Origin: a virus
Taxonomy: Duplodnaviria; Heunggongvirae; Uroviricota; Caudoviricetes
DNA length: 15,628 nucleotides
Strand: one strand, 5' to 3'
Virus record (IMG/VR): IMGVR_UViG_2724679293_000002
Shown here: positions 1-15,628 of the stretch, piece after piece
How positions within the stretch are numbered: the stretch's first letter is position 1
How the letters are laid out: each line of letters begins with the position of its first letter
The notes under the pieces: generated by a model
Seen by the model: the letters and a program-made list of their open reading frames with translations, nothing else
What the model was told of the DNA's origin: nothing
Database searches by the model: none
Position numbers and translations under genes: made by a program

Positions 1-1
1 T

Positions 2-628
2 GCAGATACGTCCGTTCGCACAATCTCCCTGCTGCCGGCAGCCGGAGAGGCTGCTGCGCAGGGCTGGAGCATTAAGGATGGCGGAATTCAGTTGTCAGAT
101 GGTGTATTTAAGATCACCAAGCAGAGCAATAAAACCTGGTCCCTGACGCATCCGGTGGATGACGCAATTACCCTGCTGACACAGGGCGGCAGACTGACCT
201 GTAAGTTCCGCCTGTCAGGCGCACTGACCAACAATCAGTTCGGGCTGGGGATTTATCTGTATACGGATGCTCCCGTTCCTGATGGTGTGGCGATGACGGG
301 TACCGGTAATCCGTTCCTGATGTCGTACTTCACTCAGACCACTGACGGCAGAGTGAATCTGATGCATCACAGGAAAGCCGGAAACACGAAGCTGGGGGAG
401 TTCGGCGATTACGGTAACGACTGGCAGACGCTGGAGCTGGTGTTCACCGCCGGCAGTGCCACGGTTACTCCGAAACTGAATGGAGTGGCTGGCCCGGCAT
501 TCCAGGTTATAAAAGACAGTCTGACACTGGGACTGAATGCGCTGACGCTGACGGATGTTACAAAAAATGCAGCGTATGGCGTTGAGATAGAAAGTCTGAT
601 GCTGGAGATAAATGCACCGGCAGCATAA
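2..628 (+). CDS. C-terminal fragment of a larger late-region protein of unknown function; 5' end lies outside the window
   Basis: The reading frame of the 92..628 ORF stays open back to position 2 with no stop, so the listed TTG start is probably internal. The translation is beta-rich and Gly/Thr-rich, with no motif I can assign. It sits where lambdoid phages carry cargo genes between Q and the lysis cassette. Confidence 0.5.
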   Translation, partial: ADTSVRTISLLPAAGEAAAQGWSIKDGGIQLSDGVFKITKQSNKTWSLTHPVDDAITLLTQGGRLTCKFRLSGALTNNQFGLGIYLYTDAPVPDGVAMTGTGNPFLMSYFTQTTDGRVNLMHHRKAGNTKLGEFGDYGNDWQTLELVFTAGSATVTPKLNGVAGPAFQVIKDSLTLGLNALTLTDVTKNAAYGVEIESLMLEINAPAA

Positions 629-930
629 TAAAAAAAGCCAGCGACTGACCTGAAAAAGAAGACGCTGGCTAAAAGGCCTTATATGTTTGTAGAGACTTAT
701 TTTTCACAGACAGCAATGATGCCTGTCAATATATTATCAATATGCGGATTGTTTCAGTTACAGATGCCTTATTAAGGAAAAAAACAGCCAGCACTGACTT
801 TCGGTGGAGAGGTGCTGGCTCAAAAGGATAGATGTACTTCACATGTTGCTTCTATATGGCAGTACATTTTCTGACAGACAGTGACGGATGTTGTCAAGAT
901 ATTGTGTCATTTATAACCTGAATCAGGGGA
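629..930. repeat. Two diverged tandem copies of a ~150-bp non-coding module
   Basis: Copy A (~629-780) and copy B (~779-930) align block by block: aaaaaaagccagcgactgac / aaaaaaacagccagcactgac, ctggctaaaaggcc / ctggctcaaaaggat, ttttcacagacagcaatgatgcctgtcaatatatt / ttttctgacagacagtgacggatgttgtcaagatatt. Each copy has an A-run followed by an inverted repeat. Confidence 0.6.
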
Positions 931-994
931 GGCCGGAATGTTATCTGGCATTTTTAGCAGAGCCTGAATGCCATAATCACGGCTCCCGGCGTTG

Positions 995-1030
995 GCCGTC
1001 AGTGGGTGACACTGGCGGCTTTTTTGTTTT
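995..1030 (+). terminator. Rho-independent terminator-like hairpin with T-run upstream of the holin gene
   Basis: A 10-bp stem (gccgtcagtg / cactggcggc, one G-U pair) with a 5-nt loop is followed by tttttttgtttt. Confidence 0.5.
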
Positions 1031-1075
1031 TCTTTACTTTCATTTTCTGTCGGCGGTGACGGAGACATACATCAG

Positions 1076-1282
1076 ATGGAAAAAATCACAACAGGTGTGT
1101 CATACACCACGTCAGCGGTGGGGACGGGATACTGGTTACTGCAGCTGCTGGACAAAGTCTCTCCGTCCCAGTGGGTGGCAATAGGTGTGCTGGGAAGTCT
1201 GCTGTTTGGCCTGCTGACGTATCTGACAAATCTTTATTTCAAGATTAAAGAAGATAAGCGTAAGGCTGCGAGAGGTGAATAA
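1076..1282 (+). CDS. S: Phage-21-type class II holin (pinholin), 68 aa
   Basis: The sequence [22 protein letters not shown]...[36 protein letters not shown] has two transmembrane domains and a charged C-terminus, matching my recollection of S21. A GGAG Shine-Dalgarno sits 11 nt upstream, and the gene lies directly 5' of the endolysin with a 1-nt start/stop overlap. Confidence 0.9.
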
Positions 1283-1779
1283 TGTCGCCGTCATTACGCA
1301 AGGCTGTTGCAGCTGCTATTGGTGGTGGGGCTGTTGCCATAGCGTCTGTGCTCATCACTGGTCCAGGTGGTAACGATGGTCTGGAAGGTGTCAGCTACAT
1401 ACCATACAAAGATATCGTTGGCGTATGGACTGTATGTCACGGACACACCGGAAAAGACATCATGCCCGGTAAAACGTATACCGAAGCAGAATGCAAAGCC
1501 CTCCTGAATAAAGACCTTGCCACGGTCGCCAGACAAATTAACCCGTACATCAACGTCGATATACCGGAAACAACGCGCGGCGCTCTTTACTCGTTCGTTT
1601 ACAACGTGGGCGCTGGCAATTTCAGAACATCGACGCTTCTTCGCAAAATAAACCAGGGCGATATCAAAGGCGCATGTGATCAGCTACGGCGCTGGACATA
1701 CGCTGGCGGTAAGCAATGGAAAGGGCTGATGACTCGCCGCGAGATTGAGCGTGAAGTCTGTTTGTGGGGGCAACAATGA
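1282..1779 (+). CDS. R: SAR endolysin (T4-lysozyme-like muramidase, R21 type), 165 aa
   Basis: The N-terminus carries a Gly/Ala-rich signal-anchor-release segment ([23 protein letters not shown]), followed by the lysozyme catalytic region [25 protein letters not shown]. It sits between holin and spanin genes. Confidence 0.92.
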
Positions 1780-2213
1780 GCAGGGTAACCGTTATTATCT
1801 CCGCTCTGGTTATCTGCATTATCGCCTGCCTGTCATGGGCTGTTAATCATTACCGTGATAACGCCATCGCCTACAAAGAGCAGCGCGATAAAGCCACATC
1901 CATCATCGCTGATATGCAGAAGCGGCAACGTGATGTAGCAGAACTTGACGCCAGATACACAAAGGAGCTTGCTGATGCTAATGCGACTATCGAAAGTCTC
2001 CGTGCTGATGTTTCTGCTGGGCGTAAGCGCCTGCAAGTCTCCGCCACCTGTGCAAAGTCAACGACCGGAGCCAGCAGCATGGGCGATGGAGAAAGCCCAG
2101 GACTTACAGCAGATGCTGAACTCAATTATTACCGTCTCCGAGGTGGAATCGACAAGATAACCGCGCAGGTTAACTACCTGCAGGAATACATCAGGACGCA
2201 GTGCTTAAAATAA
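1776..2213 (+). CDS. Rz: Inner-membrane spanin Rz (i-spanin)
   Basis: It starts [29 protein letters not shown], an N-terminal transmembrane domain followed by a coiled-coil-like region, as in lambda Rz. ATG 1776 overlaps the R stop (ATGA); the listed ORF start at 1764 is an in-frame GTG extension. Confidence 0.85.
1975..2160 (+). CDS. Rz1: Outer-membrane lipoprotein spanin Rz1 (o-spanin), embedded in the +1 frame of Rz
   Basis: [20 protein letters not shown] has a lipobox (VSAC), followed by the proline-rich [16 protein letters not shown]. An AAGGAG Shine-Dalgarno lies 8 nt upstream of ATG 1975; ATG 1981 is an alternative start. Confidence 0.8.
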
Positions 2214-2253
2214 TTTTAATTTCACTGAAATTTAACAAGTGACTTTCAGGAAA

Positions 2254-2280
2254 ATGCCTCGCAGATGCGGGGCATTTTTG
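2254..2280 (+). terminator. Rho-independent terminator-like hairpin after the lysis cassette
   Basis: Stem atgcctcgc / gcggggcat with loop agat, followed by ttttt. Confidence 0.6.
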
Positions 2281-2362
2281 TACCGGTATTTCACCGCGCA
2301 CCGCAGCGCACAATAAACACCGAACCTGACCCTTTGGAATGGGCCTTTGAGGATACCAGTTA

Positions 2363-2980
2363 GTGCTGGCGAGCCTCGGTGGGCTGGTTTCCTGTGCGGC
2401 AAAGGTTCATTTCAAAGAAGCAGGCAACGCCATGAATGAATTAATTGCGAATCATGACTTCGACTTTCGCCAGTTAGTTACCGCAGCAGAAGGTCAACCG
2501 GTAACTGACACCTTCCAGATTGCCAGGGCATTTGGTAAACGCCATCAGCATGTGATTAGGGCTATTAAATGTTTGAGATGTTCTGAGGAATTCTCGACAA
2601 CCCATTTTGGGGCCGTCGAGAAAATCAATGACTTAGGTATTTTTGACAAGAAACAGATTTACTACCGCATGGACTTTAGTGGCTTCGTTATGCTGGTTAT
2701 GGGATTTAACGGGGCAAAAGCCGATGCTGTTAAAGAAGCCTATATCAATGCGTTTAACTGGATGTCAGCAGAACTCCGTAAGTACAGCGAAAGTTATGAA
2801 GCAGAACGTAACGCCGTAATGCTGGAGTACATGAAAGAGAAGGATGTCGCCAGCATGTCAGGCCGTCTGCTCAATCGCTGGGGGAGAACGAAAAAACCTC
2901 AATTGCTTGCAAAGCTGGAACGTCTGGAGAGACAGGGACAGTTTTTATTACCGGGATTCGATAAAGGTATTCAAGCCTGA
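2363..2980 (+). CDS. Phage regulatory protein, Rha family (pRha domain)
   Basis: The motif FGKRHQHVIRAIKCL matches the pRha signature (FGKRH.NVLRDI) as I remember it. The start is ambiguous: GTG 2363 has a GAGGA Shine-Dalgarno 10 nt upstream (205 aa), while ATG 2432 has a weak one (182 aa). Confidence 0.75.
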   Translation: MLASLGGLVSCAAKVHFKEAGNAMNELIANHDFDFRQLVTAAEGQPVTDTFQIARAFGKRHQHVIRAIKCLRCSEEFSTTHFGAVEKINDLGIFDKKQIYYRMDFSGFVMLVMGFNGAKADAVKEAYINAFNWMSAELRKYSESYEAERNAVMLEYMKEKDVASMSGRLLNRWGRTKKPQLLAKLERLERQGQFLLPGFDKGIQA

Positions 2981-3167
2981 CACATTATGCGCTGTATCGT
3001 CGCCGTATTCCCGCATTAACCATGACCGTAGCCCGACGGGGAATTCCTTCTGCGTGAGTGTGCGGGAATAATCAAAAACGATGCACACCGGGTTTTACTG
3101 TGCTGACAGACGCAGGGTTACCCTCATAGTCGCTTTTCCGGTGCGATGGTGGAAGAAACCGGGATGT

Positions 3168-3362
3168 TCATCCATCATCACTTTGGATTGATGTATATGC
3201 TCTCTTTTCTGACGTTAGTCTCCGACGGCAGGCTTCAATGACCCAGGCTGAGAAATTCCCAGACCCTTTTTGCTCAAGAGCGATGTTAATTTGTTCAATC
3301 ATTTGGTTAGGAAAGCGGATGTTGCGGGTTGTTGTTCTGCGGGTTCTGTTCTTCGTTGACAT
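3168..3362 (-). CDS. Small ribbon-helix-helix-like DNA-binding protein (YlcI-like), 64 aa
   Basis: MSTKNRTRRTTTRNIRFPNQMIEQINIALEQKGSGNFSAWVIEACRRRL reads as a basic N-terminal arm, a beta strand (IRFP), helix A, a Gly loop and helix B. A homologous small ORF lies at the extreme right end of lambda and next to nohD in DLP12, from memory. Confidence 0.7.
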   Translation of the reverse strand: MSTKNRTRRTTTRNIRFPNQMIEQINIALEQKGSGNFSAWVIEACRRRLTSEKRAYTSIQSDDG

Positions 3363-3526
3363 GAGGTTGCCCCGTATTCAGTGTCGCTGATTTGTATTGT
3401 CTGAAGTTGTTTTTACGTTAAGTTGACGCAGATCAATTAATACGATACCTGCGTCATAATTGATTATTTGACGTGGTTTGATGGCGTAGATGCACGTTGT
3501 GACATGTAGATGATAATTATTATCAT

Positions 3527-3598
3527 TTTGCGGGTCCTTTCCGGCGATCCGACAGGTTACGGGGCGGCGACCTCGCGGGTTTTCGCTATTTATGAAAA
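3527..3598. other. cos: cos site: cosQ region and cosN, with the 12-nt cohesive end GGGCGGCGACCT at 3562-3573
   Basis: gggtcctttccggcgatccgacaggttacg | GGGCGGCGACCT | cgcgggttttcgctatttatgaaaattttccgg matches the lambda right-end/left-end junction as I recall it. Confidence 0.9.
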
Positions 3599-3609
3599 TT
3601 TTCCGGGAT

Positions 3610-3711
3610 CCATGTCCGGTTTCTCTTCAAGTTAACTATATGAAAAATATAAAAACAGGTCTTCTGTGAACCGGACATGAACAAAAAACAGACATGTAAA
3701 CCGGACATGAC
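3610..3711. repeat. cosB-position repeat array: three copies of G(A/T)AACCGGACATG(A/G), one inverted and two direct
   Basis: The core CCGGACATG occurs at 3671-3679 and 3701-3709 and as its reverse complement at 3611-3619. An A-tract-rich spacer (3624-3660) separates the inverted copy from the direct copies. No lambda R-site motif (cgtttcc / ggaaacg) is present. Confidence 0.5.
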
Positions 3712-3794
3712 CGGTTTTGTTGTGATTGTGAGGTGAGAGTTTTTGCGAGGTGAGGAGTGGCTACGCAGACTGAAGTTGCCAGGCATTTAAGTCT

Positions 3795-3800
3795 NNNNNN
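3795..3800. other. Run of six ambiguous bases (N), 8 bp upstream of the Nu1 start codon
   Basis: The sequence reads gtctnnnnnnaatgaacaATG. Confidence 0.95.
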
Positions 3801-3808
3801 AATGAACA

Positions 3809-4328
3809 ATGGAAGTCAACAAAAAGCAGCTGGCTGACATTTTCGGCGCGAGTATCCGTACCATTCAGAACTGGCAGGAGCAGGGAATGCCCGTTCTGCG
3901 GGGTGGTGGCAAGGGTAATGAAGTGCTTTATGACTCTGCCGCCGCCATAAAATGGTATGCCGAAAGGGATGCTGAAATTGAGAACGAAAAGCTGCGCCGG
4001 GAAGTTGAAGAACTGCGGCAGGCCAGCGAGACAGATCTCCAGCCAGGGACTATTGAGTACGAACGCCATCGACTTACGCGTGCGCAGGCCGACGCACAGG
4101 AGCTGAAAAATGCCAGAGACTCCGCTGAAGTGGTGGAAACCGCATTCTGTACTTTCGTGCTGTCGCGGATCGCAGGTGAAATTGCCAGTATTCTCGACGG
4201 GATCCCCCTGTCGGTGCAGCGGCGTTTTCCGGAACTGGAAAACCGACATGTTGATTTCCTGAAACGGGATATCATCAAAGCCATGAACAAAGCAGCCGCG
4301 CTGGATGAACTGATACCGGGGTTGCTGA

Positions 4329-4354
<26 letters not shown>
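3809..4354 (+). CDS. nu1: Terminase small subunit Nu1 (lambda type), 181 aa
   Basis: MEVNKKQLADIFGASIRTIQNWQEQGMPVLRGGGKGNEVLYDSAA... is a winged helix-turn-helix DNA-binding domain with an ATP-binding Lys motif. Residues L40, A92 and Q97 match the lambda Nu1 positions known from cosB-suppressor genetics. Confidence 0.95.
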
Positions 4355-8035
<3,681 letters not shown>

Positions 8036-8055
<20 letters not shown>

Positions 8056-9355
8056 TCTCCCGCATATTGCCAGCATGGCTTTTAATGAGCCGCTGATGCT
8101 TGAACCCGCCTATGCGCGGGTTTTCTTTTGTGCGCTTGCAGGCCAGCTTGGGATCAGCCGCCTGACGGATGCGGTGTCCGGCGACAGCCTGACTGCCCAG
8201 GAGGCACTCGCGACGCTGGCATTATCCGGTGATGATGACGGACCACGACAGGCCCGCAGTTATCAGGTCATGAACGGCATCGCCGTGCTGCCGGTGTCCG
8301 GCACGCTGGTCAGCCGGACGCGGGCGCTGCAGCCGTACTCGGGGATGACCGGTTACAACGGCATTATCGCCCGTCTGCAACAGGCTGCCAGCGATCCGAT
8401 GGTGGACGGCATTCTGCTCGATATGGACACGCCCGGCGGGATGGTGGCGGGGGCATTTGACTGCGCTGACATCATCGCCCGTGTGCGTGACATAAAACCG
8501 GTATGGGCGCTTGCCAACGACATGAACTGCAGTGCAGGTCAGTTGCTTGCCAGTGCCGCCTCCCGGCGTCTGGTCACGCAGACCGCCCGGACAGGCTCCA
8601 TCGGCGTCATGATGGCTCACAGTAATTACGGTGCTGCGCTGGAGAAACAGGGTGTGGAAATCACGCTGATTTACAGCGGCAGCCATAAGGTGGATGGCAA
8701 CCCCTACAGCCATCTTCCGGATGACGTCCGGGAGACACTGCAGTACCGGATGGACGCAACCCGCCAGATGTTTGCGCAGAAGGTGTCGGCATATACCGGC
8801 CTGTCCGTGCAGGCTGTGCTGGATACCGAGGCTGCAGTGTACAGCGGTCAGGAGGCCATTGATGCCGGACTGGCTGATGAACTTGTTAACAGCACCGATG
8901 CGATCACCGTCATGCGTGATGCACTGGATGCACGTAAATCCCGTCTCTCAGGAGGGCGAATGACCAAAGAGACTCAATCAACAACTGTTTCAGCCACTGC
9001 TTCGCAGGCTGACGTTACTGACGTGGTGCCAGCGACGGAGGGCGAAAACGCCAGCGCGGCGCAGCCGGACGTGAACGCGCAGATCACCGCAGCGGTTGCG
9101 GCAGAAAACAGCCGCATTATGGGGATCCTCAACTGTGAGGAGGCTCACGGACGCGAAGAACAGGCACGCGTGCTGGCAGAAACCCCCGGTATGACCGTGG
9201 AAACGGCCCGCCGCATTCTGGCCGCAGCACCACAGAGTGCACAGGCGCGCAGTGACACTGCGCTGGATCGTCTGATGCAGGGTGCCCCGGCACCGCTGGC
9301 TGCAGGTAACCCGGCATCTGATGCCGTTAACGATTTGCTGAACACACCAGTGTAA
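8036..9355 (+). CDS. C: Head maturation protease / scaffold C (ClpP/SppA-like), 439 aa
   Basis: It starts at GTG 8036 (VTAELRNLPHIASMAF...), overlapping the B 3' end by 20 nt. The listed ORF start at 7901 is an upstream open-frame extension. Confidence 0.92.
8750..9355 (+). CDS. nu3: Scaffolding protein Nu3, from an in-frame internal start within C
   Basis: ATG 8750 (MDATRQMFAQKV...) is in frame with C, corresponding to lambda Nu3. Confidence 0.8.
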   Translation: MDATRQMFAQKVSAYTGLSVQAVLDTEAAVYSGQEAIDAGLADELVNSTDAITVMRDALDARKSRLSGGRMTKETQSTTVSATASQADVTDVVPATEGENASAAQPDVNAQITAAVAAENSRIMGILNCEEAHGREEQARVLAETPGMTVETARRILAAAPQSAQARSDTALDRLMQGAPAPLAAGNPASDAVNDLLNTPV

Positions 9356-9364
9356 GGGATGTTT

Positions 9365-9697
9365 ATGACGAGCAAAGAAACCTTTACCCATTACCAGCCG
9401 CTGGGCAACAGTGACCCGGCTCATACCGCAACCGCGCCCGGCGGATTGAGTGCGAAAGCGCCTGCAATGACCCCGCTGATGCTGGACACCGCCACCCGTA
9501 AGCTGGTTGCGTGGGATGGCACCACCGACGGTGCTGCCGTTGGCATTCTGGCGGTTGCTGCTGACCAGACCAGCACCACGCTGACGTTCTACAAGTCCGG
9601 CACGTTCCGTTATGAGGATGTGCTCTGGCCGGAGGCTGCCAGCGATGAGACGAAAAAACGGACCGCGTTTGCCGGAACGGCAATCAGCATCGTTTAA
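9365..9697 (+). CDS. D: Capsid decoration protein D, 110 aa
   Basis: It starts [12 protein letters not shown], with AAGGGA 5 nt upstream of ATG 9365. Confidence 0.93.
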
Positions 9698-9717
9698 CCT
9701 TACCCTTCATCACTAAA

Positions 9718-9738
9718 GGCCGCCTGTGCGGCTTTTTT
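9718..9738 (+). terminator. Stem-loop with T-run between D and E
   Basis: gccgcctgtgcggc followed by ttttttt. It lies between two equally abundant capsid genes, so it is more likely an RNA-stability or attenuator element than a strong terminator. Confidence 0.45.
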
Positions 9739-9752
9739 TACGGGATTTTTTT

Positions 9753-10778
9753 ATGTCGATGTACACAACCGCCCAGCTGCTGGCGGCAAATGAGCAGAAA
9801 TTTAAGTTTGATCCGCTGTTTCTGCGTCTCTTTTTCCGTGAGAGCTATCCCTTCACCACGGAGAAAGTCTATCTCTCACAAATTCCGGGACTGGTAAACA
9901 TGGCGCTGTACGTTTCGCCGATTGTTTCCGGTGAGGTTATCCGCTCCCGTGGCGGCTCCACCTCTGAATTTACGCCGGGATATGTCAAACCCAAGCATGA
10001 AGTGAATCCGCAGATGACCCTGCGTCGCCTGCCGGATGAAGATCCACAGAATCTGGCGGACCCGGCTTACCGCCGCCGTCGCATCATCCTGCAGAACATG
10101 CGAGACGAAGAGCTGGCCATTGCTCAGGTCGAAGAGATGCAGGCAGTTTCTGCCGTGCTTAAGGGCAAATACACCATGACCGGTGAAGCCTTCGATCCGG
10201 TTGAAGTGGATATGGGCCGCAGTGTGGCGAACAACATCACGCAGTCCGGCGGTACGGAGTGGAGCAAGCGTGACAAGTCCACGTATGACCCGACCGACGA
10301 TATCGAAGCCTACGCGCTGAACGCCAGCGGTGTGGTGAATATCATCGTGTTTGATCCGAAAGGCTGGGCGCTGTTCCGTTCCTTCAAAGCCGTCAAGGAG
10401 AAGCTGGATACCCGTCGCGGCTCTCATTCCGAGCTGGAGACAGCGGTAAAAGACCTGGGCGAAGCGGTGTCCTATAAGGGGATGTATGGCGATACGGCGA
10501 TCGTCGTGTATTCCGGACAGTACGTGGAAAACGACGTCAAAAAGAACTTCCTTCCGGACAACACGATGGTGCTGGGGAACACTCAGGCACGCGGTCTGCG
10601 CACCTATGGCTGCATTCAGGATGCGGACGCACAGCGCGAAGGTATTAACGCCTCTGCCCGCTACCCGAAAAACTGGGTGACCACCGGCGATCCGGCGCGT
10701 GAGTTCACCATGATTCAGTCAGCACCGCTGATGCTGCTGGCTGACCCTGATGCGTTCGTGTCCGTACAACTGGCGTAA
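9753..10778 (+). CDS. E: Major capsid protein E, 341 aa
   Basis: It starts MSMYTTAQLLAANEQKFKFDPLFLRLFF; length and position match lambda gpE. Confidence 0.95.
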   Translation: MSMYTTAQLLAANEQKFKFDPLFLRLFFRESYPFTTEKVYLSQIPGLVNMALYVSPIVSGEVIRSRGGSTSEFTPGYVKPKHEVNPQMTLRRLPDEDPQNLADPAYRRRRIILQNMRDEELAIAQVEEMQAVSAVLKGKYTMTGEAFDPVEVDMGRSVANNITQSGGTEWSKRDKSTYDPTDDIEAYALNASGVVNIIVFDPKGWALFRSFKAVKEKLDTRRGSHSELETAVKDLGEAVSYKGMYGDTAIVVYSGQYVENDVKKNFLPDNTMVLGNTQARGLRTYGCIQDADAQREGINASARYPKNWVTTGDPAREFTMIQSAPLMLLADPDAFVSVQLA

Positions 10779-10780
10779 TC

Positions 10781-10810
10781 ATGGCCCTTCGGGGCCATTT
10801 TCTCTCTGTG
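10781..10810 (+). terminator. UUCG-tetraloop hairpin with U-rich tail immediately after E
   Basis: atggccc-ttcg-gggccat followed by tttctctct. Confidence 0.45.
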
Positions 10811-10819
10811 GAGGAGTCC

Positions 10820-11215
10820 ATGACGAAAGATGAACTGATTGCCCGTCTTCAGGTGCTGGGTGAGCAACTGAACCGTGATGTCAGCCTGACGGGGACGAAA
10901 GAAGAACTGGCACTCCGTGTGGCAGAGCTGGAAGAGGAGCTTGATGACACGGATGACGCTGCCGGTCAGGACACGTCTGTCAGCCCGGAAAATGCGCTGA
11001 CCGGACATGAAAATGAGGTTGTATCAGCGCAGCCGGATACCGTGACTGATACGGCTGATCTGGTCACGGTTGTGGCACTGGTGACGCTGCATACTGATGC
11101 ACTTCACGCCACGCGGGATGAGGCTGTGGCATTTGTGCTGCCGGGAACGGCGTTCCGTGTCTCTGCCGGTGTGGCAGCTGAAATGACAGAGCGCGGCCTG
11201 GCCAGAATGCAATAA
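10820..11215 (+). CDS. FI: DNA packaging protein FI, 131 aa
   Basis: It starts MTKDELIARLQVLGEQLNRD, with an acidic central linker as in lambda gpFI. Confidence 0.9.
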   Translation: MTKDELIARLQVLGEQLNRDVSLTGTKEELALRVAELEEELDDTDDAAGQDTSVSPENALTGHENEVVSAQPDTVTDTADLVTVVALVTLHTDALHATRDEAVAFVLPGTAFRVSAGVAAEMTERGLARMQ

Positions 11216-11226
11216 CGGGAGGCGCT

Positions 11227-11601
11227 GTGGCTGATTTCGATAACCTGTTCGATGCTGCCATTGCCTGCGCCGATGAAACGATACGCGGGTACATGGGAAC
11301 GTCAGCCACCATGACATCCGGTGAGCAGTCCGGTGCTGTGATACGTGGTGTTTTTGATGACCCTGAAAATATCAGCTATGCCGGACAGGGCGTGCGCGTT
11401 GAAGGCTCCAGCCCGTCCCTGTTTGTCCGGACTGATGATGTGCGGCAGCTGCGGCGCGGCGACACGCTGACCATCGGTGAGGAAAACTTCTGGATAGACC
11501 GGATTTCGCCGGATGATGGCGGAAGCTGTCATCTCTGGCTTGGGCGGGGCGTACCGCCTGCCGTTAACCGTCGCCGCTGGAAGGGGGATGTATGGCCATA
11601 A
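11227..11601 (+). CDS. FII: Head-tail connector protein FII, 124 aa (about 7 aa longer than lambda FII)
   Basis: MADFDNLFDAAIACADETIRGYMG... The frame reads ...PAVNRRR-W-KGDVWP-stop, with TGG at 11578-11580 where I recall lambda having the TGA stop. Confidence 0.85.
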   Translation: MADFDNLFDAAIACADETIRGYMGTSATMTSGEQSGAVIRGVFDDPENISYAGQGVRVEGSSPSLFVRTDDVRQLRRGDTLTIGEENFWIDRISPDDGGSCHLWLGRGVPPAVNRRRWKGDVWP

Positions 11602-12170
11602 AAGGTCTTGAGCAGGCCGTTGAAAACCTCAGCCGTATCAGCAGAACGGCGGTGCCCGGTGCCGCCGCAATGGCCATTAACCGCGTTGCTTCATCCGCGA
11701 TATCGCAGTCGGTGTCACAGGTTGCCCGTGAGACAAAGGTACGCCGGAAACTGGTAAAGGAAAGGGCCAGGCTGAAAAGGGCCACGGTCAAAAATCCGCA
11801 GGCCAGAATCAAGGTTAACCGGGGGGATTTGCCCGTAATCAAGCTGGGTAATGCGCGGGTTGTCCTTTCGCGCCGCAGGCGTCGTAAAAAGGGGCAGCGT
11901 TCATCCCTGAAAGGTGGCGGCAGCGTGCTTGTGGTGGGTAACCGTCGTATTCCCGGCGCGTTTATTCAGCAACTGAAAAATGGCCGGTGGCATGTTATGC
12001 AGCGTGTGGCCGGGAAAAACCGTTACCCCATTGATGTGGTGAAAATCCCGATGGCGGTGCCGCTGACCACGGCGTTTAAACAAAATATTGAGCGGATACG
12101 GCGTGAACGTCTTCCGAAAGAGCTGGGCTATGCGCTGCAGCATCAACTGAGGATGGTAATAAAGCGATGA
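11592..12170 (+). CDS. Z: Tail completion protein Z, 192 aa
   Basis: It starts MAIKGLEQAVENLSRIS; length and position match lambda gpZ. Confidence 0.93.
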   Translation: MAIKGLEQAVENLSRISRTAVPGAAAMAINRVASSAISQSVSQVARETKVRRKLVKERARLKRATVKNPQARIKVNRGDLPVIKLGNARVVLSRRRRRKKGQRSSLKGGGSVLVVGNRRIPGAFIQQLKNGRWHVMQRVAGKNRYPIDVVKIPMAVPLTTAFKQNIERIRRERLPKELGYALQHQLRMVIKR

Positions 12171-12562
12171 AACATACTGAACTCCGTGCAGCCGTACTGG
12201 ATGCACTGGAGAAGCATGACACCGGGGCGACGTTTTTTGATGGTCGCCCCGCTGTTTTTGATGAGGCGGATTTTCCGGCAGTTGCCGTTTATCTCACCGG
12301 CGCTGAATACACGGGCGAAGAGCTGGACAGCGATACCTGGCAGGCGGAGCTGCATATCGAAGTTTTCCTGCCTGCTCAGGTGCCGGATTCAGAGCTGGAT
12401 GCGTGGATGGAGTCCCGGATTTATCCGGTGATGAGCGATATCCCGGCACTGTCAGAGTTGATCACCAGTATGGTGGCCAGTGGCTATGACTACCGACGCG
12501 ACGATGATGCGGGCCTGTGGAGTTCAGCCGATCTGACTTATGTCATTACCTATGAAATGTGA
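12167..12562 (+). CDS. U: Tail terminator protein U, 131 aa
   Basis: It starts [18 protein letters not shown]; ATGA overlap with Z. Confidence 0.93.
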
Positions 12563-12569
12563 GGACGCT

Positions 12570-13310
12570 ATGCCTGTACCAAATCCTGTAATGCCGGTGA
12601 AAGGTGCCGGGACCACCCTGTGGGTTTATAAGGGGAGCGGTGACCCTTATGCGAATCCGCTTTCAGACGTTGACTGGTCGCGTCTGGCAAAAGTTAAAGA
12701 CCTGACGCCCGGCGAACTGACCGCTGAGTCCTATGACGACAGCTATCTCGATGATGAAGATGCGGACTGGACTGCGACCGGGCAGGGGCAGAAATCAGCC
12801 GGAGATACCAGCTTCACGCTGGCGTGGATGCCCGGAGAGCAGGGGCAGCAGGCGCTGCTGGCGTGGTTTAATGAAGGTGATACCCGTGCCTATAAAATCC
12901 GCTTCCCGAACGGCACGGTCGATGTGTTCCGTGGCTGGGTCAGCAGTATCGGTAAAGCGGTGACGGCGAAGGAAGTGATCACCCGCACGGTGAAGGTCAC
13001 CAATGTGGGACGCCCGTCGATGGCAGAAGATCGCAGCACGGTCACAGCGGCAACCGGCATGACCGTGACGCCTGCCAGCACCTCGGTGGTGAAAGGGCAG
13101 AGCACCACGCTGACCGTGGCATTCCAGCCGGAAGGCGCAACCGACAAGAGCTTCCGTGCGGTGTCTGCGGATAAAACAAAAGCCACCGTGTCGGTCAGTG
13201 GTATGACCATCACCGTGAAAGGTGTTGCTGCAGGCAAGGTCAACATTCCGGTCGTATCCGGTAATGGTGAACTTGCTGCGGTTGCAGAAATCACTGTCAC
13301 CGACAGTTAA
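12570..13310 (+). CDS. V: Major tail tube protein V, 246 aa, with C-terminal Ig-like domain
   Basis: ATG 12570 ([22 protein letters not shown]...) has a GAGGA Shine-Dalgarno upstream. The listed start at 12540 is an upstream extension. Confidence 0.93.
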
Positions 13311-13325
13311 TCCGGAGAGTCAGCG

Positions 13326-13748
13326 ATGTTCCTGAAAACCGAATCATTTGAACATAACGGCGTGACCGTCACGCTTTCTGAACTTTCAGCCCTGCAGCGT
13401 ATTGAGCATCTCGCCCTGATGAAACGGCAGGCAGAACAGGCGGAGTCAGACAGCAACCGGAAGTTTACAGTGGAAGACGCCATCAGAACCGGTGCTTTTG
13501 TGGTGGCGATGTCCCTGTGGCATAACCATCCGCAGAAGACAAAGCAGCCTTCCATGAATGAAGCCGTTAAACAGATTGAGCAGGAAGTGCTTACCACCTG
13601 GCCCACAGAGGCAATTTCTCATGCTGAAAACGTGGTGTACCGGCTGTCCGGTATGTATGAGTTTGTGGTGAATGATGCCCCTGAACAGGCAGAGGACGCC
13701 GGGCCTGCAGAGCCTGTTTCTGCGGGAAAGTGTTCGACGGTGAGCTGA
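13326..13748 (+). CDS. G: Tail assembly chaperone G, 140 aa
   Basis: It starts MFLKTESFEHNGVTVTLSEL. Confidence 0.92.
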   Translation: MFLKTESFEHNGVTVTLSELSALQRIEHLALMKRQAEQAESDSNRKFTVEDAIRTGAFVVAMSLWHNHPQKTKQPSMNEAVKQIEQEVLTTWPTEAISHAENVVYRLSGMYEFVVNDAPEQAEDAGPAEPVSAGKCSTVS

Positions 13749-14164
13749 GTTTTGCCCTGAAACTGGCGCGCGAGATGGGGCGACCCGACTGGCGTGCCAT
13801 GCTTGCCGGGATGTCATCCACGGAGTATGCCGACTGGCACCGCTTTTACAGTACCCATTATTTTCATGATGTTCTGCTGGATATGCACTTTTCCGGGCTG
13901 ACGTACACCGTGCTCAGCCTGTTTTTCAGCGATCCGGATATGCATCCGCTGGATTTCAGTCTGCTGAACCGGCGTGAGGCTGACGAAGAGCCTGAAGATG
14001 ATGTGCTGATGCAGAAAGCGGCAGGGCTTGCCGGAGGCGTCCGCTTTGGCCCGGACGGGAATGAAGTTATCCCCGCTTCCCCGGATGTGGCGGACATGAC
14101 GGAGGATGACGTAATGCTGATGACAGTATCAGAAGGGATCGCAGGAGGAGTCCGGTATGGCTGA
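13326..14164 (+). CDS. T: Tail assembly chaperone G-T fusion made by programmed -1 ribosomal frameshift
   Basis: The slippery heptamer G GGA AAG lies at 13724-13730 near the end of G; the -1 frame continues as the 13730..14164 ORF (VFDGELSFALKLAREMG...). Confidence 0.85.
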
Positions 14165-15628
14165 ACCGGTAGGCGATCTGGTCGTTGATTTAAGTCTGGA
14201 TGCGGCCAGATTTGACGAGCAGATGGCCAGAGTCAGGCGTCATTTTTCCGGTACGGAAAGTGATGCGAAAAAAACAGCGGCAGTCGTTGAACAGTCGCTG
14301 AGCCGACAGGCGCTGGCTGCACAGAAAGCGGGGATTTCCGTCGGGCAGTATAAAGCCGCCATGCGTATGCTGCCTGCACAGTTCACCGACGTGGCCACGC
14401 AGCTTGCAGGCGGGCAAAGTCCGTGGCTGATCCTGCTGCAACAGGGGGGGCAGGTGAAGGACTCCTTCGGCGGGATGATCCCCATGTTCAGGGGGCTTGC
14501 CGGTGCGATCACCCTGCCGATGGTGGGGGCCACCTCGCTGGCGGTGGCGACCGGTGCGCTGGCGTATGCCTGGTATCAGGGCAACTCAACCCTGTCCGAT
14601 TTCAACAAAACGCTGGTCCTTTCCGGCAATCAGGCGGGACTGACGGCAGATCGTATGCTGGTCCTGTCCAGAGCCGGGCAGGCGGCAGGGCTGACGTTTA
14701 ACCAGACCAGCGAGTCACTCAGCGCACTGGTTAAGGCGGGGGTAAGCGGTGAGGCTCAGATTGCGTCCATCAGCCAGAGTGTGGCGCGTTTCTCCTCTGC
14801 ATCCGGCGTGGAGGTGGACAAGGTCGCTGAAGCCTTCGGGAAGCTGACCACAGACCCGACGTCGGGGCTGACGGCGATGGCACGCCAGTTCCATAACGTG
14901 ACGGCGGAGCAGATTGCGTATGTTGCTCAGTTGCAGCGTTCCGGCGATGAAGCCGGGGCATTGCAGGCGGCGAACGAGGCCGCAACGAAAGGGTTTGATG
15001 ACCAGACCCGCCGCCTGAAAGAGAACATGGGCACGCTGGAGACCTGGGCAGACAGGACTGCGCGGGCCTTCAAATCCATGTGGGATGCGGTGCTGGATAT
15101 TGGTCGTCCTGATACCGCGCAGGAGATGCTGATTAAGGCAGAGGCTGCGTTTAAGAAAGCAGACGACATCTGGAATCTGCGCAAGGATGATTATTTTGTT
15201 AACGATGAAGCGCGGGCGCGTTACTGGGATGATCGTGAAAAGGCCCGTCTTGCGCTTGAAGCCGCCCGAAAGAAGGCTGAGCAGCAGACTCAACAGGACA
15301 AAAATGCGCAGCAGCAGAGCGATACCGAAGCGTCACGGCTGAAATATACCGAAGAGGCGCAGAAGGCTTACAAACGGCTGCAGACGCCGCTGGAGAAATA
15401 TACCGCCCGTCAGGAAGAACTGAACAAGGCACTGAAAGACGGGAAAATCCTGCAGGCGGATTACAACACGCTGATGGCGGCGGCGAAAAAGGATTATGAA
15501 GCGACGCTGAAAAAGCCGAAACAGTCCGGCGTGAAGGTGTCTGCGGGCGATCGTCAGGAAGACAGTGCTCATGCTGCCCTGCTGACGCTTCAGGCAGAAC
15601 TCCGGACGCTGGAGAAGCATGCCGGAGC
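14157..15628 (+). CDS. H: Tail tape-measure protein H, N-terminal part; continues beyond the window end
   Basis: ATG 14157 (MAEPVGDLVVDLSLDAARFDEQMARVRRHF...) opens a frame with no stop to the window end. It is absent from the ORF track because it has no stop. Translation is Ala/Gln/Lys-rich and coiled-coil-like. Confidence 0.9.
   Translation, partial: MAEPVGDLVVDLSLDAARFDEQMARVRRHFSGTESDAKKTAAVVEQSLSRQALAAQKAGISVGQYKAAMRMLPAQFTDVATQLAGGQSPWLILLQQGGQVKDSFGGMIPMFRGLAGAITLPMVGATSLAVATGALAYAWYQGNSTLSDFNKTLVLSGNQAGLTADRMLVLSRAGQAAGLTFNQTSESLSALVKAGVSGEAQIASISQSVARFSSASGVEVDKVAEAFGKLTTDPTSGLTAMARQFHNVTAEQIAYVAQLQRSGDEAGALQAANEAATKGFDDQTRRLKENMGTLETWADRTARAFKSMWDAVLDIGRPDTAQEMLIKAEAAFKKADDIWNLRKDDYFVNDEARARYWDDREKARLALEAARKKAEQQTQQDKNAQQQSDTEASRLKYTEEAQKAYKRLQTPLEKYTARQEELNKALKDGKILQADYNTLMAAAKKDYEATLKKPKQSGVKVSAGDRQEDSAHAALLTLQAELRTLEKHAG

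Follow-up and report, generated by a model that had tools for sequence, protein, structure and literature searches.

Gene content at the start of the window

The window, by which we mean the whole 15,628 nt stretch of DNA analysed, opens inside a gene: frame 2 of the plus strand is open at the window edge and has its first stop codon, a TAA, at positions 626–628, with a second TAA immediately after it, giving a partial open-reading frame of 208 sense codons plus the stop (Table 1). An initial annotation of this DNA had described a protein of at least 209 aa ending at 628; the end was placed correctly, the count included the stop codon, and both of the peptides it quoted, GLGIYLYTD and GDYGNDWQTLELVFTAGSATVTPKLNG, are found in the translation. 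The 208 residues are 100% identical to residues 409–616 of UMO75335.1, the phage 434 protein CPT_434_71 (annotated “SASA family carbohydrate esterase”), and are identical also to the C-terminus of WP_000023271.1, a 616 aa protein from an E. coli chromosomal prophage. At the nucleotide level, window 1–1300 shares 100% identity with Escherichia phage 434 (OL657226.1). The identity to the C-termini of annotated 616 aa proteins, together with a score of 68.4 bits to the Pfam family DUF6645 (gathering cut-off 27), shows that the open-reading frame is not a chance occurrence. The 616 codon frame is unbroken both in phage 434 and in prophage L005, which is 99.9% identical to window 1–3606. The window begins between TPSGPS and ADTSVRT, ~30 residues beyond the point where the full-length protein’s catalytic core ends; the fragment consists of the final few residues of a linker and the entire C-terminal, lectin-like jelly-roll domain.

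It is essentially certain that this fragment is the C-terminal domain of NanS-p, the prophage sialate O-acetylesterase. The gene is already known: it carries GenBank/RefSeq annotation and a Pfam domain, a crystal structure exists for a homologue, and the biochemistry of the enzyme family has been studied. An NCBIfam search of the protein assigned no family. The initial annotation had placed the gene directly upstream of the lysis cassette, which holds for the gene order, the distance being greater than this wording implies, since the esterase stop codon is followed by 447 nt of non-coding spacer before the holin begins.

Table 1 Features at the start of the window, in window coordinates.
Feature	Position	Strand	Basis or remark
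3′ end of nanS-p (codons 409–616 and stop, of 616)	2..628	+	Translation identity, 6YP6
DUF6645 core (fragment residues 59–169, full-length residues 467–577)	176..508	+	Pfam PF20350
Spacer, non-coding, 447 nt	629..1075	.	Esterase stop to holin start
Intrinsic terminator before the holin ribosome-binding site	994..1030	+	−21.6 kcal/mol; annotated in the 434 record
Class II holin (pinholin), first lysis gene	1076..1282	+	434 and L005 annotation
SAR endolysin (RrrD-type lysozyme)	1282..1779	+	434 and L005 annotation

The spacer is a diverged tandem duplication with a unit of ~150 nt. A hairpin stands at the start of each unit (636–670 and 786–820) and reads as a minus-strand terminator, and minus-strand terminators are annotated in the spacer in the phage 434 record. 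The plus-strand terminator at the holin-proximal end has an 11 bp stem, including seven G–C pairs, followed by a T-run, and late transcripts must pass it. Further candidates within the spacer were rejected: an Rfam search of window 1–3900 matched no small RNA or riboswitch there, even at E ≤ 1 (one chance-level match fell elsewhere), the open-reading frames wholly inside the spacer encode only 25–38 aa and none is supported, and two frames of 98 aa and 53 aa that begin or end in it extend into the holin gene or in its direction and appear spurious.

The phage carrying the gene and its prevalence

Identification of the window as phage 434 itself was rejected, as only positions 1–1300 are 100% identical and the window is matched best by chromosomal prophages of E. 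coli. Nucleotide identity to 434 is 98.8% across 1–1892, 99.1% across 2988–3561 and 98.0% across 3801–15,628, whilst a 1.1 kb region at 1893–2987, containing a Rha-family regulator gene, has no match in 434. The cosB region also differs from that of 434, and the head genes are ~98% identical. The cosN site (GGGCGGCGACCT) is located inside the window at 3562–3573; the genes are thus ordered as in a prophage or a concatemer.

Among 5,426 complete E. coli genomes, 217 contain at least 80% of window 1–4000. The full-length esterase gene is more widely distributed, being present at a coverage of at least 80% in 1,392 of the same genomes; 564 records carry it at an identity of at least 99%, and up to 15 places in one genome were found to contain it.

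Domain architecture and catalytic core of the full-length protein

Three Pfam domains are detected in the full-length phage 434 protein, DUF1737 (residues 4–49), SASA (66–262) and DUF6645 (467–577), of which the window fragment holds DUF6645 only. Residues 60–379 match the E. coli NanS/YjhS structure (PDB 3PT5, E = 1e-122), and in this alignment the serine of the GQSN motif (S73, block I) and the histidine of the RPTH motif (H359, block V) are paired with NanS residues, which we take to be the catalytic Ser19 and His301. The core is a NanS-like SGNH hydrolase, joined by a Pro/Ser/Gly-rich linker to the ConA-like jelly roll (DUF6645). Two statements of the initial annotation can be read against this architecture. 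That no catalytic motif could be recognised was correct for the window and is explained by the position of the catalytic core (residues ~60–380), which lies upstream of the window edge, the window starting at the end of the linker. The guess that a larger enzyme, such as a NanS-p-like esterase, could have this fragment as its binding domain is supported by the homology search of the full-length protein and its DUF1737-SASA-DUF6645 order.

Hydrophilic at its N-terminus (MSIKHYDVVRAASPSDLAEK...), the protein lacks a signal peptide and would need phage lysis for its export. The RPTH variant of block V has been found among Stx2a phages only in phage 86 (PMC10462455), and the NanS-p alleles of EDL933 and O104:H4 are reported in a review to be active esterases on Neu5,9Ac2 and mucin (PMC8065619). 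Judging from its sequence, the 616 aa allele is probably an active esterase too. Our literature search, which had the primary assay papers outside its scope, traced no activity data for the exact 616 aa subtype, and found neither a paper linking z3342 to nanS-p nor one on the phage 434 genome.

Fold of the C-terminal domain and its putative sugar-binding site

Residues 421–613 of the full-length protein match PDB entry 6YP6 (“NanS-p”, E = 1e-29). As described in two papers that cite its original report, this structure comprises residues 423–645 of vb_24B_21, the NanS-p of Stx phage phi24B (PMC10462455, PMC8065619, citing Franke et al. 2020, J Struct Biol 212:107596). The window fragment was modelled with AlphaFold2 on a cleaned alignment of nine closely related sequences; the model contains 13 strands and two short helices, with a pLDDT of 66 and a pTM of 0.70, which represents moderate confidence. 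When this model was compared with the PDB using Foldseek, 6YP6 ranked first (E = 3e-17, TM 0.78/0.75, 31% identity). The matches ranked after it are carbohydrate-recognition domains of the ConA-like kind: the L-type lectins Emp46p/47p, the ganglioside-binding HC domains of clostridial neurotoxins and the sialic-acid-binding domain of the V. cholerae sialidase (TM 0.59/0.63), and also Akkermansia mucin sialidases, calreticulin and legume lectins. These results support a beta sandwich with a lectin-like jelly-roll fold for the fragment, at the moderate confidence of the model. The initial description of the visible part as beta-rich, a sandwich or lectin-like domain, anticipated this well: the model is nearly all beta, and lectin domains follow 6YP6 among its matches.

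Four aromatic residues have been proposed to bind carbohydrate in vb_24B_21: Y510, Y515, Y540 and F611 (PMC10462455). In the protein studied here they align with F488, Y493, F518 and L584, so that three of the four positions are aromatic, the fourth pairing being uncertain at 35% identity. The three aromatic residues are inside the DUF6645 core, with L584 just beyond it. Carbohydrate binding by the C-terminal domain is a proposal for the NanS-p family as a whole (PMC8065619).

To define the wider family of the domain, 1.84 billion representative proteins were scanned exhaustively with HMMER (E ≤ 1e-3). The scan returned 58 matches in total, mostly E. coli fragments, indicating a small family. 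Divergent DUF6645 proteins carry SASA and/or DUF1737. One of them, P0069, lacks an esterase core and carries two DUF1737-like repeats followed by DUF6645 and one more C-terminal domain, and short in-frame DUF1737-DUF6645 fusions are present in E. coli (P0014, P0021 and P0050). The occurrence of DUF6645 with varied partners implies an autonomous module, which suits a binding role more than a strictly catalytic-accessory one. Two SpaA-repeat proteins (P0085 and P0090) were rejected as homologues, as their repeats are prealbumin-like pilin repeats and their E-values weak.

Layout and expression of the late region

In both phage 434 and L005 the late region shows the same order: an 82-type Q gene, a promoter, a terminator, two genes for small membrane proteins, a second terminator and nanS-p, followed by the spacer, the third strong terminator (window 994–1030) and the holin. 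The promoter is sigma70-like, resembles pR′ and overlaps the Q stop codon, the terminator corresponding to tR′ is ~35 nt downstream of it, and the second strong terminator sits immediately before the nanS-p ribosome-binding site. In L005, the segments containing the promoter, tR′ and the terminator before nanS-p match 434 exactly. Q, pR′ and the upstream part of nanS-p lie beyond the window edge and are reconstructed from these near-identical genomes. With the gene between Q, with its pR′/tR′, and the holin in both genomes, the position assigned to it at the outset, that of late-region cargo in lambdoid phages, is the one it occupies.

A crude scan between the terminator at L001 4665–4683 and the start codon returned no sigma70-like site that could serve as nanS-p’s own promoter. 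Transcription of the lysis genes must cross nanS-p and three intrinsic terminators, from which we infer a Q-antiterminated late operon; the expression of nanS-p would then be late and Q-dependent, as far as the sequence can indicate. The behaviour of homologues is documented: nanS-p mRNA rises by 1–2.4 log with mitomycin C (PMC10462455), and with norfloxacin nanS-p is among the most strongly induced genes, together with late genes (PMC8065619).

Proposed role and alternative readings

We propose that the window’s domain tethers a sialate O-acetylesterase, expressed late and released by lysis, to glycans, a reading to which we assign a probability of about 80%. Upon prophage induction, Q-modified RNA polymerase starting from pR′ would pass tR′ and the two further terminators, nanS-p would be transcribed together with the lysis genes, and NanS-p, having no signal peptide, would exit the cell at phage lysis. 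The core would then strip O-acetyl groups from Neu5,9Ac2 and mucin sialoglycans, making them usable by E. coli, and the C-terminal domain, non-catalytic and carbohydrate-binding, would keep the enzyme on its glycan substrate. The proposal starts from the observed gene identity, domain architecture, fold and gene order; its weakest link is carbohydrate binding by the C-terminal domain, against which stand the identity of only ~35% to the crystallised domain, the leucine at one of the four proposed binding positions and the moderate confidence of the model. NanS-p gives pathogenic and commensal E. coli access to the O-acetylated sialic acids of gut mucin, and in Stx phages it is co-expressed with Shiga toxin. 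Recognition of the fragment as the C-terminal domain of NanS-p closes the finding and opens no new one.

A different place of action is suggested by work on phi24B, in which gp84 (= NanS-p) is reported to be abundant in virions. On each T=9 facet, according to this work, six DUF1737 domains form a hexamer that fills the central hexon, with Tyr42 as an anchoring “tooth”, and fresh virions carry the jelly roll, which is lost by autoproteolysis during storage (preprint 10.64898/2026.04.10.717836). The protein could accordingly be a virion-displayed adhesin, with DUF1737 as the capsid anchor and the lectin-like domain as the outermost, mucus-binding tip, freed by autoproteolysis of the linker. It would then serve mainly as a structural or decoration protein and not as lysogen cargo. 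The esterase identity fits this reading too; the two part ways only over the place where the domain acts and whom it benefits. Beyond the virion data themselves, which come from a preprint on a single phage, this reading draws on the presence of DUF1737 in the full-length protein, whose aligned anchor loop includes a Tyr, and on the DUF6645-DUF1737 combinations that have no esterase (P0069, P0014, P0021 and P0050). However, the DUF1737 domain here is 56% identical to that of 933W and its anchor loop is three residues shorter, so that Y41, although present, is of uncertain equivalence to Tyr42. The window, moreover, encodes a lambda-type head and not the T=9 capsid of the phi24B/933W type with central facet hexons: the major capsid protein is gpE-like, 99.7% identical to proteins of Lambda-named isolates, and a gpD-like decoration protein is also encoded. 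On a T=7 lattice the icosahedral threefold axis, the binding place of gp84, carries no hexon. In YYZ-2008 the 616 aa subtype occurs together with yet another, unrelated head module, the third kind (a 645 aa major capsid protein), and this argues against a specific capsid partnership. We consider the adhesin reading, and with it NanS-p docking on lambda-type capsids, unlikely.

The initial annotation had set its cargo reading against the case that the full-length frame would prove to be a standard structural gene, and the gene is annotated instead as a carbohydrate esterase. The phi24B virion report touches on this point without overturning the cargo reading, as it is not a standard structural annotation. 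A more specific form of the virion idea is that lambda-headed phages (434 and this prophage) display NanS-p on the T=7, gpD-decorated capsid via DUF1737, the lectin-like domain acting as a tether to mucus or glycan that can be cleaved off and has a ligand specificity unlike that of the 933W/phi24B type. This is a long shot. If true, DUF1737 would be a capsid anchor across unrelated head modules and the virion of phage 434 would carry a glycan-binding enzyme; the same esterase subtype on unrelated heads also offers a clean test of whether the capsid decoration of phi24B is general or capsid-specific.

The preferred reading, a tether on a lysis-released esterase, assumes a domain that binds independently of catalysis. 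The domain could instead be integral to catalysis, shaping the active site or specificity or being needed for folding. In the phi24B preprint the catalytic and jelly-roll domains are described as “both contributing to enzymatic activity” (10.64898/2026.04.10.717836), and the C-terminal domain is the most variable part of NanS-p (~35% identity vs ~70% for the core in our alignment; CTR groups in PMC10462455), as would be expected of a specificity determinant. Yet chromosomal NanS is reported to be an active esterase (PMC8065619), and its solved chain (3PT5, 337 aa) matches the core only, having no such domain. The linker is long, flexible and of low complexity, the C-terminal domain is reportedly cleaved off (10.64898/2026.04.10.717836), and DUF6645 is present in proteins with no esterase core, all of which makes an integral catalytic role quite improbable.

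That the variable C-terminal domain could be directed at the bacterial surface is a further option, raised as a hypothesis in a review of Stx phages (PMC8065619): the domain would target glycans on the cell surface, for instance O-acetylated O-antigen or capsule, and the enzyme would aid adsorption or block re-adsorption to lysed cells. High variability is typical of receptor-binding modules. Against this, the core is 70% identical to characterised sialate esterases, the closest solved relative is the sialic-acid esterase NanS, and the nearest structural analogues after 6YP6 include sialic-acid and ganglioside binders, so we regard a bacterial surface target as very unlikely. Finally, the window’s own copy might be a pseudogene remnant with its upstream part disrupted, as an IS3 insertion in one genome (H94) splits the gene into DUF1737 and DUF6645 proteins, and in-frame deletion forms and many frameshifted fragments occur in databases, but its visible 208 codons are those of intact alleles, the genes of L005 and 434 are intact over 616 codons, and 1,392 genomes contain no less than 80% of the gene, which makes this most improbable.

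Comparison with known systems

The likeness to lectin domains outside the NanS-p family is one of fold. The lectin domain of the V. cholerae sialidase (2W68), the sialidases of A. muciniphila, the neurotoxin HC domains and Emp46/47 have the beta-sandwich fold in common with the window’s domain (Foldseek probability 1.0, TM 0.45–0.59), and the lectin jelly rolls follow the same logic of a non-catalytic, glycan-binding domain carried on an enzyme or toxin. With 10–16% identity and a large RMSD, this is a fold-level likeness, and the binding sites are not transferable. Chromosomal NanS/YjhS (3PT5) is homologous to the catalytic core, lacks both DUF1737 and the lectin-like domain, and has no homology to anything inside the window.

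Among the closest known systems are the NanS-p proteins of Stx phages, namely 933W L0105/z1466 and phi24B vb_24B_21/gp84, which have the DUF1737-SASA/NanS-DUF6645 architecture in common with the protein described here and are likewise encoded between Q/pR′ (plus stx where present) and the holin gene S. The reference for our alignment was 933W L0105 (645 aa), whose C-terminal domain is of group CTR1, the crystallised type. The 616 aa protein is shorter than this reference and shares ~56% identity with it in DUF1737, ~70% in the catalytic core and ~35% in the C-terminal domain, with the same jelly-roll fold. Block V reads RPTH here, as in the phage 86 variant, in place of RSSH or RASH. The phages themselves also differ: the one described here has no stx and a lambda-type siphovirus head, whereas the 933W/phi24B type has a T=9 podovirus head. 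More similar still is the yjhS allele of Stx1 phages (YYZ-2008 gp42 and Stx1a phages), which shares ~96% protein identity, and 99% DNA identity over window 1–1270. In Stx1a phages this allele lies directly after stx1AB and is annotated as a 9-O-acetyl-N-acetylneuraminic acid deacetylase (yjhS), and the alleles of phage 434, of the WP_000023271.1 prophage and of the Stx1 phages are followed by the same spacer and holin as in the window.

Distribution and variation of NanS-p

The 616-aa subtype of the sialate O-acetylesterase NanS-p accompanies a lambda-type gpE/gpD head in phage 434 (region L003) and in the window, and also accompanies the YYZ-2008 head, with its 645-aa major capsid protein (region L006, YYZ-2008 13095-15032), while the 645-aa NanS-p subtype occurs in the T=9 podoviruses 933W and phi24B (L004 being the 933W region). 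As the subtypes are spread over these different heads, the esterase gene assorts independently of the head module, and this bears on the reported capsid-docking role of DUF1737.

Comparison of the allele shared by phage 434 and the window with that of an Stx1 phage (L001:4778-6628 vs. L002:3778-5628) revealed 22 amino-acid differences, 14 of them within residues 2-59 of the full-length protein, a stretch that takes in DUF1737 (its C-terminal half) together with the first linker. Such clustering suggests either a recombination junction or more rapid divergence in the putative capsid-anchor region. The gene is also disrupted in one E. coli O103 genome (hit H94, NZ_CP193491.1 3704673-3707836), where an IS3-family element splits an otherwise 100% identical nanS-p, such that DUF1737 and DUF6645 proteins are annotated separately.

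The lectin-like DUF6645 domain is also found in proteins without the esterase. In protein P0069, DUF6645 is preceded by a tandem pair of DUF1737-like repeats and followed by an additional C-terminal domain of ~100 aa, the latter common to P0054, P0061 and P0076. Short in-frame DUF1737-DUF6645 fusions are present in E. coli (P0014, P0021 and P0050), for example linking residues 1-44 to 460-616 in P0014. These could be minimal proteins made up of a capsid anchor plus a lectin, or else deletion remnants.

Sequences flanking the esterase gene

The spacer between the esterase and holin genes is a diverged tandem duplication, its units (626-778 and 776-935) being identical at 101 of 130 aligned positions, with an alignment score of 87 against 39±6 in shuffles. 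Within the spacer, an Rfam search returned no match and no credible open-reading frames were found. Judged by its sequence, the hairpin opening each unit reads as a terminator in the antisense direction; two such putative minus-strand terminators are placed within the late operon.

Features in and upstream of the window.
Feature	Position	Strand	Remark
Esterase-holin spacer	629-1075		Repeat unit ~150 nt
Hairpins opening the spacer units	636-670 and 786-820		Strong; T-run after each on the minus strand
Strong terminator	994-1030	+	Just 5' of the holin gene
Rha-family transcriptional regulator gene	2363-2980		After the spanin genes
cosN (GGGCGGCGACCT)	3562-3573		Inside the window
Truncated lambda-Q-like fragment, LpxR, YlcG, intact 82-type Q	L001 977-2143; L005 1968-3142		Upstream of the window

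Upstream, in phage 434 (L001) and the E. coli prophage (L005) alike, the truncated lambda-Q-like fragment comes first, then a second cargo gene, which encodes a lipid A deacylase (LpxR) on the minus strand. Beyond it lie YlcG and a Q of the 82 type, which is intact. This arrangement is a scar left in the late regulatory region by the replacement of a module.

Comparison with phage 434 and the E. coli prophage

With cosN internal, the window is arranged as in a prophage or a concatemer. Megablast matched the cosB-like region 3' of cosN (3574-3800) neither to phage 434 nor to prophage L005, although the latter is otherwise 99.9% identical; a run of six masked bases (N) occupies 3796-3801. The segment at 1893-2987, which includes the Rha-family gene, is without counterpart in phage 434, which instead has, at the site of that gene, a minus-strand gene for an Iss/Bor-like lipoprotein.

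Follow-up and report, generated by a model that had tools for sequence, protein, structure and literature searches.

The region at positions 629-928 of the window (the whole 15,628-nt stretch of viral DNA analysed here) is, with a probability of about 0.85, the already described pasA small-RNA locus of a lambdoid prophage of the 434/Stx1-phage type, located on the minus strand and convergent with the late operon. Two units are involved: copy B, next to the holin gene, corresponds to PasA, and copy A, next to the esterase gene, is a diverged tandem duplicate of it; the plus-strand segment 927-1030 is a separate element. The element is therefore a known one, for which the first-pass annotation was correct on presence and wrong on strand, and to which a small unreported detail is added here. 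What is possibly new is only that the sRNA gene is repeated in tandem, in diverged form, as the second unit: no mention of this tandem-twin nature was found in the searchable literature, and according to a 2026 survey tandem duplication does not account for the pasA copies. An overview of the features is presented in Table 1.

The identity of the locus is based on sequence and gene order. Every aligned position is identical to prophage PP2 of the EPEC strain E2348/69 over the whole overlap of the two stretches (562-1100). Phage 434 is 100% identical to window positions 560-1100, and NC_011356, which Zhu et al. (2026) name as a PasA-carrying phage, matches the window at 99.3%. The same authors describe the gene order esterase–pasA/pasC–holin, and this order is found here: the plus-strand genes are the esterase, which ends at 628, and the holin, which starts at 1076, and between them the sRNA is on the minus strand. 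The window begins within the esterase gene and, as had been remarked, no Q gene is in view. All expression facts given below for the locus are carried over from the identical or near-identical sequences in E2348/69 and Sakai. In the whole 15.6-kb window no Rfam family reaches its gathering score, and at E ≤ 10 the region 500-1200 gives only eukaryotic snoRNA and snRNA matches, which are at chance level; PasA itself is absent from Rfam. A coding role of 629-1075 was rejected: all open reading frames of at least 20 aa that lie wholly inside it have at most 53 aa. A 98-aa frame at 888-1184 was also rejected, as it runs through the terminator and into S in another frame, and the indels found in the population at 929-931, 1020 and 1027 would break it.

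Table 1. Features of the pasA locus and its neighbours in window coordinates
Feature	Position	Strand	Evidence
Prophage sialate O-acetylesterase, 3' end (SASA family/DUF6645, nanS-p type)	92-628 (stop codon 626-628)	+	ORF; annotation in phage 434 and E. coli genomes (SASA family carbohydrate esterase)
PasA read-through isoform, 236 nt, spanning both units	627-862	-	Table S6 of Pearl Mizrahi et al. (2021): lengths of 85 and 236 nt
Copy A, paralogue of the PasA/PasC unit	627-693	-	3' end of the 236-nt isoform; RIL-seq; CRAC; covariance model
Promoter-like block of copy A: TTGACA (729-724), 18-nt spacer with TG, GAAAAA (705-700)	697-737	-	Homology to the PasA promoter block; putative function
pasA (copy B), 85-nt Hfq-dependent sRNA PasA	778-862	-	Identity to E2348/69 PP2 and mapped coordinates
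Putative PasA promoter: -35 TTGACA (897-892), 18-nt spacer with TG at -15/-14, -10 CAGAAA (873-868)	868-897	-	Read from the sequence
Long imperfect hairpin directly before the terminator	927-987	+	Folding
Intrinsic terminator of the late-operon strand; the start codon of S follows after 45 nt	994-1030	+	11-bp stem (994-1020) with 7 GC pairs, then TTTTTTGTTTT; annotated in phage 434
Class II holin S (pinholin), gene 1 of the lysis cassette	1076-1282	+	ORF; annotation in phage 434 and E. coli genomes

Copy B differs in nothing from PasA of E2348/69 PP2 (pathogenicity-associated sRNA A; EHEC homologues EcOnc51/EcOnc52): the DNA, the strand, the 5' and 3' ends (by coordinate transfer), the seed and the synteny are the same. 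PasA has been mapped to the minus strand of NC_011601, from 743499 to 743415 (Table S6, Pearl Mizrahi et al. 2021). Window positions correspond to NC_011601 positions minus 742637, so the 85-nt major form has its 5' end, which is RNA-seq-derived, at 862 and its 3' end at 778. Table S6 also gives a Northern probe and a note on the EcOnc51/EcOnc52 homologues. The terminator of copy B consists of a stem pairing 786-794 with 812-820 and an A-run at 778-784, which reads as seven U on the minus strand (784-778); as minus-strand RNA the hairpin has a ΔG of −16.3 (z −3.4). The PasA seed GCCAGCACCU is located in the 5' arm of this terminator. The published PasA fragment and seed (Fig. S5) match the copy B minus strand except for one U (CCUUUGA vs CCUUUUGA), which was likely lost in the figure text. 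Hfq dependence has been reported for the identical sequence by Northern blots of the wild type and an hfq deletion, and the EHEC Hfq-CRAC peak EcOnc51 corresponds to window 758-834 on the minus strand, on the copy B terminator.

Concerning function, PasA is made in lysogens and pairs in trans with host and virulence mRNAs. It is among the most-partnered sRNAs in the EPEC Hfq interactome, with 41 RIL-seq partners that include T3SS and bfp mRNAs, and recognising pasA here prevents its mis-annotation as a late-gene control element. One partner is the 3' end of the adjacent esterase mRNA: a PasA RIL-seq target site is recorded in E2348C_0688 (esterase), and the reported pairing site CTGATGCTGGA is found at 596-606, within the esterase 3' end.

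The putative PasA promoter predicts a start at 861-862, which coincides with the RNA-seq-derived 5' end, and only two positions of its block (885 and 888, both in the spacer) vary across 36 two-unit haplotypes. The consensus scan missed it because its -10 hexamer ends in A and not in T; the -10 hexamers of PasA (CAGAAA) and copy A (GAAAAA) are both poor and fail the scan. Zhu et al. take the Northern blot to mean that PasA is cut out of a longer precursor, and therefore 862 may be a processing site and the promoter assignment may be wrong.

The tandem duplication noticed by the first-pass annotation was borne out. The global alignment of 629-778 with 779-930 scores 45 (z = 9.5), against a mean of 8.0 (sd 3.9, maximum 28) in 1000 dinucleotide-preserving shuffles. 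Copy A (629-778) and copy B (779-928) have 72% column identity with several indels (MAFFT), and the 150-nt register is recovered by a repeat search (630-642 with 780-792, and 664-674 with 814-824). A minus-strand hairpin followed by a U-run had been claimed for each copy; folding finds it in both, and the annotation of phage 434 independently places two minus-strand terminators at the two hairpin positions. In copy A the stem is formed by AGCCAGCG (636-643) and CGCTGGCT (663-670), next to an A-run at 630-635 (minus-strand U-run 635-630, 6-7 nt); as minus-strand RNA it has a ΔG of −16.5 (z −6.3), and none of 200 shuffles is as stable. The similarity goes past a generic terminator stem, as both the covariance-model alignment and the promoter block extend beyond it. 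Twelve units (of PasA, PasA-2, B' and PasC), copy A not among them, were used to build the covariance model; these units show compensatory changes at 4 of the 10 pairs of the terminator stem (PasA, PasA-2, B', PasC). In a search of the whole window with filters off, the model finds copy A at 628-708 on the minus strand (32.8 bits, E 1.9e-5; E-values are rough because the calibration was shortened), copy B at 102.7 bits and nothing else in the 15.6-kb window below E 0.01. Since copy A is matched by a model built without it, we regard it as a diverged paralogue.

Looking at copy A separately, it is an old, diverged tandem duplicate whose terminator adjoins the esterase stop codon. Its RNA has been detected as part of PasA: the minor PasA 3' end at 743264 (Table S6, Pearl Mizrahi et al. 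2021) corresponds to window 627, i.e. the copy A terminator, and the original authors treated copy A as a minor 3' end of PasA and filed it under that name. Polymerases that pass the PasA terminator are caught at the copy A terminator, giving the 236-nt minor isoform, the 3' end of which sits on Hfq and forms chimeras with mRNAs. The RIL-seq entity pasA.E2348C_0688.IGR (743267-743294, minus) corresponds to window 630-657; it is RNA2 in all fragments and has five partners, including escD. The EHEC Hfq-CRAC peak EcOnc52 corresponds to window 618-695 on the minus strand, on the copy A terminator. Both the RIL-seq entity and EcOnc52 are also compatible with the read-through isoform.

We tentatively propose, at something short of even odds, that the PasA/PasC group has in copy A a third, Hfq-binding member that is transcribed on its own: copy A would keep a working, conserved promoter of its own, from which an sRNA of about 66 nt (approximately 693 to 627) with a PasC-like seed (GCCAGCGUCU) would be made under regulation unlike that of PasA. 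On this view the locus would hold a tandem pair of diverged sRNA genes; recombination between its two terminator segments would have given rise to PasC and the one-unit loci, and the orphan copies on virulence plasmids of EHEC and E. albertii would be functional sRNA genes. There is also an appreciable, though less than even, chance that copy A is a fail-safe second terminator only, without a promoter of its own, which stops PasA read-through before it becomes antisense to the esterase; the Hfq-bound RNA would then be the tail of the 236-nt isoform. The position of the minor isoform's end, exactly at the esterase stop codon, agrees with such a role, as do the small number of RIL-seq partners (5 for copy A vs 41 for PasA), the weakness of the candidate -10 hexamers of copy A and the placement of copy A under PasA by the original authors.

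Three observations do not fit easily with a terminator alone. First, about 45 nt would be enough for it, yet variability within copy A is lowest in the 41-nt promoter-like block upstream, which also keeps the architecture of the PasA promoter (TTGACA-N18-NANAAA with a TG motif in both copies). Among 27 copy-A haplotypes, the block has 1 variable site among 41 and its flanks have 13 among 65 (Fisher p = 0.008; the comparison used an anchor outside copy A and a completeness filter), a low variability which may reflect recent recombination-driven spread and not selection. Another reading of the copy A promoter, CTGAAA-18-TATATT (757-728), is picked up by the scan, with a yield at chance level (2 sites against 1.2 expected). 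Second, the S-chimera fragments number 4983 under activating and 116 under non-activating conditions for PasA, and 119 and 54, respectively, for copy A; the ratio of copy A to PasA thus shifts about 20-fold between the growth conditions, the counts being of fragments that pass a significance threshold and not abundances. Third, copy A survives without an upstream PasA on many virulence plasmids and in Sakai Sp4, where IS629 is located between copy A and any PasA promoter. We did not accept EcOnc52 in Sp4 as proof of an independent copy A transcript; it is suggestive only, and multi-mapping is possible because Sp4 and Sp12 carry copy A in identical form. Concerning targets, duplex prediction between the escD RIL-seq fragment and the copy A RNA, PasA or the inter-unit RNA was no better than with shuffled targets, and a 7-bp AGGCCUU/AAGGCCU match to the escD fragment, found by eye, is within chance expectation.

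It is improbable that copy A is a neutral, decaying remnant of the duplication in which the terminator works incidentally. Its transcribed body is only 44-51% identical to the bodies of PasA, PasA-2 and PasC and carries indels, and loci without it are common (34 of the 104 complete loci in our sample are one-unit loci), both of which speak for a remnant. Against decay, copy A is near-invariant in the 36 two-unit haplotypes, although the adjacent PasA 5' body is found in two very different versions; nearly all haplotypes retain its hairpin and U-run intact, and one change in the stem of a plasmid copy gives a G-U pair. Among 5426 complete E. coli genomes, 677 carry copy A, at 2303 places in all and for the most part with ≥99% identity, and its RNA is on Hfq in two pathotypes. 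PasA is present in about one eighth of the complete E. coli genomes, mostly of EPEC, EHEC and STEC.

A known unit comparable to the proposed third member is PasC of E2348/69 prophage PP5, which, with the one-unit loci such as that of phage 2B8, belongs to the same family and is likewise antisense between esterase and holin. The PasC seed (GCCAGCGUCC) resembles that of copy A, and the two terminators are 79% identical. PasC loci differ in having a single unit, which adjoins the esterase stop codon, and in its body PasC is like PasA (83%) and unlike copy A (47%). With a PasA-like body and a copy-A-like terminator, PasC therefore resembles a mosaic of both units found here. A diverged twin with a PasC-like seed would offer a route to PasA- and PasC-type specificities, by duplication, divergence and recombination between units, and copy A would be an sRNA candidate that is also carried on virulence plasmids. 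An independent copy A would contradict the statement that tandem duplication is never the origin of pasA copies. The published description of PasA, in contrast, sees no more than a minor 3' extension in the 150 nt downstream and does not present them as a paralogous unit.

Other two-unit sRNA systems are OmrA/OmrB of E. coli and PrrF1/PrrF2 of Pseudomonas, in which, as here, two adjacent paralogous units are found on the same strand. In PrrF a read-through RNA covers both units. The bodies of the two units here are far more diverged than those of OmrA/B or PrrF1/2, and the downstream unit's own expression is putative. Both systems are cited by Zhu et al. as a contrast to pasA. AgvB and AsxR (Rfam RF02702 and RF02703) of EHEC lambdoid prophages are, like PasA, short Hfq-bound prophage sRNAs; encoded antisense to the late transcript that depends on Q, they are found downstream of pR' in the moron region. 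They differ in being located on the other side of the esterase, between a moron CDS and a conserved ORF, in their sequence, and in their seed logic, with a variable 5' end and a conserved 3' end. The RF02702 and RF02703 models have no match at gathering score in the window, nor at E ≤ 10 in the region 500-1200.

Concerning the plus strand, the predicted terminator is present at 994-1030 (ΔG −21.6, z −3.7) and is common to one-unit and two-unit loci. The region 920-1032 as a whole folds at −45.7 kcal/mol (z −3.6), with none of 200 shuffles as stable; the population changes in the hairpin at 927-987 are single-sided only, leaving no covariation signal to draw on. In the lysogen, 927-1030 would stop unantiterminated plus-strand transcription from the esterase/moron region before it reaches holin S, and after induction the Q-modified polymerase would be expected to read through it. 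The element resembles the lambda-type pR'-tR' (6S RNA) leader in having a terminator shortly upstream of the late genes and, probably, Q-modified read-through; it differs in that the locus is not beside Q, no credible plus-strand promoter is found and no promoter-proximal pause element was identified.

The first-pass annotation had gone further and suggested a plus-strand analogue of pR'/tR', in which a promoter near 892-918 gives a transcript of about 100 nt that ends at the 994-1030 terminator. Such a late-control unit is very improbable: the terminator is strong and on the same strand shortly downstream, the 920-1032 region is unusually structured and some intergenic plus-strand RNA is found on Hfq in E2348/69, but in the promoter itself (TTGTCA-15-TATAAC, 891-918) the hexamers are 15 nt apart, the consensus scan does not call the site (nothing was called on the plus strand at 880-930), TTGTCA is the reverse complement of the perfect minus-strand TTGACA (897-892), and the hairpins that define the repeat terminate the minus strand. 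The plus-strand RIL-seq fragment of the E2348/69 lysogen (743494-743512) corresponds to window 857-875, upstream of the proposed promoter, and therefore cannot come from it; the EcOnc peak list contains no plus-strand peak in the Sp12 intergenic region. The locus is also not directly downstream of Q: in phage 434 a Q82-like Q gene ends 3.3 kb upstream, with four genes between, and has its own promoter-terminator pair (TTGCAA-17-TATACT called at the 3' end of Q, and a terminator directly after Q).

The further suggestion that the duplication creates small-RNA units was right in kind, since copy B is the mapped PasA and copy A is the 3' end of the 236-nt isoform; their antisense orientation to the late operon had not been proposed. 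For the biology of the phage, the arrangement would be a compact separation of lysogen-expressed cargo from the lysis genes, in which the antisense sRNA and its double terminators face the esterase and the sense terminator faces the holin.

Between the upstream ORF, whose last base is 628, and holin gene S (1076-1282) lies a gap of 447 nt that contains two repeat units, copy A and copy B, followed by a plus-strand terminator. The global alignment of the two copies scores 45, compared with a mean of 8.0 (sd 3.9, maximum 28; z = 9.5) for 1000 dinucleotide-preserving shuffles; their column identity (MAFFT) is 72%, with several indels, and an exact-seed repeat search places either end of the hairpins in the same 150-nt register. 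On the plus strand, each copy starts with an A-run and then an 8-9 bp inverted repeat, which on the minus strand reads as a hairpin followed by a U-run; for each copy, none of 200 shuffles reached the stability of the hairpin. Based on the alignment z-score and on folding against shuffles, the diverged tandem copies, the minus-strand hairpins with U-runs and the plus-strand terminator described in the first-pass annotation are all borne out, and the feature is real and biologically meaningful.

Features of the esterase-holin gap (window positions; dG in kcal/mol)
Feature	Position	Strand	Description
Copy A	629-778		repeat unit, 150 nt
Copy B	779-928		repeat unit, 150 nt
Copy A hairpin	stem 636-643 / 663-670, run 630-635	minus	dG -16.5, z -6.3
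Copy B hairpin	stem 786-794 / 812-820, run 778-784	minus	dG -16.3, z -3.4
Terminator	11-bp stem 994-1020, then TTTTTTGTTTT	plus	dG -21.6, z -3.7
Copy B promoter-like block	-35 TTGACA 897-892; -10 CAGAAA 873-868	minus	18-nt spacer, TG at -15/-14; read from sequence
Copy A promoter-like block	-35 TTGACA 729-724; -10 GAAAAA 705-700	minus	18-nt spacer, TG at -15/-14; read from sequence

The sequence identifies the element as pasA, a known locus. Five prophage sRNAs have been mapped in EPEC E2348/69 (Pearl Mizrahi et al. 2021, PMC8550237); every aligned position between its prophage PP2 and the window over 562-1100 is identical, and coordinates were transferred from NC_011601 to the window with an offset of 742637. 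PasA is reported on the minus strand (Table S6, PMC8550237), with the 5' end at 743499 (window 862), a major 3' end at 743415 (window 778; 85 nt) and a minor one at 743264 (window 627; 236 nt). Copy B is therefore the pasA gene and the major 3' end is its terminator; the minor isoform continues across copy A as far as that unit's own terminator and ends on the final bases of the esterase stop codon. In Fig. S5, the PasA sequence with its seed agrees with the copy B minus strand save for one U (CCUUUGA in the figure; CCUUUUGA in the window); for this sequence, the RNA was reported to be detected on Northern blots and to depend on Hfq for its stability (Pearl Mizrahi et al. 2021, PMC8550237). 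The EHEC homologues named in Table S6 (PMC8550237), EcOnc51 and EcOnc52, come from the Hfq-CRAC of Tree et al. 2014; EcOnc51 (Sakai Sp12; window 758-834 minus) falls on the terminator of copy B, and EcOnc52 (Sakai Sp4; window 618-695 minus) on that of copy A. The order esterase, pasA/pasC, holin-lysozyme is conserved, and NC_011356 is the reference PasA phage (Zhu, Shabalina and Storz 2026, bioRxiv 10.64898/2026.05.13.724894). No Rfam family was matched.

Over 560-1100 the identity is 100% with phage 434 and 99.3% with Stx1a-converting phages, YYZ-2008 / NC_011356 among them; of 5426 complete E. coli genomes, 671 contain the whole 541-nt stretch. The curated record of phage 434 annotates the ORF upstream of the gap as a SASA-family carbohydrate esterase, and places two minus-strand terminators and one plus-strand terminator exactly at the hairpins seen in our first pass. 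Phage 434 also has a Q82-like antiterminator gene ending 3.3 kb upstream of the gap, directly followed by a promoter-like TTGCAA-17-TATACT and a terminator. In phages of this type, this site, right after Q, is the pR'/tR' pair, and on account of its position the gap is rejected as a pR'/tR' unit. The late-control reading preferred in the first-pass annotation was on the wrong strand of what is the known pasA locus. Its plus-strand promoter (TTGTCA-15-TATAAC) was the weak part, with a 15-nt spacer and no call in a consensus scan; TTGTCA is the complement of the copy B minus-strand -35.

Concerning the minus strand, the copies share a promoter-like architecture, and both putative promoters are assigned from sequence. 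The start predicted from the copy B block (861-862) is the reported PasA 5' end; Zhu et al. (bioRxiv 10.64898/2026.05.13.724894) view this end as a processing product, in which case the promoter would move. Across 27 haplotypes with a complete copy A, diverged ones from plasmids and E. albertii among them, 1 of 41 sites is variable in the copy A block (697-737) versus 13 of 65 in the flanks (Fisher p = 0.008). A 16-nt inverted repeat, 503-518 / 905-920, is 15/16 complementary (CAGGTTATAAAAGACA / TGTCATTTATAACCTG; chance expectation roughly 0.004 in 800 nt). One arm is in the esterase coding region, and the other, just past the PasA promoter, covers the TATAAC; on the plus-strand late mRNA they would flank the stop codon and both sRNA units.

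Plus-strand transcription occurs in lysogens, with a RIL-seq (Hfq chimera) fragment at window 857-875 plus (E2348/69; PMC8550237). The terminator at 994-1030 could act as an insulator, keeping unantiterminated plus-strand transcription off the lysis genes, and would be read through once Q acts. On this strand, ahead of S, 920-1032 folds into the terminator preceded by a long, imperfect hairpin at 927-987 (dG -45.7, z -3.6). This structure is kept in one-unit and two-unit loci, and the changes seen in population variants are one-sided only.

A covariance model was built from 12 distinct PasA, PasA-2, B'-type and PasC units of related loci, leaving copy A out; its terminator stem has compensatory changes at 4 of 10 pairs. 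Searched over the whole window with filters off, it matched PasA with 102.7 bits and copy A (628-708, minus) with 32.8 bits (E about 2e-5), with no further match below E 0.01. Judged by this match, copy A is a paralogue of the PasA-family unit in more than its terminator. Its seed-equivalent, GCCAGCGUCU, is nearer to PasC (GCCAGCGUCC) than to PasA (GCCAGCACCU). The downstream 150 nt appear not to have been described in the searchable literature as a diverged tandem paralogue with a conserved promoter-like block and PasC-like seed. According to Zhu et al. 2026, pasA copies are not tandem duplicates; their word-size-28 BLAST would miss copy A. The tandem paralogue, a modest refinement of a known kind of system, may explain the origin of PasC and the one-unit loci.

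For the sequence identical to the window over 562-1100, PasA is an Hfq-dependent trans-acting sRNA of the lysogen, commoner under virulence-activating conditions and with 41 RIL-seq partners (E2348/69; PMC8550237). These partners include the convergent esterase mRNA (E2348C_0688), through its 3' end at CTGATGCTGGA, window 596-606 (PMC8550237); PasA thus pairs in trans with the transcript of its convergent neighbour. This listed target motif lies on the plus strand within the esterase coding sequence, 20-30 nt ahead of the stop codon. Some PasA transcripts extend as far as the terminator of copy A (Table S6, PMC8550237); the 3' end of the read-through RNA is on Hfq, as RNA2 in every chimera, with 5 partners including escD (PMC8550237). 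Copy A may also give an independent sRNA of ~66 nt. Between conditions, S-chimera fragments fall from 4983 to 116 for PasA (43-fold) and from 119 to 54 for copy A RNA (2.2-fold), a faint hint of such an sRNA, as thresholded chimera counts are not abundances. In Sakai Sp4 (L126, 231-1303), IS629 is inserted at window-equivalent 750, 122 nt past the stop codon of the esterase. In the RNA sense it precedes the promoter-like block of copy A, and it cuts copy A off from any PasA promoter. EcOnc52 is assigned to this truncated locus, but multi-mapping is possible because the Sp4 copy A is identical to that of Sp12. The lysis genes of Sp4 have been rearranged and are followed by pchA and an endopeptidase gene in inverted orientation.

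Among 120 IMG/VR loci and five reference loci, anchored on the esterase 3' end, 70 are two-unit, 34 carry a single unit right at the stop codon (PasC-type or PasA-like B' type; e.g. L015, L019, L048) and 21 are truncated or IS-interrupted. The B'-type stem has a compensatory C-G to U-A change in a PasA-like terminator; in these loci the stop codon is immediately followed by the sequence of the A/B junction (AAAAAAAC-AGCCAG). PasC looks like a mosaic of the two units: its terminator is 79% identical to copy A and 68% to PasA, its body 47% and 83%, respectively. In the PasC locus of E2348/69 PP5 (L003), terminator and seed are copy A-like, body and promoter PasA-like. Such a mosaic would fit a two-unit locus that recombined between its repeated terminator segments; in the opposite direction, a one-unit ancestor may instead have been duplicated.

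Among the two-unit loci there are 36 distinct haplotypes, in which the PasA 5' body (823-865) has two sharply different versions (~14 differences in 43 nt). They match the PasA and PasA-2 described by Zhu et al.; copy A is almost invariant in these haplotypes, and the PasA terminator and promoter are likewise unchanged. This mosaic patch, confined to 823-865, suggests recombination with one-unit loci; copy A, for its part, may vary so little because recombination has spread it recently. The copy A body is found at 2303 places in 677 complete E. coli genomes; ~100 of these places are on plasmids, where it stands alone with an esterase-tail remnant and ends exactly at the A/B junction. This orphan fragment (~91% identity; L127 2889-3122, L131, matches H112-H136) is seen on ~60-100 F-type virulence plasmids of non-O157 EHEC/STEC, and consists of the last ~90 nt of the esterase (stop codon lost) and copy A, without PasA or holin. 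Two E. albertii plasmids (L129, L130) carry two-unit loci instead, with ~95% identity.

Follow-up and report, generated by a model that had tools for sequence, protein, structure and literature searches.

Lysis genes and the neighboring head genes

The region from 1076 to 2213 of the 15,628-nucleotide stretch of phage DNA analyzed here (the window) represents the lysis cassette in the late operon of a lambdoid prophage of E. coli. It encodes a pinholin (S), a SAR endolysin (R) and a two-component spanin (Rz/Rz1), and all four genes are intact.

1076-1282, plus strand: S, class II holin (pinholin), 68 amino acids, single start, corresponding to S21-68 (PF04971)
1282-1779, plus strand: R, SAR endolysin, 165 amino acids (PF00959)
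1776-2213, plus strand: Rz, inner-membrane spanin subunit, 145 amino acids (PF03245)
1975 or 1981-2160, plus strand, inside Rz in another frame: Rz1, outer-membrane lipoprotein spanin subunit (PF06085)

We found that S is closely related to the holin of phage 21. S matched PF04971 ('Bacteriophage P21 holin S') with 112.1 bits (cutoff 26) over profile positions 1-63 of 64, and was 75% identical to S21 across the 68 residues of S21-68. By hydropathy computation only (Kyte-Doolittle), the first transmembrane domain (TMD1, residues ~9-26) is weakly hydrophobic (about 0.4-1.1) and the second (TMD2, residues ~37-48) strongly so (1.4-2.5). Just M-E-K precedes TMD1, and the C-terminus is basic. The stop codon of S overlaps the start codon of R at 1282, placing S directly upstream of the SAR endolysin gene. 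Given the 75% identity to S21-68, S would be expected to form pinholes (about 2 nm, heptameric) that depolarize the membrane and do not release cytoplasmic endolysin.

R matched the phage lysozyme family PF00959 (155.8 bits), was 98% identical to the phage-21-type R of phi458, and matched the solved R21 and RrrD lysozymes (PDB 3hde and 4zpu, E about 1e-107). The catalytic residues E35/D44/T50 could be read off the translation (Glu-8aa-Asp-5aa-Thr). Residues 8-27 make up a Gly/Ala-rich N-terminal predicted SAR domain with one difference (V18 vs I) from those of RrrD (PDB chain 4zpu) and phi458 R. Rz matched PF03245 (E 1e-34), and PGAP places its start at the same codon in an E. coli prophage with 99.9% identity. 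Rz1 matched PF06085 (E 4e-20), starts at either ATG 1975 or ATG 1981, and has the lipobox V-S-A-C in its translation. A first-pass annotation of this DNA had proposed lysis genes of the pinholin plus SAR endolysin type and not of the lambda S105/R type. The Pfam families, the matches to S21, phi458 and the PDB structures, and the lack of DNA similarity to lambda S-R bear this out.

We compared the window to lambda using blastn. The lysis cassette of lambda has the same late-operon position, upstream of Rz/Rz1 and cos, but the lambda S105/S107 class I holin and R transglycosylase represent another holin class and another endolysin type. There was no alignment before 1776, that is, none across S and R. 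Because similarity resumes at Rz (75.6% identity at 1776-2024), the segment exchanged relative to lambda is S-R and not everything to the left of cos. Between Rz and cos, a Rha-family/ORF11CD3-domain gene (2363-2980) lies where lambda and phage 434 have bor, and is followed by a DUF3950 (YlcI/YnfO) gene on the minus strand (3168-3362). Beyond the Rha/ORF11CD3 interruption, similarity to lambda was 96% at 3151-3606, and from Nu1 on it was 98.1% (3801-15628). The statement that everything to the right of cos is lambda-type thus holds from Nu1 onward, but not for cosB (3607-3795), which is of a different type.

The segment at 3607-3795 matches, with 100% identity, cosB plus the 13 opening codons (VATQTEVARHLSL) of another small-terminase gene, of O157:H7 type. 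Prophages of O157:H7 and other E. coli carry this segment (1165 genomes), and it is 93% identical to the PhiR12 phages. After it come NNNNNN (3796-3801) and a lambda-type Nu1. A GGATCC at the left edge of 3607-3800 raised the possibility of an engineered insert, which we rejected, as the segment occurs naturally in those 1165 genomes. All of the natural loci with exactly the Nu1 of the window (8/8) have a lambda-type cosB. Among the best 25 complete E. coli genomes matching window positions 1-4000, none (0/25) spans the cosB/Nu1 join; each has ~95% coverage, split around the segment. The cosB segment is anomalous only in its join to lambda Nu1, which reflects either an artefact of assembly or scaffolding or a recombinant in which the packaging specificities of cosB and Nu1 do not match.

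We found that a pinholin cassette next to a lambda-type head is a common arrangement. At least 15 phage genomes cover at least 80% of the window and have a P21-type S-R contiguous with lambda-type head genes, among them PhiR49_1, PhiR70_1, PhiR11_1, mEp332, Turner, Kati and IdasGreatGrand. Eight loci encode exactly the Nu1 of the window, and a PF04971 holin was present in all five of those with a visible lysis cassette. Among complete E. coli genomes, 217 carry the whole 4-kb arrangement. The first-pass annotation had read the combination as pointing to a modular exchange of the lysis cassette; by these counts it is nothing special and essentially typical of close lambda relatives. Among these relatives, the pinholin cassette is the norm and the lambda S105/R pair is the minority state.

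The start region of S

The lysis genes of phage 21 resemble those of the window in Pfam family, in the order S-R-Rz/Rz1 and in their overlapping stop and start codons. In contrast, S21 starts with MKSM and its longer form, with Lys2, is an antiholin. The window has neither feature. The elements at and upstream of the start of S are as follows.

994-1030, plus strand: intrinsic terminator, 11-bp stem and T-run, 45 nt upstream of S (terminator scan)
1061-1064, plus strand: Shine-Dalgarno sequence GGAG, the sole one for S (anti-Shine-Dalgarno duplex scan; ribosome-binding site in the phage 434 record)
1067-1075, plus strand: ATA CAT CAG, what is left of the dual-start motif's upstream half (start-region comparison)

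We found that S has a single start codon. In the frame of ATG 1076, the nearest upstream stop codon is TGA 1007-1009, with 22 codons between. There is no ATG, GTG, TTG, CTG, ATT or ATC among these 22 codons, and the sole near-cognate codon is ATA 1067-1069. By itself this is unremarkable: the chance of a run of 22 random codons without a start is roughly (61/64)^22 = 0.35. The missing start carries weight only because a second ATG is conserved in homologues, at a distance of exactly 2-3 codons. At the position of 1067-1075, relatives carry ATG TAC CAG, ATG TAT CGA or ATG AAA TCA. The start regions compare as follows.

S21 (phi458): ATG AAA TCA ATG, MKSM
Phage cdtI: ATG AAA TCC ATG, MKSM
Pectobacterium phage ZF40: ATG CGT ATG, MRM
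Two Klebsiella phages: ATG TAT CGA/CGC ATG, MYRM
Stx2 phage 1717: ATG TAC CAG ATG, MYQM
Window: ATA CAT CAG ATG, (IHQ)M

The in-frame walk to TGA 1007 and the start-region comparison both agree with the first-pass annotation, which had noted that S has no upstream in-frame start and hence no dual start.

The spacing of the ribosome-binding site also differs from that in relatives. GGAG 1061-1064 is separated by 11 nt from ATG 1076 and by 2 nt from ATA 1067. In dual-start relatives, the single Shine-Dalgarno sequence has a spacing of about 6-7 nt to the first ATG and 15-16 nt to the second. Compared with the Stx type, the window lacks 5 nt (GGGGT) between GGAGAC and the former first codon. The 11-nt spacing exceeds the optimum, and the expression level of S is correspondingly uncertain.

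A longer, antiholin-like form of S might be made from a non-canonical codon, for example ATA 1067. ATA CAT CAG lies exactly where relatives have ATG-x-x, and the frame is open for 22 codons upstream of ATG 1076. However, ATA 1067 is just 2 nt from the sole Shine-Dalgarno sequence, too near for normal initiation, and E. coli initiates very poorly at ATA. None of the other candidate codons (ATG, GTG, TTG, CTG, ATT, ATC) is available in the 22 codons, and the resulting extension (I/M-H-Q) would have no Lys or Arg, hence not the feature that makes S21-71 an antiholin. We consider a cryptic start of this sort extremely unlikely. The initiation region of the window probably gives rise to no S product longer than 68 residues.

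The terminator upstream of S is strong. The hairpin has a predicted stability of -21.6 kcal/mol (z -3.64; RNA fold), with 0 of 200 shuffled sequences equally stable, and the phage 434 record annotates a terminator at the position matching 995-1031. It lies in the late transcript, where Q-modified RNA polymerase would presumably pass it. A comparable hairpin and T-run lie ahead of the dual-ATG, Stx-type S. Further upstream, 92-628 encodes the C-terminal end (DUF6645) of a NanS-p-like SASA-family carbohydrate esterase, typical of Stx-phage and 434 late regions. The 450-nt stretch between this gene and S is non-coding and contains several terminator-like hairpins.

Control of the antiholin type could have been relocated, either to another phage or host product or to the RNA level, acting on translation of S. 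The terminator 45 nt upstream of S might point in this direction, and other pinholin systems appear to use accessory factors (e.g., the Lcc6 hypothesis for LambdaSo; bioRxiv 10.1101/2024.01.23.576932). Several observations argue against relocated control. There is no conserved open reading frame for a small membrane protein between nanS-p and S or inside the cassette; the initiation region shows no significant folding (z -0.79); and the terminator is a transcriptional element with a counterpart upstream of the dual-ATG Stx-type S. Together, these make relocated control unlikely. Two specific candidates were rejected. An sdi-like RNA structure that would steer start choice was not found, as the initiation region folds no better than shuffled sequences. 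A separate antiholin gene between nanS-p and S was represented only by an unconserved 98-codon open reading frame (888-1184) that crosses the terminator and the start of S and is in no record's annotation.

We surveyed the start region across the holin family. One genome per species was scanned in Escherichia, Shigella, Salmonella, Enterobacter, Kluyvera, Kosakonia, Phytobacter, Klebsiella, Pantoea, Raoultella, Yersinia, Symbiopectobacterium and others, and 80 loci were recovered. In 72 loci, a pair of ATGs spaced 2-3 codons apart encloses a Lys or Arg codon. Four had both ATGs but no basic residue (MYQ or MDQ), one (in E. albertii) was identical to the 434 type of the window, and three were odd or degraded. 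The extension reads M-Y-R, M-L-R or M-K-S in other genera. The Stx/933W type keeps both ATGs without the basic residue (M-Y-Q, with M-D-Q, M-N-Q and M-F-Q in relatives). The dual-start motif is thus a feature of the prototype and of most members, lies outside the Pfam definition of PF04971, and is absent from S of the window. The dual start with a basic residue is presumably ancestral in the family. Since it is the conserved state (72/80), the single-start state in the window is derived.

Protein lengths alone are a poor guide to the start region. Two 68-residue database holins, P0034 and P0036, were candidates for independent losses of the upstream start. We rejected both: the DNA of P0034 has an in-frame GTG-TTT-CAG-ATG and that of P0036 reads ATG-AAG-ATG, and in both cases gene callers had picked the second ATG. 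Tallies of protein length overstate the number of single-start alleles, because 68-residue entries can hide an upstream start (2/2 checked). Holin genes nearly identical to the E. coli type were also found on short contigs filed under Xanthomonas pisi, Nanosynbacter, Bacillota, Veillonella, Segatella and Alkalicoccobacillus assemblies or metagenome-assembled genomes. These most likely represent contamination or mis-binned enterobacterial prophage DNA.

Phage 434, the Stx phages and the mosaic junction

The single-start S allele is already known from phage 434. In the phage 434 record (GenBank OL657226), S is identical to that of the window (207/207 nt), as are the 446 nt upstream of S (446/446; 630-1075), including the terminator, GGAG and the single ATG. 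The record, annotated by a group specializing in phage lysis, lists CPT_434_72 ('holin class II / pinholin', 68 amino acids), CPT_434_73 (SAR endolysin) and a 4-nt ribosome-binding site 11 nt upstream of S. R of phage 434 is 97% identical to R of the window. The two differ from mid-Rz on, where identity falls to 74% and the sequences then become unrelated. S was likewise called at 68 amino acids by PGAP in the 99.9%-identical E. coli prophage.

We found that the 434-type junction is widespread in E. coli. An 80-nt junction probe matched over its full length in 698 of 5426 complete E. coli genomes (about 13%), which indicates that this is a maintained, functional allele. The Stx-type junction (MYQM) was present in 2397 complete E. 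coli genomes (44%). About 83 close relatives, mostly from IMG/VR, comprised about 25 of the single-start type and about 57 of the MYQM type.

These data also bear on whether the missing start merely reflects mutational decay of a defective prophage in which the cassette is no longer under selection. The window sits in a prophage-like context in E. coli genomes and has an anomalous cosB/Nu1 join near cos, both of which might be expected of a decaying element. However, none of the four lysis genes is disrupted, S and its upstream region are 100% identical to those of a viable, plaque-forming phage, 698 genomes retain the junction with complete or nearly complete (100%) identity, and the Shine-Dalgarno sequence has moved nearer to the remaining start. 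Decay is therefore very unlikely.

To the right of the start region, the window resembles Stx2 phage 1717. Identity to phage 1717 is 100% in the S68 part of S, in R and in the first 249 nt of Rz, and 99.7% over 1073-2217. In contrast to the window, Stx phages of the 933W/1717/2851 type have ATG TAC CAG ATG and a 71-codon open reading frame with no basic residue in the extension. Similarity to phage 1717 sets in at 1073, just 3 nt ahead of the ATG; upstream of that point, its DNA is unrelated to that of the window. There is thus a sharp mosaic junction at 1073-1075, with identity to phage 434 on the left and to phage 1717 on the right. The two start positions lie on either side of this junction, which places the upstream ATG in the upstream module. 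The 434-type upstream module may have arrived by recombination and not by point mutation.

The comparisons suggest how the single-start state might have arisen. An ancestor would have had two ATGs with Lys or Arg between them. The Stx/933W clade would then have lost the basic residue (MYRM to MYQM), and in the 434-type upstream module the ATG would be gone as well. This order of events, basic residue first and ATG second, is suggested by parsimony and by similarity across only 9 nt. In the Stx lineage, a working charge-based antiholin may have been missing even before loss of the ATG, because the MYQ extension lacks a basic residue. We propose tentatively, at somewhat less than even odds, that the commonest pinholin lineage of E. 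coli lost its antiholin stepwise: first the basic residue, then the ATG, with the Shine-Dalgarno sequence brought 5 nt closer. Our literature search found no discussion of the departure of the E. coli Stx/434 lineage from the dual-start motif.

Pinholin function and lysis timing

Our results are best explained if the 434-type S, in a derived single-start state, yields only active S68 and no intrinsic antiholin. We put the probability of this reading, which is based on sequence comparison, at roughly 0.85. With ATA in place of the upstream ATG at which relatives would start the 71-residue antiholin, the 68-residue holin alone would be translated. By homology to phage 21, S would build up in the inner membrane until the weakly hydrophobic TMD1 exits the bilayer. 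TMD2 would then oligomerize into small pinholes, collapsing the proton-motive force. The membrane-tethered SAR endolysin would next be released and activated, and the spanin would disrupt the outer membrane last.

In phage 21, the longer form delays this process. According to three reports (PMC9636201, PMC13056207, and bioRxiv 10.1101/2024.01.23.576932), the extra basic residue of S21-71 impedes externalization of TMD1, and S21-71 forms inactive heterodimers with S21-68, so that triggering is delayed. If only S68 is made, lysis would be timed without a self-encoded inhibitor. Timing would then be set by the rate at which S68 accumulates, as determined by late transcription and the initiation region, and by the intrinsic triggering threshold of the allele. 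S21 alleles with the short form alone reportedly lyse earlier (Barenboim et al. 1999). It is reasonable to suppose that lysis timing may be regulated differently in the single-start allele.

There is a precedent for single-start pinholins. Haemophilus phage HP1 has a pinholin and SAR endolysin pair that is reported to lack both a dual-start motif and an antiholin (PMC7312051). Unlike S of the window, the HP1 pinholin belongs to another holin family and has another proposed topology change.

Little at this locus is new: the genes are identical at the nucleotide level to those of phage 434 and Stx2 phages, and a 68-residue single-start pinholin has already been annotated publicly. What the comparison brings out is that the E. 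coli Stx/434 lineage is an exception in a family in which roughly 90% of loci, across Enterobacterales, have a dual start and a basic residue. In Stx phages, the timing of the holin is relevant to the release of toxin. The three natural alleles (MK/YR-M, MYQ-M and the single start) form a series for probing the contribution of the pinholin antiholin. If our reading is true, these natural alleles would test the role of the dual-start antiholin in the timing and precision of pinholin lysis, including the lysis that releases Shiga toxin.

What the first reader, a model, noticed from the sequence alone, without database searches (positions are those of the whole stretch)
2214..3167. Rha-family regulator module between the lysis cassette and cos, with an ambiguous start and a mosaic joint near 3100-3170
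A terminator-like hairpin (2254-2280) separates the spanin genes from a Rha-family gene, so Rha may have its own promoter. In lambda this position is occupied by bor and a putative envelope gene, so this is a replaced accessory slot. The Rha start is uncertain: GTG 2363 has a strong Shine-Dalgarno and would add 23 residues including an LVSC lipobox-like tetrapeptide, while ATG 2432 has a weak one. Rha-family proteins are linked to interference with lytic growth in some hosts, so this cargo could affect induction outcome.
Basis: partly seen in the sequence, partly recalled or inferred. Interest (0 to 1): 0.45.

Follow-up and report, generated by a model that had tools for sequence, protein, structure and literature searches.

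The report
P22-type rha with structured leader
The gene is an ordinary, already known phage regulator (an ortholog of phage P22 rha), but it is preceded by a widely conserved, apparently undescribed folded RNA leader, which shows that the annotated GTG start is almost certainly wrong and which probably controls the gene's expression.

Summary
Window 2432-2980 encodes a Rha-family protein (Phage_pRha plus a C-terminal ORF11CD3 domain) that is 84% identical to P22 Rha/ORF201. It lies after Rz/Rz1 and a real intrinsic-terminator hairpin (2250-2279), where lambda carries bor-p78-p79. Mosaic joints lie at about 1810, 2901-2988 and 3095-3151.

The start ambiguity resolves to ATG 2432. GTG 2363 and its "strong SD" lie inside a ~125-nt conserved element (2294-2418). 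That element precedes unrelated genes (Rha, KilA-N, Bro-N, P22_AR_N, HNH_3, T5orf172), all starting at the equivalent ATG.

The element is a structured RNA:
- It has a hairpin, a long irregular helix and two long-range pairings.
- 96-98% of cells are paired, against ~40% when the partners are slid.
- Up to 12 pairs show compensatory changes.
- G-U wobbles are strand-specific.

The GTG is absent in 21 of 106 unique copies with a recognisable main start, and is fused in frame in only 15. The lipobox idea is rejected, and no independent promoter was found.

No Rfam family and no paper matches the leader. It occurs across Enterobacterales and in 840 of 5,426 complete E. coli genomes. Its function is inferred (translational or stability control), not shown.

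The parts
1810..2901 (+). P22-like block: 3' part of Rz with embedded Rz1, terminator, leader and most of rha
   Evidence: blastn gives 91.5% identity to P22 NC_002371 39022-40113. By segment: Rz part 94.3%, leader 97.8%, rha CDS 86.6%.
2250..2285 (+). Intrinsic-terminator hairpin (stem 2250-2279, loop AGAU) plus U-tract, after the Rz stop at 2213
   Evidence: dG -21.4 kcal/mol, z -4.3. Annotated as a terminator at the same place in HK544 and ES18. A hairpin plus T-run with varied stem sequences occurs in 175 of 200 related loci.
2294..2418 (+). Conserved structured leader RNA. It comprises hairpin H1 2296-2309; a long helix P1-P2-P3 2332-2349 with 2400-2417; a helix that pairs the GAGGA, 2351-2357(-2361) with (2382-)2386-2392; and an apical region 2362-2381.
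   Evidence: Covariance model R1 hits it at 136.6 bits, E 3e-32, and it is the only strong hit in the window. On the alignments 96-98% of cells are paired, against ~40% when partners are slid, and 7-12 pairs show compensatory changes. RNAalifold and the single-sequence MFE recover the same helices. No Rfam match.
2301..2305 (+). K1 5' strand (the CCGCA loop of H1), pairing with UGCGG at 2395-2399
   Evidence: 96% of cells paired. Compensatory variants are UCGCA/UGCGA and CCGCAAU/AUUGCGG.
2318..2323 (+). K2 5' strand (CACCGA), pairing with UCGGUG at 2376-2381 in the apical loop (pseudoknot or alternative pairing)
   Evidence: Four sequence types keep perfect Watson-Crick pairing: CACCGA/UCGGUG 86, CGUCGA/UCGACG 79, CAUCGA/UCGAUG 20, CACAGA/UCUGUG 1. 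99% of cells are paired and 3 pairs are compensatory.
2363..2365 (+). GTG used as the start by PGAP and by the P22 annotation. Judged not to be the Rha start; it lies in the loop of the alternative P4 hairpin 2355-2370.
   Evidence: It is replaced by GCG, GAG or unrelated loop sequences in 21 of 109 unique copies and is fused in frame with the main ORF in only 15. The GAGGA upstream is base-paired.
2432..2980 (+). rha coding sequence (182 aa): Rha DNA-binding domain at about nt 2504-2767, ORF11CD3 domain at about nt 2792-2953
   Evidence: Pfam, NCBIfam and PHROG matches. 84% aa identity to P22 Rha. Diverged homologues are mostly 177-184 aa. Nucleotide identity drops and third-codon-position bias begins exactly here.
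2902..2987 (+). Joint inside the 3' end of rha, where P22 homology ends
   Evidence: P22 homology stops at 2901, while phage IdasGreatGrand stays about 90% identical to 3162.
2988..3095 (+). Remnant of the lambda bor-p78 intergenic region
   Evidence: 82.6% identity to lambda 46868-46974.
3096..3150 (.). Junction that replaces about 1.1 kb of lambda (p78, p79)
   Evidence: There is no lambda match between 3095 and 3151. Lambda 46974-48092 is absent.
3151..3561 (.). Lambda-like right end up to cosN, including the YlcI/YnfO (DUF3950) gene at 3168-3362 on the minus strand
   Evidence: 95.9% identity to lambda 48092-48502. DUF3950 E 2e-20. PGAP names it YlcI/YnfO.

Best explanation
This is the P22-type rha cassette in a lambda-like E. 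coli prophage. The cassette is an intrinsic terminator (2250-2285), a ~125-nt structured leader RNA (2294-2418), and rha (182 aa, starting at ATG 2432).

Shown here:
- The protein has a Rha-family DNA-binding N-domain and an ORF11CD3 C-domain, and is an ortholog of P22 Rha.
- The leader is a conserved, strand-specific, base-paired element with two long-range pairings.
- The same leader precedes interchangeable genes (Rha, KilA-N, Bro-N, P22_AR_N, HNH_3/AP2, T5orf172), all at a fixed distance before their ATG.
- GTG 2363 and GAGGA are structural parts of that RNA.

Inferred:
- The cassette has no promoter of its own. It is transcribed from the late promoter by Q-modified, terminator-resistant polymerase.
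- In a lysogen the terminator insulates it from stray upstream transcription.
- The folded leader, which ends 3-4 nt before the ribosome-binding site, sets the translation start and limits or times translation (or stability) of a potentially harmful DNA-binding protein.
- It may do this by switching between two conformers: the P4 hairpin, or the helix that sequesters GAGGA.
- By analogy with its P22 and phi80 orthologs, Rha then acts as a DNA-binding regulator or antirepressor-like protein that harms lytic growth when IHF is missing.
For: Gene identity:
- Profile matches.
- 84% aa identity to P22 Rha and the same position after Rz/Rz1.

Start codon:
- The leader is shared with KilA-N genes of Stx2 phage 1717 and HK544, with ES18, and with an HNH gene of Klebsiella phage RothC. 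Homology ends about 12 nt before the ATG, and there are stop codons in the GTG frame.
- Of 109 unique copies, 21 lack a start codon at the GTG site, 32 stop before the main ATG, 20 overlap it, 18 run out of frame into the main ORF, and 15 are fused in frame.
- One-nucleotide indels occur within the putative extension.
- Diverged Rha homologues are mostly 177-184 aa.
- PHROG 518 aligns from residue 1 of the ATG form.
- Identity to P22 is 97.8% in the leader against 86.6% in the CDS. Substitutions by codon position are 12:11:40 only from 2432 onward.

RNA structure:
- A3: 98.2% of cells paired, against 37-44% when slid.
- A4: 12 pairs with compensatory changes, and 0 of 500 shuffles reach this.
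- K2 occurs in four perfectly complementary sequence types.
- G-U/A-U alternation occurs on the + strand only. The reverse-strand CM score is 24 bits against 137 bits.
- The MFE of the window's leader shows the same fold, with GAGGA paired.

Distribution:
- More than 120 IMG/VR contigs and many Enterobacterales genera.
- 840 of 5,426 complete E. coli genomes. PGAP leaves the leader unannotated when the next gene is not rha.

Context:
- 111 of 186 copies follow an Rz-like spanin, 10 follow Q, and the rest follow other late-region genes.
- BTP1 late genes form one large operon (PMC7067206).
Against: - No experiment supports any function of the leader. Translation or stability control is an inference from its position.
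- The anti-SD pairing of the main ribosome-binding site (CCUG 2325-2328 with CAGG 2421-2424 in the MFE) is not longer than in shuffled controls across the family. Simple SD sequestration is therefore not established.
- The centre of the fold is ambiguous. P5 breaks in divergent genera, while P4 and the extended helix are both kept.
- Covariation cannot tell whether K1 and K2 form together with the long helix or alternate with it.
- In the window and P22 clade the GTG frame is open and in frame. Some initiation at GTG cannot be excluded without N-terminal data.
- A weak, non-consensus promoter cannot be excluded by a consensus scan.
- The primary rha papers (Henthorn and Friedman 1995; Mozola et al. 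1985) could not be read.
Confidence: 0.75

Rival explanations
1. GTG 2363 is the true start, as in RefSeq/PGAP and the classical P22 ORF201 annotation. This gives a 205-aa Rha with a 23-residue N-terminal extension, possibly a lipoprotein signal (LVSC).
For: - The ORF is open from the GTG, with GAGGA 8-9 nt upstream.
- PGAP calls the 205-aa form, and P22 rha is annotated from the equivalent codon.
- Close relatives in the protein database are 200-205 aa.
Against: - The extension is not conserved as protein. The GTG is lost in 21 of 109 copies, the frame is broken or shifted in most, and it is in frame in only 15.
- The sequence covaries as RNA, and the GAGGA is paired.
- Family profiles start at the ATG form, and diverged homologues are mostly 177-184 aa.
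- As a signal peptide it has no K/R n-region, and its Cys is at position 11 of a cytoplasmic DNA-binding protein (direct reading).
Confidence: 0.06
2. The conserved block is a regulatory upstream ORF: a leader peptide of about 19-23 codons starting at GTG 2363. Its translation opens the helix and couples ribosomes to the main ATG.
For: - 85 of 106 copies keep GAGG plus GTG.
- In 52 of those 85 the short frame ends 0-12 nt before the main ATG or overlaps it (ATGA type).
- The alternative P4 hairpin would expose GAGGA and place the GUG in its loop.
Against: - The start codon is absent in whole lineages: Xenorhabdus, Photorhabdus, Yersinia, Rosenbergiella and Citrobacter-type copies.
- Loop indels shift the frame (L029, L137, L139).
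- Changes are non-synonymous and follow base pairing rather than codons.
- In the window itself the frame is fused to rha rather than terminated.
Confidence: 0.15
3. The 5' part of the leader (H1 plus the single strand, 2294-2325) works like the P1/P7 c4 antisense RNA. Two short sequences (K1, K2) pair with two target sites downstream, in cis or after processing in trans. The exchangeable K1/K2 sequence types would act as specificity (immunity-like) classes for an antirepressor-type gene.
For: - There are two separate 5-6-nt complementarities with several covarying sequence types.
- The downstream genes are antirepressor-like.
- One contig with two copies carries two different K1/K2 types (L044).
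- RNA control of antirepressor genes is a known theme: P22 sar (annotation) and IsrK-orf45-anrP (PMC4825925).
Against: - No Rfam C4 match, even at E<=10.
- The target sites lie 35-55 nt upstream of the main start, not on its ribosome-binding site.
- Two other contigs with two copies share the same K2 type (L031, L045).
- There is no evidence of processing or of a separate small RNA.
Confidence: 0.1
4. The block is only a conserved DNA 'linker' that promotes homologous recombination and cassette exchange between lambdoid phages, or a protein-binding DNA site. It would have no RNA-level function.
For: - It sits exactly at a mosaic boundary.
- Different genes follow it.
- It is more conserved than the flanking genes.
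Against: - Compensatory changes preserve pairing across genera.
- G-U wobbles are tolerated on one strand only.
- Loop regions vary while stems are kept.

A recombination role may still be a by-product.
Confidence: 0.04
5. rha has its own promoter between the terminator and the ATG and is expressed independently of late transcription, for example in the lysogen.
For: - A terminator directly upstream is typical of autonomous 'moron' cassettes.
- Rha-family genes are often described as regulators.
Against: - No promoter-like hexamers in 2214-2432.
- No conserved -35/-10 in the alignments; the 1717-type copies lack the ATTTCACC segment altogether.
- Rha of P22 is described as a late-operon gene (PMC4936722).
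- No IHF consensus in the leader.
Confidence: 0.1

Closest known systems
Phage P22 rha (ORF201) and phage phi80 rha
   Same: The window protein is 84% identical to P22 Rha. It occupies the same position after Rz/Rz1 and before the packaging genes, with the same terminator and leader (97.8% identical). These are the genes for which the Rha phenotype, inhibition of phage growth in IHF-deficient hosts, was defined (PMC4936722).
   Different: Here the cassette sits in a lambda-like cos phage with an S21-type holin and a SAR lysozyme. The last ~25 codons and the downstream DNA are not P22-like. The phenotype was not tested. phi80 was not examined here.
Lambda bor-p78-p79 accessory region
   Same: It is the same slot between Rz and cos. 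Remnants of the lambda sequence flank the insert: 2988-3095 and 3151-3561.
   Different: bor, p78 and p79 are absent. They are replaced by the terminator-leader-rha cassette.
P1/P7 immI: c4 antisense RNA - icd - ant
   Same: An antirepressor-type gene lies behind a structured RNA. That RNA carries two short complementary sequence pairs whose covarying variants could define specificity, and a short ORF lies upstream of the main gene.
   Different: There is no sequence or model similarity (Rfam C4 not hit). The complementary sites are not on a ribosome-binding site. The short ORF is not conserved. No processing is known. The location is the late operon.
Gifsy-1 IsrK - orf45 - anrP (PMC4825925) and P22 sar - ant
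   Same: These are prophage antirepressor genes kept translationally silent or limited by RNA structure or antisense RNA.
   Different: The sequences are different, with no Rfam isrK hit. Those systems have their own promoters and a trans-acting small RNA; nothing of that kind is shown here.
Shuffled KilA-N / Bro-N / Rha / P22_AR_N / ORF11CD3 domain proteins of DNA viruses (Iyer, Koonin and Aravind 2002, from my own knowledge)
   Same: The genes found behind the leader are exactly this set of interchangeable DNA-binding N-domains with ORF11CD3 or P63C C-domains, plus HNH_3/AP2 and T5orf172.
   Different: That work concerns the proteins. A shared structured RNA leader upstream of them was not found in Rfam or in the searchable literature.

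Membership tests
Phage_pRha (PF09669 / TIGR02681) | Profile match above the curated cutoff | tested here: met
   PF09669 scores 76.3 bits against 29.9. TIGR02681 scores 73.7 bits against 45.95. PHROG 518 'Rha-like transcriptional regulator' E 1.5e-86.
Phage_pRha (functional definition: Rha phenotype) | The product inhibits lytic growth in IHF-deficient (himA/hip) hosts | not testable with these tools
   Known only for the P22 and phi80 genes (PMC4936722). The window protein is 84% identical to P22 Rha.
ORF11CD3 domain (PF10549) | Profile match above the cutoff at the C-terminus | tested here: met
   81.7 bits against 25, full-length profile 1-54. It is the most conserved part of the family alignment.
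Bacterial lipoprotein (lipobox on the GTG-form N-terminus) | Positively charged n-region, a hydrophobic h-region, then [LVI][ASTVI][GAS]C, conserved among orthologs | tested here: not met
   MLASLGGLVSC has no K/R before the Cys. The extension is missing or out of frame in most relatives.
Intrinsic (rho-independent) terminator | GC-rich hairpin followed by a U-tract, with structure kept among relatives | tested here: met
   dG -21.4, z -4.3. T-run in 175 of 200 loci, with different stems. Annotated as a terminator in HK544 and ES18. Termination itself was not measured.
Any Rfam 15 family (including C4 antisense RNA, isrK and phage leaders) | Covariance-model score at or above the gathering threshold | tested here: not met
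   The best hits are generic terminator matches at 12-21 bits, against thresholds of 37-127 bits.
tRNA / tmRNA-like element | ARAGORN detection | tested here: not met
   No tRNA or tmRNA in the window.
Leader-peptide (uORF) attenuator | Conserved start codon and reading frame of the short ORF | tested here: not met
   No start codon in 21 of 109 copies. Frame-shifting indels occur, and the stop position varies.
Structured cis-regulatory leader RNA (generic kind) | A conserved secondary structure supported by covariation, strand-specific, at a fixed position upstream of the start codon | tested here: met
   A regulatory effect was not tested.
Riboswitch | Ligand-binding aptamer with ligand-dependent conformational change | not testable with these tools
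   The only hint is two mutually exclusive helices, P4 and the extended GAGGA helix, both conserved.
Anti-phage defence protein (PADLOC) | Match to a defence-system model | tested here: not met
   No PADLOC family for Rha or for the YlcI-like protein.

The most novel reading that the evidence does not exclude
The 2294-2418 leader may found a new class of phage regulatory RNA. It would be a pseudoknotted switch that gates a swappable cassette of antirepressor-like (Rha, KilA-N, Bro-N, P22_AR_N) and homing-endonuclease-like (HNH_3, T5orf172) genes in the late operon of temperate phages across Enterobacterales. It would act either by responding to a cellular or phage factor (riboswitch-like) or as a cis/trans antisense module. 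In the second case its exchangeable K1/K2 pairing types would act as specificity classes.
Probability: 0.35. Interest if true: 0.8.

Novelty: new variant of a known kind. Interest (0 to 1): 0.6.

Why it matters
**Annotation.** The 205-aa RefSeq 'Rha family transcriptional regulator' and the classical P22 ORF201 (201 aa) probably carry a false 23-residue N-terminus. That N-terminus is translated from a structured RNA.

**Biology.** The proteins behind this leader are notoriously domain-shuffled phage proteins, often toxic or switch-flipping. Finding one conserved RNA in front of all of them suggests a shared post-transcriptional control. It may help explain why such genes can be carried in the late operon and exchanged as cassettes. 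It may also bear on the long-unexplained IHF dependence of rha.

**Discovery.** The leader is a strongly covarying, ~125-nt pseudoknotted RNA. It is present in about 15% of complete E. coli genomes and in model phage P22, yet absent from Rfam. It is directly testable in a well-developed genetic system.

Tried and rejected
- **Promoter scan of 600-3900.** Nothing between the terminator and the ATG.
- **IHF consensus WATCAANNNNTTR.** No site in the leader. There is one perfect site inside rha (2623-2635). Counts are not above chance.
- **Rfam.** Searched at E<=1 over 3.3 kb and at E<=10 over 211 nt; only sub-threshold terminator look-alikes.
- **tRNA-like idea**, prompted by the RothC copy next to tRNAs. 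ARAGORN found nothing.
- **Sequestration of the main SD by the invariant GAACC.** The runs are mostly 3 bp and no better than shuffles. Kept only as a possibility for the window and the 1717-type copies.
- **P5 hairpin (2372-2375 / 2382-2385)**, which I first drew by eye. It breaks in divergent genera.
- **uORF and lipobox.** Both rejected.
- **Defence role.** No PADLOC hit.
- **Literature.** The primary rha papers are not held. No paper contains the leader sequence or describes an RNA motif upstream of Rha/KilA/Bro genes. One 2026 preprint on non-coding elements could not be opened.
- **Gapless repeat finder on 600-1080.** It missed the loose duplication that an alignment later showed.
Full report
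**1. What is in the window**

The window is the late region of a lambdoid E. coli prophage. In order it holds:
- the 3' end of a SASA/DUF6645 esterase gene (to 628);
- an S21-type holin (1076-1282);
- a lysozyme that PGAP names RrrD (1282-1779);
- Rz with embedded Rz1 (1776-2213);
- the ORF of the finding (to 2980);
- a convergent YlcI/YnfO DUF3950 gene (3168-3362, minus strand);
- cosN (~3562), then Nu1 and A.

About 220 complete E. coli genomes carry at least 80% of the first 4.4 kb at more than 99% identity. The arrangement is therefore common.

**2. Checking the observation**

The ORF is a Rha-family gene. Pfam Phage_pRha scores 76.3 bits against a cutoff of 29.9, and TIGR02681 scores 73.7 bits against 45.95. 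PHROG 518 ('Rha-like transcriptional regulator') matches at E 1.5e-86. A C-terminal ORF11CD3 domain scores 81.7 bits against 25.

The hairpin after Rz is real. It has 13 pairs over 2250-2279, dG -21.4 kcal/mol and z -4.3, and a U-tract follows. The same position is annotated as a rho-independent terminator in HK544 and ES18. A hairpin plus T-run with quite different stem sequences precedes the element in 175 of 200 related loci.

**3. Mosaic anatomy**

- Window 1810-2901 is 91.5% identical to P22 gene 15/Rz1, the intergenic region and rha. Window 2363 aligns with the annotated start of P22 rha/ORF201.
- P22 homology stops at 2901, inside the last ~25 codons of rha. Phage IdasGreatGrand stays about 90% identical to 3162.
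- Window 2988-3095 is an 82.6% match to lambda 46868-46974, which lies between bor and p78. Window 3151-3561 is 95.9% identical to lambda 48092-48502.
- Relative to lambda, bor and about 1.1 kb holding p78 and p79 are therefore missing.
- The protein from ATG 2432 is 84% identical to P22 Rha. The gene itself is a known one.

**4. The start codon and an unexpected element**

A search with 2214-2560 found the stretch 2227/2256-2417/2444 in front of genes that are not rha. These are KilA-N genes in Stx2 phages and in HK544, an ES18 gene, and an HNH gene in Klebsiella phage RothC, where the element follows Q and two tRNAs.

Aligned, the block 2294-2418 is almost invariant. Homology ends about 12 nt before an ATG that corresponds to window 2432, and the GTG frame runs into TAG in those phages.

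An exact 19-mer from the block retrieved more than 120 IMG/VR contigs. A gapped pattern retrieved copies that vary in the core. A scan of one genome per species found true copies only in Enterobacterales. They include Enterobacter, Citrobacter, Kluyvera, Kosakonia, Trabulsiella, Cedecea, Yersinia, Xenorhabdus, Photorhabdus, Pantoea, Rosenbergiella, Izhakiella, Brenneria and Symbiopectobacterium.

The genes behind the block are a set of interchangeable small proteins:
- Rha, with or without ORF11CD3;
- KilA-N, alone or with ORF11CD3 or P63C;
- Bro-N;
- P22_AR_N with ORF11CD3;
- HNH_3, with or without AP2;
- T5orf172/MUG113.

Of 109 unique copies with enough downstream sequence:

| GTG-site outcome | Copies |
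|---|---|
| No start codon at the GTG site (GCG, GAG, or unrelated loop sequence) | 21 |
| GTG frame stops 0-12 nt before the main ATG | 32 |
| GTG frame stop overlaps the main ATG | 20 |
| GTG frame runs out of frame into the main ORF | 18 |
| GTG frame fused in frame (the window and P22 type) | 15 |
| No recognisable main start | 3 |

Several copies also carry 1-nt indels inside the putative extension.

Other evidence points the same way:
- Diverged Rha homologues in the protein database are mostly 177-184 aa.
- PHROG 518 aligns from residue 1 of the ATG form.
- Against P22, identity is 97.8% over the leader, with a single change in 2363-2431. From 2432 on it falls to 86.6%, and substitutions by codon position are 12:11:40.

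I conclude that Rha starts at ATG 2432. The 205-aa PGAP form and the 201-aa P22 form are over-extended. The LVSC 'lipobox' is an accident of translating non-coding sequence; it also lacks a charged n-region.

**5. The block is a structured RNA**

The pairings that the alignments support are, in window coordinates:
- **H1:** 2296-2299 with 2306-2309.
- **Long helix P1-P2-P3:** 2332-2349 with 2400-2417.
- **GAGGA helix:** 2351-2357 with 2386-2392, extendable to 2358-2361 with 2382-2385.
- **K1 (long-range):** the H1 loop 2301-2305 with 2395-2399.
- **K2 (long-range):** 2318-2323 with 2376-2381 in the apical loop.

On 80 IMG/VR sequences, 98.2% of cells form standard pairs, against 37-44% when partners are slid by 1-3 columns. 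Seven pairs show changes on both sides.

On 66 sequences below 93% mutual identity, from many genera, 12 pairs show compensatory changes, and 0 of 500 shuffles reach this. All four H1 pairs covary, and K2 is 99% paired with three covarying pairs.

K2 occurs in four perfectly complementary versions: CACCGA/UCGGUG (86), CGUCGA/UCGACG (79), CAUCGA/UCGAUG (20) and CACAGA/UCUGUG (1).

P1 changes from CUUUG/CAAAG to UUAGG/CCUAA in Xenorhabdus, Photorhabdus, Rosenbergiella and Symbiopectobacterium. In Yersinia it becomes AUUAG/CUAAU.

G-U/A-U alternations make the structure specific to the + strand. The covariance model scores 136.6 bits on the + strand against 24 bits on the reverse strand.

RNAalifold and a single-sequence fold recover the same hairpins. 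In the window's MFE (-53.6 kcal/mol) the GAGGA is paired, the GUG lies in the apical region, and the ATG 2432 region is open.

The centre of the fold is not resolved:
- A P5 hairpin that I drew first breaks in divergent genera.
- A P4 hairpin (2355-2359 with 2366-2370, with the GUG in its loop) and the extended GAGGA helix are both about 95% kept. They exclude each other, which may mean two conformers.
- Covariation cannot tell whether K1 and K2 coexist with the long helix as pseudoknots or alternate with it.

**6. Is the RNA known?**

- No Rfam 15 family reaches even a third of its threshold; the best hits are generic terminator matches.
- ARAGORN finds nothing.
- No held paper contains the sequence or describes an RNA motif upstream of Rha, KilA or Bro genes, and the 224-motif survey does not mention such genes.
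- The model finds a single copy in P22, upstream of rha, and none in the lambda right end.
- The leader occurs in 840 of 5,426 complete E. coli genomes, with up to 5 copies. It is left unannotated where the next gene is not rha.

**7. How it most likely works**

Shown:
- The cassette is terminator, then leader, then gene.
- It lies in late regions. 111 of 186 copies follow an Rz-like spanin and 10 follow Q. The rest follow other late-region genes such as an o-spanin, an endolysin, a Q-like protein or another cassette gene.
- The leader ends 3-4 nt before a conserved ribosome-binding site (AAGGTAnACGCnATG in most copies; CAGG plus 7 nt in the window).

Inferred:
- The cassette has no promoter of its own.
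- P22 rha is described as a late-operon gene (PMC4936722), and BTP1 late genes form one large polycistronic operon (PMC7067206).
- Transcription is therefore by terminator-resistant, Q-modified polymerase. The terminator silences the cassette in the lysogen.
- The folded leader then fixes the initiation site and limits or times translation, or stabilises the message, of proteins that can be harmful.

An anti-SD pairing (CCUG 2325-2328 with CAGG 2421-2424) appears in the window's MFE. It is not better than chance across the family, so I do not rely on it.

The protein itself is predicted to have an alpha/beta N-domain followed by long helices (pLDDT 74.5). Fold matches are weak, with Z no higher than 5.6, and go to small DNA-binding domains including Mbp1/APSES. 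There is no solved relative. This is compatible with a DNA-binding regulator but adds little.

No IHF consensus lies in the leader. How IHF affects rha remains open.

**8. Verdict**

- Its interpretation is partly right on three points: the Rha family, the replaced slot and the joint.
- It is wrong or unsupported on three points: the own promoter, the GTG start and the lipobox.
- The gene is already known.
- The conserved, covarying leader RNA appears to be undescribed, and it is the part worth following up.

Noticed in passing
window 3607-3800 (NNNNNN at 3795-3800): The cosB segment and a GTG-ATQTEVARHLS... start fragment (3560-3794) are 100% identical to EHEC prophages that carry a different small-terminase gene. 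Straight after a 6-N run the sequence switches to lambda-type Nu1. The otherwise 99.9%-identical genome CP180607 has a different 136-nt cosB here, and no complete E. coli genome spans the junction. This is probably a scaffold or assembly joint between two prophages, or a masked stretch. If it is real, it would pair lambda-type Nu1 with a foreign cosB carrying CCGGACATG repeats.
   Followed up: partly
window 626-925: A loose tandem duplication (~150 nt, 60-70% alike in its core) lies between the esterase gene and the holin. Each copy has an AGCCAGC...GCTGGCT hairpin and a TTTTC(A/T)GACAGACAG...TGTCAA(T/G)ATATT motif. Terminator-like hairpins are predicted at 635-651 (minus strand) and 994-1020 (plus strand).
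   Followed up: partly
L031, L044, L045 (IMG/VR contigs): Some phage contigs carry two terminator-leader-gene cassettes about 2 kb apart, for example an HNH_3 gene followed by a Rha gene. In L044 the two leaders have different K1 and K2 pairing types. In L031 and L045 they share the same K2 type.
   Followed up: partly
L223 (Pantoea conspicua) and L243: Natural truncated copies of the leader. L223 lacks the 5' domain (H1 and the K2 5' strand), and L243 loses homology after GGTTCAT. They could serve as natural deletion variants.
   Followed up: no
window 2792-2953 (Rha residues 121-174): The ORF11CD3 C-domain (MLEYMKEKDVASMSGRLLNRWG...KKPQL) is the most invariant part of the protein family. The same domain ends KilA-N and P22_AR_N proteins behind the same leader. 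The conserved leader (5') and this domain (3') could therefore act as homology arms for swapping the N-terminal DNA-binding domain.
   Followed up: no
window 2623-2635: A perfect match to the IHF consensus (AATCAATGACTTA) lies inside the rha coding sequence, not upstream of it. Overall counts in the window are not above chance.
   Followed up: no
window 1-628: The window opens in the 3' end of a 'SASA family carbohydrate esterase' gene (DUF6645). From my own knowledge, this gene is typical of Stx-phage late regions (NanS-p-like). No stx gene lies in the window.
   Followed up: no

What the first reader, a model, noticed from the sequence alone, without database searches (positions are those of the whole stretch)
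3168..3480. Ribbon-helix-helix-like small gene divergent from cos, with interleaved inverted repeats upstream
The 64-aa minus-strand protein has the pattern of an Arc/MetJ/CopG-type RHH DNA binder (basic arm, IRFP strand, two helices separated by a Gly loop). Its upstream region, which is also the cosQ-proximal right end, contains two 8-bp inverted-repeat pairs in an interleaved arrangement: tgacgcag (3424-3431) with ctgcgtca (3449-3456), and atcaatta (3432-3439) with taattgat (3457-3464). A further TTGACG copy sits at 3469-3474. These look like operator half-sites rather than a simple hairpin. A small DNA-binding protein encoded at the chromosome end next to the packaging site is poorly characterised; it could autoregulate or influence events at cos.
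Basis: partly seen in the sequence, partly recalled or inferred. Interest (0 to 1): 0.45.

Follow-up and report, generated by a model that had tools for sequence, protein, structure and literature searches.

The report
Small DNA-binding repressor gene beside cos
A 64-residue gene next to the DNA-packaging site of a lambda-like prophage is real and strongly conserved; it most likely encodes a small ribbon-helix-helix-type repressor that binds a short palindrome upstream of its own start, which would give a function to a protein family (DUF3950) found in most E. coli genomes.

Summary
TTGACG is at 3468-3473. The perfect first 8-bp pair is a minority allele and is 7/8 in lambda, DLP12 and most copies.

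The ORF (3168-3362, minus) is a genuine gene of the YlcI/YnfO (DUF3950) family. dN/dS is 0.02-0.11 against saturated synonymous sites. Its lambda homolog is not annotated in NC_001416.

The interleaved arrangement is not the conserved feature. What is conserved is one palindrome, TTGAY-N4-RTCAA (3423-3436). It occurs once per locus, 73-76 bp upstream of the ATG, including in Salmonella and Citrobacter homologs whose flanks I could not align by eye.

Satellite-borne homologs have three palindromic 12-mers at fixed positions. Their centres co-vary with N-arm/beta-strand residues only.

Most likely this is a small repressor acting at its own upstream region. A role at cos is not supported. Function is inferred and nothing was tested experimentally.

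The parts
3168..3362 (-). ylcI/ynfO-family gene (DUF3950), 64 aa. The predicted layout is an N-terminal arm and strand (residues about 10-18, TRNIRFP), helix 19-32, a loop, then helix 37-60. The tail after residue 50 is hypervariable across the family.
   Evidence: ORF. Pfam PF13132 scores 72.8 bits against a cut-off of 25. NCBIfam YlcI_YnfO_N scores 37.6 against 30. phrog_949. dN/dS is 0.02-0.11. AF2 model.
3370..3373 (-). Ribosome-binding site (GGGG on the gene strand).
   Evidence: Position transferred from the annotated phage 434 record. It is an annotation, not tested here.
3423..3436 (.). Palindrome TTGAC-GCAG-ATCAA (TTGAT-GCAG-ATCAA in lambda and most copies). This is the candidate operator, 61-74 bp upstream of the ATG. 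On the gene strand its 5' arm reads TTGATC and could double as a -35 hexamer.
   Evidence: It is the only match in the 15.6-kb window, against 0.06 expected. It occurs once per locus at -73 to -76 in the lambda type, the L178 type, Salmonella L052 and Citrobacter L077. It lies in the upstream block that stays conserved between the lambda type and the L178 type.
3424..3464 (.).
   Evidence: Exact in this window. The first pair is 7/8 in most copies. The right-hand block 3449-3464 is not conserved in the L178 type.
3468..3473 (+). A further TTGACG copy. With CGTCA at 3452-3456 it forms an inverted repeat with a 12-bp spacer.
   Evidence: Read from the sequence. No conservation test beyond the lambda type.
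3511..3525 (.). Perfect 7-1-7 Fur box, TGATAAT-T-ATTATCA, between the gene and cosQ. It is a neighbour of the unit and its membership in the unit is uncertain.
   Evidence: Palindrome. The same element in K-12 DLP12 and Qin is the published nohB/nohA Fur site. nohA was gel-shifted with Fur and nohB was predicted at 25.3 bits (PMC2189734). The coordinate correspondence with DLP12 was checked on L171.

Best explanation
The 64-aa ORF is a real gene of the YlcI/YnfO (DUF3950) family.

Proposed mechanism:
- The product is most likely a dimeric ribbon-helix-helix-type DNA-binding protein. Its N-terminal arm and strand (TTTRNIRF) would read DNA.
- Its most probable target is the palindrome TTGAY-N4-RTCAA, 61-74 bp upstream of its own start codon (window 3423-3436).
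- Binding there would repress its own leftward promoter. It might also repress rightward transcription towards cos and Nu1.
- The gene is transcribed against the late operon, so it is probably expressed from the resident prophage rather than as a late gene.

Status of each step:
- Shown here: coding status, family membership, conserved gene position, position-specific conservation of the palindrome, and N-arm/operator covariation in homologs.
- Inferred: the fold, DNA binding, repression, the promoter position, and the time of expression.
For: 1. Coding.
- 23-26 of 28-31 differences fall at codon position 3.
- dN/dS is 0.02-0.11 while dS is 0.75-2.5.
- The sense frame always scores lower than the wobble-sharing antisense frame.

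2. Fold.
- The AF2 model built on a 33-sequence alignment has pLDDT 70-83 over residues 11-50. It shows an extended N-terminus and helices 19-32 and 37-60.
- Five of six Foldseek PDB hits are RHH proteins, as I recognise them: Arc, NikR twice, VapB and CdbA.
- A CopG-family RHH chain aligns in the expected register at E 0.4.
- NIRFP aligns with NLRWP of Arc.
- R16, F37 and V41 are invariant in all three alignments; I15 and S38 are invariant or nearly so.

3. Operator.
- TTGAT-N4-ATCAA occurs once per locus, 73-76 bp before the ATG.
- This holds in four lineages, two of which have flanks I could not align by eye.
- It lies in the only upstream block conserved between lineages whose synonymous sites are saturated.

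4. Homologs in satellites.
- They carry three palindromic GTG-N6-CAC sites at about -99, -76 and -30.
- Operator-centre identity is 0.72 for pairs that share two strand residues and 0.43 otherwise. No label permutation out of 10,000 reached this difference.
- The correlation is r 0.58 with those residues and r 0.04 with the rest of the protein.
- The association is confined to residues 3-14.

5. Expression.
- ylcI is transcribed in uninduced K-12. A convergent ybcW-ylcI transcript overlap was reported from RNA-seq (PMC12288877).
Against: - The model is a monomer, so the defining intersubunit sheet cannot be seen.
- No sigma-70-like promoter passes the scanner on the minus strand. The best hand-scored -10 in the lambda type is poor.
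- HK97-type prophage copies have the same recognition strand but no such palindrome nearby.
- The operators and codons 1-14 lie within 150 bp of each other. The covariation could therefore reflect co-inheritance of one mosaic DNA segment.
- I curated the operator sequences by eye.
- TTGAT/ATCAA could simply be two facing -35 hexamers.
Confidence: 0.55

Rival explanations
1. The protein is an accessory of DNA packaging. It would bind near the right chromosome end or the terminase and affect cos cleavage or the end of packaging.
For: - The gene always sits directly upstream of, and divergent from, the first packaging gene. This holds for two unrelated terminase types: Nu1-gpA (L178-L180) and HNH-Terminase_2-TerL (L172-L177).
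- Satellites encode complete 120-129-aa proteins that fuse a DUF3950 N-terminus to a Pfam Terminase_2 match.
Against: - Homologs exist as stand-alone chromosomal genes (L052, L077) and inside satellite regulatory regions away from any cos.
- In HK97-type prophages an HNH gene lies between the homolog and cos.
- The repeats are outside the cos block shared with phages 21 and phi80.
- The spacing between the palindrome and cos is not kept, with a 7-bp indel in the L178 type. The spacing to the ATG is kept.
Confidence: 0.12
2. The inverted repeats act as RNA. They would form a hairpin in the late mRNA (plus strand) or in the 5' leader of the small gene (minus strand), and would not be protein-binding DNA sites.
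For: - The 66-nt stretch folds better than shuffles on both strands: z -3.06 on plus and z -2.79 on minus.
- The common C-to-T allele at 3427 keeps a G-U pair in the plus-strand RNA.
Against: - The partner arms (3449-3464) are missing in the L178 type although the gene and the palindrome are kept.
- Other natural variants break pairing on one strand or the other, with no compensatory changes.
- The longer leader has z -0.68.
- There is no Rfam match.
Confidence: 0.08
3. The protein is an RHH antitoxin of a toxin-antitoxin pair carried by the prophage.
Against: - No co-directional partner gene follows or precedes it, here or in the other prophage contexts examined. The neighbours are a plus-strand Rha-family gene and cos.
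- The fold hits are at the level of the shared RHH fold only.
Confidence: 0.04
4. The protein is real and conserved but does not bind DNA. The upstream palindrome would then be two facing -35-like hexamers or the site of a host factor.
For: - TTGAT resembles the -35 consensus. In Salmonella L055 the arm gives TTGACT-17-TTTACT.
- A confirmed host-factor (Fur) site lies 75 bp away.
- All fold evidence is below significance.
Against: - Strict N4 spacing and a fixed distance to the ATG are kept in contexts I could not align.
- Three co-varying operators are present in satellite homologs.
Confidence: 0.15

Closest known systems
YlcI (DLP12) and YnfO (Qin) of E. coli K-12; Pfam DUF3950 / NCBIfam YlcI_YnfO_N
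   Same: Same family. The match is above both curated cut-offs. The gene has the same position between the lysis genes and the Nu1 homolog, and DLP12 has the same upstream sequence.
   Different: Nothing of substance differs. The family has no assigned function in the literature I could search.
Arc and Mnt repressors of phage P22 (Arc/MetJ ribbon-helix-helix superfamily)
   Same: These are small phage proteins. The N-terminal strand motif NLRWP resembles NIRFP here. They have two helices, and palindromic operators in a region of divergent promoters (from my own knowledge of Arc and Mnt). Arc is the top Foldseek hit.
   Different: There is no significant sequence or profile similarity. The palindrome here is 14 bp with 5-bp arms. 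The genomic place differs: next to the packaging genes, not in an antirepressor region.
CopG of plasmid pMV158 (RHH autorepressor whose operator covers the -35 box)
   Same: Both would be small RHH autorepressors with a pseudo-symmetric operator over the -35 hexamer (from my own knowledge). A CopG-family chain is the best RHH sequence hit, in register.
   Different: The hit has E 0.4 and is not significant. The promoter here is not mapped.
Rpp of E. coli phage-inducible chromosomal islands (PMC6739421)
   Same: It is a satellite protein built on a terminase-small-subunit-like DNA-binding domain. That is conceptually close to the DUF3950-Terminase_2 fusions seen in satellites.
   Different: Rpp has a winged helix-turn-helix like lambda Nu1 and no DUF3950 domain. 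The window gene has no terminase-like part.

Membership tests
DUF3950 / YlcI-YnfO family | Match to Pfam PF13132 and NCBIfam NF041551 above their curated cut-offs. | tested here: met
   72.8 bits against 25 and 37.6 bits against 30.
DUF3950 / YlcI-YnfO family | Conserved FSAW motif at the start of the second helix. | tested here: met
   NFSAWV at residues 36-41. F37 and V41 are invariant in all three alignments; S38 is invariant or nearly so.
Ribbon-helix-helix (Arc/MetJ/CopG) superfamily | Strand-helix-helix topology in about 45 residues. | tested here: inconclusive
   The AF2 monomer shows an extended N-terminus plus helices 19-32 and 37-60, with pLDDT 70-83 in the core. The strand cannot be assigned without the partner chain.
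Ribbon-helix-helix (Arc/MetJ/CopG) superfamily | Significant sequence, profile or structure similarity to known members. | tested here: not met
Ribbon-helix-helix (Arc/MetJ/CopG) superfamily | Obligate dimer with an intersubunit antiparallel sheet. | not testable with these tools
   No multimer prediction was available.
Ribbon-helix-helix (Arc/MetJ/CopG) superfamily | DNA sequence read by N-terminal arm and strand residues. | tested here: inconclusive
   In satellite homologs the operator centres co-vary with residues 3-14 only. This is indirect, and it is confounded by physical linkage of operators and N-terminal codons.
Ribbon-helix-helix (Arc/MetJ/CopG) superfamily | G-x-S/T/N type turn that N-caps helix B. 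| tested here: met
   The loop ends N36-F37-S38, and S38 is invariant or nearly so. This is a loose motif.
Lambda cos subsites (cosQ, cosN, cosB, R4) | Lies within the cos block conserved among lambda, 21 and phi80. | tested here: not met
   Shared similarity with 21 and phi80 starts at about 3505-3511. The repeats end at 3473.
Type II toxin-antitoxin (RHH antitoxin) | Adjacent co-directional toxin gene. | tested here: not met
   No conserved partner ORF in the window or in L172-L180.

The most novel reading that the evidence does not exclude
DUF3950 proteins would be a previously unrecognised family of ribbon-helix-helix switch repressors.
- In P4/PICI-like satellites they would be the repressor of a three-operator divergent-promoter switch, with specificity set by two or three strand residues.
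- In lambdoid prophages the same protein would sit as a guard in front of the packaging genes. It would keep stray transcription out of the terminase genes in a lysogen, whose chromosome contains a cuttable cos.
Probability: 0.25. Interest if true: 0.65.

Novelty: new member of a known kind. Interest (0 to 1): 0.5.

Why it matters
- DNA matching this stretch (the gene plus cos and the start of Nu1) is found in 4,636 of 5,426 complete E. coli genomes. The gene is also present in phage lambda itself, where the reference record does not annotate it. No function is described in the literature I could search.
- A testable assignment follows: a small repressor with a defined 14-bp site.
- That assignment gives a direct experiment for a conserved gene in the best-studied phage.
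- The satellite homologs offer a natural set of protein-operator specificity variants.
- They also give a candidate repressor for enterobacterial phage satellites.

Tried and rejected
- **Single-sequence AF2 model.** pLDDT 60, too poor to use.
- **BFVD fold search.** Uninformative.
- **afdb50 library.** Not available.
- **Rfam.** Only a chance-level PrrF hit in the window. Nothing at gathering score in five satellite loci, so I dropped the idea that a C4/IsrK-type RNA lies beside the satellite operators.
- **Shared operator word.** I looked for one across the lambda-type, L178-type and HK97-type upstream regions. Nothing longer than 6 nt was shared.
- **The name orf-64.** In lambda it belongs to lambdap73, between Q and S. 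It must not be used for this gene.
- **Rpp.** I considered that the DUF3950-Terminase_2 fusions are Rpp. They are not, because Rpp is a winged helix-turn-helix protein.
- **Long antisense ORFs over satellite homologs.** They lie in the frame whose wobble positions coincide with the sense frame, and they vary from 50 to 430 aa. I treat them as shadow ORFs.
- **First automated operator extraction.** It mis-registered sites and gave a weak signal. I replaced it with sites curated.
- **Lambda ribosome-profiling paper.** Not held, under the PMC id I recalled.
- **CII-consensus site at 3397-3410.** It is annotated in phage 434 by consensus only, and it points rightwards. I did not pursue it.

Full report
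**Setting.** The window is the lysis-to-packaging junction of a lambdoid prophage. It is identical over 695 bp to prophages of E. coli O145 strains. The gene order is:
- holin, 1076-1282
- lysozyme, 1282-1779
- Rz, 1764-2213
- a Rha-family regulator, 2363-2980
- the 64-aa ORF on the opposite strand, 3168-3362
- cos
- Nu1 (3809-4354) and gpA

By transfer from the annotated phage 434 record, cosQ (GGGTCCT) is at 3532-3538. The 12-nt cohesive end begins at 3562; I placed it from my recollection of the lambda end sequence.

**Observation.** Both 8-bp inverted pairs are exact at the stated coordinates. Two adjacent perfect pairs in this interleaved arrangement did not arise in 20,000 dinucleotide-preserving shuffles of the intergenic stretch. 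That test was chosen after the pattern had been seen. Among about 90 related loci, only a minority carry the G that makes the first pair perfect. Lambda, DLP12 and most others read TTGATGCAG.

**The gene is real.**
- It matches Pfam DUF3950 (E 2e-20), NCBIfam YlcI_YnfO_N and phrog_949.
- Copies from three prophage backgrounds are over 90% identical in residues 1-50, while their synonymous sites are saturated.
- For example, window against L172 has 25 of 30 differences at codon position 3, dS about 2.0 and dN/dS 0.03.
- The sense frame always gives a lower ratio than the antisense frame that shares its wobble positions.
- The tail after residue 50 is hypervariable.
- Lambda has a homolog that differs in three residues of the C-terminal tail, at 48109-48303 on the minus strand. 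The reference record NC_001416 does not annotate it.
- The lambda name orf-64 belongs to a different ORF, lambdap73.
- I found no paper that assigns a function to YlcI, YnfO or DUF3950.
- ylcI is transcribed in uninduced K-12, as part of a convergent transcript overlap with ybcW (PMC12288877).

**Fold.**
- With a 33-sequence alignment, AlphaFold2 gives pLDDT 70-83 for residues 11-50. The N-terminus is extended and there are helices at 19-32 and 37-60.
- Foldseek against the PDB returns six hits. Five are, as I recognise them, ribbon-helix-helix proteins: Arc, NikR twice, VapB and CdbA. All have E above 1.
- A profile search of PDB sequences finds a CopG-family RHH chain in the expected register at E 0.4.
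- NIRFP aligns with NLRWP of Arc.
- None of this is significant on its own. The monomer model cannot show the intersubunit sheet that defines the fold.
- I therefore treat the protein as working like an RHH protein, supported at about 0.8. Membership of the superfamily is not established.

**Position in genomes.** In prophages the gene always lies between the lysis genes and the packaging genes. It is on the strand opposite to the late operon and directly upstream of the first packaging gene.
- With a Nu1-gpA module, about 390 bp containing cos lie in between (L178-L180).
- With an HNH-Terminase_2-TerL module, the HNH start is only 41 bp away (L172-L177).
- More distant homologs (34-60% identity) are stand-alone chromosomal genes, for example in Salmonella L052 and Citrobacter L077. 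Others lie in P4/PICI-like satellites beside integrase-like and AlpA-like ORFs and genes I read as Bro/Ant- and Icd-like, with primase in L006-L008.

**What is conserved upstream.** I aligned the lambda type with the L178 type, whose gene is saturated at synonymous sites.
- The first 95 bp or so upstream of the ATG remain about 80% identical, and the spacing to the ATG is kept.
- Similarity returns only at the Fur box and cosQ.
- At the far edge of the conserved block lies TTGAT-CTGC-ATCAA. In this window it is TTGAC-GCAG-ATCAA at 3423-3436.

The pattern TTGAT-N4-ATCAA occurs exactly once per locus. It starts 74, 73, 76 and 76 bp before the ATG in the lambda type, the L178 type, Salmonella L052 and Citrobacter L077. 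I could not align the flanks of the last two to lambda by eye. In the 15.6-kb window the degenerate pattern has this single match, against 0.06 expected. The interleaved picture comes from a second, non-conserved block in which the same two words occur in the other order.

**Satellite homologs.** Upstream of 23 satellite-borne homologs there are three palindromic 12-mers of the form GTG-N6-CAC, at about -99, -76 and -30. In most, the middle one is followed by GTCAA.
- Within an element the sites share a centre. Between elements the centres differ.
- Pairs of elements that share the two residues predicted to face DNA (positions 12 and 14, by alignment with Arc Q9 and N11) have 0.72 operator-centre identity. 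Other pairs have 0.43. No label permutation out of 10,000 reached this difference.
- Operator identity correlates with these residues (r 0.58) and not with the rest of the protein (r 0.04).
- L082 and L058 are 97% identical over the sampled helix segments, yet have LYKG with GTGCTTAAACAC and ATKK with GTGCGGCCACAC.
- Position by position, the association is confined to residues 3-14 and vanishes from residue 15 on.
- This is the pattern expected if the N-terminal arm and strand read the operator.

Caveats:
- I curated the sites by eye.
- The sequences are related by descent.
- The operators lie within 150 bp of codons 1-14, so a mosaic DNA module could give the same result.

**Mechanism proposed.** A dimer, or a dimer of dimers, binds the palindrome upstream of its own gene. 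On the gene strand the palindrome's 5' arm reads TTGATC and resembles a -35 hexamer. In Salmonella L055 it gives TTGACT-17-TTTACT. Binding would therefore occlude the gene's own promoter. The -10 in the lambda type is weak, and the scanner finds no minus-strand promoter, so the promoter remains unmapped. Whether the protein also controls rightward transcription towards cos and Nu1 is open.

**Against the model.** HK97-type copies have the same strand sequence but no such palindrome within the locus.

**Rivals.**
- A packaging role is suggested by the gene's position and by the DUF3950-Terminase_2 fusions. It is weakened by homologs far from any cos, and by the fact that spacing to cos is not kept.
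- An RNA hairpin is possible in this allele (z about -3), but its partner arms are not conserved.
- An antitoxin role lacks a partner gene.

**Verdict.** It is partly right about operators and unsupported about cos. This is a new functional assignment within a known kind of protein. It rests on inference and nothing was tested experimentally.

Noticed in passing
window 3511-3525: There is a perfect 7-1-7 Fur box (TGATAAT-T-ATTATCA) just left of cosQ. A plus-strand promoter-like site, GTGACA-16-TATCAT at 3499-3526, overlaps it. The same element in K-12 is the published Fur site of nohA (gel-shifted) and nohB (predicted) (PMC2189734). Which of the two divergent genes it controls is not settled.
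   Followed up: partly
window 3600-3790: The cosB region differs from lambda. It has repeated CCGGACATG words at about 3610, 3672, 3701 and 3711 instead of the lambda R sites as I recall them. Yet, from my recollection of lambda Nu1, the Nu1 N-terminus here is almost identical to it. L178, L179 and L180 join three different cosB versions to the same ylcI-upstream block.
   Followed up: no
window 3795-3800: There is a run of six N just before the Nu1 start codon. This is masked or unresolved sequence.
   Followed up: no
L011-L040, and proteins P0001-P0120: Contigs of about 3.5 kb carrying this gene appear in assemblies of Streptomyces, Cohnella, Pedobacter and other unrelated taxa; several near-identical proteins are labelled Staphylococcus aureus. 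They are lambda right-end DNA, most likely sequencing-control contamination. Frameshifted noisy copies inflate the family's cluster counts.
   Followed up: partly
L006 4001-4390; L007 4001-4363: Satellites encode complete 120-129-aa proteins with a DUF3950 N-terminus fused to a Pfam Terminase_2 match, which I read as the helix-turn-helix part of a terminase small subunit. They lie between an integrase/short-ORF pair and a primase operon. They may be an analogue of Rpp for helpers with HK97-type terminases.
   Followed up: partly
L051-L087, 100 to 20 bp upstream of the homolog: Satellite homologs show a three-operator layout (GTG-N6-CAC at -99, -76 and -30). A TTGAC word on the opposite strand lies next to the middle site. 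A conserved GC-rich hairpin-like element lies about 150 bp upstream. It looks like a divergent-promoter switch.
   Followed up: partly
L002 (lambda 46300-48502): The lambda reference record annotates lambdap79 on the plus strand at 47738-47944 and does not annotate the DUF3950 gene at 48109-48303 on the minus strand. In a CRISPRi screen p79 scored as essential, which the authors attribute to polarity (PMC10695390).
   Followed up: no
L007 6696-7776: A satellite appears to be inserted into the terminase small-subunit gene of an HK97-type prophage. It leaves a 61-aa fragment next to HNH and the prophage's own DUF3950 gene. This fits the helper-embedded satellites described in bioRxiv 10.1101/2022.07.18.500453.
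   Followed up: no

Follow-up and report, generated by a model that had tools for sequence, protein, structure and literature searches.

The segment spanning nt 3607–3794 of the 15628-nt stretch of viral DNA analysed here (the whole of which we call the window) is a cosB that occurs naturally in a widespread class of λ-like cos prophages. We put at approximately 85% the probability that this block is a cosB of a Gifsy-1-like class and that its pairing with a λ-type Nu1 gene in the window is the product of a scaffold-type false join of two prophages at a run of six Ns, an origin that we infer to be technical. The preliminary description of this DNA had rightly seen nt 3599–3794 as a non-λ cosB, but had overlooked that nt 3757–3794 are the start of a terS gene. 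One of the three readings that it offered, namely an R3–spacer–R2–R1 logic of the block's own with a different recognition sequence, is right, but the block is a common natural cosB with a cognate terminase and not a non-canonical site for λ Nu1.

The part of the window to the left of the block is shared with λ-type prophages. The λ cohesive end that had been reported, GGGCGGCGACCT, was found where it had been placed, and this 12-mer is common to the λ-type loci (L002–L012) and the block-type loci (L001 and L003). The upstream heptamer GGGTCCT is taken, by comparison with λ, to be cosQ. The 7 bp cosQ is highly conserved (PMC4669245), and GGGTCCTTTC, upstream of the cohesive end, is kept in relatives from Klebsiella, Salmonella and Enterobacter. 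The assignment of this region as a canonical lambdoid cosQ/cosN was sound, but not its end at nt 3598, as identity to λ-type cos extends to nt 3606. Further upstream, the lysis cassette and the Rha-family and YlcI/YnfO genes all agree with the annotation of DEC9B. The positions of all of these features, and of those described below, are given in Table 1.

Table 1. Features of the window from the lysis cassette to the terminase large subunit gene (bp values are counted from the left cohesive end)
Feature	Position (nt)	Strand	Remarks
Lysis cassette	1076–2213		Class II holin (68 aa), lysozyme (165 aa) and Rz-like protein (145–149 aa)
Rha-family gene	2363–2980		After the lysis cassette
YlcI/YnfO gene	3168–3362	−	
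Presumed cosQ core, GGGTCCT	3532–3538	+	Within a stretch 99% shared with λ-type prophages
cosN cohesive end, GGGCGGCGACCT	3562–3573	+	Identical to λ
R3-equivalent candidate terminase site, CATGTCCGGTTT	3611–3622	+	bp 50–61
I1-equivalent IHF-like site, TTTCATATAGTTA	3633–3645	−	bp 72–84; 2 mismatches to WATCAANNNNTTR
R2-equivalent candidate site, inverted	3668–3679	−	CATGTCCGGTTC on the minus strand; bp 107–118
Degenerate repeat copy, CATGTCTGTTTT	3685–3696	−	2 mismatches
R1-equivalent region, near-palindrome	3698–3717		(−) copy CATGTCCGGTTT at 3698–3709 overlaps (+) copy CATGACCGGTTT at 3706–3717
Direct repeat TTG(T/C)GAGGTGAG, two copies	3726–3754	+	GAGGTGAG at 3730–3737 and 3747–3754
Start of cognate 169-aa terminase small-subunit gene	3757–3794	+	First 38 nt (MATQTEVARHLS + 2 nt); cut by the N-run
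NNNNNN	3795–3800		Sole N-run in the window; only junction of two prophage sequences
λ-type Nu1 (TerS), 181 aa	3809–4354	+	ATG at 3809; native leader of just 8 nt
λ-type terminase large subunit, gpA	4329–6254	+	GpA_ATPase and GpA_nuclease domains

In place of the λ R sites, the block carries repeats of the CATGTCCGGTT type. A search of the window for CATGTCCGGTTT with up to 2 mismatches returned eight matches against 1.25 expected, a number that none of 200 shuffles reached, and five of these eight matches fall within nt 3611–3717. The three copies noted in the preliminary description were recovered, one on the plus and two on the minus strand, as was the GAGGTGAG direct repeat, but its inventory had missed the (+) copy CATGACCGGTTT and the degenerate (−) copy. 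Its statement that the λ R motif is missing was also borne out, as CGTTTCCNTTCT has no match at ≤2 mismatches anywhere near cos. The R2-equivalent is inverted relative to the R3-equivalent, an arrangement conserved in all relatives. At the third site a (+) copy exists, but the (−) copy is the one that is conserved, being found in Enterobacter and Klebsiella relatives with the long cosB and missing from short two-site versions. The degenerate copy is variable among natural variants and is probably non-functional as a site. The first copy of the GAGGTGAG repeat is dispensable, because it is deleted in the natural variant L020, whereas the second copy, lying just 5′ of GTG 3757, occupies what by its position would be a ribosome-binding site. 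One further repeat copy with 2 mismatches, CATGTCGGTTTT at nt 4239–4250 (−), lies inside the λ-type Nu1 gene and is probably due to chance.

Read from GTG 3757, the frame in the window gives VATQTEVARHLSLXXMNNGSQQKAAG*. Of the cognate terS, the window has just the first 38 nt, and the complete TerS gene that comes next is λ-type. In natural genomes, by contrast, ...CATTTAAGTCT is followed by GACCGATCGCC..., forming a 169-aa TerS; in L001 and L003, where the block runs into this protein, the annotated CDS starts at the base equivalent to GTG 3757 of the window. At least 583 records match nt 3599–3794 with 100% identity. The block was found in 1160 of the 5426 E. coli genomes that are complete, a share of approximately one-fifth for this packaging class, and lies under or beside an annotated ‘terminase small subunit’. 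Among 123 natural instances of cosN with a block-type R3, λ Nu1 came next in none. The class is also represented in PhiR12 phage records (listed hosts K-12 or E. coli C), in which the block-type TerS is 99.4% and the cosB 92.5% identical. A literature search for this packaging class found no description of it and no binding data for its cosB, and text searches for the motif or the TerS N-terminus returned chance primer matches only; the class would be the third or fourth packaging-specificity class among λ-like cos phages. In the IMG/VR loci L014, L015, L022, L023 and L029 the block-type cosB ends right after the third site (..CCGGACAT) and is followed by unrelated DNA with no terS; these loci are probably deletion derivatives in cryptic prophages.

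The cognate TerS of the block (P0001) has 169 residues and begins MATQTEVARHLSLTDRQLRRLQKLPGAP.../MATQTEVARHLSLTDRQLRRLQK... (MATQTEVARHL...). We predict that it consists of a Nu1-like body, for oligomerization and TerL binding, preceded by a different N-terminal winged-helix domain, because Pfam Phage_Nu1 covers residues 49–150 only, leaving the first ~48 residues unmatched by the profile, because the BLASTP alignment with the Nu1 of the window begins at residue 73, and because a comparison with the solved TerS structures in the PDB gave no sequence match. In an AlphaFold model of TerS (pLDDT 76), helices at residues 4–10 and 15–22 are followed by a loop (23–37) and a helix (38–54), and residue 20 would accordingly be expected in the second helix (15–22) of a predicted helix-turn-helix plus wing layout. 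A fold search with this model gave winged helices of MerR, excisionase and RacA as top matches, with λ TerS (6hn7) among the matches, the best E value of 0.46 not being significant. Full-length homologues with 60–80% identity are found in Klebsiella, Salmonella, Citrobacter and Enterobacter. In this class, cosB forms with the ~48 initial codons of terS a cassette that moves as a unit, between a shared cosN and a shared Nu1-like body. K-12 Qin, which had been suggested beforehand as a comparator and which the UniRef name of the 169-aa protein (‘prophage Qin Nu1-like’) suggested as a source, was rejected: its nohA and cosB are λ-type, and nohA does not match the block.

To compare the architecture of the sites, the upstream regions of 11 loci of the family from Escherichia, Klebsiella, Salmonella, Citrobacter and Enterobacter were examined. 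An R3-equivalent (+) site at bp 49–53 from the cohesive end and an R2-equivalent (−) site at bp 106–110 were present in all 11, whereas the third (−) site, at bp 136–150, is limited to the long cosB versions (~194 bp), the short versions (144–158 bp) having two sites. The Salmonella-type loci L160, L170, L174 and L176 are of the short kind, with the start codon 144–158 bp from the cohesive end and two clear sites only, which suggests that the third site may be dispensable. A match to the IHF consensus (0–2 mismatches) was found on the minus strand at bp 72–75 in nine of ten family loci, and at bp 82–83 in the Enterobacter locus; the match has 0–1 mismatch in seven of the ten and is perfect in four of the nine with a match at bp 72–75. 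The λ-type locus L002 has a 2-mismatch match at bp 74, with a score equal to that of the window. Of the cosB-like R3–I1–R2–R1 layout that had been proposed from the window, the positions of R3, the IHF-like site and R2 are kept across the relatives.

The site sequence also varies in step with the protein. TerS residue 20 is R with ..ATGTCCGG in five of five lineages (L003, L141, L166, L170 and L172) and D or N with ..(T/C)TTCCGG in five of five others (L163, L168, L174, L160 and L176), so that residue 20 (R compared with D/N) and the base at position 4 of the repeat (CATG compared with CATT/CACT) change together in ten of ten lineages, which are related and do not represent independent events. 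This covariation suggests that recognition involves a specific contact here and that the class contains sub-specificities, and it parallels the work on λ and 21, where residue 20 is also involved. It supports, but does not prove, the view that the repeats of the block are terminase sites that TerS would bind. The likeliest mechanism is that of λ, in which case a TerS dimer would bind R3 (bp 50, +) and the inverted R2 (bp 107), the two being bridged across an IHF-bent spacer (I1, bp 72), with the third site at bp 137 as an accessory that may assist binding; bound in this manner, TerS would place the large subunit to nick cosN.

The block resembles the λ cosB in several respects. The two have the same cosQ and cosN, R3 begins at bp 50 (bp 50–65 in λ; PMC9026076), an IHF-like site lies at approximately bp 72–74, an inverted R2 follows ~55 bp further on and then a third site, the terS start codon is at bp 196 as compared with 191 in λ, and the body of the block's TerS, like gpNu1, falls within Pfam Phage_Nu1. 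It differs from λ in its recognition sequence, which is CATGTCCGGTT rather than CGTTTCC(G/T)TTCT, in the first ~48 residues of its TerS, which lie outside the Nu1 profile, and apparently in the orientation of its third site, the conserved copy of which is parallel to R2 (+ − −) and not, as in λ, opposed to it (+ − +). Gifsy-1 is listed among the λ-like phages with a complex cosB (PMC9026076, Feiss and co-workers), and its cohesive end differs from that of λ at positions 8, 9 and 11 (PMC4669245). Comparing Gifsy-1 by its published description and via Salmonella relatives, we assign the block provisionally to a Gifsy-1-like class: the Salmonella members of the TerS family have 65–70% full-length identity, with R3 and R2 at the same positions, and the cohesive end of Salmonella L160, GGGCGGCAGCGT, departs from λ at the same three positions (8, 9 and 11). 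In contrast, the window has the cohesive end of λ and combines ATGTCCGG with R20 in TerS, whereas the L160 type has ATTTCCGG with N20, and the Salmonella loci have two clear sites only in a cosB of 144–158 bp.

Phage 21 had likewise been suggested as a comparator. The PDB contains three Nu1-like DNA-binding domains, one of which, 7lwr, matches λ Nu1 with an E value of 3.6e-14 and is that of phage 21 gp1. P0001 is unlike this domain, and we rejected the block as a phage 21 cosB on that footing. Common to the two systems are an identical cosQ/cosN, a cosB of the complex kind and a TerS recognition helix that is specific to the phage, but this helix is of the RTIERWQS type in phage 21 and DRQLRRLQK in the block's TerS. 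Residue 20 matters for specificity in phage 21 too (PMC4669245). The cos of Rpp-dependent PICIs also has a λ-like cosQ/cosN, after which comes a cosB that escapes recognition by the helper TerS (PMC6739421, PMC9026076); however, it has a single R3-like site with no I1, R2 or R1, and then rpp, whereas the block has at least three repeats and an IHF-like site, and then the start of terS.

The right half of the window is λ-type throughout. Its Nu1 matches Pfam Phage_Nu1 at positions 1–164 (E = 5.5e-101), and residues 1–45 are identical to λ TerS in PDB entries 6hn7 and 1j9i, in agreement with the λ specificity that had been attributed to this domain. In all 11 natural loci encoding exactly this Nu1, the λ sites R3, R2 and R1 lie upstream. 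λ-like head and tail genes follow gpA up to the end of the window, and nt 3801–15628 are 100% identical to many O26:H11 genomes, in which a λ cosB precedes. Many O26:H11 genomes (L005, L011 and L012) have an ISCro1 (IS66-like) insertion after the position of nt 8497, in the head protease/scaffold gene; the window is without ISCro1.

The left half is equally well matched, but elsewhere: nt 1–3794 are 100% identical to the closed genomes DEC9B, F2_407_2_2 and 7_33_46A, where the sequence continues into the 169-aa terS. The block ends, as had been described, in six Ns, and these are the sole N-run in 15.6 kb. In the window the N-run is flanked by ...AAGTCT on the left and AATGAACAATGG on the right; in natural loci GACCGATCGCC comes after ...AAGTCT, and in natural λ-type loci ...GTCCGTGG directly precedes AATGAACA. 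A distance of ~273–283 kb separates the block from the right half in strains 2013C-4225 and 2013C-3513, where they belong to two different prophages. Nucleotides 3400–4400 were found in one piece in none of the 5426 complete E. coli genomes, and the junction pattern, with 0–30 free bases allowed, gave no matches in GTDB representative genomes, IMG/VR or JGI metagenomes; as a control, the pattern matched the window itself in a local search, the Ns being no obstacle there. The earlier suggestion that the Ns hide a joint is the one that these data support: the two sides match two different natural prophages, both at 100% identity, and the junction was found nowhere else.

Natural recombinants between the two classes exist and are built differently. 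In L010, a left arm 99.8% identical to that of the window leads, by a crossover within the shared cosQ/cosN and before cosB, to a λ cosB with Nu1. The closed E. coli genome CP110097.1 (GCA_025960265.1; L179 and L180) has two prophages whose 3.7-kb lysis–Rha–YlcI–cosQ/cosN arms are 98.5% identical, one arm leading to a λ cosB and Nu1 and the other to a block-type cosB and the 169-aa TerS, with the exchange point at the base after TTTTCCGG. These recombinants show that selection keeps cosB with its own TerS. The near-identical left arms of CP110097.1 also constitute a repeat structure that short reads cannot resolve. In addition, a partial protein on nine draft contigs (P0008) begins at codon 13 of the block-type terS, which is where the left half of the window ends.

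We therefore read the coincidence of the N-run with a switch of parentage as a join and not as biology, and we advise against treating the mismatch of cosB and Nu1 as a feature of this DNA in later work. The join would be between a block-class prophage cut 38 nt into its terminase gene and a λ-type prophage starting 8 nt before Nu1, and would most probably have arisen when short reads of an O26-like strain were assembled into scaffolds; two prophages of such a strain can share a near-identical 3.7-kb left arm and cosQ/cosN. Certain observations count against a scaffold join: no repeat boundary at nt 3801 (λ bp 183) is evident among the aligned λ-type loci, a gap of six Ns does not correspond to any standard size used in scaffolding, and a λ-type prophage looked for at argU in DEC9B and F2_407_2_2, two of the genomes with a 100% match to the left half, was not there, the site being empty in both. 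The two halves, each at 100%, were matched in separate complete genomes and not in one.

Other explanations of the pairing were weighed against the false join. It is improbable, in our judgement, that the window represents a real prophage formed by an illegitimate recombination or a deletion that placed the block cosB and 38 nt of terS next to a λ-type Nu1, leaving it mismatched and packaging-defective unless helped in trans. The sequence as given does read so, EHEC-type genomes hold several prophages of both classes that are able to recombine, and natural truncated cos remnants are known (L014, L015, L022, L023 and L029), but the parental sequences have no homology at the junction, the switch of parentage falls exactly on the sole Ns in 15.6 kb, the junction turned up neither in the 5426 complete E. 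coli genomes nor in the three large collections, and both sides are 100% identical to intact prophages, whereas some divergence would be expected of an element in decay. The packaging-defective, mismatched prophage of the preliminary description finds no support that is independent of the join. Were the junction real, the prophage might, with its cosB of one class and TerS of another, be mobilized only when a co-resident prophage gives the matching 169-aa TerS in trans; we hold this to be very improbable, but if true it would be a phage-level analogue of Rpp island piracy and would require the 169-aa TerS to work with a λ-type large subunit.

We also see only a slim chance that cosB was exchanged on purpose, either at the bench, as in the cosB-swap chimeras of Fillol-Salom et al. 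(2019), or in silico, in which case the Ns would be the scar left behind. The replaced segment coincides almost exactly with the λ cosB, beginning at the base that follows ...TTTTCCGG and ending 8 nt upstream of the Nu1 ATG, and chimaeric cosB prophages have been made experimentally (PMC6739421); however, the flanks are wild O26-type prophage DNA and not laboratory λ or ϕ80, a designed construct would not bring along 38 nt of coding sequence from a foreign terS, nor leave 6 nt undefined where the Nu1 ribosome-binding site lies, and no such construct was found in the literature searched. That the block is a non-canonical site usable by the λ-type Nu1, the phage being functional as written, we consider extremely improbable. 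Cross-packaging has a precedent, in that N15 terminase packages λ DNA (PMC4669245), and the DNA-binding domain of λ TerS binds specific and non-specific DNA about equally in vitro (PMC9026076). Nevertheless, the DNA-binding domain of the window Nu1 is identical to that of λ and the block has no λ R motif within 2 mismatches; λ and 21 are far less different than this pair and yet discriminate by more than 1000-fold (PMC4669245); a block-type cosB occurs with a Nu1-type domain in 0 of 123 natural instances; and the site sequence follows residue 20 of its own TerS.

The proposed false join at the N-run may be set beside a further record from a similar region. Locus L068 (IMGVR_UViG_2695420739_000008; 7991 bp) has two cos–cosB–terS starts, at 1897 and 7359, which are 5.4 kb apart, together with a single N at 2292, and looks like another assembly oddity.

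Follow-up and report, generated by a model that had tools for sequence, protein, structure and literature searches.

In the lambda-like prophage analyzed here, the head-tail joining gene FII carries a sense codon, TGG, at the position of the TGA stop of phage lambda and most of its relatives, and its product is extended by seven residues. Comparison with other genomes makes it close to certain that this substitution is genuine and inherited and that TGG is the derived, less common allele; it is probably an ordinary variant of small effect.

Gene context and the FII-Z junction

The window, that is, the whole stretch of 15,628 nucleotides that was analyzed (IMG/VR record IMGVR_UViG_2724679293_000002), contains the following features at and next to the FII-Z junction.

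11227..11601, + strand: FII (head-tail joining or head closure protein), extended allele, 124 aa (ORF list, Pfam, PDB alignment)
11578..11580, + strand: TGG (Trp118), a TGA stop in lambda and most relatives, with the derived base G at 11580 (alignment with lambda, Perceval and O26 11368; allele counts)
11581..11598, + strand: six further read-through codons, KGDVWP, from the old FII-Z spacer and the first Z bases
11583..11588, + strand: GGGGGA inside the FII coding frame, presumed to act as the Z Shine-Dalgarno sequence because it lies 3-8 nt ahead of the Z ATG
11592..12170, + strand: Z (tail completion protein), 192 aa, the first 10 nt overlapping extended FII (Pfam PF06763 Minor_tail_Z, 274.8 bits; 99% identical to lambda gpZ, full length)
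11599..11601, + strand: new FII stop TAA, out of frame in Z codons 3-4 (ATA AAA)
12167..12562, + strand: U (tail terminator), the ring contacted by the gpFII C-terminal loop in the virion (full length, one difference from lambda, D97E)

The lambda proteins nu1, A, W, B, C, D, E, FI, FII, Z, U, V, G and T all have colinear, full-length matches on the window at 88-100% identity (tblastn), and therefore the window represents the late morphogenesis region of a lambda-like prophage. FII occupies its place in the lambda morphogenesis order, between FI and Z/U, and its stop is the only structural departure seen in the morphogenesis region of the window. The FII product matches PF05354.17 (Phage_attach) over residues 8-105 with 70.1 bits (cut-off 26), and phmmer aligns its residues 1-117 to residues 1-117 of lambda gpFII (PDB 1k0h_A, E 1.6e-74). 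End-to-end matches for residues 1-117 were found in six lambda gpFII entries of the PDB (1k0h, 2kx4, 8k37, 8xow, 8xpm and 8xqb), and five substitutions separate the window protein from lambda FII over this range. A length of 117 aa, ending in RRR before the stop, is typical of the family without strictly defining it; in the window, RRR is followed by WKGDVWP.

CD45 is the nearest relative of the window, with 99.6% identity across 97% of its length, and for the genes in positions 1-3400, upstream of cos and nu1, the coordinates were carried over from the CD45 annotation.

To 628: SASA-family carbohydrate esterase, 3' end
About 1076-1282: class II holin
1282-1779: lysozyme RrrD
1776-2213: Rz-like lysis protein
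2363-2980: Rha-family regulator
About 3168-3362, - strand: YlcI/YnfO gene

The FII ORF starts with GTG, comprises a CDS of 375 nt and ends, in the ORF list of the window, in ...GRGVPPAVNRRRWKGDVWP. At the junction, lambda (NC_001416) and phage Perceval share the sequence cgccgcTGAaagggggatgtATGgcc, whereas the window and E. coli O26:H11 11368 share cgccgcTGGaagggggatgtATGgcc; here the window differs from lambda by one A-to-G transition in the third codon position, at base 11580. The first-pass annotation had read the FII tail as ...NRRRWKGDVWP, with TGG at 11578-11580, the stop at 11599-11601, a length of 124 aa and the Z ATG at 11592, all of which the sequence and the ORF list bear out. Its statement that lambda FII is 117 aa long and ends at TGA was likewise right (NC_001416: FII 7612..7965, Z 7977..8555), and a stop-codon loss that adds seven residues is a true description relative to lambda and most relatives, as the alignment and the allele counts given below indicate. 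The differing base, however, was misplaced to 11579, where TGA and TGG both have their middle G.

As a result of the substitution, the 11-nt FII-Z spacer of lambda gives way to an overlap of 10 nt, and the Shine-Dalgarno sequence and ATG of Z come to lie within FII, so that the overlap with the Z ribosome-binding site and start proposed at first reading can be read directly from the sequence; the extended FII stop lies 5 nt past the Z ATG codon (11592-11594). The length of the spacer is itself polymorphic: it is 12 nt in strain 19AR0254 (L005:26523-26536) compared to 11 nt in lambda.

Frequency, origin and carriers of the TGG allele

The two alleles were counted with probes of 55 bases in which the variable base is central (27+1+27), searched by megablast with a 28-base exact word, so that only the same allele matches. 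Among 5426 complete E. coli genomes, TGG was found at 214 places in 203 genomes and TGA at 3493 places in 2621 genomes. Five matches to the TGG probe are of lower identity, and the two of these that were inspected, in FORC_044 (L132) and strain 3385 (L133), turned out to be TGA alleles with 1-nt deletions and were rejected; therefore, about 198 genomes carry the exact TGG probe sequence. In both rejected cases the deletions lie at or near the FII stop and the Z start, and in strain 3385, where four consecutive genes are marked as frameshifted, this suggests an assembly error in homopolymer runs rather than biology.

Over the 474 bases from 11227 to 11700, which comprise FII and the start of Z, the identity is 100% in 40 of the 40 complete E. 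coli genomes among the matches listed. The exact 124-aa protein is RefSeq WP_000752961.1, named 'head-tail joining protein' and present on at least 1000 public contigs, as is its 117-aa twin; it is annotated as a 375-nt CDS in O26 11368, CD45, A15, PE164, STEC1585 and O103 RM8385. The TGG allele is not peculiar to the genome of the window and, with the protein already annotated in RefSeq and in reference genomes, it is nothing new.

These observations bear on the possibility that an error of sequencing or assembly produced the G at 11580 and that the true sequence is TGA. The difference from lambda is indeed a single base in a G-rich context, and the poor assemblies of FORC_044 and strain 3385 have 1-nt deletions at exactly the same spot. 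Given, however, the exact 55-base stretch centered on this G in some 198 independently assembled complete genomes, the occurrence of the exact protein on the public contigs and the tie of TGG to one specific haplotype (see below), the chance that an error is the explanation is practically nil. The long form as the norm of the family can be rejected as well: in addition to the 3493 TGA copies, related proteins with identities as low as about 60% (from Salmonella, Citrobacter, Klebsiella, Leclercia, Cronobacter and Enterobacter) are overwhelmingly 117 aa long, and from these sequences the long form is a derived minority state. A sequencing error and a long form common among relatives had been named in the first-pass annotation as the two outcomes under which its reading would lapse; both are ruled out by the above counts.

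In collections of phage and viral sequences the TGG allele is rare. Among GenBank phage records, that is, sequenced isolates, that contain the FII-Z junction, the 55-base probes found TGG in none and TGA in 84, and a pattern scan of IMG/VR with the codon left free yielded 117 TGA, 1 TGG and 2 GGA among 120 contigs. The genome frequency of 5.8% would naively predict about 5 TGG alleles among the 84 isolates; nevertheless, we do not treat the absence as significant because the genome sample is dominated by clonal EHEC and because IMG/VR itself has only 1 TGG in 120 contigs.

The low frequency among phages brings in the main rival explanation, namely that the substitution is an inactivating or strongly harmful lesion which persists only in prophages that are freed from virion selection and kept for their cargo (nleH, cif, espJ, bor, iss). 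The cause would be either an extended C-terminus that blocks the contact between gpFII and gpU or translation across the Z ribosome-binding site that starves the tail of gpZ. The contrast between 0 of 84 phage isolates and about 5.8% of the E. coli prophage copies speaks for a lesion, and so does the concentration of most carriers in EHEC lineages with visibly degraded prophages; against it, the genome counts are inflated by clonal sampling of O26, O111 and O103.

The history of the allele can be traced in part. None of the six sampled TGG genomes shows any other difference from the window over the 474 bases, and the identical haplotype with TGA is found in Perceval and 14 viral contigs; a uniform TGG haplotype with a TGA counterpart fits a single origin. 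The carriers listed are mostly EHEC of serogroups O26, O111 and O103, with a few pig, otter, rabbit-farm and human isolates, and at least two prophage backbones are represented. The first is a prophage that adjoins ybhB and carries the type III effectors nleH, cif and espJ, as in CD45; the second comprises DLP12-type prophages with nmpC/essD/rrrD/bor or iss. Strain 19AR0254 contains a near-identical sister of the cif prophage in which the allele is TGA and none of the virion genes is a pseudogene.

The gene FI, upstream of FII (window 10820-11215), is about 88% identical to lambda gpFI, with one gap, compared to 95-98% for its neighbors E and FII, and looks like a local mosaic patch in this sequence comparison. 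The same FI protein (WP_000158868.1) accompanies the TGG allele in seven of the seven carriers for which the annotation was inspected (O26 11368, CD45, A15, PE164, STEC1585, O103 RM8385 and O111 11128).

The state of the virion genes differs among the carriers.

O26 11368 and O103 RM8385: IS66 element in the protease gene C; internal stop in K
O111 11128 and viral contig L006: IS inside FII itself
CD45: frameshifted J
STEC1585: frameshifted H
A15 and PE164: nu1 to J all annotated intact; nu1 to T match at full length
The window: intact nu1 to T

The element within the TGG-allele FII belongs to the IS3 family (L131:10414-12049 in E. coli O111:H- 11128; L006:1-890 in the viral contig), and extensive deletions have reduced the O111 11128 prophage, at the argU/DLP12 site, to a remnant. 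Judging from these gene inventories, the TGG allele is not confined to degraded prophages, though many of its carriers are degraded. The presence of the identical allele in two backbones and in modules in which every virion gene is intact argues against a lesion and suggests spread by a working phage or by recombination.

Stop loss, the extended C-terminus and the translation of Z

The FII stop has been lost at least three separate times, to TGG, GGA and CAG, and in each case seven residues were added. The GGA allele, a T-to-G change in the first codon position, occurs in two IMG/VR contigs (L080:7116-7143 and L093:2934-2961), where the protein ends in ...NRRRGKGDVWP, so that the last six residues of the extension (KGDVWP) are identical to those in the window; it resides on a different, lambda-like haplotype with 16 differences, and the neighboring genes are full length compared to lambda. 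The CAG allele was found in a more distant FII relative of 124 aa (63% identical; protein P0066, L134:8001-8375, a contig from Logan SRR16828820) that reads ...cgc cgg CAG gga gga atg tta tgt cca TAA, that is, ...RRRQGGMLCP. Its cluster has gene calls for each of nu1 to I. All three read-through alleles end at a TAA in Z codons 3-4. The constant length of the extension follows from the fact that the next stop is the TAA supplied by the Z N-terminus (M-x-I-K); it is a by-product and not a sign of selection.

Repeated loss of the same stop, always with the addition of seven residues, is what might be expected if the extension were adaptive, with the WKGDVWP tail modifying the neck-tail junction or the overlap tuning the FII:Z ratio and thereby driving the spread of the allele, and the TGG module does occur in unrelated strains of bovine, human, porcine, otter and rabbit-farm origin. 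Yet the allele is at low frequency everywhere and absent from isolated phages, the number of added residues is forced by the conserved Z codons, the three extensions differ (WKGDVWP, GKGDVWP and QGGMLCP), no covariation is seen in gpU or gpW, and the carriers frequently decay; taken together, this makes an adaptive origin extremely improbable. The two other independent stop losses, which also occur in intact modules, at the same time count against the view that TGG is an inactivating lesion.

In lambda, the gpFII ring is a hexamer set between the gpW adaptor and the gpU terminator and allows the tail to attach; cryo-EM resolved residues 4-117 of the hexamer, which is ordered to the last residue, 117, and the C-terminal loop (108-117) contacts the O-loop of gpU in the virion (PMC10721106). 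Given the position of residue 117 at the gpU contact, an extension that starts at residue 118 begins at that interface. This contact, with residue 117 resolved in the virion, favors the lesion explanation, and seven extra residues, two of them tryptophans, could interfere with the contact between gpFII and gpU. No compensating changes relative to lambda were seen in the partners: gpU has only D97E, outside the O-loop (25-37), and gpW is identical. A search of the accessible literature for gpFII C-terminal mutants or tags returned nothing usable. All told, we regard a lesion as a real but unlikely explanation.

The effect of the overlap on Z can be assessed by comparison with the rest of the operon, which has overlaps of 4 nt (A/W, W/B and Z/U), 20 nt (B/C) and 26 nt (nu1/A). 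The FII-Z junction of the window has the layout of a coupled overlap, with the FII stop a few nucleotides from the Z start and GGGGGA inside the FII ORF. Given that working overlaps of 4-26 nt already exist in this operon, a large effect on Z would not be expected, although it is conceivable that the TGG allele alters Z expression. A search for RNA elements found no Rfam family in the window, and local folds at the FII-Z junction are no more stable than those of shuffled sequence (z about 0).

The identity of the new residue raises the question of UGA read-through. In E. coli, tRNA-Trp is reported to misread UGA with particular ease when an A follows (PMC5289835, citing Engelberg-Kulka 1981). 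The lambda stop is UGA-A and therefore the phages with TGA probably already make traces of the same 124-aa Trp protein. In an extended version of this idea, the 124-aa Trp form would be a normal trace product of all lambda-type phages and TGG a natural experiment in which every subunit is tailed and joining or the gpZ supply is measurably changed, helping to lock the cargo prophages (with the cif/nleH/espJ element) into the chromosome; we consider this highly unlikely. The hallmarks of programmed read-through are absent from the junction: in place of a retained, conserved leaky stop the window has the sense codon TGG, so that only one product is possible, and the extension is not conserved as protein among the three alleles beyond what the underlying Z signals account for. 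At the DNA level the extensions coincide with the ribosome-binding site and start of Z, a stretch that is under constraint of its own.

We return to the reading of TGG as a standing polymorphism that is tolerated or mildly harmful and has no mechanism dedicated to it; including the tolerance itself, we consider this a likely account as a whole. The A-to-G transition at 11580 changed the FII stop into a Trp codon, and ribosomes now continue past the former spacer of 11 nt and past the Shine-Dalgarno sequence and start codon of Z before they halt at the TAA of Z codons 3-4; the product is gpFII with a C-terminal WKGDVWP, encoded by a gene that overlaps Z by 10 nt. The change is heritable, arose on one common FII haplotype and is now present in the two or more backbones described above, and its frequency mainly reflects the fact that the EHEC lineages O26, O111 and O103 carry it. 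The sequences establish the substitution together with its direction, frequency and recurrence; that it is neutral or at most mildly harmful is inferred. If neutral or mildly harmful, the extended gpFII would still build the hexameric stopper ring, and Z would still be translated by coupling or re-initiation, like the other overlapping junctions of the operon. Tolerance appears likely from the genomic comparisons, given the full-length nu1 to T in the window, A15 and PE164, the two backbones, the independent stop losses among full-length neighbors, the overlaps that already exist and the misreading of UGA-A. Against tolerance stand the 84 isolates, none of which has TGG, the plainly defective state of several carriers and the possible clash at gpU, for which no compensation is seen.

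Significance and comparison with known systems

Given that the allele is genuine and not an error, annotators should keep the 375-nt CDS. The gpFII stop is repeatedly lost in nature, with an outcome that is fixed by the first Z codons. If the extended gpFII is defective, TGG would serve as a convenient indicator that prophages have been domesticated in EHEC O26, O111 and O103; if it is functional, the C-terminus at the gpU interface tolerates additions, which would be useful for tagging the lambda neck. Neither outcome would alter the understanding of head-tail joining, so in this respect the variant matters little.

The closest known system is lambda gpFII itself (PDB 1K0H, 2KX4, 8K37, 8XOW, 8XPM and 8XQB; PF05354; the stopper or head closure protein Hc1), which shares with the window the GTG start, the gene order FI-FII-Z-U and the spacer, Shine-Dalgarno and Z-start sequences. 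It differs in the TGA stop, the 117-aa product ending in ...RRR and the 11-nt gap before Z, where the window has TGG, 124 aa ending in ...RRRWKGDVWP and a 10-nt overlap. By contrast, WP_000752961.1, the protein of O26:H11 11368 and numerous further strains, is encoded by DNA identical to that of the window, with the same 375-nt CDS and the same 10-nt overlap onto Z, and therefore its 124 aa are the same; only the surrounding prophage differs, being intact in some strains and interrupted by IS elements in others.

In E. coli, natural UGA read-through by tRNA-Trp, of which the Q-beta coat/A1 protein is an example, would likewise place Trp at the old stop. The window differs from such cases in that it has no stop at this position, so that 100% of the product is extended; it also lacks any programming or regulation and any conserved extension domain. 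Finally, the FII/Z arrangement of the window resembles the overlaps of the lambda late operon (nu1/A, A/W, W/B, B/C, Z/U and T/H), in which the upstream ORF ends just past the downstream start and contains the Shine-Dalgarno sequence. However, the FII/Z junction is an 11-nt gap in lambda and most relatives, whereas the overlap in the window stems from a point mutation.
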